A DNA stretch of 58,152 bases, filler included, from Platydemus manokwari (Eukaryota), in the NCBI GenBank assembly GCA_037951405.1. It is 5 parts of 5 records of this genome, joined end to end, with 100 filler letters (N's around TTAATTAATTAA, not from the genome) between each part and the next. Parts side by side here need not be neighbours in the genome. Positions count along the whole stretch, not along the records: positions 1 to 13,680 come from JBBMOY011646958.1; 4 more parts are not named here. One strand, 5' to 3'. Below the pieces are notes generated by a model. It ran no database searches and had not been told where the DNA came from. It worked only from the letters and a program-made list of their open reading frames with translations. A program made the translations under genes and the position numbers. Shown here piece after piece: positions 1 through 58,152 of this stretch. Every line of letters starts with the position of its first letter. Positions within the stretch are counted from its first letter, which is position 1.

Positions 1-1483
1 TGAGTAAAATATAATAATATTTCGATAAGCATAAATGTAAACATACTATTCTGGAATTAGTAAAAATAATAAATTTTTTATATACTTTTTATTATTAAAA
101 AATTCTGTAAGTATAAATAAATTTGACGACCAGTGTACCAACGATTTCAGTACAGTCACGAACCCTTATTGACAAATATTTTTAATTCAGACTTGACCGA
201 ATATAACTTCAAGACACATGGTTGATCATATAAAATGATCAATATATTCACATCATTGAATGAGTAGAATAAAAAGAATGTTCAAAGATCGAAATTAAAC
301 TAGATTTCTCACTTGTATTGACAAATTGAAATAAGAAACATACAAATAAAAACTGATTGGATTAAACTCTACAAAACAATCCGATTATATTAGATGTTTG
401 ATGGTGAATCAGTTTAAATTGGTTTATATTTTAAAGTAAAAATCAATAAATGTAAATTATGGAACAAATTTAATATTACACCTAGAAAATAAAAATTCTT
501 TGTATAAATACGCTAAGTGAAGTAATTGATTTCAATTTGATTAGTGGATTATCAAAAACTGAATAATTTCATTAGATTGACAAATGTTATTAAAAATAAA
601 AATGAATAAAGAAATAATTTTATTCAAATATCGCATAGCAAAGCATTTTGAGAAATAAAAGATAAATCTCAAATTACAGATAATTTCACATAAAATTTGA
701 GAATTAGAATTTCATAGATGCTTGCATATAATTATTATCAATAACAAAGTTGAGAAGGAAACTGCCCTCAAATTTACCTATAGTATCCCTAGCAATAAAA
801 CAGATGAAGCCTTGTATGGATTTTATCAGATAATATATCACAAACAAGACGAAATATATCCACTGGATAATGTTCTCACGTGTGGATCTTAGCGAACACT
901 GGTAGCATGTACAGGATCGCTTATGTGTTACTTATAAAATGTCACGTAGTACCCCAAGTCGGAAAATGCAGGATAGGCGGGGCTTCTGGATCTGCACTCG
1001 AGCAGCTATCATGAACCATTATAAAATATTTTGATTCAATTGGTAATATTTATAGATGACAATTATCTATCGCGTGCTTTATTAATTGTTTTTCTTTATC
1101 CCATCTTTAGTGATTTGATTTAATATATTTAGTTTCATATTGCAGTGAATACAAATAATCCCATCTATTTAACTTATATATTTAACTTTTATTAAAAAAT
1201 TTTATCCCATTGTGCCCTGGAATAATATAATAACATTAAAATAAATGACTTAATCATTGTAGTAATCAAATATAAGAGTATAAGTTTAATCCAATATCCA
1301 TGAAAATGTTTATAATTAATCAAATTGTTCGTTAAGAAAGACGGATTTTAATCACAGGCGAAGAACAAAAAATAAACCAAACTAGATGAAAAATAATCCA
1401 AACAGCAAGAAGCACAATACGAACAAGAAATACGGAACCCAGAATTCAGAGGAAGCAGCTTTTTCAATGAAAACAATATTAAT

Positions 1484-1664
1484 CATTGTGAGCATTTTAA
1501 ATTGAATTAAAATTTTTATAGATCGAATTTTATATAAAATTTAGTTTAATATAAAATTTAATTGTGCATAAATTTTTTTTTATAAATCAAATTTATTTGT
1601 TTAAATAATTGTATTAATAATTAAATATAATTGGATGTCGTGATTTTTCAGTTCGTTTTCAATG
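1484..1664 (+). repeat. Copy 1 (longest) of a GT...TTTTCAGTTCGTTTTC element family
   Basis: Starts CATTGTGAG. Invariant TTTTCAGTTCGTTTTCAAT at 1645-1663. Its first ~60 nt align with copy 3 and its 3' half with copy 2. Confidence 0.85.
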
Positions 1665-4211
1665 AATGATTTTTATGGTTTTTTTTTCAACGAAACACGA
1701 ATGAGTTTATGAGTTGACCTATTGGAATAATATTTAATTGATCTTAAGAATTATTTAAATTAATATTTTTTTCCTTATTTTTTTTAATAACGGTTTCTTT
1801 TGTAGATTGTCTTTACTTTAAAATTATTGCTCTTCATAACTGTATGAAAATATTAATGTTCATTTTTGTATCACAAAAAACTATTTATCATTCATCTAAT
1901 CGTGTTGACATTGTTAGATTCCACCTGCTGTTGTTGTTTATTTTCTTAATCTCTTAGATTTCCAACATTGTTTTCTTCGAATCTCAGTTTTCCATATGTC
2001 TACAATAAAATTTCAAACGTTTTTTTGTTATCAAATATTTTTCGCTTCGTGGAATTTAGCTAATTTATTAGGAGGAAATTTTTTTAACAGTTTCTTCTAC
2101 AGTATTTAATTGGCCTGTCGCTTTCAATTTTCGACTTGATTGATTGAATTATCTTTATTTCTTCAATGTTCACTGGATGATAAATTTTTTCTATTAAATT
2201 ATAATTCTTCTGTTTGTCCGAGAATTAACTGGAAATATCTTAAATAAAATCGAATTTGTTTGTTTTAAAATATTAAAATAATGTATTTAAGATTGTTAAT
2301 ATTGTTTGGTTTTTACCGGGTATTTGAGTTTAGAAGGATTTATATCGTCAAAGTAAAATAGCATTAATATTTATAGTGTGCCTGACTTCAAAGGCTCAGT
2401 AGTAGACACAACGGAAAATAATTTAAATATAAATAAAGGAATGATGATAAATAAAAATATAATTATGAAATCAAATATCGTACAAGTAATAGTCACCAAA
2501 GTATCAATTTACAAATACCAAATAAAACGACGATTGAATAAACGATAATTATTTGATAACAAATAACCATGTTTTTAGTTAAATTTTTAATTAGAGGTTA
2601 TTATTTTGTATATTATTTGAATAGTCCCTTGTGCGGAGAGCTCGAAAGGTTCTCGATTTTTCATCTATGATAGTTGGAACTTATGAAATCCATCTACTAT
2701 ACAGTAAAGAGAATGGAAATTTATTAACTTTAGGTGATTACATGATTAGTAATTCAACACAGTAGTCCAACACACTTTTAAAATAATTGAAAAAATGATT
2801 ATTGTAGAATACATTAAAATAAAGAAATTTTAAATTACTGTGCAGAACGATTGATTTTTGTAAATAAACGCGCTTTTCTCCTTTTGATTTATAATTGGTT
2901 TTATATAGCAGCTTCTGGTTGACATAGTAGTATTGGGGTAGTGAGACAACAATCATAAAATAATAAATTATAGCTTTACTTATAGAATTATAATGACTGG
3001 CGTTATTTATCAACTTTGTCTATAAAAACTGCGGGCGTTTTTTCTGAATAATGCTTTTCTTTTATAGTGATTCTTTTCCTATTTTTTAAGGAATTTTTTT
3101 TATATTTTATTATTAAATCCCCACACATTTTAGTTCTAATTTTAGTAACTTCTAATTATTTTTTTTCGATTATTGGTGTTGATAAATTCCATTTATATAA
3201 TTTCTTTTCGGCATCCACCATTATTTATTACTCTTATTGTTATGACATTAAGAATGTGTGATCAAAATCCAAGTGCAAAATGTCGTGGATTGTAGTCATG
3301 ATATGGAAATTATAAATTTTCTTTCGTCTAAATTTTTATATATCCAAGTATGTAAAAATAAGAAAATATGCTTTTTAAAACAAATATCTACACTTTTGGC
3401 AGCGATAAAGTCAATTGTGAAATAACTATTTGGACAATCGGAAAATGCATCTATAAGCAGTATATTTTTCTAGTGTATCTAATCATTACTGCAACAGTAT
3501 GATCAAATCATTGATAATTGTTGATGTCGATTAGTAGATAAATAATGGAAGCCGGCTTATTAGTGAACTACATATTTGTATTGCCAATCATTATGATAAT
3601 GGAGAGATTTTTATTTTATTTTCCATATTAAAATATAAAATATCAACCGCTAAGGATATGATTTTAAATCACGACAATTTTCAAAAATCAGTAGATGATT
3701 TAATCATCTTGATCTTTCGCAATGAAATTAAATCGTGAATGTTGTTTAAAAATAAATTATATATGTTTGTAAAATATGTTATTGGTTTTTGTTGAGATAT
3801 TTATCCACAATGACATTGAAGTTGATTAATGATAATAGCTCTACTCATTGGATGGGATAATTTATCATTTTAATAAACGAATACTCTATTAAAGTAATAT
3901 AAGTAATCAAAAATCAGAAATCTTTCTGCTATATCGACAATCCCTGATGAGCAGCTTACACAACAGAGACCAGATTTCAAACCATGTATCACTCGATAAA
4001 TTCTCTATTATTCATTGAATGTTGTTTTAATAAAGTCCAATTTGAAGTTTATTTGATTTGATTAATAAAAAATAAGAAATTTTGTCAAACAGACCTGATC
4101 TTTGATGAAGTGAATGCTGAAAAGTAAATAAATGACATAAGACAGAAAATTTAAATACTATTTTATTGTGGAAATTGAATGACAAAATTATACCATTTGT
4201 TGATGAACTAT

Positions 4212-4322
4212 TTGCATTGTGAGAATTTTCAAATCAGATTTTTATAAAGCATTTATTTGTTTGAATAATTGTGATTCAAATATAATTTGAAGTTATGGCT
4301 TTTCAGTTCGTTTTCAATGCAA
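4212..4322 (+). repeat. Copy 2 of the same element family (internally deleted)
   Basis: TTGCATTGTGAG start, invariant 19-mer at 4300-4318, flanks TTGCATTG/CAATGCAA are complementary. Confidence 0.85.
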
Positions 4323-4524
4323 TCTTTATTATAAATAGTAGAGCTAACATCCATTTTAATAAAATATTTACACCACAATGATCAATAGAAACAAAGATGA
4401 TTATTTGTCCTTTTTTTTTAATTATTTGAGATGATTTTATATATTTTCTTTTCACGCTATTATTAGCTCATTATAATTAAACACATAATATTTTATTAAA
4501 CATTATTTCGTTCATGTTATCATG

Positions 4525-4622
4525 ATTGTTATTATTAATATTATTACTATTTTATTATCATTATTATTAATAATTATTATTTTTATTATTTTATTATTAT
4601 TATTATTGTTATCATTATTATA
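4525..4622. repeat. Degenerate (ATT)n microsatellite
   Basis: Visible tandem ATT units with substitutions. Confidence 0.8.
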
Positions 4623-4695
4623 AAGACGAATTAATGATAATGATGTTTATAATAATAGATTAATATCGCTAATATATTATATATTTTTCATTTAG

Positions 4696-7600
4696 AACTT
4701 GAAGATATTCAAACTGAAATTTTGATTCAACTCGTTAAAAGTAATAATTCGATTGACGACGAAGTAATTCGTTTATTTCAAAACAAAAATTATTATTATT
4801 ATTATTATTAAATTATTATTTTTACTCATTTATAATCATAAGAATTGTTTTATTTAATATTTCAATTGAACGACTTAATTATTACATATGATTCTAGTAA
4901 CGATAAGAATAGTGATAAATTAATAAACAATAAAATAAAAATCTGCCAAATAAATGACTAGCCTATATTCAAGTCGATCATATCAGTTGTGATAATCGTC
5001 ATCTCTATGAAGCAACTCTATTTATCGTTATGTCATTGTATTGCCATGATATTATAAATATTTTTATCGAAAACCCGGTTACTTGTGTCATCATTTCTTG
5101 TTTGTATTTGATTAAGTTGATAATATTTATTTTTATTTGTTCTTTCAATAGCATAATTCTTTCTCTTCAATTTCCATAACCATCTGTACGTTCATCAATA
5201 AGTTTTTTCTTGATGATTTCTGTTCAAATATTATCTGTGAATGTATTTTCCTATCTTTGATGGATGTTTACATCAAATTATTGACTTTAATGTTTAATAA
5301 TATTTATTTGTTACGCATTTTTGAATAAATGTCAAATAATTCAAACAAAACGATTCTCAAACAAAATACGTAAGAATGTCTTTATGTTAAACAGTAGATT
5401 AAAACCATAAATGACAATGTTGAGACTGAACAGTTTGATTTGTGAATGAATAATTAATTATATGATTATTTATTAATTATTTCACCAGACCTCAATAATT
5501 TTTAGAAATTATCAAAATGAAGAAAACGACGCCAATCCAATTTATATTAATAATAATATGCTTCATTCCAGCAAATTATTATTTTCAAATCTTGTTTATA
5601 TTCACTGAATAAATTTCAAAAATATTAGCGATATTATTTTTTAGTCGAATATTGTGTTGGAATAATTAGAGGATTAGAAATGGGTTTTTTTAATTTATTC
5701 TGTCGGTTATTCTTTATTCGAGATAATATCGCAAAAACATAATTATTCCTTCATACATTGGTTCTATTAATAATATCGTTGCTGTATATTTGATTTATTA
5801 AATCAGTAGATGATATGTTTGTTTTAATCTCAACATAATACAATTATTATTATTATGATTTTATTAAAATTGTGATTTTTTAGTGTGGAAAATCTTCTTA
5901 AATTCAACATATTTATTAATCAAGTGTAAATAAATAATTTTATATCGCTTGAATTATATTTATCTGTGTAGGAAGCAGTTATTATTAAAAACACTCTTAT
6001 TATGTATCAATTGTCTTGTTTTCTAATATTAGATCGTCGATCTATTTCCATCCATACCTGATGATGTGAAAAGAAATGTTATCAATACTCTATTAATATA
6101 TTAGCCAGTACGTAAATAATTGCAGACATTGCTGTTTACATATTCATTATGAATTCAATCAATAAAATAATATTTTTTAATGAAATTTACAATTTTCAAG
6201 TTCTTTAATATTCATTCTATCAACAGTTGTTAAAATTTTTGATTCCAAATGAAATAAAAACTATTAGAATTCTCTTTGACACATCGCATTTCATAGAATG
6301 TCATTCATTCATATGACAGAATCAAATTTTAAACCAAATAATTGAATATCATATGTTGTCTCTAAAACACCCTGGATACGGACGATTATATTTATTTAAT
6401 AAATTGGTGTTTGTTACGAGTTATCATTTAGATGAATTGAACAGTGAAACTTTTGTTGGTGTGTGTGTGTGTGTGTGTTTAAGCAAAATATATTGTATTG
6501 CATTATACAATATCTGTAAATAATGATTTGTTCTAATAATTTGTATTGTATCATTAATTTGTTCACCTAGACTATGATTTAGTTTAAACAATATGATTAT
6601 GATTATGATTATGATTATGATTATGATTAATCGAATGTTTTCAGGCTGAATTGACTCTAAGAACATTGTTTATCCAACAGTTGTATCGTTACTTGAGAAT
6701 AAACATTAACAATGTAATTAAATCCATTATTGAATCCTATTATTAATTACTTGTAGACAGAAACTGTATCATATTATAGCTCTTCATTAATTATATCATT
6801 TTTCCATCGATTAGTTAACTTGATTCGCTATTTGTGGAAGGAAGCCATGATAAAATTTCCCGATCTTCCAATTTTTGAAGGTGATGTCGATTTCAATACA
6901 AATGATTTTTACAGTCAAGACATCTTTTCCAGACATATCCATACCGGTATCTCTTTATGCTATGCCATCGAGTAATTGTATTCAACTGAACTCATTACGA
7001 ATCAGTGGTCGATTGAATCAGTTGACAAAAACATTCAAAAGCGATCTGGATACTTTATTAAATAAGAATTTTAAAAAATCGGAAAAACGAAAATTTACAG
7101 GTTAGAAATTTTGATTATATGGAAGTCAAAGATTATTATTTTTGTAATTTAATTTGTTTTAATCGATGAAATAAATGATTGACAGTTTAATATTCAATTC
7201 CTTTTTTGTGAACATTGAAAACAGTGAGAAATAATAATTCACAATTAATGAGATGAGTTCTTGGTTTTGTCAGGAGATGATCCGACTTTGTTATATAGCA
7301 TTTTGGAATTATCCAGACGTCAAATGTTATCAATATTAGATTTTTAAGATTGCTTGATGCATACTAAACTGAAAAATATATCCATTCTATTATACCAGGG
7401 GTGGCCAACCGGTCTATCGCGATCGAGTGGTCGATCTTGAAGCCAATTTTAGTCGATGGCGTGAGATGTTATTCAAATGAAAAGTTGATCTTACGTACAC
7501 AAAAGTTGGCTACCTATGTATTATATGACCTAAATTAAGAATATATTTTTAAATGAAATTGTTGCACACACACACATATATATATACTTTATGTTTATGG

Positions 7601-10600
7601 GTTTCGATATCGATATTTGTATTTGATCCGACAATCAAGTCAGACTTTTGTTTATACTGTTTATATCTTTCATTATTTTGTTTATATTATTGAGCTTGTA
7701 ATAAATAATTCAAAATGTAATAGACCAACCGATAAATGATACGGTAATGAAGATATATGATCATAGTGGGCAAATAAATGACTCTGTGAGCCACATGGAA
7801 TTGGTCGTAATCAAGGCAAATGAAGTGATTCCATTGAATATGCCATATAGAAACAAAATTTCAAAAATTTTCATTAACAACGCAAATTTTATGCGATTAA
7901 AATGTTTATTTCATATTTTATTATTAAAGTATTAACAATTACAGTAGATTTTCGATCAACGTTTTATTGTTGTGAATAACATCCAATCATGTGATAAGAT
8001 CTGACACTGCTTAATTCATATTGTCAGAATTTTTAATTGAATTGAATTTTTTAAGATTTAATTTTATATATAATTTTGTGTCGTTTCTTTTCAGTTCGTT
8101 TTCAATTCATATTTTATAAAGTAATAGCGGCTTCTACATATTACATCATATTTATCTGTATCTGTTTTGTTAAACAAATGTATATTGTGGATATTTCTTT
8201 ACGAAATATGAATCAACAACCATATGGCTCTCTTTGATTCATGATTTGTGTTCTGGTTATCAGGCCTACAGATATTTTTGGAAATTCCCATTCCTGAATT
8301 GTATGAATCATTATTTTTGTCTACCTTTTCATTGTGCTATCTCTATAAAAGATATCATTTTATTAATTAAAATATTTATTTTAAATTGCTGTCAAAATTT
8401 CGTTATTCTGAGCTATAACATTGCATTTTTGGAGAAAAGAGGAGATTTTTATTTTATATTTTTTATGAAGAATATTCAATGTTAATAATAATTTAGAATT
8501 TCCGAAATTCTTTCTTGATTCAAAAAATAAAAAGCCAAAAATCCCCAACAAAATTCATGGTAATCATCGTCATTCATTTTTCTAATTCATATTTATCGAT
8601 TTATTTCCCATTTGTAGATATTGTCCTTGAAGAACGAAGTGTTGCAATATCTAATAACCCTTCCAAATCACAATCAGTTTCCAATTGTAAAATATCATCA
8701 TCACCATTAAAGGAAAATTCCACAACTTCAGAACTCATGACGTCGACAAGTTTTTTTAGTTTATTTCCTACTCATATTCGGGTTGAACCACTGTCTTTAT
8801 TTACTGGATTGAATCGATCTAACAATACCACAGATACTAGTGTTTCTAGTGATGAAAATATTTTTAGTTGCCAGTTGGAATTTGTACTTGGTGATCTTAC
8901 CAGTTGTCTTCAGTTGGTTGAAGCAGCAGATGTATTTTATTATATCAGTGCCAATGAACATCTGAACAAGGTAAAGAATATATATTTTTTTCAAATAGCT
9001 AATATATCATTTGAAATTTTTGTAGCTTTAAATGTAGTTTTTCATCTGGGATTTATTATAAAAATTTACATTTTCCTTTGCAATTTTTCATTAATTTGTA
9101 AACAAATCTAGTGAGTTGACTTATGGTCATGGCAATCATAAAACAATTTACTGAACAAGATTTTCATTGCTCAATTTTTGCTTATGATCTCACACACACA
9201 CATACACACACAATCTTCTAGAGTCTAGTAACTAGACTGTGAATGAATTATGAATATTAGTGGTGCAGATAATTCAATTATCGGAGTAGAAGTGTTTGTA
9301 GAATGGCATAAATCTTTCGAATTGGATTTTGAAATAATATTTGATCATTTGGGAGAATGAATTTAGATTGTTTTTTATATGGATAAAATGTCGATGCAAT
9401 CTCACTTGTTACATGATTTTCATTTCATATTTATACCGTGCAGATTCTCATAATATTTTAGCTTTAAAAGCTATTCAAGTTTTAAATGGCTTAGTTAATG
9501 AGCTAAATAATTGTGAGCTCTTTACGAGAATCTATATTTATCGATGATGTTTAATTTTATTTTTTGTTTATTGTGATTTTTTATAAAGTAAAATTTTTCT
9601 AATTTGACATGAAAAATTGAATCTAAAAATCATTGAAAAATTATCATTTTTGATTAGGATATAACAACATTTTGTTTATTCTATCATAAGCCTATCAACC
9701 AATTTGGAGATTCTTCATATTTTATTGGAAAATTAAATGCGTCAAACAAAATGATTGAAGAATTCTTGATTTAAAATAATACCAAAATTTGGTCAAATGA
9801 CAAAAATCGAATGAGAATTGGAATTAAAATTATTATATAATGTAGTTTAATAATTAGGAAATAACAATAGGAGAAATAATAATTTGAAAGCTGTAAATAT
9901 TGGAACAATAGAAACAGAAATAAATCATTATTGAGATAGATAATAATCATATATTTGAGCTTGAGAAATGAAGCTTGATGAATCCAATTACCATTATAAC
10001 ATAGTGTTGACAATTTGGAGGATCTTGTAAAGATTCTGCCCTCCAATAAAAATAATTAAAAAAATAAAAATAAATAATTTTTATTGATGAAAATCTCTTA
10101 ATTCCTTCTTAGTCCACACCATTTGTTGATGATAATGAGAACACAGCATCATTGATTTTAAAATACCTTTTGATTTAACAAATAAAATCAAATCGGTAAC
10201 ATCTGTATTTAAAAGGCGCCTTACCGTCTGTTCATAAAAAGTACCTGCACAGGCAAAATTTATTTCAAATAATTAAAAAATTTTAAAATAAATAATAATA
10301 AAAATGTAAATCAATTTAATAAATTATTCTATTAAATTTTTATTATAAGGTGTGATTTTATTTCCTTTTAAAATTACACTTGTAAAAGTCCAGCCCCTAT
10401 GGTGTAGAATTTACAGGAACCAGTTCTGAATATTGCAGAACATCCAATGGTAAAACAACATATTACTACTTTATCATTTCCACTATTAATGTTAGTCACT
10501 TCTTTGACTTCAAAATCTTTTAGACTCATGTTTGTTAACAGATATTATAATTTAAGAATAAAGCCTACATTGTTAAAACATAGAATGTCCCTATGACACC

Positions 10601-13356
10601 GTTAAACTTGATTGTAATTAGTTTTATAGCATTAAATTTTATTGAAATTTCTTCGTTTCAGTATCATATTATATAAATATAATAATGGATGAAATTAGAA
10701 ATAGATCATTGGATCGGTTTTCTTAGCCTAAATAGAAATATGATAAATGGATTTTGACACTACTAGATTTGATTTATTGCTGGCCATTTAATATAATCAA
10801 CTCTTTTATAAAACCATTTGAAATTTTAATGTTAAATTTGGTTTTTATTTTATCTCTTTTCATAATTCTCTCATATTTCCTTTATTTTTAACAATTGACT
10901 AACCTCGTTTGTTTATTACAGAAATTTTTCTGAATAATTTTTCAGTCATTTCTAATCATGTAAATGTTCTTTAATCGTATTATATTTTCTAGATAGTAGC
11001 TTTGAGAAATCAAGCACACAGCTACATTGTTGCTATTCAAGACATCGATGATCGGATTAAACGATGTCCCAATGAAGTTGTTTTTCGTTGTCATAGACAT
11101 TATATGTTTGTTTATATTTTCTTATGTTTAGGAAAAACATATTAAATATTTATTGCGAAATTCTTTGAGAATGTTTGAGGAAAAATTGACAAATCTCAGT
11201 CGAAGTTTGGCTTTCATCAGAGCAACAACATTTTCTGAGGTGATTATTTCTGTTGATTAATATGATCAAGATTTATGAGCGTGAATATTTGTGAATATTT
11301 TGTTACAAAATTTTCCATTTCTGCTTTTTTTATTTTAATGTCGATTGATAAATGCTTTACAATTGATTTTCATTCTTAATTTAGATGATTATTAATATTG
11401 GGGTCAAGTTTTACTTTGGTTGACTGATTTTGGGAATCAATGATTTGGAAAAATAATTATTTGAATCTGGCACTTACTCGTATTTATTTCATTTTTTTCA
11501 AATCTTTTTTAATTTTTTTAAATATATCTGTCATTCTAATTATCTTCAAATAAAGAATAAAATCATTCCTACGTTAACATTTATGTTGGAATATCGCCAT
11601 TTTTTTCAAAGCTCATGGAGTTGCCACACATTTTGGTTTGGAAATAATATAAATCCAATGCTCTATACTCGATACAAAATTGTTAGAAACAAAGTCATTC
11701 CGTTAGGCTGTTGTAAGCGAGGAACTTTTTTCATTTCATCTAATTCGAACAAGTGTATTCTGATTTCTTCTTAATGGAACTCGTTGATCTTTAAAGCTAA
11801 TAAATTTTCATAGAATATTTCAGAGGAAGTGAAGAAGTTGTAATTTTTTTAAGCAAATATTTGTGCGATAAAAAATGTTTTTCTGCTATTTTTTTATCCA
11901 TGAAGCTTTTCCGAGATCAAGATTAATCGACGAAAGCCTCTTACTTGAAAGTGATTGTTTAGTCATAGTAATAATTCTTAAATCTTGACGAATTATCTCG
12001 TTAAAATCACCTCTAGGTTTCCAATAAAAATATACTTATCATTCTTTTTTATCATATTAAAAAATAGGAATATTCTAATGCATCGTGATTTGTTATTGTT
12101 ATAATAATACATGGAGTTCATTAAAACATACTTGTTGGAAACAAATGAATTGTTTGATTGATGTTAATTGAATCGCATCTGTGCTGAATATCATTCATTA
12201 TACCATGAAGATCTACAAGAGCTTTACATACGTTATTAATACAAAATACATCATATTCAGTATTCCTTAAAGGTACTTTTGTGTGATTTTATTTGTGGTG
12301 TTATTAACACTTGAAAAGTATAATTTGTATTCCACATTGAAATCGTACTTTTTTACGTGAGATCTTGCGAAACATCTATACCACTTCTGTTAAAATATTG
12401 TGTTATATATAGGTTTTAATATCGTTTATGATTTATATGCATCTTCATTTATTGTACGTTTATTTAATACTTATTAGCTGTTTATATCTATAACTTAATT
12501 ATATTGTTCGGTGATGTCTTTTTTTTTATTTTATATTTGTAATCCTTACTACATTCCTGGTTTTTTTAATAATTGTAAAATTATGAATTTGCTTTCAGGA
12601 AAAACGGGATGATATTCTTTGGTTATGGACAACAACATTAGCTACTCTGGATGAAAATAAAAACGATAAATTGTATGGTTTTTTGCCCACATATCATATT
12701 GAAAATTGTCTCAATATATTTCGGCATATTACCGCAATATATCATCCAACTTTACAACTGGAAGGATTGAGAGGTGTGATCATTATTATTTATTCAAATA
12801 TCATCATTATTTTTCTTTTTTTTAATTTGGTTTTTGTTTCTCTGAAAACAATAGAATATCAATTCTTTCACTGCGACTATGGAGATATTTAAGTAGACAA
12901 CAATCTATAATATTGAATTATCATGTCTTATTTGGTGTATTTTATATTATTTAATACTTACTACTAGATTGTTTCAATGTTTTGGGACAACATGGTATTA
13001 TGGTCATGTTCAACTATCGAGATAAGAGAATTACTCAATCTAATTTACGAAATCAAATGATGAAGGGAATAGTGGATGTTATCAATTTACCAATAGCTAT
13101 GAAATGCCTTGAAGAACGTATTAGTCCAGCCGATGCTACCAATTTTTTACAATCACTTCTTACCGATTGGGCAGATGCTATGATTATTTTAGAGAAATTT
13201 TGGAGAGTAATTCTTTAATGACAATATTAGAATCTTTATATTTCCAATAATCCAATTTATTATAGGGCGATGGATTTGCGTTTAGATATCAAGAATTGCC
13301 TCATCAACAATTGCCAGAGTTTCATTTGCGAGATGCTGTAGTGAAATCATTTGAAA
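4696..13356 (+). CDS. RNF123: E3 ubiquitin ligase RNF123/KPC1 orthologue, internal part (5' exons unresolved, 3' end cut by gap)
   Basis: Phase-consistent GT-AG exons 4696-4763, 6645-6713, 6757-6880, 6933-7100, 8618-8970, 10993-11076, 11132-11239, 12599-12773, 12968-13206, 13266-~13356. They translate to ELEDIQTEILIQL, FFHRLVNLIRYLW, RISGRLNQLTKTFKSDL, IQDIDDRIKRCP, FEEKLTNLSRSLAFIRATTFSEEK and FWRGDGFAFRYQELPH. These are collinear with recalled human RNF123 motifs [75 protein letters not shown] and LWRGCGFGYRYTRLPH. Confidence 0.88.
6458..6629. repeat. (GT)n tract and (ATTATG)n tract in an RNF123 intron
   Basis: GT run at ~6458-6478 and ATGATT hexamer run at ~6592-6629. They generate the spurious poly-Ile ORF 6424-6666. 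Confidence 0.85.
7396..7518. mobile_element. Non-autonomous hAT-type MITE (123 bp)
   Basis: Terminal inverted repeats CAGGGGTGGCCAAC / GTTGGCTACCTATG (11/14 match). 8-bp target duplication TATTATAC / TATTATAT. Confidence 0.85.
8013..8113 (+). repeat. Copy 3 of the same element family, with 10-bp direct flanking repeat
   Basis: ATTGTCAG start, invariant 19-mer at 8088-8106, AATTCATATT at both 8013-8022 and 8104-8113. Confidence 0.85.
10109..10529 (-). CDS. Possible small nested antisense gene (~75 aa), weak FUN14/FUNDC-like resemblance
   Basis: AACAAACATG start. Putative exons 10529-10380, 10244-10225 and 10166-10109 with GT/AG ends give MSLKDFEVKEVTN...IGAGLLQ|VLFMNR|RYFKIND...VD*. Confidence 0.3.
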
Positions 13357-13680
13357 GTAATTTTAATAATGATGAAGTTTTTATTTTCATGTCGTATAAT
13401 AATTTTTAATATAAATAGAAAATTGACGTTTATTATTATTATTTATAAATTTGTGCGTTATTTGATAATAATGTATTAATCTGACATTGAACTATATATA
13501 TATATATATACATGTATACATATATATTATAGGGAGACTAAATTTTATGAGATTAAACATCCTATATAGACATATCATATAATTTGATTGTTTTGCAGTT
13601 ATAAATGAACCAATTAGTATATTTTAGAAAGTGGAATTCTAGAATTCAAGAATATTGTTATAGACTGGCACATGGTCATT

Positions 13681-13780
13681 NNNNNNNNNNNNNNNNNNNN
13701 NNNNNNNNNNNNNNNNNNNNNNNNTTAATTAATTAANNNNNNNNNNNNNNNNNNNNNNNNNNNNNNNNNNNNNNNNNNNN
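13681..13780. other. Artificial contig linker (N44-TTAATTAATTAA-N44)
   Basis: 100 bp, with a six-frame stop palindrome embedded in Ns. Identical at four sites. Confidence 0.97.
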
Positions 13781-13910
13781 AATTAAAAATTACAAATTTA
13801 TTTTACGTATATAATTAAATAAACTATATAGATTTTTTCAATACACTCAAATTTAAAATTTTATTTTCTTCCTTTAGTTAAAGCATGTTTTTATTAAGAT
13901 AGTCAAAAAT
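13781..13910 (+). repeat. Interspersed AT-rich repeat, copy A
   Basis: Shares ATATAATTAAATAAACTATATAGA.TTTTTCAATACACT..CAAATTTAAAATTT with ~41985-42120. Confidence 0.7.
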
Positions 13911-16900
13911 ATTCTATTATTAAAAATAAGAATGAAATAAGCTGAGAGTAATCCAATAAGAGTTTCAGATTCACATAATAAGGTGATAAGGTGTGTGTGT
14001 GCATAATGAATGGAAAAGAAAAATTTTCTTTACCCAAATATAACTGAATATATGAAACAGAAATATATTGTATTGTTAAGTACTTAAACTCAAGCATGTT
14101 TAATACAAATACTATTTCATTGCCCAGAAAGTAACTCAAATTTTTGCAATATTTTTTTCATATTTGAAAACATCTTTGTTTTCCAATACTTCTTTCGGAC
14201 TGATTTTTAACACATATTTAAGTAGATAGATTATCTACAGACTATCAATTATTTCAATAAAATTTTCAATTCTATTTGACCTTTTTCACCTTTACAGATA
14301 ATTGTGATCTACTATGTTCAATACTTTCTAATTTCTTTTTGTTATTTATAATTTATAAATTATATTAATTATTTCCATAAACTAATTATAGTTGTTGGAT
14401 TCTATGGGGTTCAAGTTCAATTACAAAGCGCAAGGAAGTTTCAATTTAATCTAACGTTTCTTGAAACTAAATTTGTAGTTGCTATCAGTCTTAAAATTGA
14501 CTATTAACTATTAACACGAATATCGGTCTCAAATTAATTTTACCTTTTAGGTTCCATCATAAAAAAAACAAAAATTTCAATTCAATACTTTGATTTAACG
14601 TCAATAAAAATTGCAAAATCTTAGTCCACATAGTTTATTTATCTTAAGAATCTAAGAGCATTCAAAACTTCAAAATTAACTATGTTATAGATAGTAAAAA
14701 TGACAATACACTAATACTCAAATCAGACTCCTTGAGCTATAAATAGTTATTTTTAATACTTGACGATGATTCACTAAATTTGTCAACAAACATTTCTTTG
14801 TCAGTTAAAATTAGTCTTGATCGAATTGTCTATATCAAAAATATTTTTTTATTTTTAAAATTATTTTTGTTAATTCCTTGTCAGCAACTTTCTAGCAGTT
14901 CTAATTGAAGTCCAATTCTTGATGTTTTTGACTACGTTTTGTGCGTGTGTGTTAATTTCTCCCAAACATTTGGTATTTTTATTGTTCCTAATCTCGGTAA
15001 TTAAGTGTGATTTATTGTTATTATATTATTTTTTGCTTCAGAAATTATTTTTTTCATTTTCTCAATAGTTTAAAAACAATCGATTTTTTGTTGCTTTTTT
15101 AAATTCAAATATTATTTTATCGCCATGATTGGTTATTTTTTATCTTCATTATTTACCAATCTCTAACTTTAATTATTTATTTTATCTCGTCATATTTGTA
15201 TCGTTATTCAATCCAATTTTCACTGATATAAGTATTACGCAATTGTTTTGACTATTAACAAACATAGTAGTTATTTCTAACCATTATCAAAATACTTTTC
15301 ATAAATTGTCTATATACTTAAATTAAATTTAAATAATATATCAAATGTTTTTAATCGACTGTTTATTCAATAGTCAAATCAAATAAAGATTGTGAGATAA
15401 ATATTAATTACAGAATATTGTAAAGAATCCACAATTTAAAGAATCCATAATCATAATCGGTATTAGGATTGTCAGATTCTGTTAATATTCATCGAGATCG
15501 AGCATTGTTTTCTCCTAGTTGTTTCATATATGTTTATTGCATTCCATGAAGTCCATGCTTAGAGTAGTACAAATCTTGGCCAACAAATGACATTATCAAG
15601 CAGCATAATCACCGCTTTTGTTTATTTTTTTTTATTTTGTTTATTTGGAGTTGTCTACGAATTGATTTGATTGAAAACCTAATTTACTGTATCTATTCTT
15701 TGAACAGAAATTCGTTATATTTGATACAATTTTTCGGTTTCTTCTAATATTAAGTAAAGAGTTTTATTTATAGAATTATATTTGCTTGAGTTATTAATGA
15801 GATACGTTAATCAAATACATTGGTGGAAAAATGAATTAAATAAAATGAACACTATCGTTCTAAGTGAAAAATTAAGTGAAATAATTAAAAATCATTCTTT
15901 GAAAAAAACTTTTCCTTATTTAACATCTTAATTAACATCCCCATGTGTTAATTTTAGCATTTTACAAATCAATTATCCATCATTTGTATCGAAAAATCCA
16001 ATATTGCCGAAATAAAAAAATTATTGTGAACATTAATACCACATTTTTACTGGTTTTTCCATGAAATTTTTATTTTTTCAATGATATTCTAAGAAGATAT
16101 TTCGTTACATGAAATATTAAATATGTACTTCCAATAATTGGCAGTTATCTTTAGAATTACTTACCACGTTTTTTGATTTACTATCTGGAATTTAGTTACT
16201 TGATATCAAATGGATATTTGAACCTACCTGAATTATTAAATTAATTATTGGTTTCGTTATTTAGTTGTAATTGGACTTCATGTATTATGAATATACGGGA
16301 AATTTCGGTAACTTTGCTACTTTAAACTTGAAGTTGTATGAAAATATATCAATTAACAATGTTTACGGAGGCAGTTAATATCAAATGAATTCATTCAGAA
16401 TTCGCTTTAAGTGGAGCTTTTTAAATTCAGATTTTATTTCCTCAGAATTAATTCTTCGATTAATTTCAACATGCTAATAACAGTACTAGTATCATATATG
16501 CAGACCCTGTTATAAAATACCGAATAACCTTAGTTTAAATTATACAAATGCAAAGAAAACTTGGGATGATCAATTAGGTTCCTAACATTAGATTTAACAA
16601 AAATTTGTTTAAAATGTTGCTAATTAATAAATTCCATGGATTATTATATAATTGATTCCTAGATAATTGGCCAAATACATTGATTCAATATTATTCCTAA
16701 TTATTTGATAGGGCAAAGAAATCAACAGCAATTTCTTCTGTTGTATGACGTAATGAAAAGGTTACATGTTAATAATCTTCAATCCATTTTGACGATAATT
16801 ACAACAAATGCACAACGGCAATTGTAAATTGGTGAGATATGGTTTGAATTTGGTGAATATATCCATAATCTTAAAATCTCATTTCGTTACTTTGAGAATA

Positions 16901-19696
16901 AATCAAATGTAATATAATTCCATATTTCTAGTACAAAATCACTATACTACAATACTATCACTCAATCGTTAGTATCTGGAATACAGATGGTATCTGGCAA
17001 AGAAAAGTTTTTATAAGATGATCTACAGATTCCATAATTAAACGAAAATCTTTAACCCATTCAATGTTGTATAGTTGTCCTATTTATTAAATATATCTGT
17101 ATATTTTTTATGTATTGCTTTCATCAAATAATGGCCTCTAAATAATTACACGTAACAACTTAAGTTTTTCCGAAAATCATCGTGTAATAAGTATTTTTAT
17201 GTATTTTTTAATGAAACATTTATGTTTTTATCTATTTAAAAATCGCCAAGGAAAATGCATAGACTTTATAGTGTATTTTTATTAAATTGAAAAAATCGGT
17301 GATAGTGGATAGAACAGACTCAATTCAATGTGTATTATCAAATTGAATAATCCTTTGTGTATTTCTAATATTTTAACTTATAATCTATGAAGCATAGTTA
17401 GTAGAAAATTCTTTGGTTGATAAGTTTAAATATAGATTTTAAACTATGCTATTATCCTATTTAAATCCCGTTATGCCTCAACAGGATCTCTGAACTAGAA
17501 GATAATCAGAGCTTCTGGACACGAATGTTCAGCTTTGAATCTCGATTTTTAAATCATAAGGTTGAAAGTCGAAGGCACTCGAAAGGTTGTTGATCGAACA
17601 TGTACGTAATTCAATATTTATCGACACAATTTGACAATAAAAAGAGAATTGTATCTGAACGGTGTAAAAATAAATATTTGTTCTTTTCTTACACGAAATT
17701 AAGGATTCATATTATTGAGTTTTTTTTTAATTATTTGATATAATTAAAGAAGTCTAATAATTTTCCTAGTAGACCTGGTCTAGGTGTTCTTGGCAAATAC
17801 CGTAATAAATTTAAATTTAAACGATTTAATTACAAAAAACTAAATTTCCAACGATATTATACCTGTATATGACATGAAAACCCATAAAAATCTATTTTAT
17901 TATTAAAAATGACAACAGTTTAATTCTTAAATTATTTCAGTCCAAACAATGAAAGTGTTTTTAATAGTAATGACCAAATATATTGACGTATGGATTTGTA
18001 AGAACAAAATTTAAAAATATCAAGCAATTGGTAGAGTTTTTAGATTATATAATAATGTTTTTGGAAATCAGTATATAAACAAATGGAGTGAGAAGTCAAC
18101 AATAGATGATACAATGCTTATTGAACTAGAAAATTAAAAGTGTAGTAAATGCAACCAATTCTGAATAGATATCAATCTACATGTTTGTTCAATAAGTTTC
18201 CCTACAATGGAGTATGAAGCAACACAAATTCTTTAAATAATACATGACTTACAATTGGTTGGATTGGTATTAATAATATTAAAGTTTTAACGATAACCAT
18301 AGCTAACTAACTAAATTCCCACAGTAGATTCAGTACTGAAGTATAATTTACTCTAATGTTGATTTCAAATGACTGTTCGAATATTCGTTCTTAAAGTTTG
18401 CATTCTAAATTTTTGTTCTTGAACTAATAATTATTCTTCATTTAATCTAGAAAAATATATGACGTGCTTATTGATAGGCATTACATTTATTTTATTCTGC
18501 TTCAATTTCTTCGTTCACTATTTCCTTGTAATTTATTTTGTCCTTATTAATTATACGCATAAAAAGTCTCCGGGTAGTATATCCTATTTTTAACTATTCC
18601 AATATTTTCTAACCTACTTTTATATTAACCTGGTTTGAAAGCAATTTTTATAAAATTCTTCATTATATTTGAAAAAAAAACTAAAATAAATTAATATATT
18701 CAACTTTATCGCATAAAAACCTTATTAATGAAAATATCTTCTATGTAGAACAATTAATATTTTAAAGCTTTAATATTTCATGAATTAGCAATAAACAACC
18801 TATTTTTCTAAGGAAATAAAAATCTTGAAAATAAAATAATTTATTTTAAATTCTTTTCAATGAAGTTTTATATAACCTCTTATTATTGAAGATTTTTACA
18901 TACATACTAAGCACTCTGAAAATGAGAATGAAAAATGCTAAAATTCTTACATCAGTAAATAGTTATCCATATATACTGATAATCACAACTATTGGTGAAT
19001 TACATTGCTAAAAGGCTGGCTTTACACGAATATGAATATCGCTGGAATCCATTCCTGAACACTTCAGTCAAGTTTTACTTTTACGCCTCACCAATTAATA
19101 TCAAAGCTCTTTCAAAAATACTCTATTTTGTCAAATATATTGATTTCTTTAGTTCTGGATAAAATTATTTACAAATAAATTAAATAGATTAAGATTAGAT
19201 AAAAATTTTAGAAAATATGTCACGTTTATACGAATAATAGAAGGTCTGCATATATGATATATTTCAATACTTAACTTATCAGAATAAAATTTTCAACATT
19301 TGAAATGTGATCTTTAATCTATAATACATATTAATGGTGATATCTAATATCTAATATTCCTAAATTTATTATAAATAATAATGATTTACAATGTGTTTTG
19401 GTTGATTCTTAATCAAATTGTATGGTGAAATTTAGTTTTATTATTGGAAATTTAAGCACTAGATTTCATAATTTAATTTTTTAATAGTTGTGTTAAAATA
19501 AATTATTTTAAAGCTAAATCAATATAATTATCTCTTGTTTATACTATGTATTTAAAAATCTCCATTTAATATTAATTTTAAAAAAGACATTAATTTTTTT
19601 GTAAACAAGGTTAACTAATAAAATACGAATTTTAAAGAGCTAATGTTTCTTAATAAACAAGAAAAAATATTTAATATAATACGTTAATAGTTTATT

Positions 19697-20452
19697 ATGA
19701 ACAATACTGGTAAGATGGTTTCAATTTATTTAAATTATAAAAAGCTTTTAGGTCATATTTTGGATAATAATATTGATACTTCTCATATTATTAATAAAGA
19801 TCACGACATCATTCATGAAGATGACTTAGATGACGATTTTAAAAAAGATCTTGGATTAGAATATGAAAGTACTAGTCAAGCTACCTCGACGCCTAAAGAA
19901 TCAAATTCCCCACCAAAGCTTAGATCGAATTTAGATGAAGTTATTGAGTCAGTTATTCAAGATGCAATCGATTATGCTGATGCTCCACAAGACAAACGTA
20001 TATTACCTGCATTAACTCGAAAGTCTAATAAAGTGAAAGTGAAAGCTATTCCTATTAATAATTCAGCATCTTTCACAAATGTAGCCTCACCTCAACAACA
20101 ACTTGCGCCTATAAACAATAGTGGATTACTTATGCCTACAAATAATAACCCTAGTTCATTTCATTCATTAGTTCCTGCAAATCTACCACCAGGAATGCAG
20201 CATATGCTTCAATTAGCGACCACTGGTAAATCCGGTCTGTCTATTTGTAATTCTAACACTCCAACATCATTACAACATCCGAATAATACTACTCAACAGC
20301 AACAACAAATGGCCAGTGCAATGATGGGTTTCAGTGCAGCCCAGCTTCCAAACATGATTATGCCATCTTACAGTACGAATTATTCGCAACAAACCCCTAC
20401 TGGTCAATATCAGCTTCCAGTATCTTTATCTCAAATTCAACTTGCTCAGCAG
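19697..20452 (+). CDS. 5' exons of an unidentified protein with acidic then Q/N/S/P-rich low-complexity region (transcription-regulator-like)
   Basis: ATG exon 19697-19709, 42-nt GTAAGA..TTTAG intron, 701-nt exon 19752-20452 ending CAG|GTATTT. Downstream exons were not found before the gap. Confidence 0.75.
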
Positions 20453-20775
20453 GTATTTTCAAATCATTTTTTCTTAAACTTTTTTATTATATTTTTAATT
20501 AAATTATCATATTAATAGTAAATGTTTTTCGACAGTTTTTTGTTTGTCATAATATTTTTTTGGTTTTTCTCAGCGAAACACATTTATAAATCTTAAATAT
20601 TATTTGCATTGCATTTTAAAAAAAATACAATTATTGATCAAAGAGAAATTATTTTAATGTTGTATCAAATTTTATAGAGATATAAATAAATTATATTTAT
20701 TATTTTTGTCAATTCACTCTTATTTTATGGATATTATTTGCTATATCCCAAAAAAATAATCGATAAATTACTCAA

Positions 20776-20810
20776 CCAATCAAATTGCAACCTCATCGGA
20801 ACTGACGTCA
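20776..20810. promoter_or_regulatory. CCAAT box plus full palindromic CRE (TGACGTCA) in an intron
   Basis: CCAAT at 20776-20780 and TGACGTCA at 20803-20810, in a locally GC-richer patch. Confidence 0.3.
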
Positions 20811-21062
20811 TCGTGATTTCATCGCCTAATTAATAAGATTTATTCACCTTTGTTGAAATTATTGCCCATTAATATTATGATTTGGCTAATCTAGATATTT
20901 ATATGATATGAACCGCATATATTTATTGAAATATCAATGTTCTCATTTAATATAATTATGTGTTTATTTTTTATACACAGATTTCCATATAAAATATATT
21001 AAATCAACATGGTAACTAAGGTTTATTAATCAATATTTGATCAATATTTTGATTCGTTAGAT

Positions 21063-21309
21063 CAAGGAGGCGCGCCCCTTAAGAGAAGCGCGAAACATTA
21101 TATTTGGAGTGTCTAAAATTTGATAAAATTATTAATTAATAATTAAAGCATAATTTGAATTAATTATGTCTTGTTATGAAGAAGATATTTATTTGATTTA
21201 AATAGTATTTCATATGGGAGTTATGACCTATTACGGGACCCATATTAGGGGTGTCAGTAGGTATTATAATAAAAATGGGGGCACAATTTAAAAATTTTGC
21301 ACACCTCTG
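21063..21309. mobile_element. Non-autonomous hAT-type element
   Basis: Perfect 8-bp target duplication CGTTAGAT (21055-21062, 21310-21317). CA...TG ends. Right end TTTGCACACCTCTG resembles a hAT TIR; left TIR is decayed. Confidence 0.75.
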
Positions 21310-22289
21310 CGTTAGATGTTATATATTTTTTCTTTTAAAAGATAACTTGCTTATTTTATGATTGGACAATATTTTTTGAGTTATTTCGTAATTAATTGCT
21401 TTTTCAATAATTTTCTGCATTGAAATAGGCGCATTATATGTTTTACAAAATGGAAAAATGAGGCCGATTATTTTACAATTACTAAATGATTTGGTCATGA
21501 TTTTTTCTTGAATGTTTTTTAAAAAGGTTTTTTTTGATTTTGTGAATTTTTACAATCTCATAAAATGATAAATTGGTTTGGTATCAATTTGTATATCATA
21601 GATAAATTCCATTGTTAACAAAGATAAATGTTAAAATATTGTACAATTATTTGTTTGATGATCTATTCCTAATTGTTGTCTAGAAAAATTAGGTATTTTA
21701 TGTCAATTATGCATGAATATTTGCTTGATTTTATTATCTAGATCAGTTGTAATAAAATATGATGAAATGACGATCAATTTTAACATAATATATTCCAATG
21801 AATACACTATAATTATTCTTATATTTTTACATTATATTATTAATTTTCAAAATATAGTATTTGTAATAATTGTGATATATAAAATATTTTAATTAATAAT
21901 TTATAGAAAAATATTATTCACAAAATAAAGGATACATTTGTGTTCAGATAGATTATTATTTATTATATCTATCATTACTCTATGATTTTACAACGTTTTA
22001 CAGTGATTTCATATCGTATAACCTATAAAACAAAATTGGAATAAATTGCTCATGTATGTGTGATGAATAAGCCTATTTCTTTTATGCTAAGCACATAAAT
22101 GTTTTAATTCTTCCATTTTTTTTATTTTTACATACCATTAACAAAAAAACCCTAGACAAAATTATGAGTAACTATTATCTCAACCTTAACCACTTGATAT
22201 GTTAAGCTAATTATGATTGATTTAGTATAAACATGTAAATAAATATTTTTATATTATGTAATCATTTAAATTTTCTTTAACGAAAATTA

Positions 22290-22290
<1 letters not shown>

Positions 22291-22345
<55 letters not shown>
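22291..22345. repeat. Compound (CT)n(AT)n microsatellite
   Basis: Directly visible. Confidence 0.95.
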
Positions 22346-23193
22346 GATTGTCTAACATTATTATCTGTATTCTATAAAAATAATTGCCAATTTAAGAAAT
22401 TGGTCGTATCCAATTGTTTTTTAAAATTTACTAGCTAAACTAGTATATTTTCGAGTTTTATGGTAATCAAACAATAATAAAAACAGGATATATATATCTC
22501 ATTTGTTTAGCTAATGGATTTTTGTTGATATGCATCAATCGAAATTTTAAAAATTAACATGAATTCTTAAGTGATTTGCGAGGTGTGCTACTTTAGAAAT
22601 TTTAGAAGTCTATGTTAAATTTATTCAAATGTCTATTAAATTAATTTGCATATTTTAATAAATCTAAAATTTAATATATTTGATCAATGATCACTTGCAT
22701 AATGATCTTTGAAAATGGAAATGCAGGTGTATGAAACTTTTAATTTATGAATTCAGAGGATTATTATTATCTCGTCAAACATTATTTAAAGTAAATTCAT
22801 TAAAGAGAAAATTCCTAAATTATGCGAAAATAAGTTTTTAACTTTGATTAAATTTTTATATCATTGGATGATTTTGAGAGTAATTTTTAATATTTTCTGC
22901 TATTTCTATCAAAATTTTGGTTAAATTATTAATTGAGAATATTTGAGATTGTTTGCGTATTTGTTTTAATGAATTTGAGTTAACTTGGTTTAGGAAACTA
23001 ATTTTAATTCTTTCTAGATAAAATATTAATTTTTATTCATTAAATTGAAAAGATTTTAGAAAAATTATATATGTAGAAATGTAATTTAATTCCTTAATTT
23101 ATTTTAACCTTATAGTTAGTTTTGATTTTTCTTAATTTGTTTTTATTTTCATGTTTGATATGTACGATTATTGTTTAAGCATCTATTTGATAG

Positions 23194-23293
23194 NNNNNNN
23201 NNNNNNNNNNNNNNNNNNNNNNNNNNNNNNNNNNNNNTTAATTAATTAANNNNNNNNNNNNNNNNNNNNNNNNNNNNNNNNNNNNNNNNNNNN
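23194..23293. other. Artificial contig linker
   Basis: Same 100-bp N/TTAATTAATTAA/N spacer. Confidence 0.97.
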
Positions 23294-24918
23294 TAATTTT
23301 GATAAAGTTAATAATTGGATCTTTGCTGCCTATCATACTATCTTCATATAGTATTGATAGCGAGGTGAAAAATATAAAGAACAATAATAAATTAAGGTTT
23401 GATTCGTATACCTTAAGGGGTTGGTCAGAGCTCACGGAGACTGATCAAGTCAGCATTGATCCACAAAACTAGTTAATTATTGAGACTGATAAAATTAGGA
23501 TAATAAAGTTTAAAATAAAATAAAAGCAACCCCAAAACGAACATATTTATATTTTAATCTAATTCAATGTGGTATTGGCACAAGATATTTATTAGACGAA
23601 AATAACCTCTAACATATTATTGAAGCCTTTGAACATATAATTGTATTGAAATTTGTACTCCATCACTAAATTTCTAATTGGTTCAGTAGCCTAATGGGGT
23701 TTTGGAATTGTCTTTTTCTTCAAAGGTCAAAACAACATGGTTGCTTGTTCTGGTTGAGACTTTTTATTACCTAGGGATTTTCGTTGAGTTTAAGCTTGAT
23801 AATTTCTACATTTACAATTATTTGAAAGATTTTGTTTTGCAAACACAAGTGATAGTTGATGAATGGAAAGAGAGTGTAAAGAGAGGGCACATAATTTATC
23901 AATTCATTCCGGACATGTATCCGCATAAATAGCATGTTTGAAAATTCCAGGTTCAATCATATAGACTTAAATGATTCCATCGTTAATCATTGTTTTTGAT
24001 TTATTTATCATGAGCATTACCAAAACTTTACCATGGCTTGTTCAAGTTTTTAGCATTACATAATGCCATTAACGAATTATCTTTTGCCAATCAATTTATT
24101 ATGGATTTTAATTAAGCATACCTCGACACGAATTTGATCAATCAGAAATTGAAATCCATTTCGAATTATCATTCCAGATAGTTCTGGAAATCCAGAATTT
24201 TGAATTACAACGTTCTACTTTAGAATAATTTTTCTTTTTTGTAAAAAGAAACCTATTTCATTAGGATTTCATCGTTATTTTACAACCGGATAAGTAATTA
24301 AACTCACATCCTCTTTCTCCATCCATTTTTATTTATTAGCGGTTGATCAGTCACGCACACGGTAGCACGTTCACATCTTGAGAATATCGTTCACTAATAT
24401 ATTTGGTAGATTCGTAAGTCGGTATTCTAAAATTCATTTTTGTTTCAATATAAATTTGAAGCTGTTCTTCTATTTAAAGTATTTTATATTTGTTTTCAGG
24501 AATTCTATGTCATATCTCTTTTAATTTAATTGCCTCATTTAATTATTATCTGATCGTTTTATCATCGTTTTATCAATCTTTTGAGTAATCTCTAATCTAA
24601 AATACAATTTTATTGAATTTGAATTTGCTTTATTTTTATTATATTTTGTTTATAAGTATTGTTATAGTATTTATATTGTTCAATAAACCACAACCTTTAA
24701 TCGGTTGACGGCAATTAATAGAGGTTAACTGGTCTCATTAAAGCTCAAGAATACATTAATTTTAAATATCAATTATCATACGTTCATATAAATTTAAAGA
24801 TGGTTAATAAACTATTAAAATCAATGATGTATTCATAAAACGTATTTCATAATTGACCTGGTTTAAATAGATCAATATAATTATAATTATAGTTCAATAA
24901 CTATAAAATTAAAAAATT

Positions 24919-25794
24919 ATGGGTTGTTGTTGTTGCAAGTCTACACCGGAAGAAGAACCTGAAAGACCTCCTCCGCCACCTCCACCGCCACCACCTCCTC
25001 CACCACCACCGCCTCCGCCACCTCCACCACCACCAAAGGAAAAAACACCGAGCCCTGAGCCAATACCTCCTAAAGTTGGACGTCCAGATCATTATGATCG
25101 TGAAATGCGAATGAAATATAAACCAGGATTTTATCCACCAACAGAAGATTTCAATAAATGGAGGAAAGTTGTTTGGGTGCCTCATACCCTAAAATCGACG
25201 AAAGAATTTCTGATGTTTCAAGAAGTAAATATAAGAGAATTCGGCACTCCAGAGGAATATCACCAGTTTTGTGAAGAACATGGTTGGTGGAATACTGGAG
25301 ATGAATTTGAACTAATGGAAGATATTAAAGAATCGAATGTTACCAAAAAATTCATTGCTCTCAATCCTACTTACGGTGTTGAAACTGAATTTACAGATGC
25401 ATTTTATTTGACTGATGGTCGAATGGTTCGTGCAATAGTCATTTCGCACGAAAATCAGTCAACTGCGATGAAGGCCTTCAATATGTACAAAGGTGGTTGG
25501 GCAGGTGATCTATTGCTTCATGCCATTTATCATGCAGATACTCAACTCTGTTTTGGAGAACTTGTTGATTGGAGTCAAGACGAAGATGAAATTATAAACA
25601 ATGAAGAAAATATAGCGGAACCTAACACGAATCCAGAAAATGATGACGAACAATTGAGTAATAACAATAGCAATAATTATATTAGAAATGATGATATAAA
25701 TCTATTGAAATTAAGACAACTCAAATTATTTAATTTACAATTTCTCTTTATATTTTCTTTTATTCTCCCATTCTTATTTTTATGCTTTAATTAA
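24919..25794 (+). CDS. Intronless 291-aa orphan: MGCCCC N-terminus, poly-proline tract, globular core, acidic/Asn-rich tail
   Basis: Long ORF with coding-like composition and an AAAAATTATGG start context. No family recognised. Confidence 0.8.
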   Translation: MGCCCCKSTPEEEPERPPPPPPPPPPPPPPPPPPPPPPPKEKTPSPEPIPPKVGRPDHYDREMRMKYKPGFYPPTEDFNKWRKVVWVPHTLKSTKEFLMFQEVNIREFGTPEEYHQFCEEHGWWNTGDEFELMEDIKESNVTKKFIALNPTYGVETEFTDAFYLTDGRMVRAIVISHENQSTAMKAFNMYKGGWAGDLLLHAIYHADTQLCFGELVDWSQDEDEIINNEENIAEPNTNPENDDEQLSNNNSNNYIRNDDINLLKLRQLKLFNLQFLFIFSFILPFLFLCFN

Positions 25795-27995
25795 GTTGAC
25801 AAATGATTTTATCCGAATTATACTCTTTATTTAAATACATATTTAGTTTTATTGGTTTTAGTCTCAGTTCTTTAAATTAATGCTCATTCATATTAAATTC
25901 CCTACAGAATAATAATTCGACAAAAATGTAAAGTGTTGGTTATGTTAGATATAAGCCCATTATTTCTAGAAACAATCGCACATATGCTCATAAGCACAAG
26001 AATTCATTAAAATTGACATATTTAAATCGGATCAAATCAGTTATCATTCTCAAGCAGCATACAAATTATTTCTACGGAATTATTAATCGCCAATGATTTC
26101 TTAATTCAATTTAATTTCAATCTTCAGATACAAAATGTTAAACGTTATTTTTAATCATATTTTCAACACTTTGGCATCAATCTCTAACAGGATATTCGTT
26201 GTGAAATATTAAACCAACCAATCCCACAAAGTCGATATGAATTTATTGGGCTCTAAAATTGCAAGTCTTTAGTCTCTCAATATTCGCAGTGGAGCGATTT
26301 TTATCATCTTCAGTACACCACGGCTTTGGCTCTTTTAAACTTATACATTACACATTTGTTATTATAATATATCTTATTGTTATCATAATTTGTTTATTAT
26401 TATGATATTATTATTATATTACATTTTCTTACAGGCAACCTATTAATCTGTTAGGAGCCAGATCTTTGATGAATTAATCATCAAATATCTTTTCTAACTA
26501 CTCATACTAATTTACCGAATGGCTCATCGATAAATTATAGTCGAATTATTCTTAATCGTCACCAAATTCCGGATCCTTTTTTTTGAAATTCCATCAGTTG
26601 TCAGTCAAAGTCGATTTTTAAATATTAAAAGTTGCTAAATTTACAAGTTTCTGAGATTTTATAATTTATAATTTTAAGGAAGAATAGTCACAGAAAAGTT
26701 TTTGAATAAGGAACGCAATCAAATTTGCTTTGGGTCCGGTTTGAAATTATTTTGGATTCATTGAAATATCTTATTAAATTTAAGTTATATATATACATAT
26801 TTCAAAGTAAAACATGCTACCCGGTACTTTTTAAATAGATTCTAACCTATTCCCAATAGAGAATCTGTCGCAATCACGTAGTTATTCTTAATTAACATAT
26901 CCTCTTAATACAATTAACTTCACTCAATTCATTTAACAGATTTTTTCCGAAATATTTTAGGTTTTCATAAATTGTAATAGGATTTGCACATTCAATTTTA
27001 GGCCATGAATTTTCTTAGGCAAGTAAGAAAATTCGCAAATTGCATATCAATTAGCTTTTATAACATGGATTTAAACAACAAATTCACCTCAGATAGAATT
27101 TGAGATGTCCAATTTATTTGAATCCATTTTACAGTGGTGGCAATTTTTTTATAATATTATATCATTAGTGCAAATTTCGACCGAATTTTTGTGTTTGTGG
27201 TTGGCTTGAGCTGTATATTTTTTATTTATATAATTCCGTCAGTAAAAGGATGTTCTGTCTAAGTCATTAATTCTAATAACAATCTTAATAATTTTTTTCG
27301 TTATATGTTGCTTTTGTTTAAATCTAACCCTATTTTTAACTTTTATTTCTTGACCAATATGTATTTTTAGAATTGAGGTAATAGACAAACAATCGTATTT
27401 GTTTTAAGAATTTTTAAAAACAATGAAAATGTCCCCAAGTGGCAATACTTTTAAGATGTTTGTATTAGACTTAAATATTGCAAGAATTTGAAAGTGGAAA
27501 TTTTTACAAAATAAGGATATTGAGGATATTGAAATGTCTTGTCCGTATTTCATTAGCTACTATTTTATCTATCTTGATTATCGCCATCCGTATGGTTGCA
27601 AGCTAGATGGTCAGTATGAGTATTCGGCATTGTCTGATATGATTGGATACTAGTAAAATGAACAATTAATTTGGAAAAATTGAGGGATAGTAGAAGTTAT
27701 AATGGAGAATCACAGTGGATAAACGAATCAATACGATACTGTATGTATGTATGCCTGTTTTTTCGTTATCTATAATTATTAAGTAATTATTAAATAACGG
27801 CCCATCAAATTAATTGTGATTACGTCAGCGTCACTGAGCACATTGTCATTGTCATCAATAAATTATTCAATATCTTAAATTTCGTTATTAATTAAATTCA
27901 TTTTATGAGGGACAATCTAACAAAAAAATAAAGAATTTTTAAATTGAAAAGATTATTTTAACATGGTGAGGAAAATTAAAATTTAATAATAATTT

Positions 27996-28620
27996 GTGGA
28001 TCCTGGACAAAATCGATCAGAGGAGAAAAATATATTAGACATTATATATCAATTGAGAAGATATATAGCAGACACACAAATTGAAGAAACAACTGAAAAA
28101 GTTATTCGGAATCTATGGGTTTTGAAATACGGAGCACCAAAAGAAATGCATGTAGATTGTGGTGAATTCTTTGAATCACAATGAATCAGAGAGATGGCTT
28201 TTAGAATGGGATCAAATATAATATATTCCAGTTTTTATCACCATAATGCGAATAGATTACTTGAGTGACAATTTAGGATGATAAGAGACTATAAACAACA
28301 AAACCTAGGCAACACACAGACTGGTTTTTTATATTACCATTATTAAATACGCATTGAATGCTACGGTGCAAATAACGACTGTCAATAGTCCGGCAGAAGC
28401 TATTTTATGGAGAAAAATAGATAGATCACAATCACATGCCACTAGTAAAGTAGATAGAAAAATTTTTTAAAAAAATGCAAATTTACGATAAGTGACAAGG
28501 TATTAGTAAAACAGGAAGAACGGAACAAAGACCAAAAAGATACGATGGCTCGTATGAAGTTATAAGAAAGAGCCCTGAAAGGAGTTATCAATCACAAAAT
28601 AAAAACAGCATTGCGTTAAG
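27996..28620 (+). mobile_element. Decayed Ty3/Gypsy integrase fragment
   Basis: WVLKYGAPKEMHVDCGEFFES, YSSFYHHNANRLLE, ALNATV..SPAE and a RYDGSYEV (GPY/F-like) motif, interrupted by stops and frameshifts. Confidence 0.85.
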
Positions 28621-30069
28621 AAAGGATAGGAGAAAATTATAACTTAATAATAATTTTTAAATGAATTATTTATAGCAAATATTTCGAATTTATAAATTTA
28701 AATTTTAGTAAATTATTTTTAAAAATTTGATATAAAGTGATATTTAAATAATTTATTTATATAATTTATTATATATAAGGCTTTTTATATTCCTGGTGAA
28801 GATCAGCGACAACTAAAGCTTCCTGGAAAAAATTTTAATTTGTTTTAAAAGGTCTAATTTGTTTTGAATAATGAAATTTACGACAATCTTCTGAATATTT
28901 CTAACGAATCTCAAAACTTAAACGAGATAGCTACTAGTTAAGAAGCATACATGAAGATGTTGTTTTGTGAATATTTTAACCAGAAAACGCGGTTTGACAA
29001 ATAATATAATTTTTAATTATAACGAACTTTGTTGAAAAGTATTTACTAAAAAAAGTTATTCCTGTTGGTAATTTCATTAGAGTTATCAATAATAGAACAT
29101 TTCCTTTGTATAGCATTCGAAAGTTAGGTAAATGAGATTAGACCTTTTTGAATTGAATTTGCTGAATCAAACTTCCTGAGCTAATTGTTCGAAATTATCT
29201 CCAATGTCGTAAACCCACTGACTTATTAATTTTATAATGATTTCTCGCATTGCATTTTTTTTAAAAATAACTCATTTTATTATTTTCCAATTGTGTGTTT
29301 TTCTTTACTCTTAGCTCCGAAATCTTAGTTTATTTTAATCAGTTTTCACGCAATTAATTAGAATCACTTGGGATTCTGTTCATTGTAATTTCACCATCTA
29401 TTTCTTATCAAAAAATCCCATTTTCGGTTATAACTCCATTATCAATTATTAATCTATTGGCTATCAATTATTAATCCTGACCATCAACGGAATTCTCAAT
29501 TCGGTAACATTTTTAATATCATCACTCGCCCTATCCCATTATCTGAAGAGATCCCTAATAATTATTACAATCATCTATAATATCTGTAAAATATCTACTC
29601 GTCCAGACATCAGACCGCTATCCAGTTCAATTCAGTTATCAATTTCATCACCAGTTTCATTGCAATGGCGGTTGAAATATTCACGCACAATTCAGTCAAT
29701 TTGACAATGCAGTCAAACAAGCTAATTGAAAATATTGAGTTATATTTTGTACATCGATTTTTTAATTTTACAATTCTGATTATCATTATTTTATTAATTT
29801 GCTGTTTAATTAATAAAATTAATGAGTTTTCGTGTCCATTTTTATTTCACGAGTTACTGTAATTTTTAGTAAAAACTATTTTTGCTGAAAAGTATTTCTA
29901 AAAATGTTTTATATTTTGTAAAACTTTATTATTTTTGAGTTATAAAAAGTCAGGTTGAATGTAAATAGTAGCAACTTCGCTTAAAATTAATGATTCAACA
30001 AAAAGAAGTCATTATTACGATTTTCTTAACTAATTTATTTATTTAAAAATCAAACAGTAAAAATGTGGG

Positions 30070-33000
30070 GTGTTTCCCTCAAAATTTAATGTTTCAAAAG
30101 TCACACATGGTTTTTTAGCATATTTAAACAAATCTAAGACTTATTTGACTTCCCTAGCAACTCAATTCTTCAAGGTTTTGACTGCCATTTGAAATCAAAA
30201 ATCACTTGATGTGGGCTTAAATATTATAAAACACTGTAAAGACCACAACGATCTCCTTTGTGCTGTACTTTCTTCACTATAACTTCTTTTCCAAACGCTA
30301 AAATTTTACGACCTTTTTATTAGCATCGAATTTCCTTAAATTTCTGTCTACTGATTTTAGCTGGTTTTTCGTTTCTTTGATGATATGGTCGTGGTGCCTT
30401 GGTTCATTTAGACGTTACCCATGCATATTAATTTGTCATCTAAACACTATTTCGAAAGGAGAATGTCGAATTGAGCTCTGATATGTTGCATTGATGATAA
30501 ATTCCAGCCGTTGTTACCACCATGCCTTGAACCGTTCTAATCATCCTTTTGGCTAAGCCATTTGGCTAGTGTTGGTATGGGGTGGTAAATTCTTGCTTTA
30601 TTTCAAAACATGTCGCTAATCTCTTCATTCCCTATCTGCGAATGAACCATTGACACAACAATTAGCTTTTTTCCATTCTCATTGTACACCGCCATATCTT
30701 CAAACAATTAGTATTTCTTTAAAGTGTTAAAATATTTACTTTTCTTGACTGATAAGTTGACTCATTGGTGAATCTTCTTTATTTTGTCATTATTTGGAAT
30801 TGAATGCTCGACAACATTAATAAATCGACTTTTTGGCTTGTTTCTTTAGTCGTATGATACTGAGTTAAGGACTGTGAACAAAATACTTCGCCTATCCTTG
30901 AGTGTCCATCTGCATTTCTATGATCTGATACTTCCATATTGAATTTCAAAATTGAATCGAAAAAGTTTTTCAAAATATGTTGGAAATTACGGGCTAATGA
31001 GTTTGTTAGTTTTCTTCATGTATGTCAAGACCTTGTAATCAGTGATTGTCAAAAATTTCTTTCCCAGAAGATAATGCTCAAAATGCATAGTGACCTCGAG
31101 GATTGCCAAATGCTCTTTCCTAGTGACGCAATAACCTTTCTAGAAACATATGCTACTACTCCATCTTTTCCAGTATCATCCATTTGTTTTTGAAAGCCCC
31201 CAATCGTTCCAAAACAAGGGACGGTATCTAAAATAATCTCTTTGTTTGAATCCGGAAAGGCAAAAATCAGAGCTGTACATAATTGTTCCTTTAAGTTTCC
31301 AAAAATTTCTTCACACTTTACATTCCACTCAAACTTCATCATCGCATATAACGGAGCAGTAATTAATTGATAAAACGGCTGTAATAATTGCATAATTCTA
31401 GGAATGACCTTTACTGCTTGAAGAATCGGATTTTATTGCTTTATTAATCTCCTTCACTTTGTTGTTATTAGTTTCTATCCATTTCCCACTAGCCATTTGA
31501 TCCAGGAAATTCAATTTTCTAATGCCAAAAGCATATTTTTTGAACTTTATTTTCAACCTTTTCGAGTTTCCCATTGTGTTCTTCTACTGATCTCACATGC
31601 GCTACAATATCTCCCAGATAAACAAGAACGTTCTTGTAAACCAAATCTTTCAATAAAGTGATTCATTAGACTGAATCTTTGCTGATGCGATAAATAATCC
31701 AAAAGTCTAGTGCTGAAAACCGTTTTCAACTTAGAATCTTATTCAAGTTCAACCTCATAATATGCTTGGCCTCGTGCCATACATCGAGTCCAATAACGTG
31801 GATATCAGGTACCCGAAAAGAAAACTTTTCGGTTTGTTCGTTTAATTTTCGGAAGTCTAAGTATATTCTGATCGATCCATCTTTCTTTGAAATCACAACT
31901 AAAAGAGATTTCCAAGGGCTCTTGCAAGTCGTTATGCCATTACTTTCAAAAAATGTTTTCTATTAATACTTGAATTTTTGTTTCTAAATTTATTGGCTGC
32001 CTTCTAGAGTTTTGCGCAATTCCCCTTTAGTTTGGATAGAATCGAGACGTCATAAAAATTGACCCATTTTGTCTTTTATACGCCTATTCAATAAAATATC
32101 ATTCTTATCGGCAATACTCTTCAGTGACATTTTGATTCTGTCTTGGTCGCTGTATTCTTTATATCCCTGCAAGAAATATTCCACAAGTCTTCATCATATC
32201 AACTCCTCCAATAAATCTTAGTGAAATTTCTTTTACTACACTGATCTTCTTTACTAGAATTTTGTTGTTCCAAACTATTAGGATACTTATTTCCCCTAGA
32301 GACTATTTGTGTGTATTGGAGAATACATCAGCCAATTGAACATTGGAATTTTAAATCTGTGATTCTCCAATGCGCCGCCAATTCCTTTCATTCATTTCAT
32401 GCGCCAGAATCCCATAACATATCAATATGTGTACCGTTGCACTCAATTTTACTCCACTGTATACCATCTGATTTCTGACACATCTGTGAATGCTTCTTCT
32501 TCTTTTTGCCGTCTTTCTTCTTTGCTTCTATTCTATCTCTAGCTGATATATCTCTATTGATTCAACTCCACTGACGAGATAGCACAAAAGGTTGATGCCA
32601 TTTTTTCTGCTCTATTGAGAGTGAGCTAATACATTCACTTGTTTCACTTTTGGTTTTGAATATCGATTTCATCTTCCTCGTTATGGATGAATAGTATTTT
32701 CCTCGAACTATTATAGTAAGGCTCTCTGGCTAAATGACATTCTCTGAACAGATGCCCTTCTTTCCAACATATTAAACATTTATTCCTCGGTCGACATTTA
32801 AACTTCTGGTGTCCAGACGCATTACTGCAAAAGCAAGTTCCTGGTTTTAAATAATCACCAAGTGGTGTTGGTTTTCCTCTACAATTGCTGTAGAATTTAG
32901 ATGCAATAGCTTTCATTGATCTTGTTGGTCTTGTATTGTTTGGAGATTCTATCTGTTTAACTGGTGCACAAAAATATATTTCCTGCGCGGTTGGGTTATG

Positions 33001-33126
33001 CTTTTTTAAAAGAAACTTCCTTTTGAAAATTTTTCTTGGGTTGCTTTCAAATACCGACTGGGCATATGTCTCCTTGATGATATTTATGGGTTTCGTCGGA
33101 ATTAACTTCCCTAAATTAACAGCCAA
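30070..33126 (-). mobile_element. Near full-length decayed Ty3/Gypsy internal region (gag-PR-RT-RH-IN)
   Basis: Gag with tandem CCHC knuckles (CLICWKEGHLFREC), protease LWDSGA, RT SPWKSLLVVISKKDGSIRIYLDFRKLN, RNase H FEWNVKCEEIFGNLKEQL..VVAYVSRK, integrase TTPYQH.PNGLAKRMIRTV. Gypsy domain order, many disruptions. Confidence 0.92.
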
Positions 33127-34607
33127 CTCAATTCTTATATATAATTAAATTTTTAAAATTAGATTTTTAATAACTTAATAAAAAGTATTAATAATTCAAT
33201 GAAATCTCAAAATATTTTTTTTAATTTCTGAAATTATTATCGAATTATCAAAACTATTTTTTTATATTATATAAAATTATTATTAAATTTGTTCATTTCA
33301 ATTTTCCTCATATTGAACATTATAAATAAGTAATCAAATCGATAGCTATATAAATAATAAAAACAAAACTAAAAATAGGAATTATGATATTGAATAATGA
33401 TTATTAATATATATATATAAGGCAGCTGTCCTCTCACAACAGAAGAATACTCGAAAACAAACAATAAGAGTTTTCAAAATGATAAACACACTTTAACGAA
33501 AGCTGTAAATAAATGAAGATATAAAATATAAGAAATGAAGATTTTTTTAACAAAAATAAAAATGACAAAAATTGATTAACAAGAAGAATTAATTTCATAA
33601 ATTGTTTGTTATCTGCTCCTATTGATATCGCGACATTTTACAGCAACTGTTTATTGTTTAGAAAATTTGTTTCATCTAATTTGAAATAAATAACTAAACT
33701 CATCAAGCCTATCAATTTTTGTTGTCAGAATTTGTATAAATAAATATCTCATTCACATAGCCGGAATTAAATTCGATCAAAAAACCAACTTGAGCATTTT
33801 GTCGATTTTTGATTTCAATCATTGACACGAAGAAGCAATGCATCGAAAGTGCTTCAGTTTTGAGAAATCTAATTTAATTTTCCTATCTTAAACTGACGAC
33901 CTTATTTCATTAATTTGTTAATATTGATTTTATCATTTCGATATTTTTTTATGTTATAAAACTTTCTGTCGACAGAGTATGCTGCAAAAGCAAAAAAATC
34001 CATACGGAGGAGACTGTTGTGATTGGTGGATAGCTAAAATTATTCTTGAGTCAATGCAAAAGCAATTTTTGTTTTCCTAGCAAATGAACATCGGGGAAAT
34101 TCTAGGTGATATTGAGTGAAAAATATGAACATTTAAACAAAAAATTATAATATCGAAAATTTAATTATGTATGCATGTATTGGGAGATGGATACGATTTC
34201 ATCAAAGAACATAGTGTTTCAGAACAGGTATAGAATCTTCCAATTAGAACTGATAAACATAATATTTAGTTATCGAGAACATATGTATAGAATCCATGCA
34301 ATGAAATATTAGACACATAAACTCATTTAACTTGGTTGAATAACGTTTTGATGTGTAACCTTTATAGTTATAAATTATAAGATCAACATAAAAAGTACAT
34401 AACACTTTTCCCTCTAGCTAATGTGCAAGAAGTGAGTATTGAATGTCGTTTGCAGAGATGGCACAATTTAACTAAATCAAGCCTGATTTTCACAACAACT
34501 TTCTAATATCTGATAATTGGAAGTTTTCCTCTAATAATCATTGAACTTTATGCACATAGTAGTCCTATTTTTTTATAATAAAATATATAGAGTTCAATAT
34601 ATTCTAT

Positions 34608-34650
34608 ATAAAGATAAAGATAAAGATAAAGATAAAGATAAAGATAAAGA
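34608..34650. repeat. (ATAAAG)n hexamer microsatellite
   Basis: About seven tandem units. Confidence 0.9.
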
Positions 34651-34708
34651 AAATCGATAAAAAATTTTGATTGAATTTTAAGGTAAAAAAGTATTAACGT
34701 TTACTATT

Positions 34709-34808
34709 NNNNNNNNNNNNNNNNNNNNNNNNNNNNNNNNNNNNNNNNNNNNTTAATTAATTAANNNNNNNNNNNNNNNNNNNNNNNNNNNNNNNNNNNN
34801 NNNNNNNN
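34709..34808. other. Artificial contig linker
   Basis: Same 100-bp spacer. Confidence 0.97.
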
Positions 34809-36020
34809 TGGTTCCATTCGAAAATGGTTAGGGAAAACAGAAGCAGAAGTCAATTCAGCGGTCAAGAAAAGCAAATATTTTAACATTTTAGAGAAATATG
34901 AATGGTTTGGTGGTGTATAATGAGAATGAAAAGAAACGAATTGTTGTAGCAGAGGTTTATTCGCAGAAACTTACGAGATACCTTCATTAAGAGTTGTGCC
35001 ATATTGGTAATAAGAAATTGGTCGATTACATTCAAATAATTTACTTCTGGCCAAACATGTCACGAAGCATCGAACATACAATACGAAATTGTGATATTTG
35101 TGCTAAACGGAAGGTATACACTGGGCGAACTAAAGAAATTATGATTCCCAAGGAAGAGCTTGGTCTTCTGGATCAGATTGTTGTTGATGTTGCTCCTTTG
35201 GGAATTTATGACTAAAACCAAATATTTGTTGGTTATTGTAGATAGATACCACTTATTCGACAAGACGAAACAAGTATTTCCAAGTACATCATCGATAAAT
35301 AGTTCTATAGGTATGGTGCTCCAAAATCAATGCGCACTGATGGGGGTAGAGTCTTCTAGAGAAGGGAAATGAAGGAATAAGTGACACATTTTGGAATAAA
35401 ACAAGAATTTATCTCCTAATTTATTTACCAACATCAGGCAAATGGCTTAGCGAAAAAAGGATGATTAGGACTGTCCGAGACATCGTGGTAACAACGATGG
35501 CATCAGAGAAACAGCCTTTCGATAAATTAATACCTAGGATAGATTTCATCATCAATGCAACATTTCAGAGTTCAATTCAACATTCTCCATTTGAAATATT
35601 GTTTGGACGAAGAATTAATATGCATAAGTTACGACTAAATGAACCAAGCCATCACGAACAAATCATCAAAAAACTGAAAACCAACAAAAATCAGTAACCA
35701 CAAACTTAAAGAAATTCGATGCTAAAAAAGAAGTTGTAGAATTTTCGCAGCTGGAGAAGAATTTTTAGTGAAGATAAAGAAGAACGGAGATCGTTATGAA
35801 GGTCCTCACAGAATTTTGAAATTTTTAAGACCACACCAAGTACTCCTTGATTTTCAGGGACAGCCAAAACCTCGAAGAATTAAGTGGCTAAAAAGGATCT
35901 CAAAAACAACGGGAGATAGAAGTTTGATAAAAAAATGAGATTTGACACATTAAAAAAACGCGTGTGATTTTTAAATAAATAAAATAATTGATTTTTACTC
36001 TGAATTATGTTAACGAAATT
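34809..36020 (+). mobile_element. Decayed Ty3/Gypsy integrase and 3' end
   Basis: HHCC zinc finger (H..LCHIG..FWPNM..CDIC), HQANGLAK.MIRTV, SPFEILFGR and RYEGPH motifs, then purine-rich GGGAGATAGAAG. Confidence 0.9.
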
Positions 36021-37670
36021 GATCTATCGCCTAAGTTTTTGCTTCTGTATTTTATCTTCATATTCTTTTAATTTTAATGTTTGGATAATTATAACAATGG
36101 TCAAAGATAATTGAATTGAATTTAAGTCGGTTATGATTTTAAACTTGTGATGAATATCGATCGTTAATTTGACTTACTGAAGAGTTCTAATTAAATGGGA
36201 AGTAAAAACTTGATTAAAACGTTTATCGATTAATAATTTGATGAAGAAAAACATTTTAAAATATCCTTAATACGTGGAGTTATTATTTTTCCGCCATTAT
36301 ATGAAAAATCTGAAGTGATAAACATTTATTCATATATTCCCCAAGATTTCGTTGAAAAATTATTCGACTTCATTAGGTAGCATTAACAAGTTAAGAGTTA
36401 ATTAGTTTCTGTTAACAAAATTTTATTTGCAAAGAGAACTAACATATTTTTAAAATAATTTACTAATTTTTTGAAACAAAATTGACACCAGTTCATGAAA
36501 AATGTTTCAACTATTAAAGACATCAATTAATTGTGAAATCGGATTGATTTCTCCCAATTCTTATACTTTTCTGACTTTATATTCTGTATAACCCGACACT
36601 CCGGTCCATAAAAAATTCTCAATTCTAATAACTTTTTAATTCGGCAGTCTTAATTAAACAACAATTGCCAAAGATTTTGACTCTTGAAAATGACGTAGCG
36701 GATTAATCCAACTTTTTCTCACGGATAATCTTAGTCCTGAATTTATTTCATTTGGCCGTTATTTTAAATGGTTTTATTTAATTCAATGCCATTAATTTTT
36801 CACATATGGTCTAAATGAATTTTTTTCTCAAAATCTATCTCTTTTATTATCTGACATCTCACATGAAAAATATTCAATTTAAATTTGACCATAATAATAT
36901 TTATAATTTAATTAATATCGATCTGTATAATTTATATAATGTATATCAATAAGTATTTTATAATTTTAAAGTATTTTCAATTTTATTATATATTATGTGT
37001 CTTTGTGGTGCATCACGAATTGACAACATTTTCAACTGCCAGATCATCCATACAAATCGAGATACTTCTCCGCCCAGTTTTCTCTATTCATCTTTTTGCC
37101 CTAACTGACAATGAGGAAATCATGAATGGAATGTTACCAGCCTTCAGATGTATACTAACTTATCTTTTTTTCATTATTAATCATATGATACAAAATAGAA
37201 AATATTATTTTAATCTTTGAAAACATTGTAGGCATATGCATATAAGCTTGAAATCACAAAATATTACTCATATCTAATAGTGATTTTAAAATATGGTTCA
37301 AACAATAAAGGATTGTAAACAATTACACAAATATTTCAACTTTAACAATTTCAAGTTTAAATTTAACCACTATGACGGTATCATAATTTGTGACAAAATC
37401 GATTAAAATTACCTAGTAAAACTATGGGAACAACCTTTAATAATTCATACACACAAGCACAATGGACCCACGTGCCAGTAGCCAAATATATTCTTTTAAG
37501 TGATCAATCTATGATTAGATTTCAATTTTCATTCGCACATCCAAACAGTAGGTAATGCATATCTCAATAAGAAATACGATAAATTTATTAAGTCTTAGGA
37601 TGGTTCTAACAAAAAAATGGTTACAATACAGGAAATCAACACAAAATAATACCATACTAGAAGTAGACTA

Positions 37671-37823
37671 TCAAATACAACTGCAAGTCTTTTTATCTTT
37701 CGGATACTGAACCCATTGAGATTCTGTCATTTCTTTCTTTGGAATTTTTTTCTTGGGTGGCTCTGGTTTTGTGATTTTTGAGTATTGTGAAACGATAATT
37801 TTATTGAGCTTGGGCGGTGGCAT
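37671..37823 (-). CDS. 50-aa Lys/Pro-rich small ORF ending in CaaX-like CSCI
   Basis: MPPPKLNKIIVSQYSKITKPEPPKKKIPKKEMTESQWVQYPKDKKTCSCI*. Could instead be the first exon of a spliced gene. Confidence 0.35.
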   Translation of the reverse strand: MPPPKLNKIIVSQYSKITKPEPPKKKIPKKEMTESQWVQYPKDKKTCSCI

Positions 37824-38176
37824 TCAGAAAATTAGAACCCCTTGTTATTTATTTAATTATTAATCGCTACAATTTTATAACCAAATATTTTTGCTTCTAC
37901 TAATTATAATTGACAGTAGTGTAGAATTGTTTAGAAATAATAAATAATTTTAGCATTTCCATTTGGATTATTAATGGGCCAATGGCTCTCTATATGATTT
38001 TGACATGAATTCCCTTTTTAGATTGCCCAAGGTTTTCCCAGCTTATTTTAAATTTAAAAACTCAATTCAAATATCAATTTTAATGTTGTTAAATTTTTGA
38101 AATAATTTTTTCTTACGAACAAGAAACATATTTCAAACATGAAACAAAAATGAAAAAATATAATTTTTTATATTAG

Positions 38177-41100
38177 TTATTTCTATGCGATATCGATTCT
38201 AATATTACGGATCAACAGTATGAAAATGTGATTAAAAGTTATAATACTAAAGATTCACAAAATCTGATAGAACAAAATTGGAAAACAGAATTACTGGAAA
38301 AGATTAAATCAGTAACGATTTTTTAGATCAATTTATTATTTTTTTATTATTCGATCAGGTTCAAGTTAATTGTATTCTTTTATCTGGTAATTGTGATCGT
38401 GACTTGCGAAATGAATTTCTCAACAATTTGGACATTCCTATCATTGAAAATGTGACTTTTAAAATATTGGATATTGTTTCTTCTATCATGGATGTCAATG
38501 TGATTTACGATATTAATTCGACATTCACTGTGAGATATTTTGTAATTAATAATTTGATATTCATTTTAAATCTCACTATAGCCATGCCAGTTATTGATCG
38601 ATATCATTTCATCGTCAAAATTTGAAAGAACAATGTTGTGTTCAATACAAATACCTCAGTGGATGAAAATATTTGGAGTCACCTCGGATAACTTAAAGGT
38701 TATATGTTTGATATTTATTCCATTCATGCGTGTCGAGGTTTCACCTCAATGATTATTTATAAAATAATAATTTGTCTTAAAAATAAATAAAAAAAATCTA
38801 CCAATTTCATGCAATTCAAAATACAATTTTATTCACTAAAATAAAATATATATATTCACATAGAAAATTATAAATTTCTATTGGTTTTTCTTATTTATAC
38901 TGGTTTGTGAAGATGTGATGATATTGGTTGTTGAGATGCTCGCTATCGTACCGATCGGACTCCAGACGATCGGTTGTGTTTCGTGTGTTACGAATTAATT
39001 ATAAATAATAATATAATAAATAACAATGACGATAATATGCTTAAATTATAATTATCAATCAAATAACCACAATATAAATGAACACAATTGATTTAATACG
39101 ATTATGTCAAAACAGAACTGGCGAGGTGTGACTCACTCAACCAGAGGGTCAGATTCACTATACAGGTGAACCGTACAATGAATAAAAGCATATTAAAAAA
39201 GATAGGAGCAAAATGAAGAGAGTTTTACTTAATACCAAATCTATCGACACGGTATGGAAATAACTATCAATAATTCGGTCTGTACCTCGCTGTCTAAATC
39301 CATTGGCTTCTGGAGGAGATTTCTCTGCTTATCTTGTAACTGACTAATACGGCTTGCTGTGACTCATTTTCTCTGACTGCCATACAAGCGCAGTGTTTCT
39401 GCTAGGTGACTGCTTTTATTCTGCTAAGTGATTATTTGAAGTTAACTCTTTGGCGGCTTGCTCTAAATCTCTGGCTGCTTATATACCATTTTCGTTATAA
39501 GTTTGACCAATCGAGATTTATCTATTTCTGGAATTTTAAAATCCTATTTTTGTTTTTTGTTCTATTTTTGTAATTAATAAATTCTAATTTTAGTTTCTAT
39601 TCTATTTTTGTAATTATTATTTTCTGTTTATAGGATTTTTATTTATTTTTGGATTTTTAATTATATGGTTATGTTTGTGAGCGTATCATGTTATTTTGTC
39701 TTTGTGTGACTCACTGTGGGTTCAGATTCTAACATTTCTAATAATCCAAAATCACAATCTACTGCTGTTTTTCAAGCAAGATTGACTTTAAAACTCAATT
39801 TCAGAAGAAATAAAATGACAAGATAATTTTTAAGAATGCAAAGGTGAATGGTCATACTCTTATTCACTAATCTGCTTTCCCAAATAATAAATCAAAAATG
39901 ATAGAAAATTATGCTTCCATTGACATTCTCCACAGCTTATACTTTCAATGTACCACTTCTTTCATTTGTGAGATTACTTGACAGAACCGATAAAAATCCC
40001 AATAAGTGTCAAACAAGAATGCTCAATCTCGATGTCACTTTTTAACATCAAAATTATTCTAATCTTCATGAAAAAGGAAATCTTGTAAAAATGACAGTCT
40101 TATTATTGCCAACATCGCTCATCATGCTTTGCCTATGTTGATGATATTGTCATCATTTCCAAAAACAGCACTGGTTTTCAGGAGATGATAAATATTCTAT
40201 ATCATTTAGTCTCATAACCTGGAGTTAAACTTAAGATAGGTAAATGTGGTCATCTTTTTATTCAAGCTTTTGGAAAGGTTGTATGTTCCAACTAAAAATG
40301 AATCAGATATTATAATAACCAATAAAATTAAGGATATTTTAACTGAGAACTAGTGATAAGTTGGTTAAGTTTTCACATAAATTTTTTCTAGTATCACTAA
40401 GAACTATAAATTTGACAAAAATAGGATAAAAATAGAATTGTTTTGTTCTGGTACTTTTTTTAATGATCTTATTTATGAAAATATTTCTTAATAAAAATAT
40501 TTTGAGTTTAGAGTTATTTACAATTCAACATTGACTGATAATTACATTTTATATAATTAAATAAATTGTTCAAATTACAATAATAATTTTGACTTAACAA
40601 AATCAGTTTTTCCTTTCCTATTCTACACCCTGGAAATATTTGTTAATATTATCATTTATTTCAATATCTTTCAGACTGTAACCATTCATCATCCAAGTAT
40701 TGAAATGGCTGAAACTCTTCGAGAATCATTCAATCACAATTTGAAGAGAATTGAAAATGCGCTGTCAATAGAATATTATTTAAATGGTGGTGGTACTTTA
40801 GAGGCTGAATGCGCTGCTGAGATTAAAGCAAGAGCCAGCAAGTTTTGTTTTCTCAATGAAAATTATGAAATCGTTATTTCTATTTTGACGAGATAAAATA
40901 CATTGACAATGGTTTCACTGTAAAGATTTTGAGACAAAATATTCGATAGAAAAAGGATATATCCATGTAGAAATAGGGACCATTGGGACCCCTACTTTGA
41001 TACTTTACATGCATGCATGCCTACAAAAGCACTCATGTTTGATTGGTGAGAAATCAAATGCGACATAGAGTGACAATTTCAATTTATTAAGATACGCTAT

Positions 41101-43845
41101 TATGTAACCACATATACAACGAAATTAATAAATCAGTAAATCCAATTAAAATAGTGAAAAACAGATCATCAAAAACACATACACTTCTTATCAGAAATTA
41201 CAATGCAAATATAGCCCATTGTCAATTGGAAACCGATATAGCAATGAGAATCTTGTTATATGTTAATTCTGTTGTTAAATTCAGCTGAAAGCCTATTAGT
41301 GTGACGGTTATTTTCTTTTATTTATTATTTGGATTACAAGTGATACTAATCATCCAAAACACTATCTACAAATTAATTTAGTTAATGATTTGATCTTTGC
41401 AATTACTTGTATTAATAAATACATTTTAATTAGTTTGTCGAACATTGTATCGTGAAATACTCACATAGAAATAATATAAAGTAAGAAATTTTGGATTAAG
41501 TTAAGGAAAGGATCCTTTGACCTACTTTCGTAATAATTAATTTTCGAGCATGAAATAATTTTATAACTTAACTTTATATATAACTACTACTTTTGATTTA
41601 TTCTTATAATTCAGTTTATATCTCATTCTTTAAGAAGTCTGATAGCGACAAAATATAGTTTTAAAACCAAGTTTTTATTCTAATAACAACACTTCTATAT
41701 GATTATTTGAGTTTTTAAATTTAAATTTTTATAATTATAAATCGAGTTGGTTCACTACAGACATGTTTAATAATATCATTGCTTATTTTTATAAAGTAAT
41801 TGTAAAATTTGAGAATATTTCTTAATTTTTTTTAATGTTATAAAAGGGGGTCCTCGCTAATTTTCAATAAATTGCAATTCGACCTTTTTCATTTTTTCAA
41901 ATAATCAAATTTCAGGATATTTTTAAGTCCAGTGTATTTGATATTTGATTTCAAACAACTAAAATTCTTCTCAAGTATTTAAATAAAAAATTTTAAATGT
42001 TTTTAAAGAATATAATTAAATAAACTATATAGAATTTTTCAATACACTTAACAAATTTAAAATTTCATTTTGAGACCCTTTTTTAACCTTAGCCGAAATT
42101 TTTTAATAAAGATTTTCAAATGTTGCAAAAAAAGTAAAACATTAACTTCAGAAATAACGAAGAAAATTTTAAACAAAGAAAATTTTTAAAACGAAGAACA
42201 TTTAACTCAAAGCTAAAATTTAATTACCATCACAAAGAAAATGCAGACAAATTAAATTTTGAAAGACAAATAACTAAATATTGGAAAAAAAATTCTGGTT
42301 GCAAAATCAGCACTGGAGACGAATTAAGCGCACAAAAGGACTGGCAAGTTAAAAACAGGAAAATTGTATAAATAGCAAAATAATACATATATTGTGACGC
42401 AAAAACCTCACACTTAACACAAAAATCAATATTACATACTTCTGTTTTGGACAATACTCTATGAACTCATTCTATCAAGGATATTTTATTACTATTTCAT
42501 TTTTTATTAGATCTTTTCAGTATATTTATTTCAAACTAATTCCAATCAGTTGGAATCCGAGTTTCATTCCATTGTTTTAAATTGCTTTTTGGGGTGTTTA
42601 TTAAAGTTTAGAGTAGTTTAAGTTTCTTATTGATTAACACTGTTTAGTGAAATATAAATTGCAACTTTTAATGCTTTTGGACAGCAACAATAATGATTTT
42701 GTAAATTGTATAAATTTGATTTTGTAAAAGGATTGCATATGTACGCAAAACTCAGATCAGGTTAAAACTTCATACAGATGCTACCGCCAACATATTCTTG
42801 TATTACCTTTTAACCAATTATTGGTTTTCACCATTTATATTTCATAAAAACAAGCTTCAAGCGATTTAAAGAATGATTTAAGGTGCGTAATTTCGCTAAA
42901 GTTGGTCTTATAGAAATCTGAAACAGAATTCTGAATTCTTGTTGTTCTACCAACACTATATTTACTTATTATTCATTATTTTTTATAATAATTTGAGCAA
43001 CATTCTCCCACTGCGACACTCATAGGGATCAATTCAAGAATCGCATCTCAGAGAATATAAATAAATTGAACAAAAGAATTCATTGTCATTATAAAATTTA
43101 AGGACTGTAAAATTTCAGAAAGAAATCCAGGATTTAACAATCAATTGTCACTATTGTCTTTTTTTCAGTTTCATGTTTCTTCATTTAAGTTTTACCTCTC
43201 ATTCTCTATTAAATTATTGACCTGATTGACGAATTAATATCCTTATACCTTGAAATGTTACATCAAATAATGTTATACACCAATGATGAATTAAATATTC
43301 GATGGGGCGTAACTCAAACATTGTGTTGATCGGCTCAACGTAAAATAGAAATGTTAAAGGTTAATGCCTACTTCCAAACAAAAGTATTTTATGAAACGTT
43401 AGTACAAGGGTTTTCAAACTATTTGCCGGGTAGGAACCTCACGGAAACATTACTATTTCATAATTATTCTCATTTTTGGAAAGTTTAAAGAAATAAAAAC
43501 CCGCAAATATTTTATACAAGTGACCTATTTAATAAATTATATTGATAATTTTTATATAGATAATAAAATCCTTAATAACGACGGAGTTGAAAGTGTAGAA
43601 GTGAAATGCAAAGCTTTTCTAGCAATTACAAAAAGTTTAGAATTATTTCATTTTCATTTGAAATCAAATCTTGAATCCGATGAAATCCATCAACCGGTAT
43701 TTTTATACTAAGATAATTATTATCTTGGAATCTTTTGTTTTAGAAACTTGATGATTTGGAGAGTAAAATCGGATGTATTGAACTTCTGTCAGAGTGCTTA
43801 ACTAATATTTTATCAACAAATTTAATAATTTTAAAAACAAATTGA
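38177..43845 (+). CDS. BBS12: Chaperonin-like BBS12-type protein, C-terminal portion (5' exons unresolved)
   Basis: Exons 38177-38311, 38359-38529, 38582-38698, 40675-40837, 43560-43696, 43744-43845 splice in frame. Motifs EQNWKTELLEKIKSVQVNCILLSGN, TVTIHHP..LKRIENAL..YLNGGGTLEAEC and LDDLESKIGC..ILSTNLII* parallel recalled BBS12 EELWANHVLQVL..VNLVLVQGN, TVVLTSP..YRLYYAL..FLGGGAVEFLC and YDVVTPKIEAW..VLQTDSEII. Confidence 0.7.
38986..39734 (-). mobile_element. Probable solo LTR in a BBS12 intron
   Basis: TGTTA...TAACA termini. On the minus strand: CCAAT (39507-39511, reverse orientation), TATATAAGCAGC (39485-39474), then AATAAA (39420-39415). No target duplication found. Confidence 0.6.
39820..40260 (+). 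mobile_element. Non-LTR retrotransposon reverse transcriptase relic
   Basis: SVKQECSISMSLFNI (GVxQGxxLSxxLFN-like), FAYVDDIVII (YxDD) and GVKLKIGKC motifs, with stops. Confidence 0.75.
41985..42120 (+). repeat. Interspersed AT-rich repeat, copy B
   Basis: Aligns by eye with 13781-13910. Confidence 0.7.
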
Positions 43846-44164
43846 ATGGTGAAATTTATAATTGTATTTTTTATTAGGAAGTTAAGCATATAATAAATAT
43901 CATTGCAACTTGTTCATTATTTTAAATAAATTATGAAATATTGAAATTGCTGAAAAGATATTGTCATTACTGCTGCTTTTTTTATTTGGAGTAAATTAGT
44001 TGCGATTACTCTGGAAATTAGTAATTTGAATATTTATAAGGTTTATAAAATTTATTTAACTTTATGTCAATGTTATTCGGTTATTTTCCAATAGAGACTT
44101 CTGTCCAAGTATGATAATTGAGACAGGAAAATTAAAATGATAAAAGCGCTATTGGTTTTAACTT

Positions 44165-44416
44165 TTATTTTCTATTTAGTTAAAATAATAGAGTAAAAAG
44201 ATAACTCGTTTGCTTCAATATTTTTATTTTATTTCAAAAATTGCACCGTTTGTTTTTTAATATTAAAACAAATCTCATTTTTTTATCTAAATTATCTCTC
44301 CCGTTGTTTTTGTGATTCTTTTTAGCCACTCAATTCTTAGAGGTTTTGGCTGTCCCTGGAAATCAAGAAGAACTTGATGTGGACTTAAAAATTTCAAAAT
44401 TCTGTGAGGACCTTCA
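44165..44416 (-). mobile_element. Second copy of the Gypsy 3' end seen at 35797-36020, inverted, cut by the gap
   Basis: Reverse complement aligns with TGAAGGTCCTCACAGAATTTTGAAATTTTTAAG...AACAACGGGAGA and the downstream AT-rich sequence. Confidence 0.9.
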
Positions 44417-44516
44417 NNNNNNNNNNNNNNNNNNNNNNNNNNNNNNNNNNNNNNNNNNNNTTAATTAATTAANNNNNNNNNNNNNNNNNNNNNNNNNNNN
44501 NNNNNNNNNNNNNNNN
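44417..44516. other. Artificial contig linker
   Basis: Same 100-bp spacer. Confidence 0.97.
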
Positions 44517-45318
44517 AAATCTCTTATAAAATATATCTTAAACTAATATTTGTGTTTTAAAATGATTAATTTAATAAATATAATTCTCTAATTACTTTTA
44601 TCTCCGTCTCCAAAATTATTTTGAATTTTTAACGAGATCAACATTTTTCGATAATTATGATAAATAATTTTCAATTTTTTAAACAAATTTTTTGTATTAA
44701 CAATGTTTTACTTTGTATATTACAAGCTGAAAAAGTTTCATAGATGGATAAAGCAAAAACTAATTTCAAATGTCATTCTTTTAGTTGACCATACTGGTAT
44801 TGTAAAATCAATGACGATAATGATTTCAATTCCATCCAATATGGCTGCCATGCGTATTCGATTTGTGAATTGATGCATTGATATTGGGCATTTTATTGCA
44901 ATTGTAAAAAATCAAAGATGCAAAATAAATCACAAATTTATATTTCCTACGTCCACTAAATTTAATAATGAGAAGCAATCGTTTCAATAACTGTTTATTA
45001 GTTTTCCTAACGAATTCGTAAGATTGTAATCCTTTAGAAAATGAATCACTGATTTGACGTATACATTTCCACGAATGCTCTATGGTAACAAGAAAGTGAT
45101 TTCCAGGCAAATCCAACTTTGAGTCATTCTACATTATATGATATATGAAGACAGATTATTTCACATTAGCAAAGCTCGCAGCTGTTGCAGTAAATTATTA
45201 AAGCAAATTTGGGTGCTTAATACGGTTATTAAGCAAATAAACCGATTAGAAATCCAGCCACATCAGAATTGATTTCGTTATTTTTACGTGTCTTGTTGAC
45301 GATTACTGTTTTTTAGGG

Positions 45319-45345
45319 TATATAAAGAAAGTGATAGTCTTAGTT
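45319..45345 (+). promoter_or_regulatory. TATA box and Inr-like site of the cyclophilin gene
   Basis: TATATAAAG at 45319-45327, TTAGTT at 45340-45345, ATG at 45356. Confidence 0.5.
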
Positions 45346-45355
45346 GACAGTAAAA

Positions 45356-46235
45356 ATGAAAACAATGTTGTCATTCTTAGGACTTCTTCTAACTTGTTTT
45401 GCACTAAGCAATGCAGATGATAATAAGAACTTCACAATAACTCATGTTGCGTGGTTTGAAGTTGAAGCCAGAGACTTCGATGGACCTGGAGATGATTTCC
45501 GTGGAAAGTGAGCTTGAATTTTCAATTAAACCACTGGTAATTAATGATTAACTTGATATATTTTAGATTTAGTATTGGATTATTCGGAGAAGCAGCCCCA
45601 ATGACTGTTTTGAACTTCGTTGCTATTACAAAGGGTCACAAAAGCAGATCGGTTCAAAAGATTTTATATTATTTAAAGATTTTTAATCGAAAATATTTTT
45701 AATAGGAAAAACTACACTACAAAGGAACACCAATCCACAGAGTAGTCAAAGATTTTGTAATTCAAATGGGTGATGTAACAAAGCATGACGGAACAGGGGG
45801 TAAGATGGAATTCCTTATTAATTCTTTATGTTTTGAAAAACCTTCATTTAGGATCAAGTATTTATGGACCTAAATTCAATGATGAAGACTTCGTTTTGAG
45901 CCACAGAAGTGCTGGATGGGTTTCGATGGCTAACCATGGACCAGATACAAATTCATCTCAATTTTTCATTCTTTTAACAAAAGCCAGATGGCTTGACAAG
46001 AAACATGTTGTTTTTGGAAAAGTTGTTAAAGGATTTGTAAGACTATTTTATTAGTTTAAAAATGTTGACAATTCTACAGGACGTTGTAGATACTCTAGGA
46101 GAAGCCGAAACCCTTCCAAATTCTTCAACACCCAAAAGAAGCATCAAGATCGTGGACTGTGGTGTGAAAACTTTAGATAAACCATACGTCATGAAATCCA
46201 GTGAATTAGACAGCACTGTGGATCTAGAATTTTAG
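45356..46235 (+). CDS. Secretory-pathway cyclophilin (CypB/CypC-like peptidyl-prolyl isomerase), 223 aa
   Basis: Exons 45356-45507, 45567-45651, 45706-45799, 45852-46036, 46080-46235. Signal peptide, [50 protein letters not shown]; ends DLEF*. Confidence 0.95.
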
Positions 46236-46305
46236 ACCATCAAGAAACTCTTTTTTAGCTAATTTTAGTTTAATTAAATAAATGGATTGACATATTTAAA
46301 AATGT

Positions 46306-46691
46306 TTATTTATTAAAACAGTTTTTTAATTCCTTCAATCCAGCTAAATTTGTTTGAAGTGCCTCTGCGTTAACACTCTAAATAAATAGCCAAAATTTTA
46401 ATTGAATAATTCCATTAATTACCTCAATGTGACCATGTACAAATTTATTAAATTTCGGGAGATCACTGTAACCAATTATGGTTTCTTTACAATCAACACC
46501 AATATTGTCGTTCTGATCAGAAATCTTGATATTTAAAATAACTACTAACTCTATTTCATTAAATAAAATACCAAATGATTATTATCAAAATGTGCTTTTT
46601 GAAAGTCCTTTAATTTCTGAATGCATACTCTTCGTGCATCTGTAGCGTTTTTAAGAGCTTTCAAAGTATCATAATATCCTGAAGTTGCCAT
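46306..46691 (-). CDS. 97-aa three-exon protein of unknown family
   Basis: Exons 46691-46572, 46524-46423 and 46377-46306, separated by phase-0 GT-AG introns of 47 and 45 nt: MATSGYYDTLKALKNATDARRVCIQKLKDFQKAHFDNNHL|ISDQNDNIGVDCKETIIGYSDLPKFNKFVHGHIE|SVNAEALQTNLAGLKELKNCFNK*. Confidence 0.8.
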
Positions 46692-47499
46692 AAATACTTA
46701 AATTAATACATAAAAAGTTAGTCATAAAAAATTGTACCTATCACAATTTATAAATAAAATTCAAAAATGTGTAAATTTCGAATATATAAATAGAAAACTG
46801 TTAACAAGATTTTCGACAAGTAAATCTTAATAATTATTTCAATAATAAAGACGATTTCATTAATCATAAATTAACTTATGCGATTAAGTTATAATGATGA
46901 AAGAAATCTTTTTAAACAAATATTAATAAGAATTCCTTAAATTTATTTTATTTTATGTAAACTTTTAAATAAAACTAAGTAGACATTTCATTCATTTATA
47001 AAAATAAAATTTAAGAGAATATTATTTATAAGATAAGAATTACAATTAATAATATCAAATTAATAGATTCGAACGAATTGTATCAAATAATTATTAAAAA
47101 ATCAAATGTAGGCAATATTTCTAAGTTATGTATTGTTATTACTCATTACCATATTGTTAATTTTGTTATTTTTATAACTAATTAATTTTCATTTCTGGCA
47201 AAAGTTTAATCAATTTTCAGTTTTATTTTGGATGAATTCTAATTACTGGCCATTCAATGATACATTATGCGTACATTTCAAGTAACCAATTATCAAAATA
47301 CTGGATAAAAGACCCACACGAAGATTGAACTGTTCTTTAAAGAAAAATGGTTTCTAAATTAAACAAATAATTAATTTTATTATCAATTATATTATATTAT
47401 ATGAGTAATATGAAATAATATCTAAATGATATAATTGAATCTCATAATTACCAATGGAAGAACAAAAATCATTAATAAAATCTGTGCCACTTAATCTTA

Positions 47500-48400
47500 A
47501 ATGCAATGTGTTGCATTTTAAAACGATTTTCCATTATTAATGAAATATGTTTTAAGAAATTTAATTTTCAGTGTGTCAAATAAGAACTTGATTTCATTTA
47601 TTTGCTGTTTGTTGCTACTGATTTTTTTACCTTAGTTAGATTCTTATATATTTGTTATTTAGGTAATATTTTATTTCTATTAAGACTCATCCTCTTAATG
47701 TTGTTACCGGTAGTAATATTTTCCTTGTATTTTCATAGTTAGTGATCTTTAGCGAGTTAATTTGAACTCAATATCATCATCAATTTGTTTTGGTTCGAAC
47801 ATTAATGTTTCATTTGTGGCTTCTGCGGGTAAGATTAATGCATTTTTGACATATGGGTACCAAGCTTATTATTTCCCATGTAAGTAATTCATTCTCGATG
47901 TACTGATGATTTCGGTTATATAATATTTTTAATTTGCTAAAATCTAACTTTACCCTTGGGAACTGTCAAACAAGTGCGTTCTTATGAGTATATCGTTCTA
48001 TCTTTCTTATACTACTTTGAAATTTTTATCACCTGTATGTTATCGGGCGTAATATTTATTTTAAGATTTTTAATTGCTTCTTTCTTTTTTTTCAACTGTT
48101 TTCATAAGAAGGATTTTGTCTTTGTTATATTTTATTGCTTGTATCCAAAGAGTAATTGTTTTTTAACATCAACGTATTCGCTATTGTATCTATCAGTACT
48201 CTTGCAAATCAGTTATTTATTGTCACTACTAGTCGATTTATTAGATAGCACGTATTTACTTTCTTGGCTTCATCACTACGTTCATTGCATGTCTCTCCAC
48301 TCTATATTGGTAATTTTTTATGCATTTATTGAAATGGTGGAAATCGCTTTTCTGTCATGGGTCCATTCACAAAATTGGCAATAATAATATTCTAATGAAT
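47500..48400 (-). pseudogene. Degenerate coding-like relic, possibly retroelement ORF1/gag
   Basis: Purine-rich minus strand with broken frames and a VPICQKC...SHK knuckle-like motif near 47810-47865. Confidence 0.3.
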
Positions 48401-49601
48401 AATTCCATGGTAGATCATGTACATTTTTTGCAGAGGTTAATCAATAGCAATATTGTCTAAATTTAAACAGTCTTCACCCTCAATGTCTTCAACATCTAAA
48501 CAACCTTCAATCTCTTCAGTATTGCCTCAACAAGCGAGATCATCTTCTAAATCCCAGTCATCTCAGTCTTCAGTCTACCAGAGTATGGGATACTAATCCT
48601 ACCAAATACGAAGAAATTCTCTGATAATTTCATACGTAAAAAACTATGTATTGTATTATTAGAATAAAAATCTATAACAGGTATAATTATATTTTTGTGA
48701 ATAATAATAATAAAATTATAATAAAATTTATAAATTATTAATTTGGACGAAATTGTGTGTAAAATTGAAATTTAAAACTTGGGTGAAAAAGAAAATAATA
48801 AACAAAAATAATTATTTATAATCCGAAATAGAAACAGTATACAAGGGGTGAAAAAATCAGAAAATTCTGTCACACAAAAAAGATTTCTGATTGAGAGTGC
48901 TTTCCTTGACAAATAATTCTTTCTCATTTGATTTACTAGACCAGTGATGCATTTTATATCCGTTGTTCTCTATATTGGGACAAAATCCACACATTTGAGT
49001 ATCAAGGAATTCAGCCTTTTCTAATAATCTTATTTCTTCTTCACTGGATGCTATATGGGTTCTCAATCTTGATGTTGCATTGCTTCAACTTAATATCTCT
49101 TTTTTGTTTACATGCTCGCTCACTAACTTTACCGAAAATAGTCTGAACTTCACCAAGAGTGTAGTTGCATCATTTTTTTTAAATAAAAATTCAATATCTT
49201 AAATAAAAACACTTGAAGATTTTCGAGGCATCCTTCTAATCAACATAAAATCTTTGAAAATGACCGCTTTAAAATTTAAAACATCAAAGATCTTAATTTT
49301 ATCAACCAACTTTCGTTTTAATTATTTGTTTAAATTCATTTATAATAGATTAATAAATAAATAAATTTATTAATTTTGGATGATTATTTCAAATGATGTT
49401 TGAAATCTAATTATACACGAATGAATTTTGATTTGATTAAGAATTCAAAGTATTATCAACATTTCTTATATAAGTACTATCAGTTGTAATTCGATTTTTG
49501 AGCGTTATCGGCATAATAAATATTAGCTTTTGGACTTCGATAATTTAACGAGAAATAGATTATAAATGCCTTAAATATTTCCATTGATTTCAAAAAATAT
49601 C

Positions 49602-50103
49602 ATGATTAAAATATTGTTGATTTGGATTTGTTTGCTAATAATCAAAGAAACTAAAGTTGTCAGTAAGTTTCGTATTGAAATAAACCATTTTGAAAATTTT
49701 TCAATAAATAGGTTCTTTATTTACTATAAATCATGATACTCAATATGTTACTGTCGGAAATATTAATAATGAAGTCAATAAATCATTTATTGTTAGTACC
49801 GAATCCGTTATTTCCGAAAAATCCACAACGAATTTGTTTTCGTTAACCACTAATACTACAACGCACACAAATACCGAAACGGTGAAGTTGACTAAACTGG
49901 TTGAAGAAATCCAAACAACTAATAGCTTGACAAAAAATAATGAGAAATCAACAAATCCAAAAATTATATCCACAACCTCAAGGATATTTTTGAAACCGAA
50001 AAAAGTCAAGGTTAATAAATTCGATAATTACAGTCAAAAATCGGATGTGAATTTCGGTTTTTCTGTGGTTCTTCCTTTATTAATAGGCATTTTGATTCAA
50101 TAA
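49602..50103 (+). CDS. 150-aa secreted Ser/Thr-rich (mucin-like) protein with hydrophobic C-terminus, probably GPI-anchored
   Basis: TATAAA at 49561. Signal-peptide exon 49602-49662 (MIKILLIWICLLII), 49-nt GTAAGT..TAG intron, exon 49712-50103 ending FGFSVVLPLLIGILIQ*. Confidence 0.85.
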
Positions 50104-53100
50104 AGGAAAAGTAATTTATCAATGGTATTTAATCGAAAATCCATAATTATATCCTCTTGTTGAATACATGACTATTATGATATTATAAATAAAATAATTT
50201 ATTATTCCTATATTTTTATTGAATTGTTTTTATCAAACGTTTTAGCCAATTATCAATGGAATCCAATTTAATAACAATTAACTTAATGACAAACGATTTT
50301 GAAATATCTCTTAAGTCCAGTTCGAAATGTATATCAATTTGACCTTCAAATAATCAATCGTTAATATGAATGTTTGAATTTCATTCAATAATTGGTAATC
50401 TAACGAAAATAACAAAGATATTTTAAAGTTAAGTTGCTTTATTGATATGCAACTCGACGTTTTAGATTAGTGATAATATTAAAACAACGAAAAAATATTT
50501 TTTAAATTCTTAACTTTTCGAATTGTAAATTTGATGGTTTTAATTTGAAAAATTGTTTTTGAAAAACGAATGACAAAGTTTTATAATGGTTTTTAATAAA
50601 AAGTACGTAAATAAACATGTATTTGACAAGGTTAGTAATGCATTAAACCTGGTATGTTATATTCATAAAGTTAACTGCAATGCTTTTTTAAAAAATTTTT
50701 ATTCAAACATCATTTTCTTTAAGAATGTTTAAAATATTTACTTTTAATGTTGAATAACTAAATGTTGTATTAATATTACTATTGATACTTTGAGATATGA
50801 TGAGCACAATATGTTAACTGTCCGATCCTATTTATTGATTTCCTAAAATATAATATAAAAATAACAAAAAAATATATGTAATATGAAATGTTTGCCAAAA
50901 TACAAGGACATTTAAAATTCGGCTTTGTTAAATCCGGGGTAAAGCTGAAATACTACAAAGTGAAACCATCAAACCCAGACAAATCCATAGAAGGCATTCA
51001 ATACCTGAATGCGGCGAACAGAATATCCAAGAAGGATCAGAAGAGGTAAAAAAGATTTTGAAAAGAATAAAAAGAAGCTGACAATCTACGCATTATTTAA
51101 TAAACAAAGAACCGAATGAAAAAGAATAAGATAAATGGGAGACAGAAGTGTTGGACTTTGATGAATGATTGTGAACAATACGAAAATAATTCATATATAG
51201 ATAGAATAAACAATTTGATTGCGTTCATATCGTCAATCTTTTAATCTTAAAAACTATGTATCTGCCTTTAATTTTTATTTTTATTTACCAATGCACGTTT
51301 ATATTTTTATGTTGATTATATATTTGAACATTTTTTAATTTGTTTTATCGTATAAAAGCATATAATTACAAATTAAAGACGAATACAATTATATAATAAA
51401 AGTATCATGGCTATTATAATTATTCTAATACAAATTTTGGAAAAATAAATATACTTATTGTAATAATATTAAATAAATAAATAACAACAATGAGAAAAAA
51501 TAAAAAATCAACTCAAATAAAAATATATTGTTGACAACACTAAAGGACTTTATAGAAACAGACTTAATCGAATTATTGAAAAGATAAATTCGATAATTCG
51601 CTAAAGTTGGACCTTGATGAAATTTATAACAGTCCAGGTTTTTTCATTCATATTATCAATAAAATATTCTTGTTAACTATAAGATTATTGAGGGAAAGTG
51701 AAGTGTTGTTAAATTTATATTTAATCAATAAGAAAGTTTTCTTCGTAAACACCTTATTAGTGGAGCAAATCACATTCATCTAGTTAATTAAATAAAGTAA
51801 AATAATCTTTGTTTTGATTGTTTGCTTGTAATTAAGAATTTATGGTTCATTTGGTATTCAATATTGTGACAAAGATAATAGTTATAATTTAAGTGAATTA
51901 CAAGTGTTAGTAGAAGCTACTTCATTAAAGTTGGCAATTCAATTGAAGTATTCATTTCGACACTTGTCTTAAATCATTTATTAATATCGAACAATTTACA
52001 CATTTTTAAAACAAATTGAAATCTTTTTCAAAGAGATTTAACAATCAATCTTAATCAGGCATATCAATAAAAATATTATTTAAAAATCACGTCACATTAA
52101 ATTTTAAATAATTTAATAAAAATATTATTTTTTCTTTTGAAAATTATTATTAAATTATTAAAATTATTATTGAAGTTTCTTTTAATTTGCTTCGCAACAG
52201 GTTTGATAGAGTCGTTAAGATATAGGATTATGATCCAGACACAAAAACTTATCATGTGATTCTTTAAGTTTGGATAAACATATGCTTGCATATTGTCGGT
52301 TTTACAATAACGATTAATTCCAACAATATTTAAGATAGTTATAATTTAATGAACATATCATTATTATTAAAGTGTTTGTTATTGATTTTTAGTAAACTGT
52401 AGGAATAGAATTTGAAAATGATTTCTAGTTTCTTTATATTTAAGTACTCTTAAATATGTTGGATTCAAACTATCGGGATTTCGAATATCATTTTAAACAG
52501 CAAGATTAAATTTCCTTCGTTGTATTCCTTGCACTTTTCGACTTGCACTTATTATTTAATTTAAAATCATGAGAATTAAGTCATCATTTCCGTCTTAATA
52601 GCTTATTGACTTTTAATGTTTCCATCCTAACCTTCATTCGATCGTTAAATAAGAATGACTGTGTGGGTGTTGAATGTACTATGATGTAGTTCATCTTCTA
52701 TTTACTGTTAGTAAAAACATGTTTTCAGTTCTTGAATTAGTTGATTTTATTTCGTTGTGGAGATTATTATTCAATTTGATAATTGAATTGAATATGAATT
52801 AAATACGAATTACCCGCGTTTTAATATACACTGAACAAACAGGATCATTCTTGGAGTTTTTGATTATTTCAATGAAACCTAACTTTTGTAATTCAGTACC
52901 AACACGCTTCAAACAAATCTCATTATTTAAGTTATGGTCAATATTTGATATATAATATTATATGTGATGTAGTAAAGTTCATTTATTTTGCCCGCCATTA
53001 AAACTCTCATCAAAATAATATGTCCAATCTTGCCGAAAATTAAAATTGAATACAATCGGTTGTCAAATAGTTCTCGTCAATACTAATGTTTGCCCTTAAA

Positions 53101-53509
53101 TTACCTTTACAGGTCATACCTTCAGGTTACACACTTAATTATCATTCTAAATTTATCTGCATTACATATTTCACGGTCCTATTCATCATTTTATGAATTA
53201 TCGATTGTTTTGATATTGTTTTATTTTTATTTATGTATTATTTTATATTATCACAGAATCTTATTAATAGCAGGAGTCAAATTTTTGATGAAGAAAACCT
53301 AACAGCAATTCTATTTGAGGATATATTTCCACAAAATTAACTTAGCTACAATCAATAATTGATAATTTGAAAAATACTCTGCTTTGTAAATCACCTGAAC
53401 ACCGAACAACCCCATTAGCATCTCAATTATCACAAACAAGACATATAAAACCTAAATTTATTTATATTTTAAATCAAACATCTTGTTTTAATAATTTCTT
53501 CGATTATAT

Positions 53510-54431
53510 TTAAAAGTAAAACACGCCTAACAACATCAAACTTGAAATAAACAAAGAAATAATTGTTGGAGTTATTTTGGAACCGCTATTACAAAGATTA
53601 GTCGAACACAGGCAAAATTTTTGATACCCGCCATGCGATTCACTCTCAGTACAACCATCTTCCGTTTCATCAGCCGACGAACAAAATCTCGTAATCAATT
53701 CAACAACTAAAAGAAAATAAATGACCATTTATAAATCGAATCCAAAACCATAAACCTCGAGATTTTCGATTTGGTAACTGATCTACGGTTTTACTTATGA
53801 TTTTACCACATCCTCTCGGTCTAATACTTGCATTACTATTATAAAAATTAAATTTTTACTTAAAAATAATATTTCAATTTCAAAACCAAATTTTTTCGAA
53901 TGCAGCTGGATTTGTATAGCATTGTTCATTCAAATATTTCCATTTATGTGGATCCATTGTCGAATTTCTTTGAGGAGTTTCACAAACGTAACACGAAATA
54001 TTTTTAAAAGGCAAATATTCTAAACGATATATTTAACAATGATGTAGATTTTTCAACTAGGTTCGTTAGCTATGAAATTAATTATTACTTTCAAAAATCT
54101 AATTATATTTATAAATTTTTCATAAAAAATCCAATTTATCGTTTAAAAACTCCAAGTGTCGATTGGAATAAATGTCTTTATATAATACCTAATCATCTAA
54201 GAAAATAAAATATACTTATTAGAACATGAAAACCTTATTACAAATTTAAATAATTATAATCTAGATTAGTAAATTGCTTTAATTTATCGACACTACTTAA
54301 TTTCCAATACTTAACTCATTGAGTAAAGAATTTATTTACATAACAAAATTACTTCTTTCGATAGGAGTGGCAGCATTTGATATAGTGAAGAATAAGGCGA
54401 TAACGACTAACCAAATAATTTTCAAAATCAT
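53510..54431 (-). CDS. Ly6/uPAR three-finger domain protein (sleepless/quiver-like), GPI-anchored, 162 aa
   Basis: Exons 54431-54353, 54019-53887, 53835-53756, 53706-53510. Signal peptide, 10 Cys from ISCYVC to CLCSTNLCN, hydrophobic tail. Confidence 0.9.
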
Positions 54432-54811
54432 CTTGCGCTAGATTTAGTAATAACTAGAGCGATTTTATACAGTTTAGATAAAATATAAACATACACAGAC
54501 ATTTATAACCTTATTGATGCAAAGTTAAAATCAATTTATTTATATTAACATAAATGCACAATAATAATGATCAGAATTTCAGGCCCAGTCCATCATTTAA
54601 TATTGGATAATTGACGTGTGAATTAAACTCCATTATTCAACGAACCACATAATGAATGTACACTTTTTATTATTCTTTATTGGATAGGGTTTCTTATAAA
54701 TAAAATGGTACTTTTGAATATCGAGTAAGAAAAAAATTCGAACGATATTTTTGATTAATTTCTAGTTAGAATATTGAGTGGAATATGTGGAATACTTATC
54801 ATGGTTGATAT

Positions 54812-54943
54812 CAGATCGGGCCAATAAGAACTATTGACCAGTCGATCTCAAAAACAGAGACACATTTATTAATAAATATTAAAGATAAATATTTATCAAA
54901 AATGAAATTTGAGATCATTGAATTAATATATTTTTAAAACCTG
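54812..54943. mobile_element. Decayed MITE similar to the 7396-7518 hAT element
   Basis: CAG..GGCCAA start, GTCGATCT and AAATGAAA..GATC blocks in the same order, ends CCTG. No target duplication retained. Confidence 0.4.
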
Positions 54944-55858
54944 ATGTTTAGGGAAAGAAATTTTAAAACTTAGTATCCTAAAAAATATATGTTTTGTTCA
55001 TAATCAAAAAATAATTCTCATTTTTAAGTATCTTCTATTGTATATTAATTTTTATTGAATGAAATATTTTAAAATTATTATAAAAATACATTATTATTTG
55101 TTAATTTTAAATTTTTCTTTGACAAAAAATATAAAATAAGTTGAATATTTAATATATTGTGATATTCGTATTAACAATAAATTACAAAAAAATATGAACA
55201 ATCACTGGTATTTTTAAAATGGATTAGCTCTTAGTATCACGTTAATCACTCTTGGTTTATTAAACTATATATTTTGAAATGTATCCTTATTTAATTATTT
55301 TAATTAATAATTAAATGAAAATATTTCAAAATAACGTTAACAGATATTATATGAAGAGGTAAGTTTATTTAATGATAAATTTAAAGGATAGTATTGCCAA
55401 ATATTTCGCAAATATAGTTTGTAATTTGAACACATTGATGAATGGACTTTTTCATGACACTTTCGTGAATTTGTTAATAATAATCTCGATGAAAACAGCT
55501 TATTAATCTACAAATACATAAAATACGAAGTTTTAATTAATATTTGATTTATATATTTTGATTTTTTATTTAGATAATTAATTAAATTGTGATGATAAGT
55601 TTATTTGATAATTAATTAAATTCCCGAAAAAATTATTGTAATTGTATCCGGTCGTTATTTAAATCAGAATAAAAAGTTAAATAATAATGATATTATGATT
55701 AATTTATGTAAATTGTTTTTTTAAATTTCTTAATATAAAAATATTAAATATTTAAATTGAGCTTTGTTTTTATTGTTATAAATTCAAAACTTGGTTTCAA
55801 TTTGTAGTTGTCTGTTTTATAATTATTTACTTCGTTTTTCATTATTTATACTTAGTCA

Positions 55859-57819
55859 ATGGACGAAAATCAGTGTTCTAATTTTATTTCGAAAGCTGTT
55901 GATTTTTGTAAAGGCGAAGCTTCTTTGTCAGATGTCGTTGATTTATTAAAAACTATGATCGAAGTTACTTTTCAAATTTGAGTAAGAGCAAGATAATAAC
56001 TATTTTAAATTAGACATCTAAAGGACAAGATATTGAATCTAACATATCGGATGTTCTATGGTTTATAGGTAGGAATGTTGTGTTTAAAATCCATAATTTA
56101 TTCATTTGTTAGATACTCTACTAGGCGAAAATCTTACTGAAAAGACCAAGGATAATTTTGTTACGATTATTAGATTATGTGAAGTATGAAGTCTAAATGG
56201 TTTTATTTTAATCATGCATGTATATATTAGAAAAGTGTTCCTTTAAATCCTGCATTTTTAAAAGATCGTTTAAGTGATGATATATTGGAAAGCTTAAGGC
56301 TGATAAATTCAAAACAACAATACAATTCCAGATATGTCAAAACTAAAACGCGAGTTTTGTAAGTTAATTTTTATTTAAATAATCCACTTTGAATGTCTTC
56401 GTCATAATTTAAATTGTAAATTTTTATAATTAACTTTTAATAAATAGCAATGAAAAATTATTTTCTTTTATAGTTACAAGCAAAACAAATTTAATCTAAT
56501 TCGTGAGGCAAATGAAGGATTTTCCAAACTGATTGTGGAATTAGTTGTTTATCACAATGAGCCTATTTTGGTTGTTGAAAAAATCAAATCCTTAATCGGT
56601 TATTTTGATTTGGATCCCAATAGGGTGATAGATTTAATTTTGGATGTCATGGAATTGAGATTAGACAAATCGGAACATTTTATTAAGCTTTTGAAATTAT
56701 TAAATGCCGACCGACAAGATATGGTCGATTTGATTGGCCACAAATTTTCCGGAACAATAAATGATTCCATTTACCAATTAATTGTTAATTTGGTTAAATA
56801 TAAAGCCATTGATTTGGCTAGTATCTACGAGCATCTTGCACCAAGTGATGATGACATTAAAAGTTGTTATATAGCAGATAAAAATGAGGCTCAGACCAAA
56901 AAATTTGCCAATACATTTGCATCGAAATTGAAGGAAGATGGAACCGGTACGGTGGTGGAAGAAGTTGAAGAAGTGAAAATTGATGAGAGAGATTATTCTG
57001 ATAATCAAAAGTTACGATTGTGTTACTTTTTTATTGAAGCAGGTGACTGGGATAGCGCCAGAACTATTATGGATTCAATGCCACCGTATTTTGCTTTCCG
57101 TTACCGACCTCTCTGTCAAAGTATTTGCAAAATGTTGAATTCCATTATTGAGCCTCTCTATCATAAATGTTGTTCTTTACCACCGATTTTAAAAAATCGT
57201 CGACCAAATAAATCGTATCCGTGCAATGGTGTGTTTGGAGAACCCGTGAATAAGTTTGAAGATTTGAATAAATTGGTTTTCGAAATGACAAGCTATATTG
57301 GACCGATGTTGTCTACCGATATGATTCTTTTCTCGAAGCTGATCAGAATAACTCAAGCATTTCTATATGAATCGAAGACCAAATCTAAAGAGTCTGGTGT
57401 GATCATTGATGAAGTTTATCAGGGAATATTCAATATGTTACGCAATTGTTTGCTTCCATCATTATCAATGTTGAGTGGCAACATTTCTCTGGCTGAAGAA
57501 TTGTGGGATGCTTTGAAATATTTACCATACGACATTCGATACAGTCTTTATATTTCATGGAAAGATATCAATTTGGATGACCATCCGGGATTAATCGAAC
57601 AAAAACGAAATGTCCAAAGTCAGGTCAGATATATTTTAAAACGATTAAGCAAAGAAAACGTCAAACAAATCGGTCGTCATATCGGGAAATTATGTCATTG
57701 CAATCCAGGAATTGTTTTCATTGATGTATTAAACACAATTCTCATGTTTAGCAACTTGACAGTACCGGTTGTTGATACATTCAAATATCTGGGCAATCTC
57801 AGCCTGGATATTCTAATGT
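55859..57819 (+). CDS. THOC2: THO complex subunit 2, 5' part (continues beyond the window)
   Basis: Exons 55859-55963, 56014-56068, 56113-56183, 56231-56358, 56474-57819. Motifs [50 protein letters not shown] and ILKRLSKENVKQIGRHIGKLCHCNPG. Confidence 0.97.
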
Positions 57820-57879
57820 GTAAGTTTCATTATGATACCTCATTAATAATGGATATATCTCCATTTTTATTCATGTATA

Positions 57880-58140
57880 TATAATTGATCTTGTAAATAA
57901 TAATAAATTTATGATAAATGTATAATAATTAATTTATAATAATTAATTCATAATAATTCATAATAAATTTATAATAATACATGTTTAATAATAAATGTAT
58001 TATAATTAATTTGTGATTATAAATGTATAATAATAAATTTATTATAATTAATTTATAATAATTAATTTATAATAATTAATTTATAATAAGTAAGTGATAA
58101 TAGTGCATTTTTAATAATAAATTTATCATAATTAATTCTG
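57880..58140. repeat. AT-rich low-complexity tandem repeats (ATAATAATTAATTT-like) in a THOC2 intron
   Basis: Directly visible. Confidence 0.75.
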
Positions 58141-58152
58141 TATGTGTATCTG

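What the first reader, a model, noticed from the sequence alone, without database searches (positions are those of the whole stretch)
1478..8113. Family of three intron-shaped elements (GT...TTTTCAG plus invariant tail) confined to the RNF123 contig
Seen: three homologous elements (1484-1664, 4212-4322, 8020-8106), all in the sense orientation of RNF123. I found no copy in the other 44 kb. Each starts ATT|GT(G/C)AG and ends with the identical 19-mer TTTTCAG|TTCGTTTTCAAT. The AT-rich interiors differ by large deletions, giving GT-AG spans of 164, 88 and 72 nt. Copy 3 has a perfect 10-bp flanking direct repeat, and copy 1 has an 8/10 one (ATTAATCATT/ATGAATGATT). There are no good TIRs. Known: Mutator-like elements have G...C ends and 9-11 bp duplications, and introner elements are transposons carrying splice sites. 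Inference: a small non-TIR mobile element that the spliceosome could largely excise, leaving 9 nt plus the duplication. That would make it an introner or nested-intron candidate. Alternatively it is an intron-hosted structured RNA family.
Basis: partly seen in the sequence, partly recalled or inferred. Interest (0 to 1): 0.75.

Follow-up and report, generated by a model that had tools for sequence, protein, structure and literature searches.

The report
Solo LTRs of a miniature retrotransposon
The three "intron-shaped" elements are leftover single terminal repeats (solo LTRs) of a tiny non-coding LTR retrotransposon, a TRIM, that has thousands of copies across this genome; this is an ordinary repeat, not a new kind of intron.

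Summary
The identical 19-mer occurs three times on the + strand (1645, 4300, 8088). However, it is found at 4,144 places in the 911-Mb genome.

Alignment of about 60 other copies shows that homology continues about 30 nt beyond the 19-mer. The unit is about 150-175 bp and runs from TGTGAG to GGCTTACA, that is, TG...CA ends.

About a quarter of the copies are followed directly by a conserved block that starts TGG and looks like a primer-binding site. After it come 190-250 bp of non-coding, purine-rich sequence, a polypurine tract (AAAGAAAGGGGGA) and a second copy of the unit. Whole elements measure 503-555 bp and carry 5-bp target-site duplications.

This is the architecture of a terminal-repeat retrotransposon in miniature (TRIM). 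The window holds three old solo LTRs:
- 1487-1675, truncated at its 3' end
- 4218-4349, TSD TGCAT/TCCAT
- 8022-8138, TSD CATAT/CATAT

No Rfam family matched and no fold signal was found. No RNA run was available, so splicing was not tested. The primer tRNA, the autonomous partner and the RNF123 identity of the host gene were not confirmed. This is a new member of a known kind, of low interest.

The parts
1487..1675 (+). Copy 1: a solo LTR that starts TGTGAG and is truncated at its 3' end. It covers profile positions 1-152 of 170, so the last ~18 nt including GGCTTACA are missing. The U3-like AT-rich part is lengthened by tandem duplications at 1528-1560 and 1570-1606.
   Evidence: (85% identity to the family consensus over matched columns).
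4218..4349 (+). Copy 2: a solo LTR running from TGTGAG to GCTAACA, with deletions in the AT-rich 5' part. It is flanked by a 5-bp target-site duplication, TGCAT (4213-4217) / TCCAT (4350-4354), which matches at 4 of 5 positions.
   Evidence: (81% identity to the consensus).
8022..8138 (+). Copy 3: a solo LTR running from TGTCAG to GGCTTCTACA, with a large deletion in the AT-rich 5' part. CATAT (8017-8021) repeats as CATAT (8137-8141) if the LTR ends at 8136.
   Evidence: 88% identity to the consensus.
1645..1663 (+). The 19-mer in copy 1. It falls in the most conserved block of the LTR (profile positions about 122-140). It contains TCAGTT, which lies about 26 nt downstream of a TATATAA-like motif. 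This may be the core promoter and the start of R, but that is inference only.
4300..4318 (+). The same 19-mer in copy 2.
8088..8106 (+). The same 19-mer in copy 3.
12599..13356 (+). Context only: three putative + strand exons (about 12599-12773, 12968-13206, 13266-13356) separated by GT...AG introns of about 190 and 59 nt. They show that a + strand gene lies at this end of the contig. Its identity as RNF123 was not confirmed.
   Evidence: Read from the sequence. No Pfam hit, no credible homologue by HMMER, none in the PDB.

Best explanation
The three elements are solo LTRs of a high-copy, non-autonomous LTR retrotransposon of the TRIM type (terminal-repeat retrotransposon in miniature).

A complete element is about 500-555 bp. 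Its parts, in order:
- an LTR of about 150-175 bp that begins TGTGAG and ends GGCTTACA;
- a conserved block of about 30 nt that starts TGGTGACCACGCAT and sits where a tRNA primer-binding site belongs;
- 190-250 bp of non-coding, purine-rich sequence built of GAAGATATAAAG-like repeats;
- a polypurine tract (AAAGAAAGGGGGA);
- the second LTR.

Inferred mechanism, following the standard LTR-retrotransposon cycle: the element is transcribed from its 5' LTR and packaged by the Gag/Pol of an unidentified autonomous element. Reverse transcription is primed at the PBS and the PPT. An integrase that makes 5-bp staggered cuts then inserts the copy. Later recombination between the two LTRs leaves a single LTR flanked by the duplication.

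The three window copies are such relics. They are old (81-88% identical to the family consensus), one is truncated, and they lie in the non-coding part of a contig that carries a + strand gene. The 'intron shape' is incidental. GT is bases 2-3 of the LTR's terminal TGTGAG. TTTTCAG belongs to the LTR's best-conserved block, which probably holds the transcription start (TCAGTT about 26 nt after a TATA-like motif) and the R region.
For: - **Copy number.** There are 4,144 places for the 19-mer and 1,152 places for the LTR-end/PBS junction GGCTTACATGGTGACCACG with at most 2 mismatches.
- **True ends.** Thirty copies picked by the 19-mer share about 30 further nt on the 3' side and the TGTGAG start. 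A 170-position LTR profile built from 22 copies finds 101 LTRs in 60 loci.
- **Complete elements.** The LTR-PBS-internal-PPT-LTR layout is seen in L016 and in L046-L065. Six measured elements are 503-555 bp long, with internal regions of 192-248 bp and LTR-LTR identity of 82-87%.
- **Polypurine tract.** It lies directly 5' of TGTGAG in 3' LTRs.
- **5-bp TSD.** At the profile-defined ends, 6 of 16 elements match at 4 or more of 5 positions, against 9.6% for mismatched flank pairs (P=0.003). Three of 16 match perfectly, against 2.1%. Examples are AAAAC (L065), ATTAT (L044), TTGAC (L007) and GACCG (L053).
- **Solo fraction.** Of 30 LTRs picked by the 19-mer, 9 are followed by the PBS block, 2 of them also with internal sequence in front. 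Five have internal sequence or the PPT in front only. Sixteen have neither, 5 of these near contig edges. So about half are solo or truncated.
- **Tandem form.** LTR-internal-LTR-internal occurs in L043, as described for other TRIMs (PMC6934838).
- **Window copies.** All three align to the LTR profile only, and no internal region is present in the window.
Against: - The tRNA that would prime at TGGTGACCACG was not found. Patterns for a tRNA 3' end ...CGTGGTCA hit only a tRNA-like SINE. None of the 34 tRNAs recovered matches more than 5 terminal nt. That search scored only 64 of about 78,000 candidates.
- No coding partner with the same LTR or PBS was seen.
- LTRs within one element differ by 13-18%, so no recent activity is shown.
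- U3/R/U5, the TATA motif and the start site are inferred from motifs only.
Confidence: 0.9

Rival explanations
1. Introner-like element or nested intron. On this reading, a transposon carries its own splice sites, so that sense-oriented copies are removed by the spliceosome from the host pre-mRNA.
For: - GTGAG or GTCAG lies at bases 2-6 of every window copy, and TTTTCAG lies 72-164 nt downstream.
- Real acceptors in this contig look similar, for example TTTCAG at 12593-12598 and TTATAG at 13260-13265.
- All three copies lie in the same orientation as the + strand gene at the contig's end.
Against: - The splice-like motifs do not mark the element's ends. About 45 nt of LTR lie beyond the AG.
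- The family has an LTR/PBS/PPT/TSD layout.
- If the element's own RNA lost GT...AG by splicing, it would lose most of U3 in the 3' LTR and could not regenerate a promoter. Efficient splicing would therefore be selected against (inference).
- Three of three in one orientation has P=0.125 for sense under no bias.
- No copy was shown inside a coding exon.
- No RNA run was available.
Confidence: 0.04
2. A MITE or other non-autonomous DNA transposon, or a SINE.
For: The element is small, AT-rich, high in copy number, and shows short duplications at its ends.
Against: - There are no TIRs beyond TGT...ACA.
- Copies occur as direct-repeat pairs around a PBS-like block and a polypurine tract.
- There is no poly(A) or simple-repeat tail.
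- No tRNA, 5S or 7SL match was found in Rfam at E<=1.
Confidence: 0.02
3. An intron-hosted structured RNA family, with the 19-mer as a conserved RNA motif.
For: The 19-mer is invariant in the three window copies, and it lies in the best-conserved block of the family.
Against: - There was no Rfam match on either strand of the window or of four full elements.
- Minimum free energies are no better than shuffles, with z from -0.80 to +0.78 for four LTRs.
- The conservation is explained by the LTR's promoter and R function.
Confidence: 0.01

Closest known systems
PbTRIM of the harvester ant Pogonomyrmex barbatus (PMC3532108)
   Same: It is an animal TRIM of 480-781 bp with LTRs of 152-184 bp. It has a non-coding internal domain, a PBS directly after the 5' LTR and a PPT before the 3' LTR. 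It has more solo LTRs than complete elements, inserts into AT-rich sequence, forms clusters, and often lies in or near genes and introns.
   Different: PbTRIM makes 4-bp TSDs (mostly ATAT) and has a PBS matching tRNA-Leu. Here the TSD is 5 bp, and the PBS-like block (TGGTGACCACG...) has no identified tRNA. Copy number here is roughly ten times higher or more. Sequence similarity between the two was not tested.
ta-TRIM of taeniid cestodes (PMC4558846)
   Same: It has a TRIM layout, many solo LTRs flanked by TSDs, and tandem LTR-internal-LTR arrays. Its TSDs are 4 or 5 bp depending on species. Its solo LTRs can start transcripts, which are then cis-spliced to downstream exons from a chance GT in the LTR.
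   Different: ta-TRIM has a candidate autonomous partner (lennie) and massive expression shown by ESTs and RNA-seq. Here no partner and no expression data are available.
Plant TRIMs and bivalve biv-TRIM (definition in PMC6934838; plant survey in PMC4717578)
   Same: The definition fits: total length under 1,000 bp, terminal direct repeats of 100-250 bp, an internal domain that starts with a PBS and ends with a PPT. Solo repeats and tandem arrays occur, and the autonomous partner is often unknown.
   Different: Plant TRIMs use a tRNA-Met PBS, and biv-TRIM lacks a typical PBS. The family here has a conserved block of about 30 nt starting TGG.
Introners (PMC9860276, PMC12130899)
   Same: Both are mobile elements with many copies that carry GT and AG motifs.
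   Different: Introners are recognised as near-identical introns inside the coding sequence of many genes, with element ends at or next to the splice sites. Here the motifs are internal to an LTR, and no copy was shown to act as an intron.

Membership tests
TRIM / LTR retrotransposon | Two terminal direct repeats of about 100-250 bp | tested here: met
   Paired LTRs of 136-169 bp occur in L049, L058, L060, L062, L063 and L065. L016 shows the same.
TRIM / LTR retrotransposon | Total length under 1 kb with a short internal domain that encodes no protein | tested here: met
   Elements are 503-555 bp with an internal domain of 192-248 bp made of purine-rich short repeats. That is too short for gag or pol.
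TRIM / LTR retrotransposon | LTR ends TG...CA | tested here: met
   The profile consensus starts TGTGAG and ends CTTACA.
TRIM / LTR retrotransposon | A primer-binding site directly 3' of the 5' LTR, complementary to the 3' end of a tRNA | tested here: inconclusive
   A conserved block starting TGG abuts the LTR's CA in 1,152 places. No matching tRNA gene was found, but the tRNA survey was very incomplete.
TRIM / LTR retrotransposon | A polypurine tract directly 5' of the 3' LTR | tested here: met
   AAAGAAAGGGGGA-like tracts abut TGTGAG in L015, L021, L025, L046-L065 and others.
TRIM / LTR retrotransposon | A target-site duplication of 4-6 bp flanking complete elements and solo LTRs | tested here: met
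   The TSD is 5 bp. Six of 16 elements match at 4 or more of 5 positions, against 9.6% in controls (P=0.003). In the window, copy 2 matches 4 of 5 and copy 3 matches 5 of 5 with the end at 8136.
TRIM / LTR retrotransposon | An autonomous partner sharing LTR ends, PBS and TSD length | not tested
   All 38 PBS-bearing copies inspected carry the same non-coding internal region. No systematic search was possible.
Introner | Element ends coincide with, or create, the splice sites, so that splicing removes the insertion | tested here: not met
   The GT is base 2 of the LTR. The AG lies about 45 nt before the LTR's 3' end.
Introner | Copies are spliced introns inside the coding sequence of many unrelated genes | not testable with these tools
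   No RNA run is available, and there is no gene annotation for this genome.
MITE | Terminal inverted repeats | tested here: not met
   Only TGT...ACA is shared between the ends.
SINE; Cassandra-, retrozyme- or Helenus-type LTR elements derived from small RNA genes | A tRNA, 5S or 7SL-derived part, or a hammerhead ribozyme | tested here: not met
   Rfam gave no match at E<=1 in the window or in four full elements.

The most novel reading that the evidence does not exclude
Sense-oriented solo LTRs of this TRIM may be used by the host's RNA machinery in either of two ways. They could act as cryptic nested introns or exon fragments, using the LTR's GTGAG and TTTTCAG. Or they could act as intragenic promoters that start at the TCAGTT in the 19-mer and splice into downstream exons, as shown for ta-TRIM solo LTRs. 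With several thousand copies, this would be a genome-wide source of alternative transcripts in an animal lineage where few TRIMs are described.
Probability: 0.05. Interest if true: 0.55.

Novelty: new member of a known kind. Interest (0 to 1): 0.18.

Why it matters
It removes an apparent introner candidate. The shape that looked like an intron is a by-product of LTR ends and a conserved LTR core.

What remains is a useful annotation. The family is a very abundant TRIM, with at least 4,000 LTRs and about 1,100 LTR/PBS junctions, in an AT-rich 911-Mb genome. TRIMs have been described in only a handful of animal groups (ants, taeniid cestodes, bivalves). The family could serve as a marker, and as a test case for how solo LTRs in introns affect host transcripts. 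It does not change any concept.

Tried and rejected
- **RNA evidence.** The only run holding the locus is not on record as RNA and is kept as contigs. Read laying was therefore not used, since it could not show splicing.
- **Primer tRNA.**
  - Patterns for a T-arm plus ...CGTGGTCA or ...GTGGTCA found only copies of a tRNA-like SINE, and ARAGORN calls none of them a tRNA.
  - An acceptor-stem pattern gave 2 chance hits.
  - The Rfam tRNA model on the genome returned 53 matches. The 34 tRNAs that ARAGORN called in the 30 fetched loci match the PBS complement in at most 5 terminal nt.
- **Host gene identity.**
  - Twenty ORFs on both strands gave no Pfam hit.
  - Three exon translations gave nothing in the PDB.
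  - The protein atlas gave only scores below 0.8.
  - The full HMMER search of the exon at 12955-13215 gave 3 weak hits. Pfam shows they are not RNF123-like: repetitive DUF7507/DUF11 domains in the best, and weak Pribosyltran or YscX hits in the others.
  - RNF123 is therefore unverified.
- **Joined exons.** The putative exons were searched one at a time by reference.
- **Structured RNA.** No support was found.
- **MITE and SINE readings.** Both are rejected on structure.
- **Internal TRIM sequence in the window.** Only 23-30-nt chance matches were found.
Full report
**1. Observation**

The 19-mer TTTTCAGTTCGTTTTCAAT occurs exactly three times in the window, all on the + strand, at 1645, 4300 and 8088. 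Dinucleotide-preserving shuffles give 0.02 expected, and none of 200 reached three. The GT-to-AG spans of 164, 88 and 72 nt are correct. A three-way alignment confirms homology with large length differences in the AT-rich interior. The whole piece is very AT-rich, at 18-31% G+C.

**2. Not confined to the contig**

In the window's own genome (911 Mb in about 2 million contigs), the 19-mer with at most one mismatch has 4,144 places. The reversed control has 2.

Three exact copies in 13.7 kb is a cluster: 0.06 expected, P about 4e-5. But about 2.6 such windows are expected by chance in a genome of this size. The three copies have unrelated flanks, so they look like independent insertions.

**3. 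True boundaries**

I lined up 30 other copies on the 19-mer. Homology runs on for about 30 nt and ends at ...AGCGGCTTACA. On the 5' side it starts at TGTGAG. A profile built from 22 clean copies has 170 positions and finds 101 LTR matches in 60 loci, but only the three known ones in the window.

They lie inside the element and cannot be target-site duplications.

**4. What follows and precedes the unit**

In a third of the copies picked by the 19-mer, the terminal CA is followed at once by a conserved block that starts TGGTGACCACGCAT and continues for about 17 more conserved bases (see for example L058:986-1016). The junction GGCTTACATGGTGACCACG with at most 2 mismatches has 1,152 places in the genome, against 2 for the control.

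Other copies are preceded by a purine run (AAAGAAAGGGGGA or similar) that abuts TGTGAG.

In L016 and in eleven loci picked by the junction, a second copy of the unit lies 190-250 bp downstream. The layout is: unit, TGG-block, non-coding purine-rich sequence of GAAGATATAAAG-like repeats, purine tract, unit. All 38 inspected copies with the TGG-block carry this same internal sequence. A few are cut by other insertions or by contig ends. Six elements with complete repeats measure 503-555 bp. Their two repeats are 82-87% identical.

**5. Target-site duplication**

With ends set by the profile alone, the 5 nt before the first TG were compared with the 5 nt after the last CA.
- Six of 16 elements agree at 4 or more positions. 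When 5' and 3' flanks of different elements are paired, 9.6% do so (binomial P=0.003).
- Three of 16 agree at all five positions, against 2.1% (P=0.004).
- Allowing 2 nt of slack at each end, six of 16 are perfect, against 7.1% (P=0.0005).

Examples are AAAAC in L065, ATTAT in L044, TTGAC in L007, and GACCG in L053.

In the window:
- Copy 2 has TGCAT / TCCAT.
- Copy 3 has CATAT / CATAT if its LTR ends at 8136.
- Copy 1 lacks its last ~18 nt, so it has no readable 3' flank.

**6. Interpretation**

The family shows four features together:
- TG...CA direct repeats of about 150-175 bp
- a block starting TGG directly after the 5' repeat
- a polypurine tract directly before the 3' repeat
- a 5-bp duplication

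These define an LTR retrotransposon. A total length near 0.5 kb without coding capacity makes it a TRIM as defined in the literature: under 1,000 bp, repeats of 100-250 bp, and an internal domain that starts with a PBS and ends with a PPT (PMC6934838).

About half of the LTRs picked by the 19-mer have neither the TGG-block behind nor internal sequence in front. These are solo or truncated LTRs, the usual product of recombination between the two LTRs. A tandem LTR-internal-LTR-internal form occurs in L043, as in other TRIMs. The window contains only LTR sequence and no internal domain. The three elements are therefore solo LTRs, 81-88% identical to the consensus. They are old.

**7. Why it looks like an intron**

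GT is bases 2-3 of TGTGAG. TTTTCAG lies in the best-conserved stretch of the LTR. In LTRs picked independently of the 19-mer, positions 121-140 agree with the consensus in 82-87% of copies on average, against about 50% in the first 60 positions.

The 5' part is AT-rich and varies in length. Copy 1 carries tandem duplications there. This fits a U3 region.

The 19-mer contains TCAGTT about 26 nt downstream of a TATATAA-like motif, which is the spacing of a TATA box and an initiator. A TATAAA-like motif follows about 25 nt later. I read the block as the core promoter plus R. This is inference from motifs, not shown.

If the element's own RNA were spliced from GTGAG to TTTTCAG, it would lose most of the U3 in its 3' LTR, which argues against efficient splicing (inference).

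**8. Rivals**

- Structured RNA: no Rfam family matches at E<=1 in the window or in four full elements. This also excludes hammerhead, 5S and tRNA-type LTR elements. Folding energies of four LTRs are no better than shuffles.
- MITE: there are no TIRs.
- SINE: there is no tail and no part derived from a small RNA gene.
- Introner: the ends do not coincide with the splice-like motifs, and no RNA data exist to test use of those motifs.

**9. What stayed open**

- The primer tRNA was not found. The searches that should have caught a tRNA ending ...GTGGTCA caught a tRNA-like SINE instead.
- No autonomous partner was seen.
- The host gene could not be confirmed as RNF123. The sequence shows + strand exons with GT-AG introns at 12.6-13.4 kb. 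But 20 ORFs have no Pfam hit, and the full HMMER search of one exon returned only spurious matches.
- Whether 1.4-8.2 kb is intronic, and whether the LTRs are 'sense', rests only on the strand of those downstream exons.

**10. Comparison and verdict**

The closest described families are:
- PbTRIM of ants: same size class, many solo LTRs, AT-rich targets, in or near genes, but 4-bp TSDs and a tRNA-Leu PBS (PMC3532108).
- ta-TRIM of taeniid cestodes: solo LTRs and tandem arrays, 4- or 5-bp TSDs, and solo LTRs that start spliced transcripts (PMC4558846).

This is a new member of a known kind. The finding is ordinary, and its interest is low.

Noticed in passing
L031-L034 and L067-L095 (contigs of about 260-270 bp in the same assembly): This looks like a tRNA-like SINE family. 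A T-arm-like GGTTCGAATCCCTTTGTGGTCA is followed by TTATAGCTTTGAA..., with roughly 300 places for the pattern against 28 for the control. ARAGORN calls none of them a tRNA. These contigs look richer in G+C than the window. The acceptor-like end differs by one base from the complement of the TRIM's PBS-like block.
   Followed up: partly
L058:986-1016 and the same place in other full copies: The conserved block after the 5' LTR is about 30 nt long, which is longer than a usual 18-nt PBS. It contains GGATTCGA, which resembles the complement of a tRNA T-loop. Whether it reflects extended tRNA pairing or a packaging signal is unknown.
   Followed up: no
L009 (second LTR) and L020: In these variant copies, the purine-rich internal repeats run straight into the conserved LTR core (TGTCGTGAC plus the 19-mer) without the AT-rich 5' part of the LTR. 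They may be recombinant or deleted forms.
   Followed up: no
L048, about 55 nt after the PBS-like block: The TRIM internal region is interrupted by unrelated, more G+C-rich sequence. This is probably a nested insertion of another element.
   Followed up: no
window 4517-4621, 6592-6629, 13493-13531: Microsatellites: (TTA) x35, (TATGAT) x6 and (TA) x20. Short (GT)n / (CA)n runs are also visible in ORF translations near 6480 and 7560.
   Followed up: no
window 12955-13215 (+): This is a well-formed putative exon of 87 codons. It has no credible homologue among 1.84 billion representative proteins (best E=2.4e-6, to a repetitive protein of DUF7507/DUF11 domains). So either the gene evolves fast or the RNF123 label rests on another part of the contig.
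   Followed up: partly
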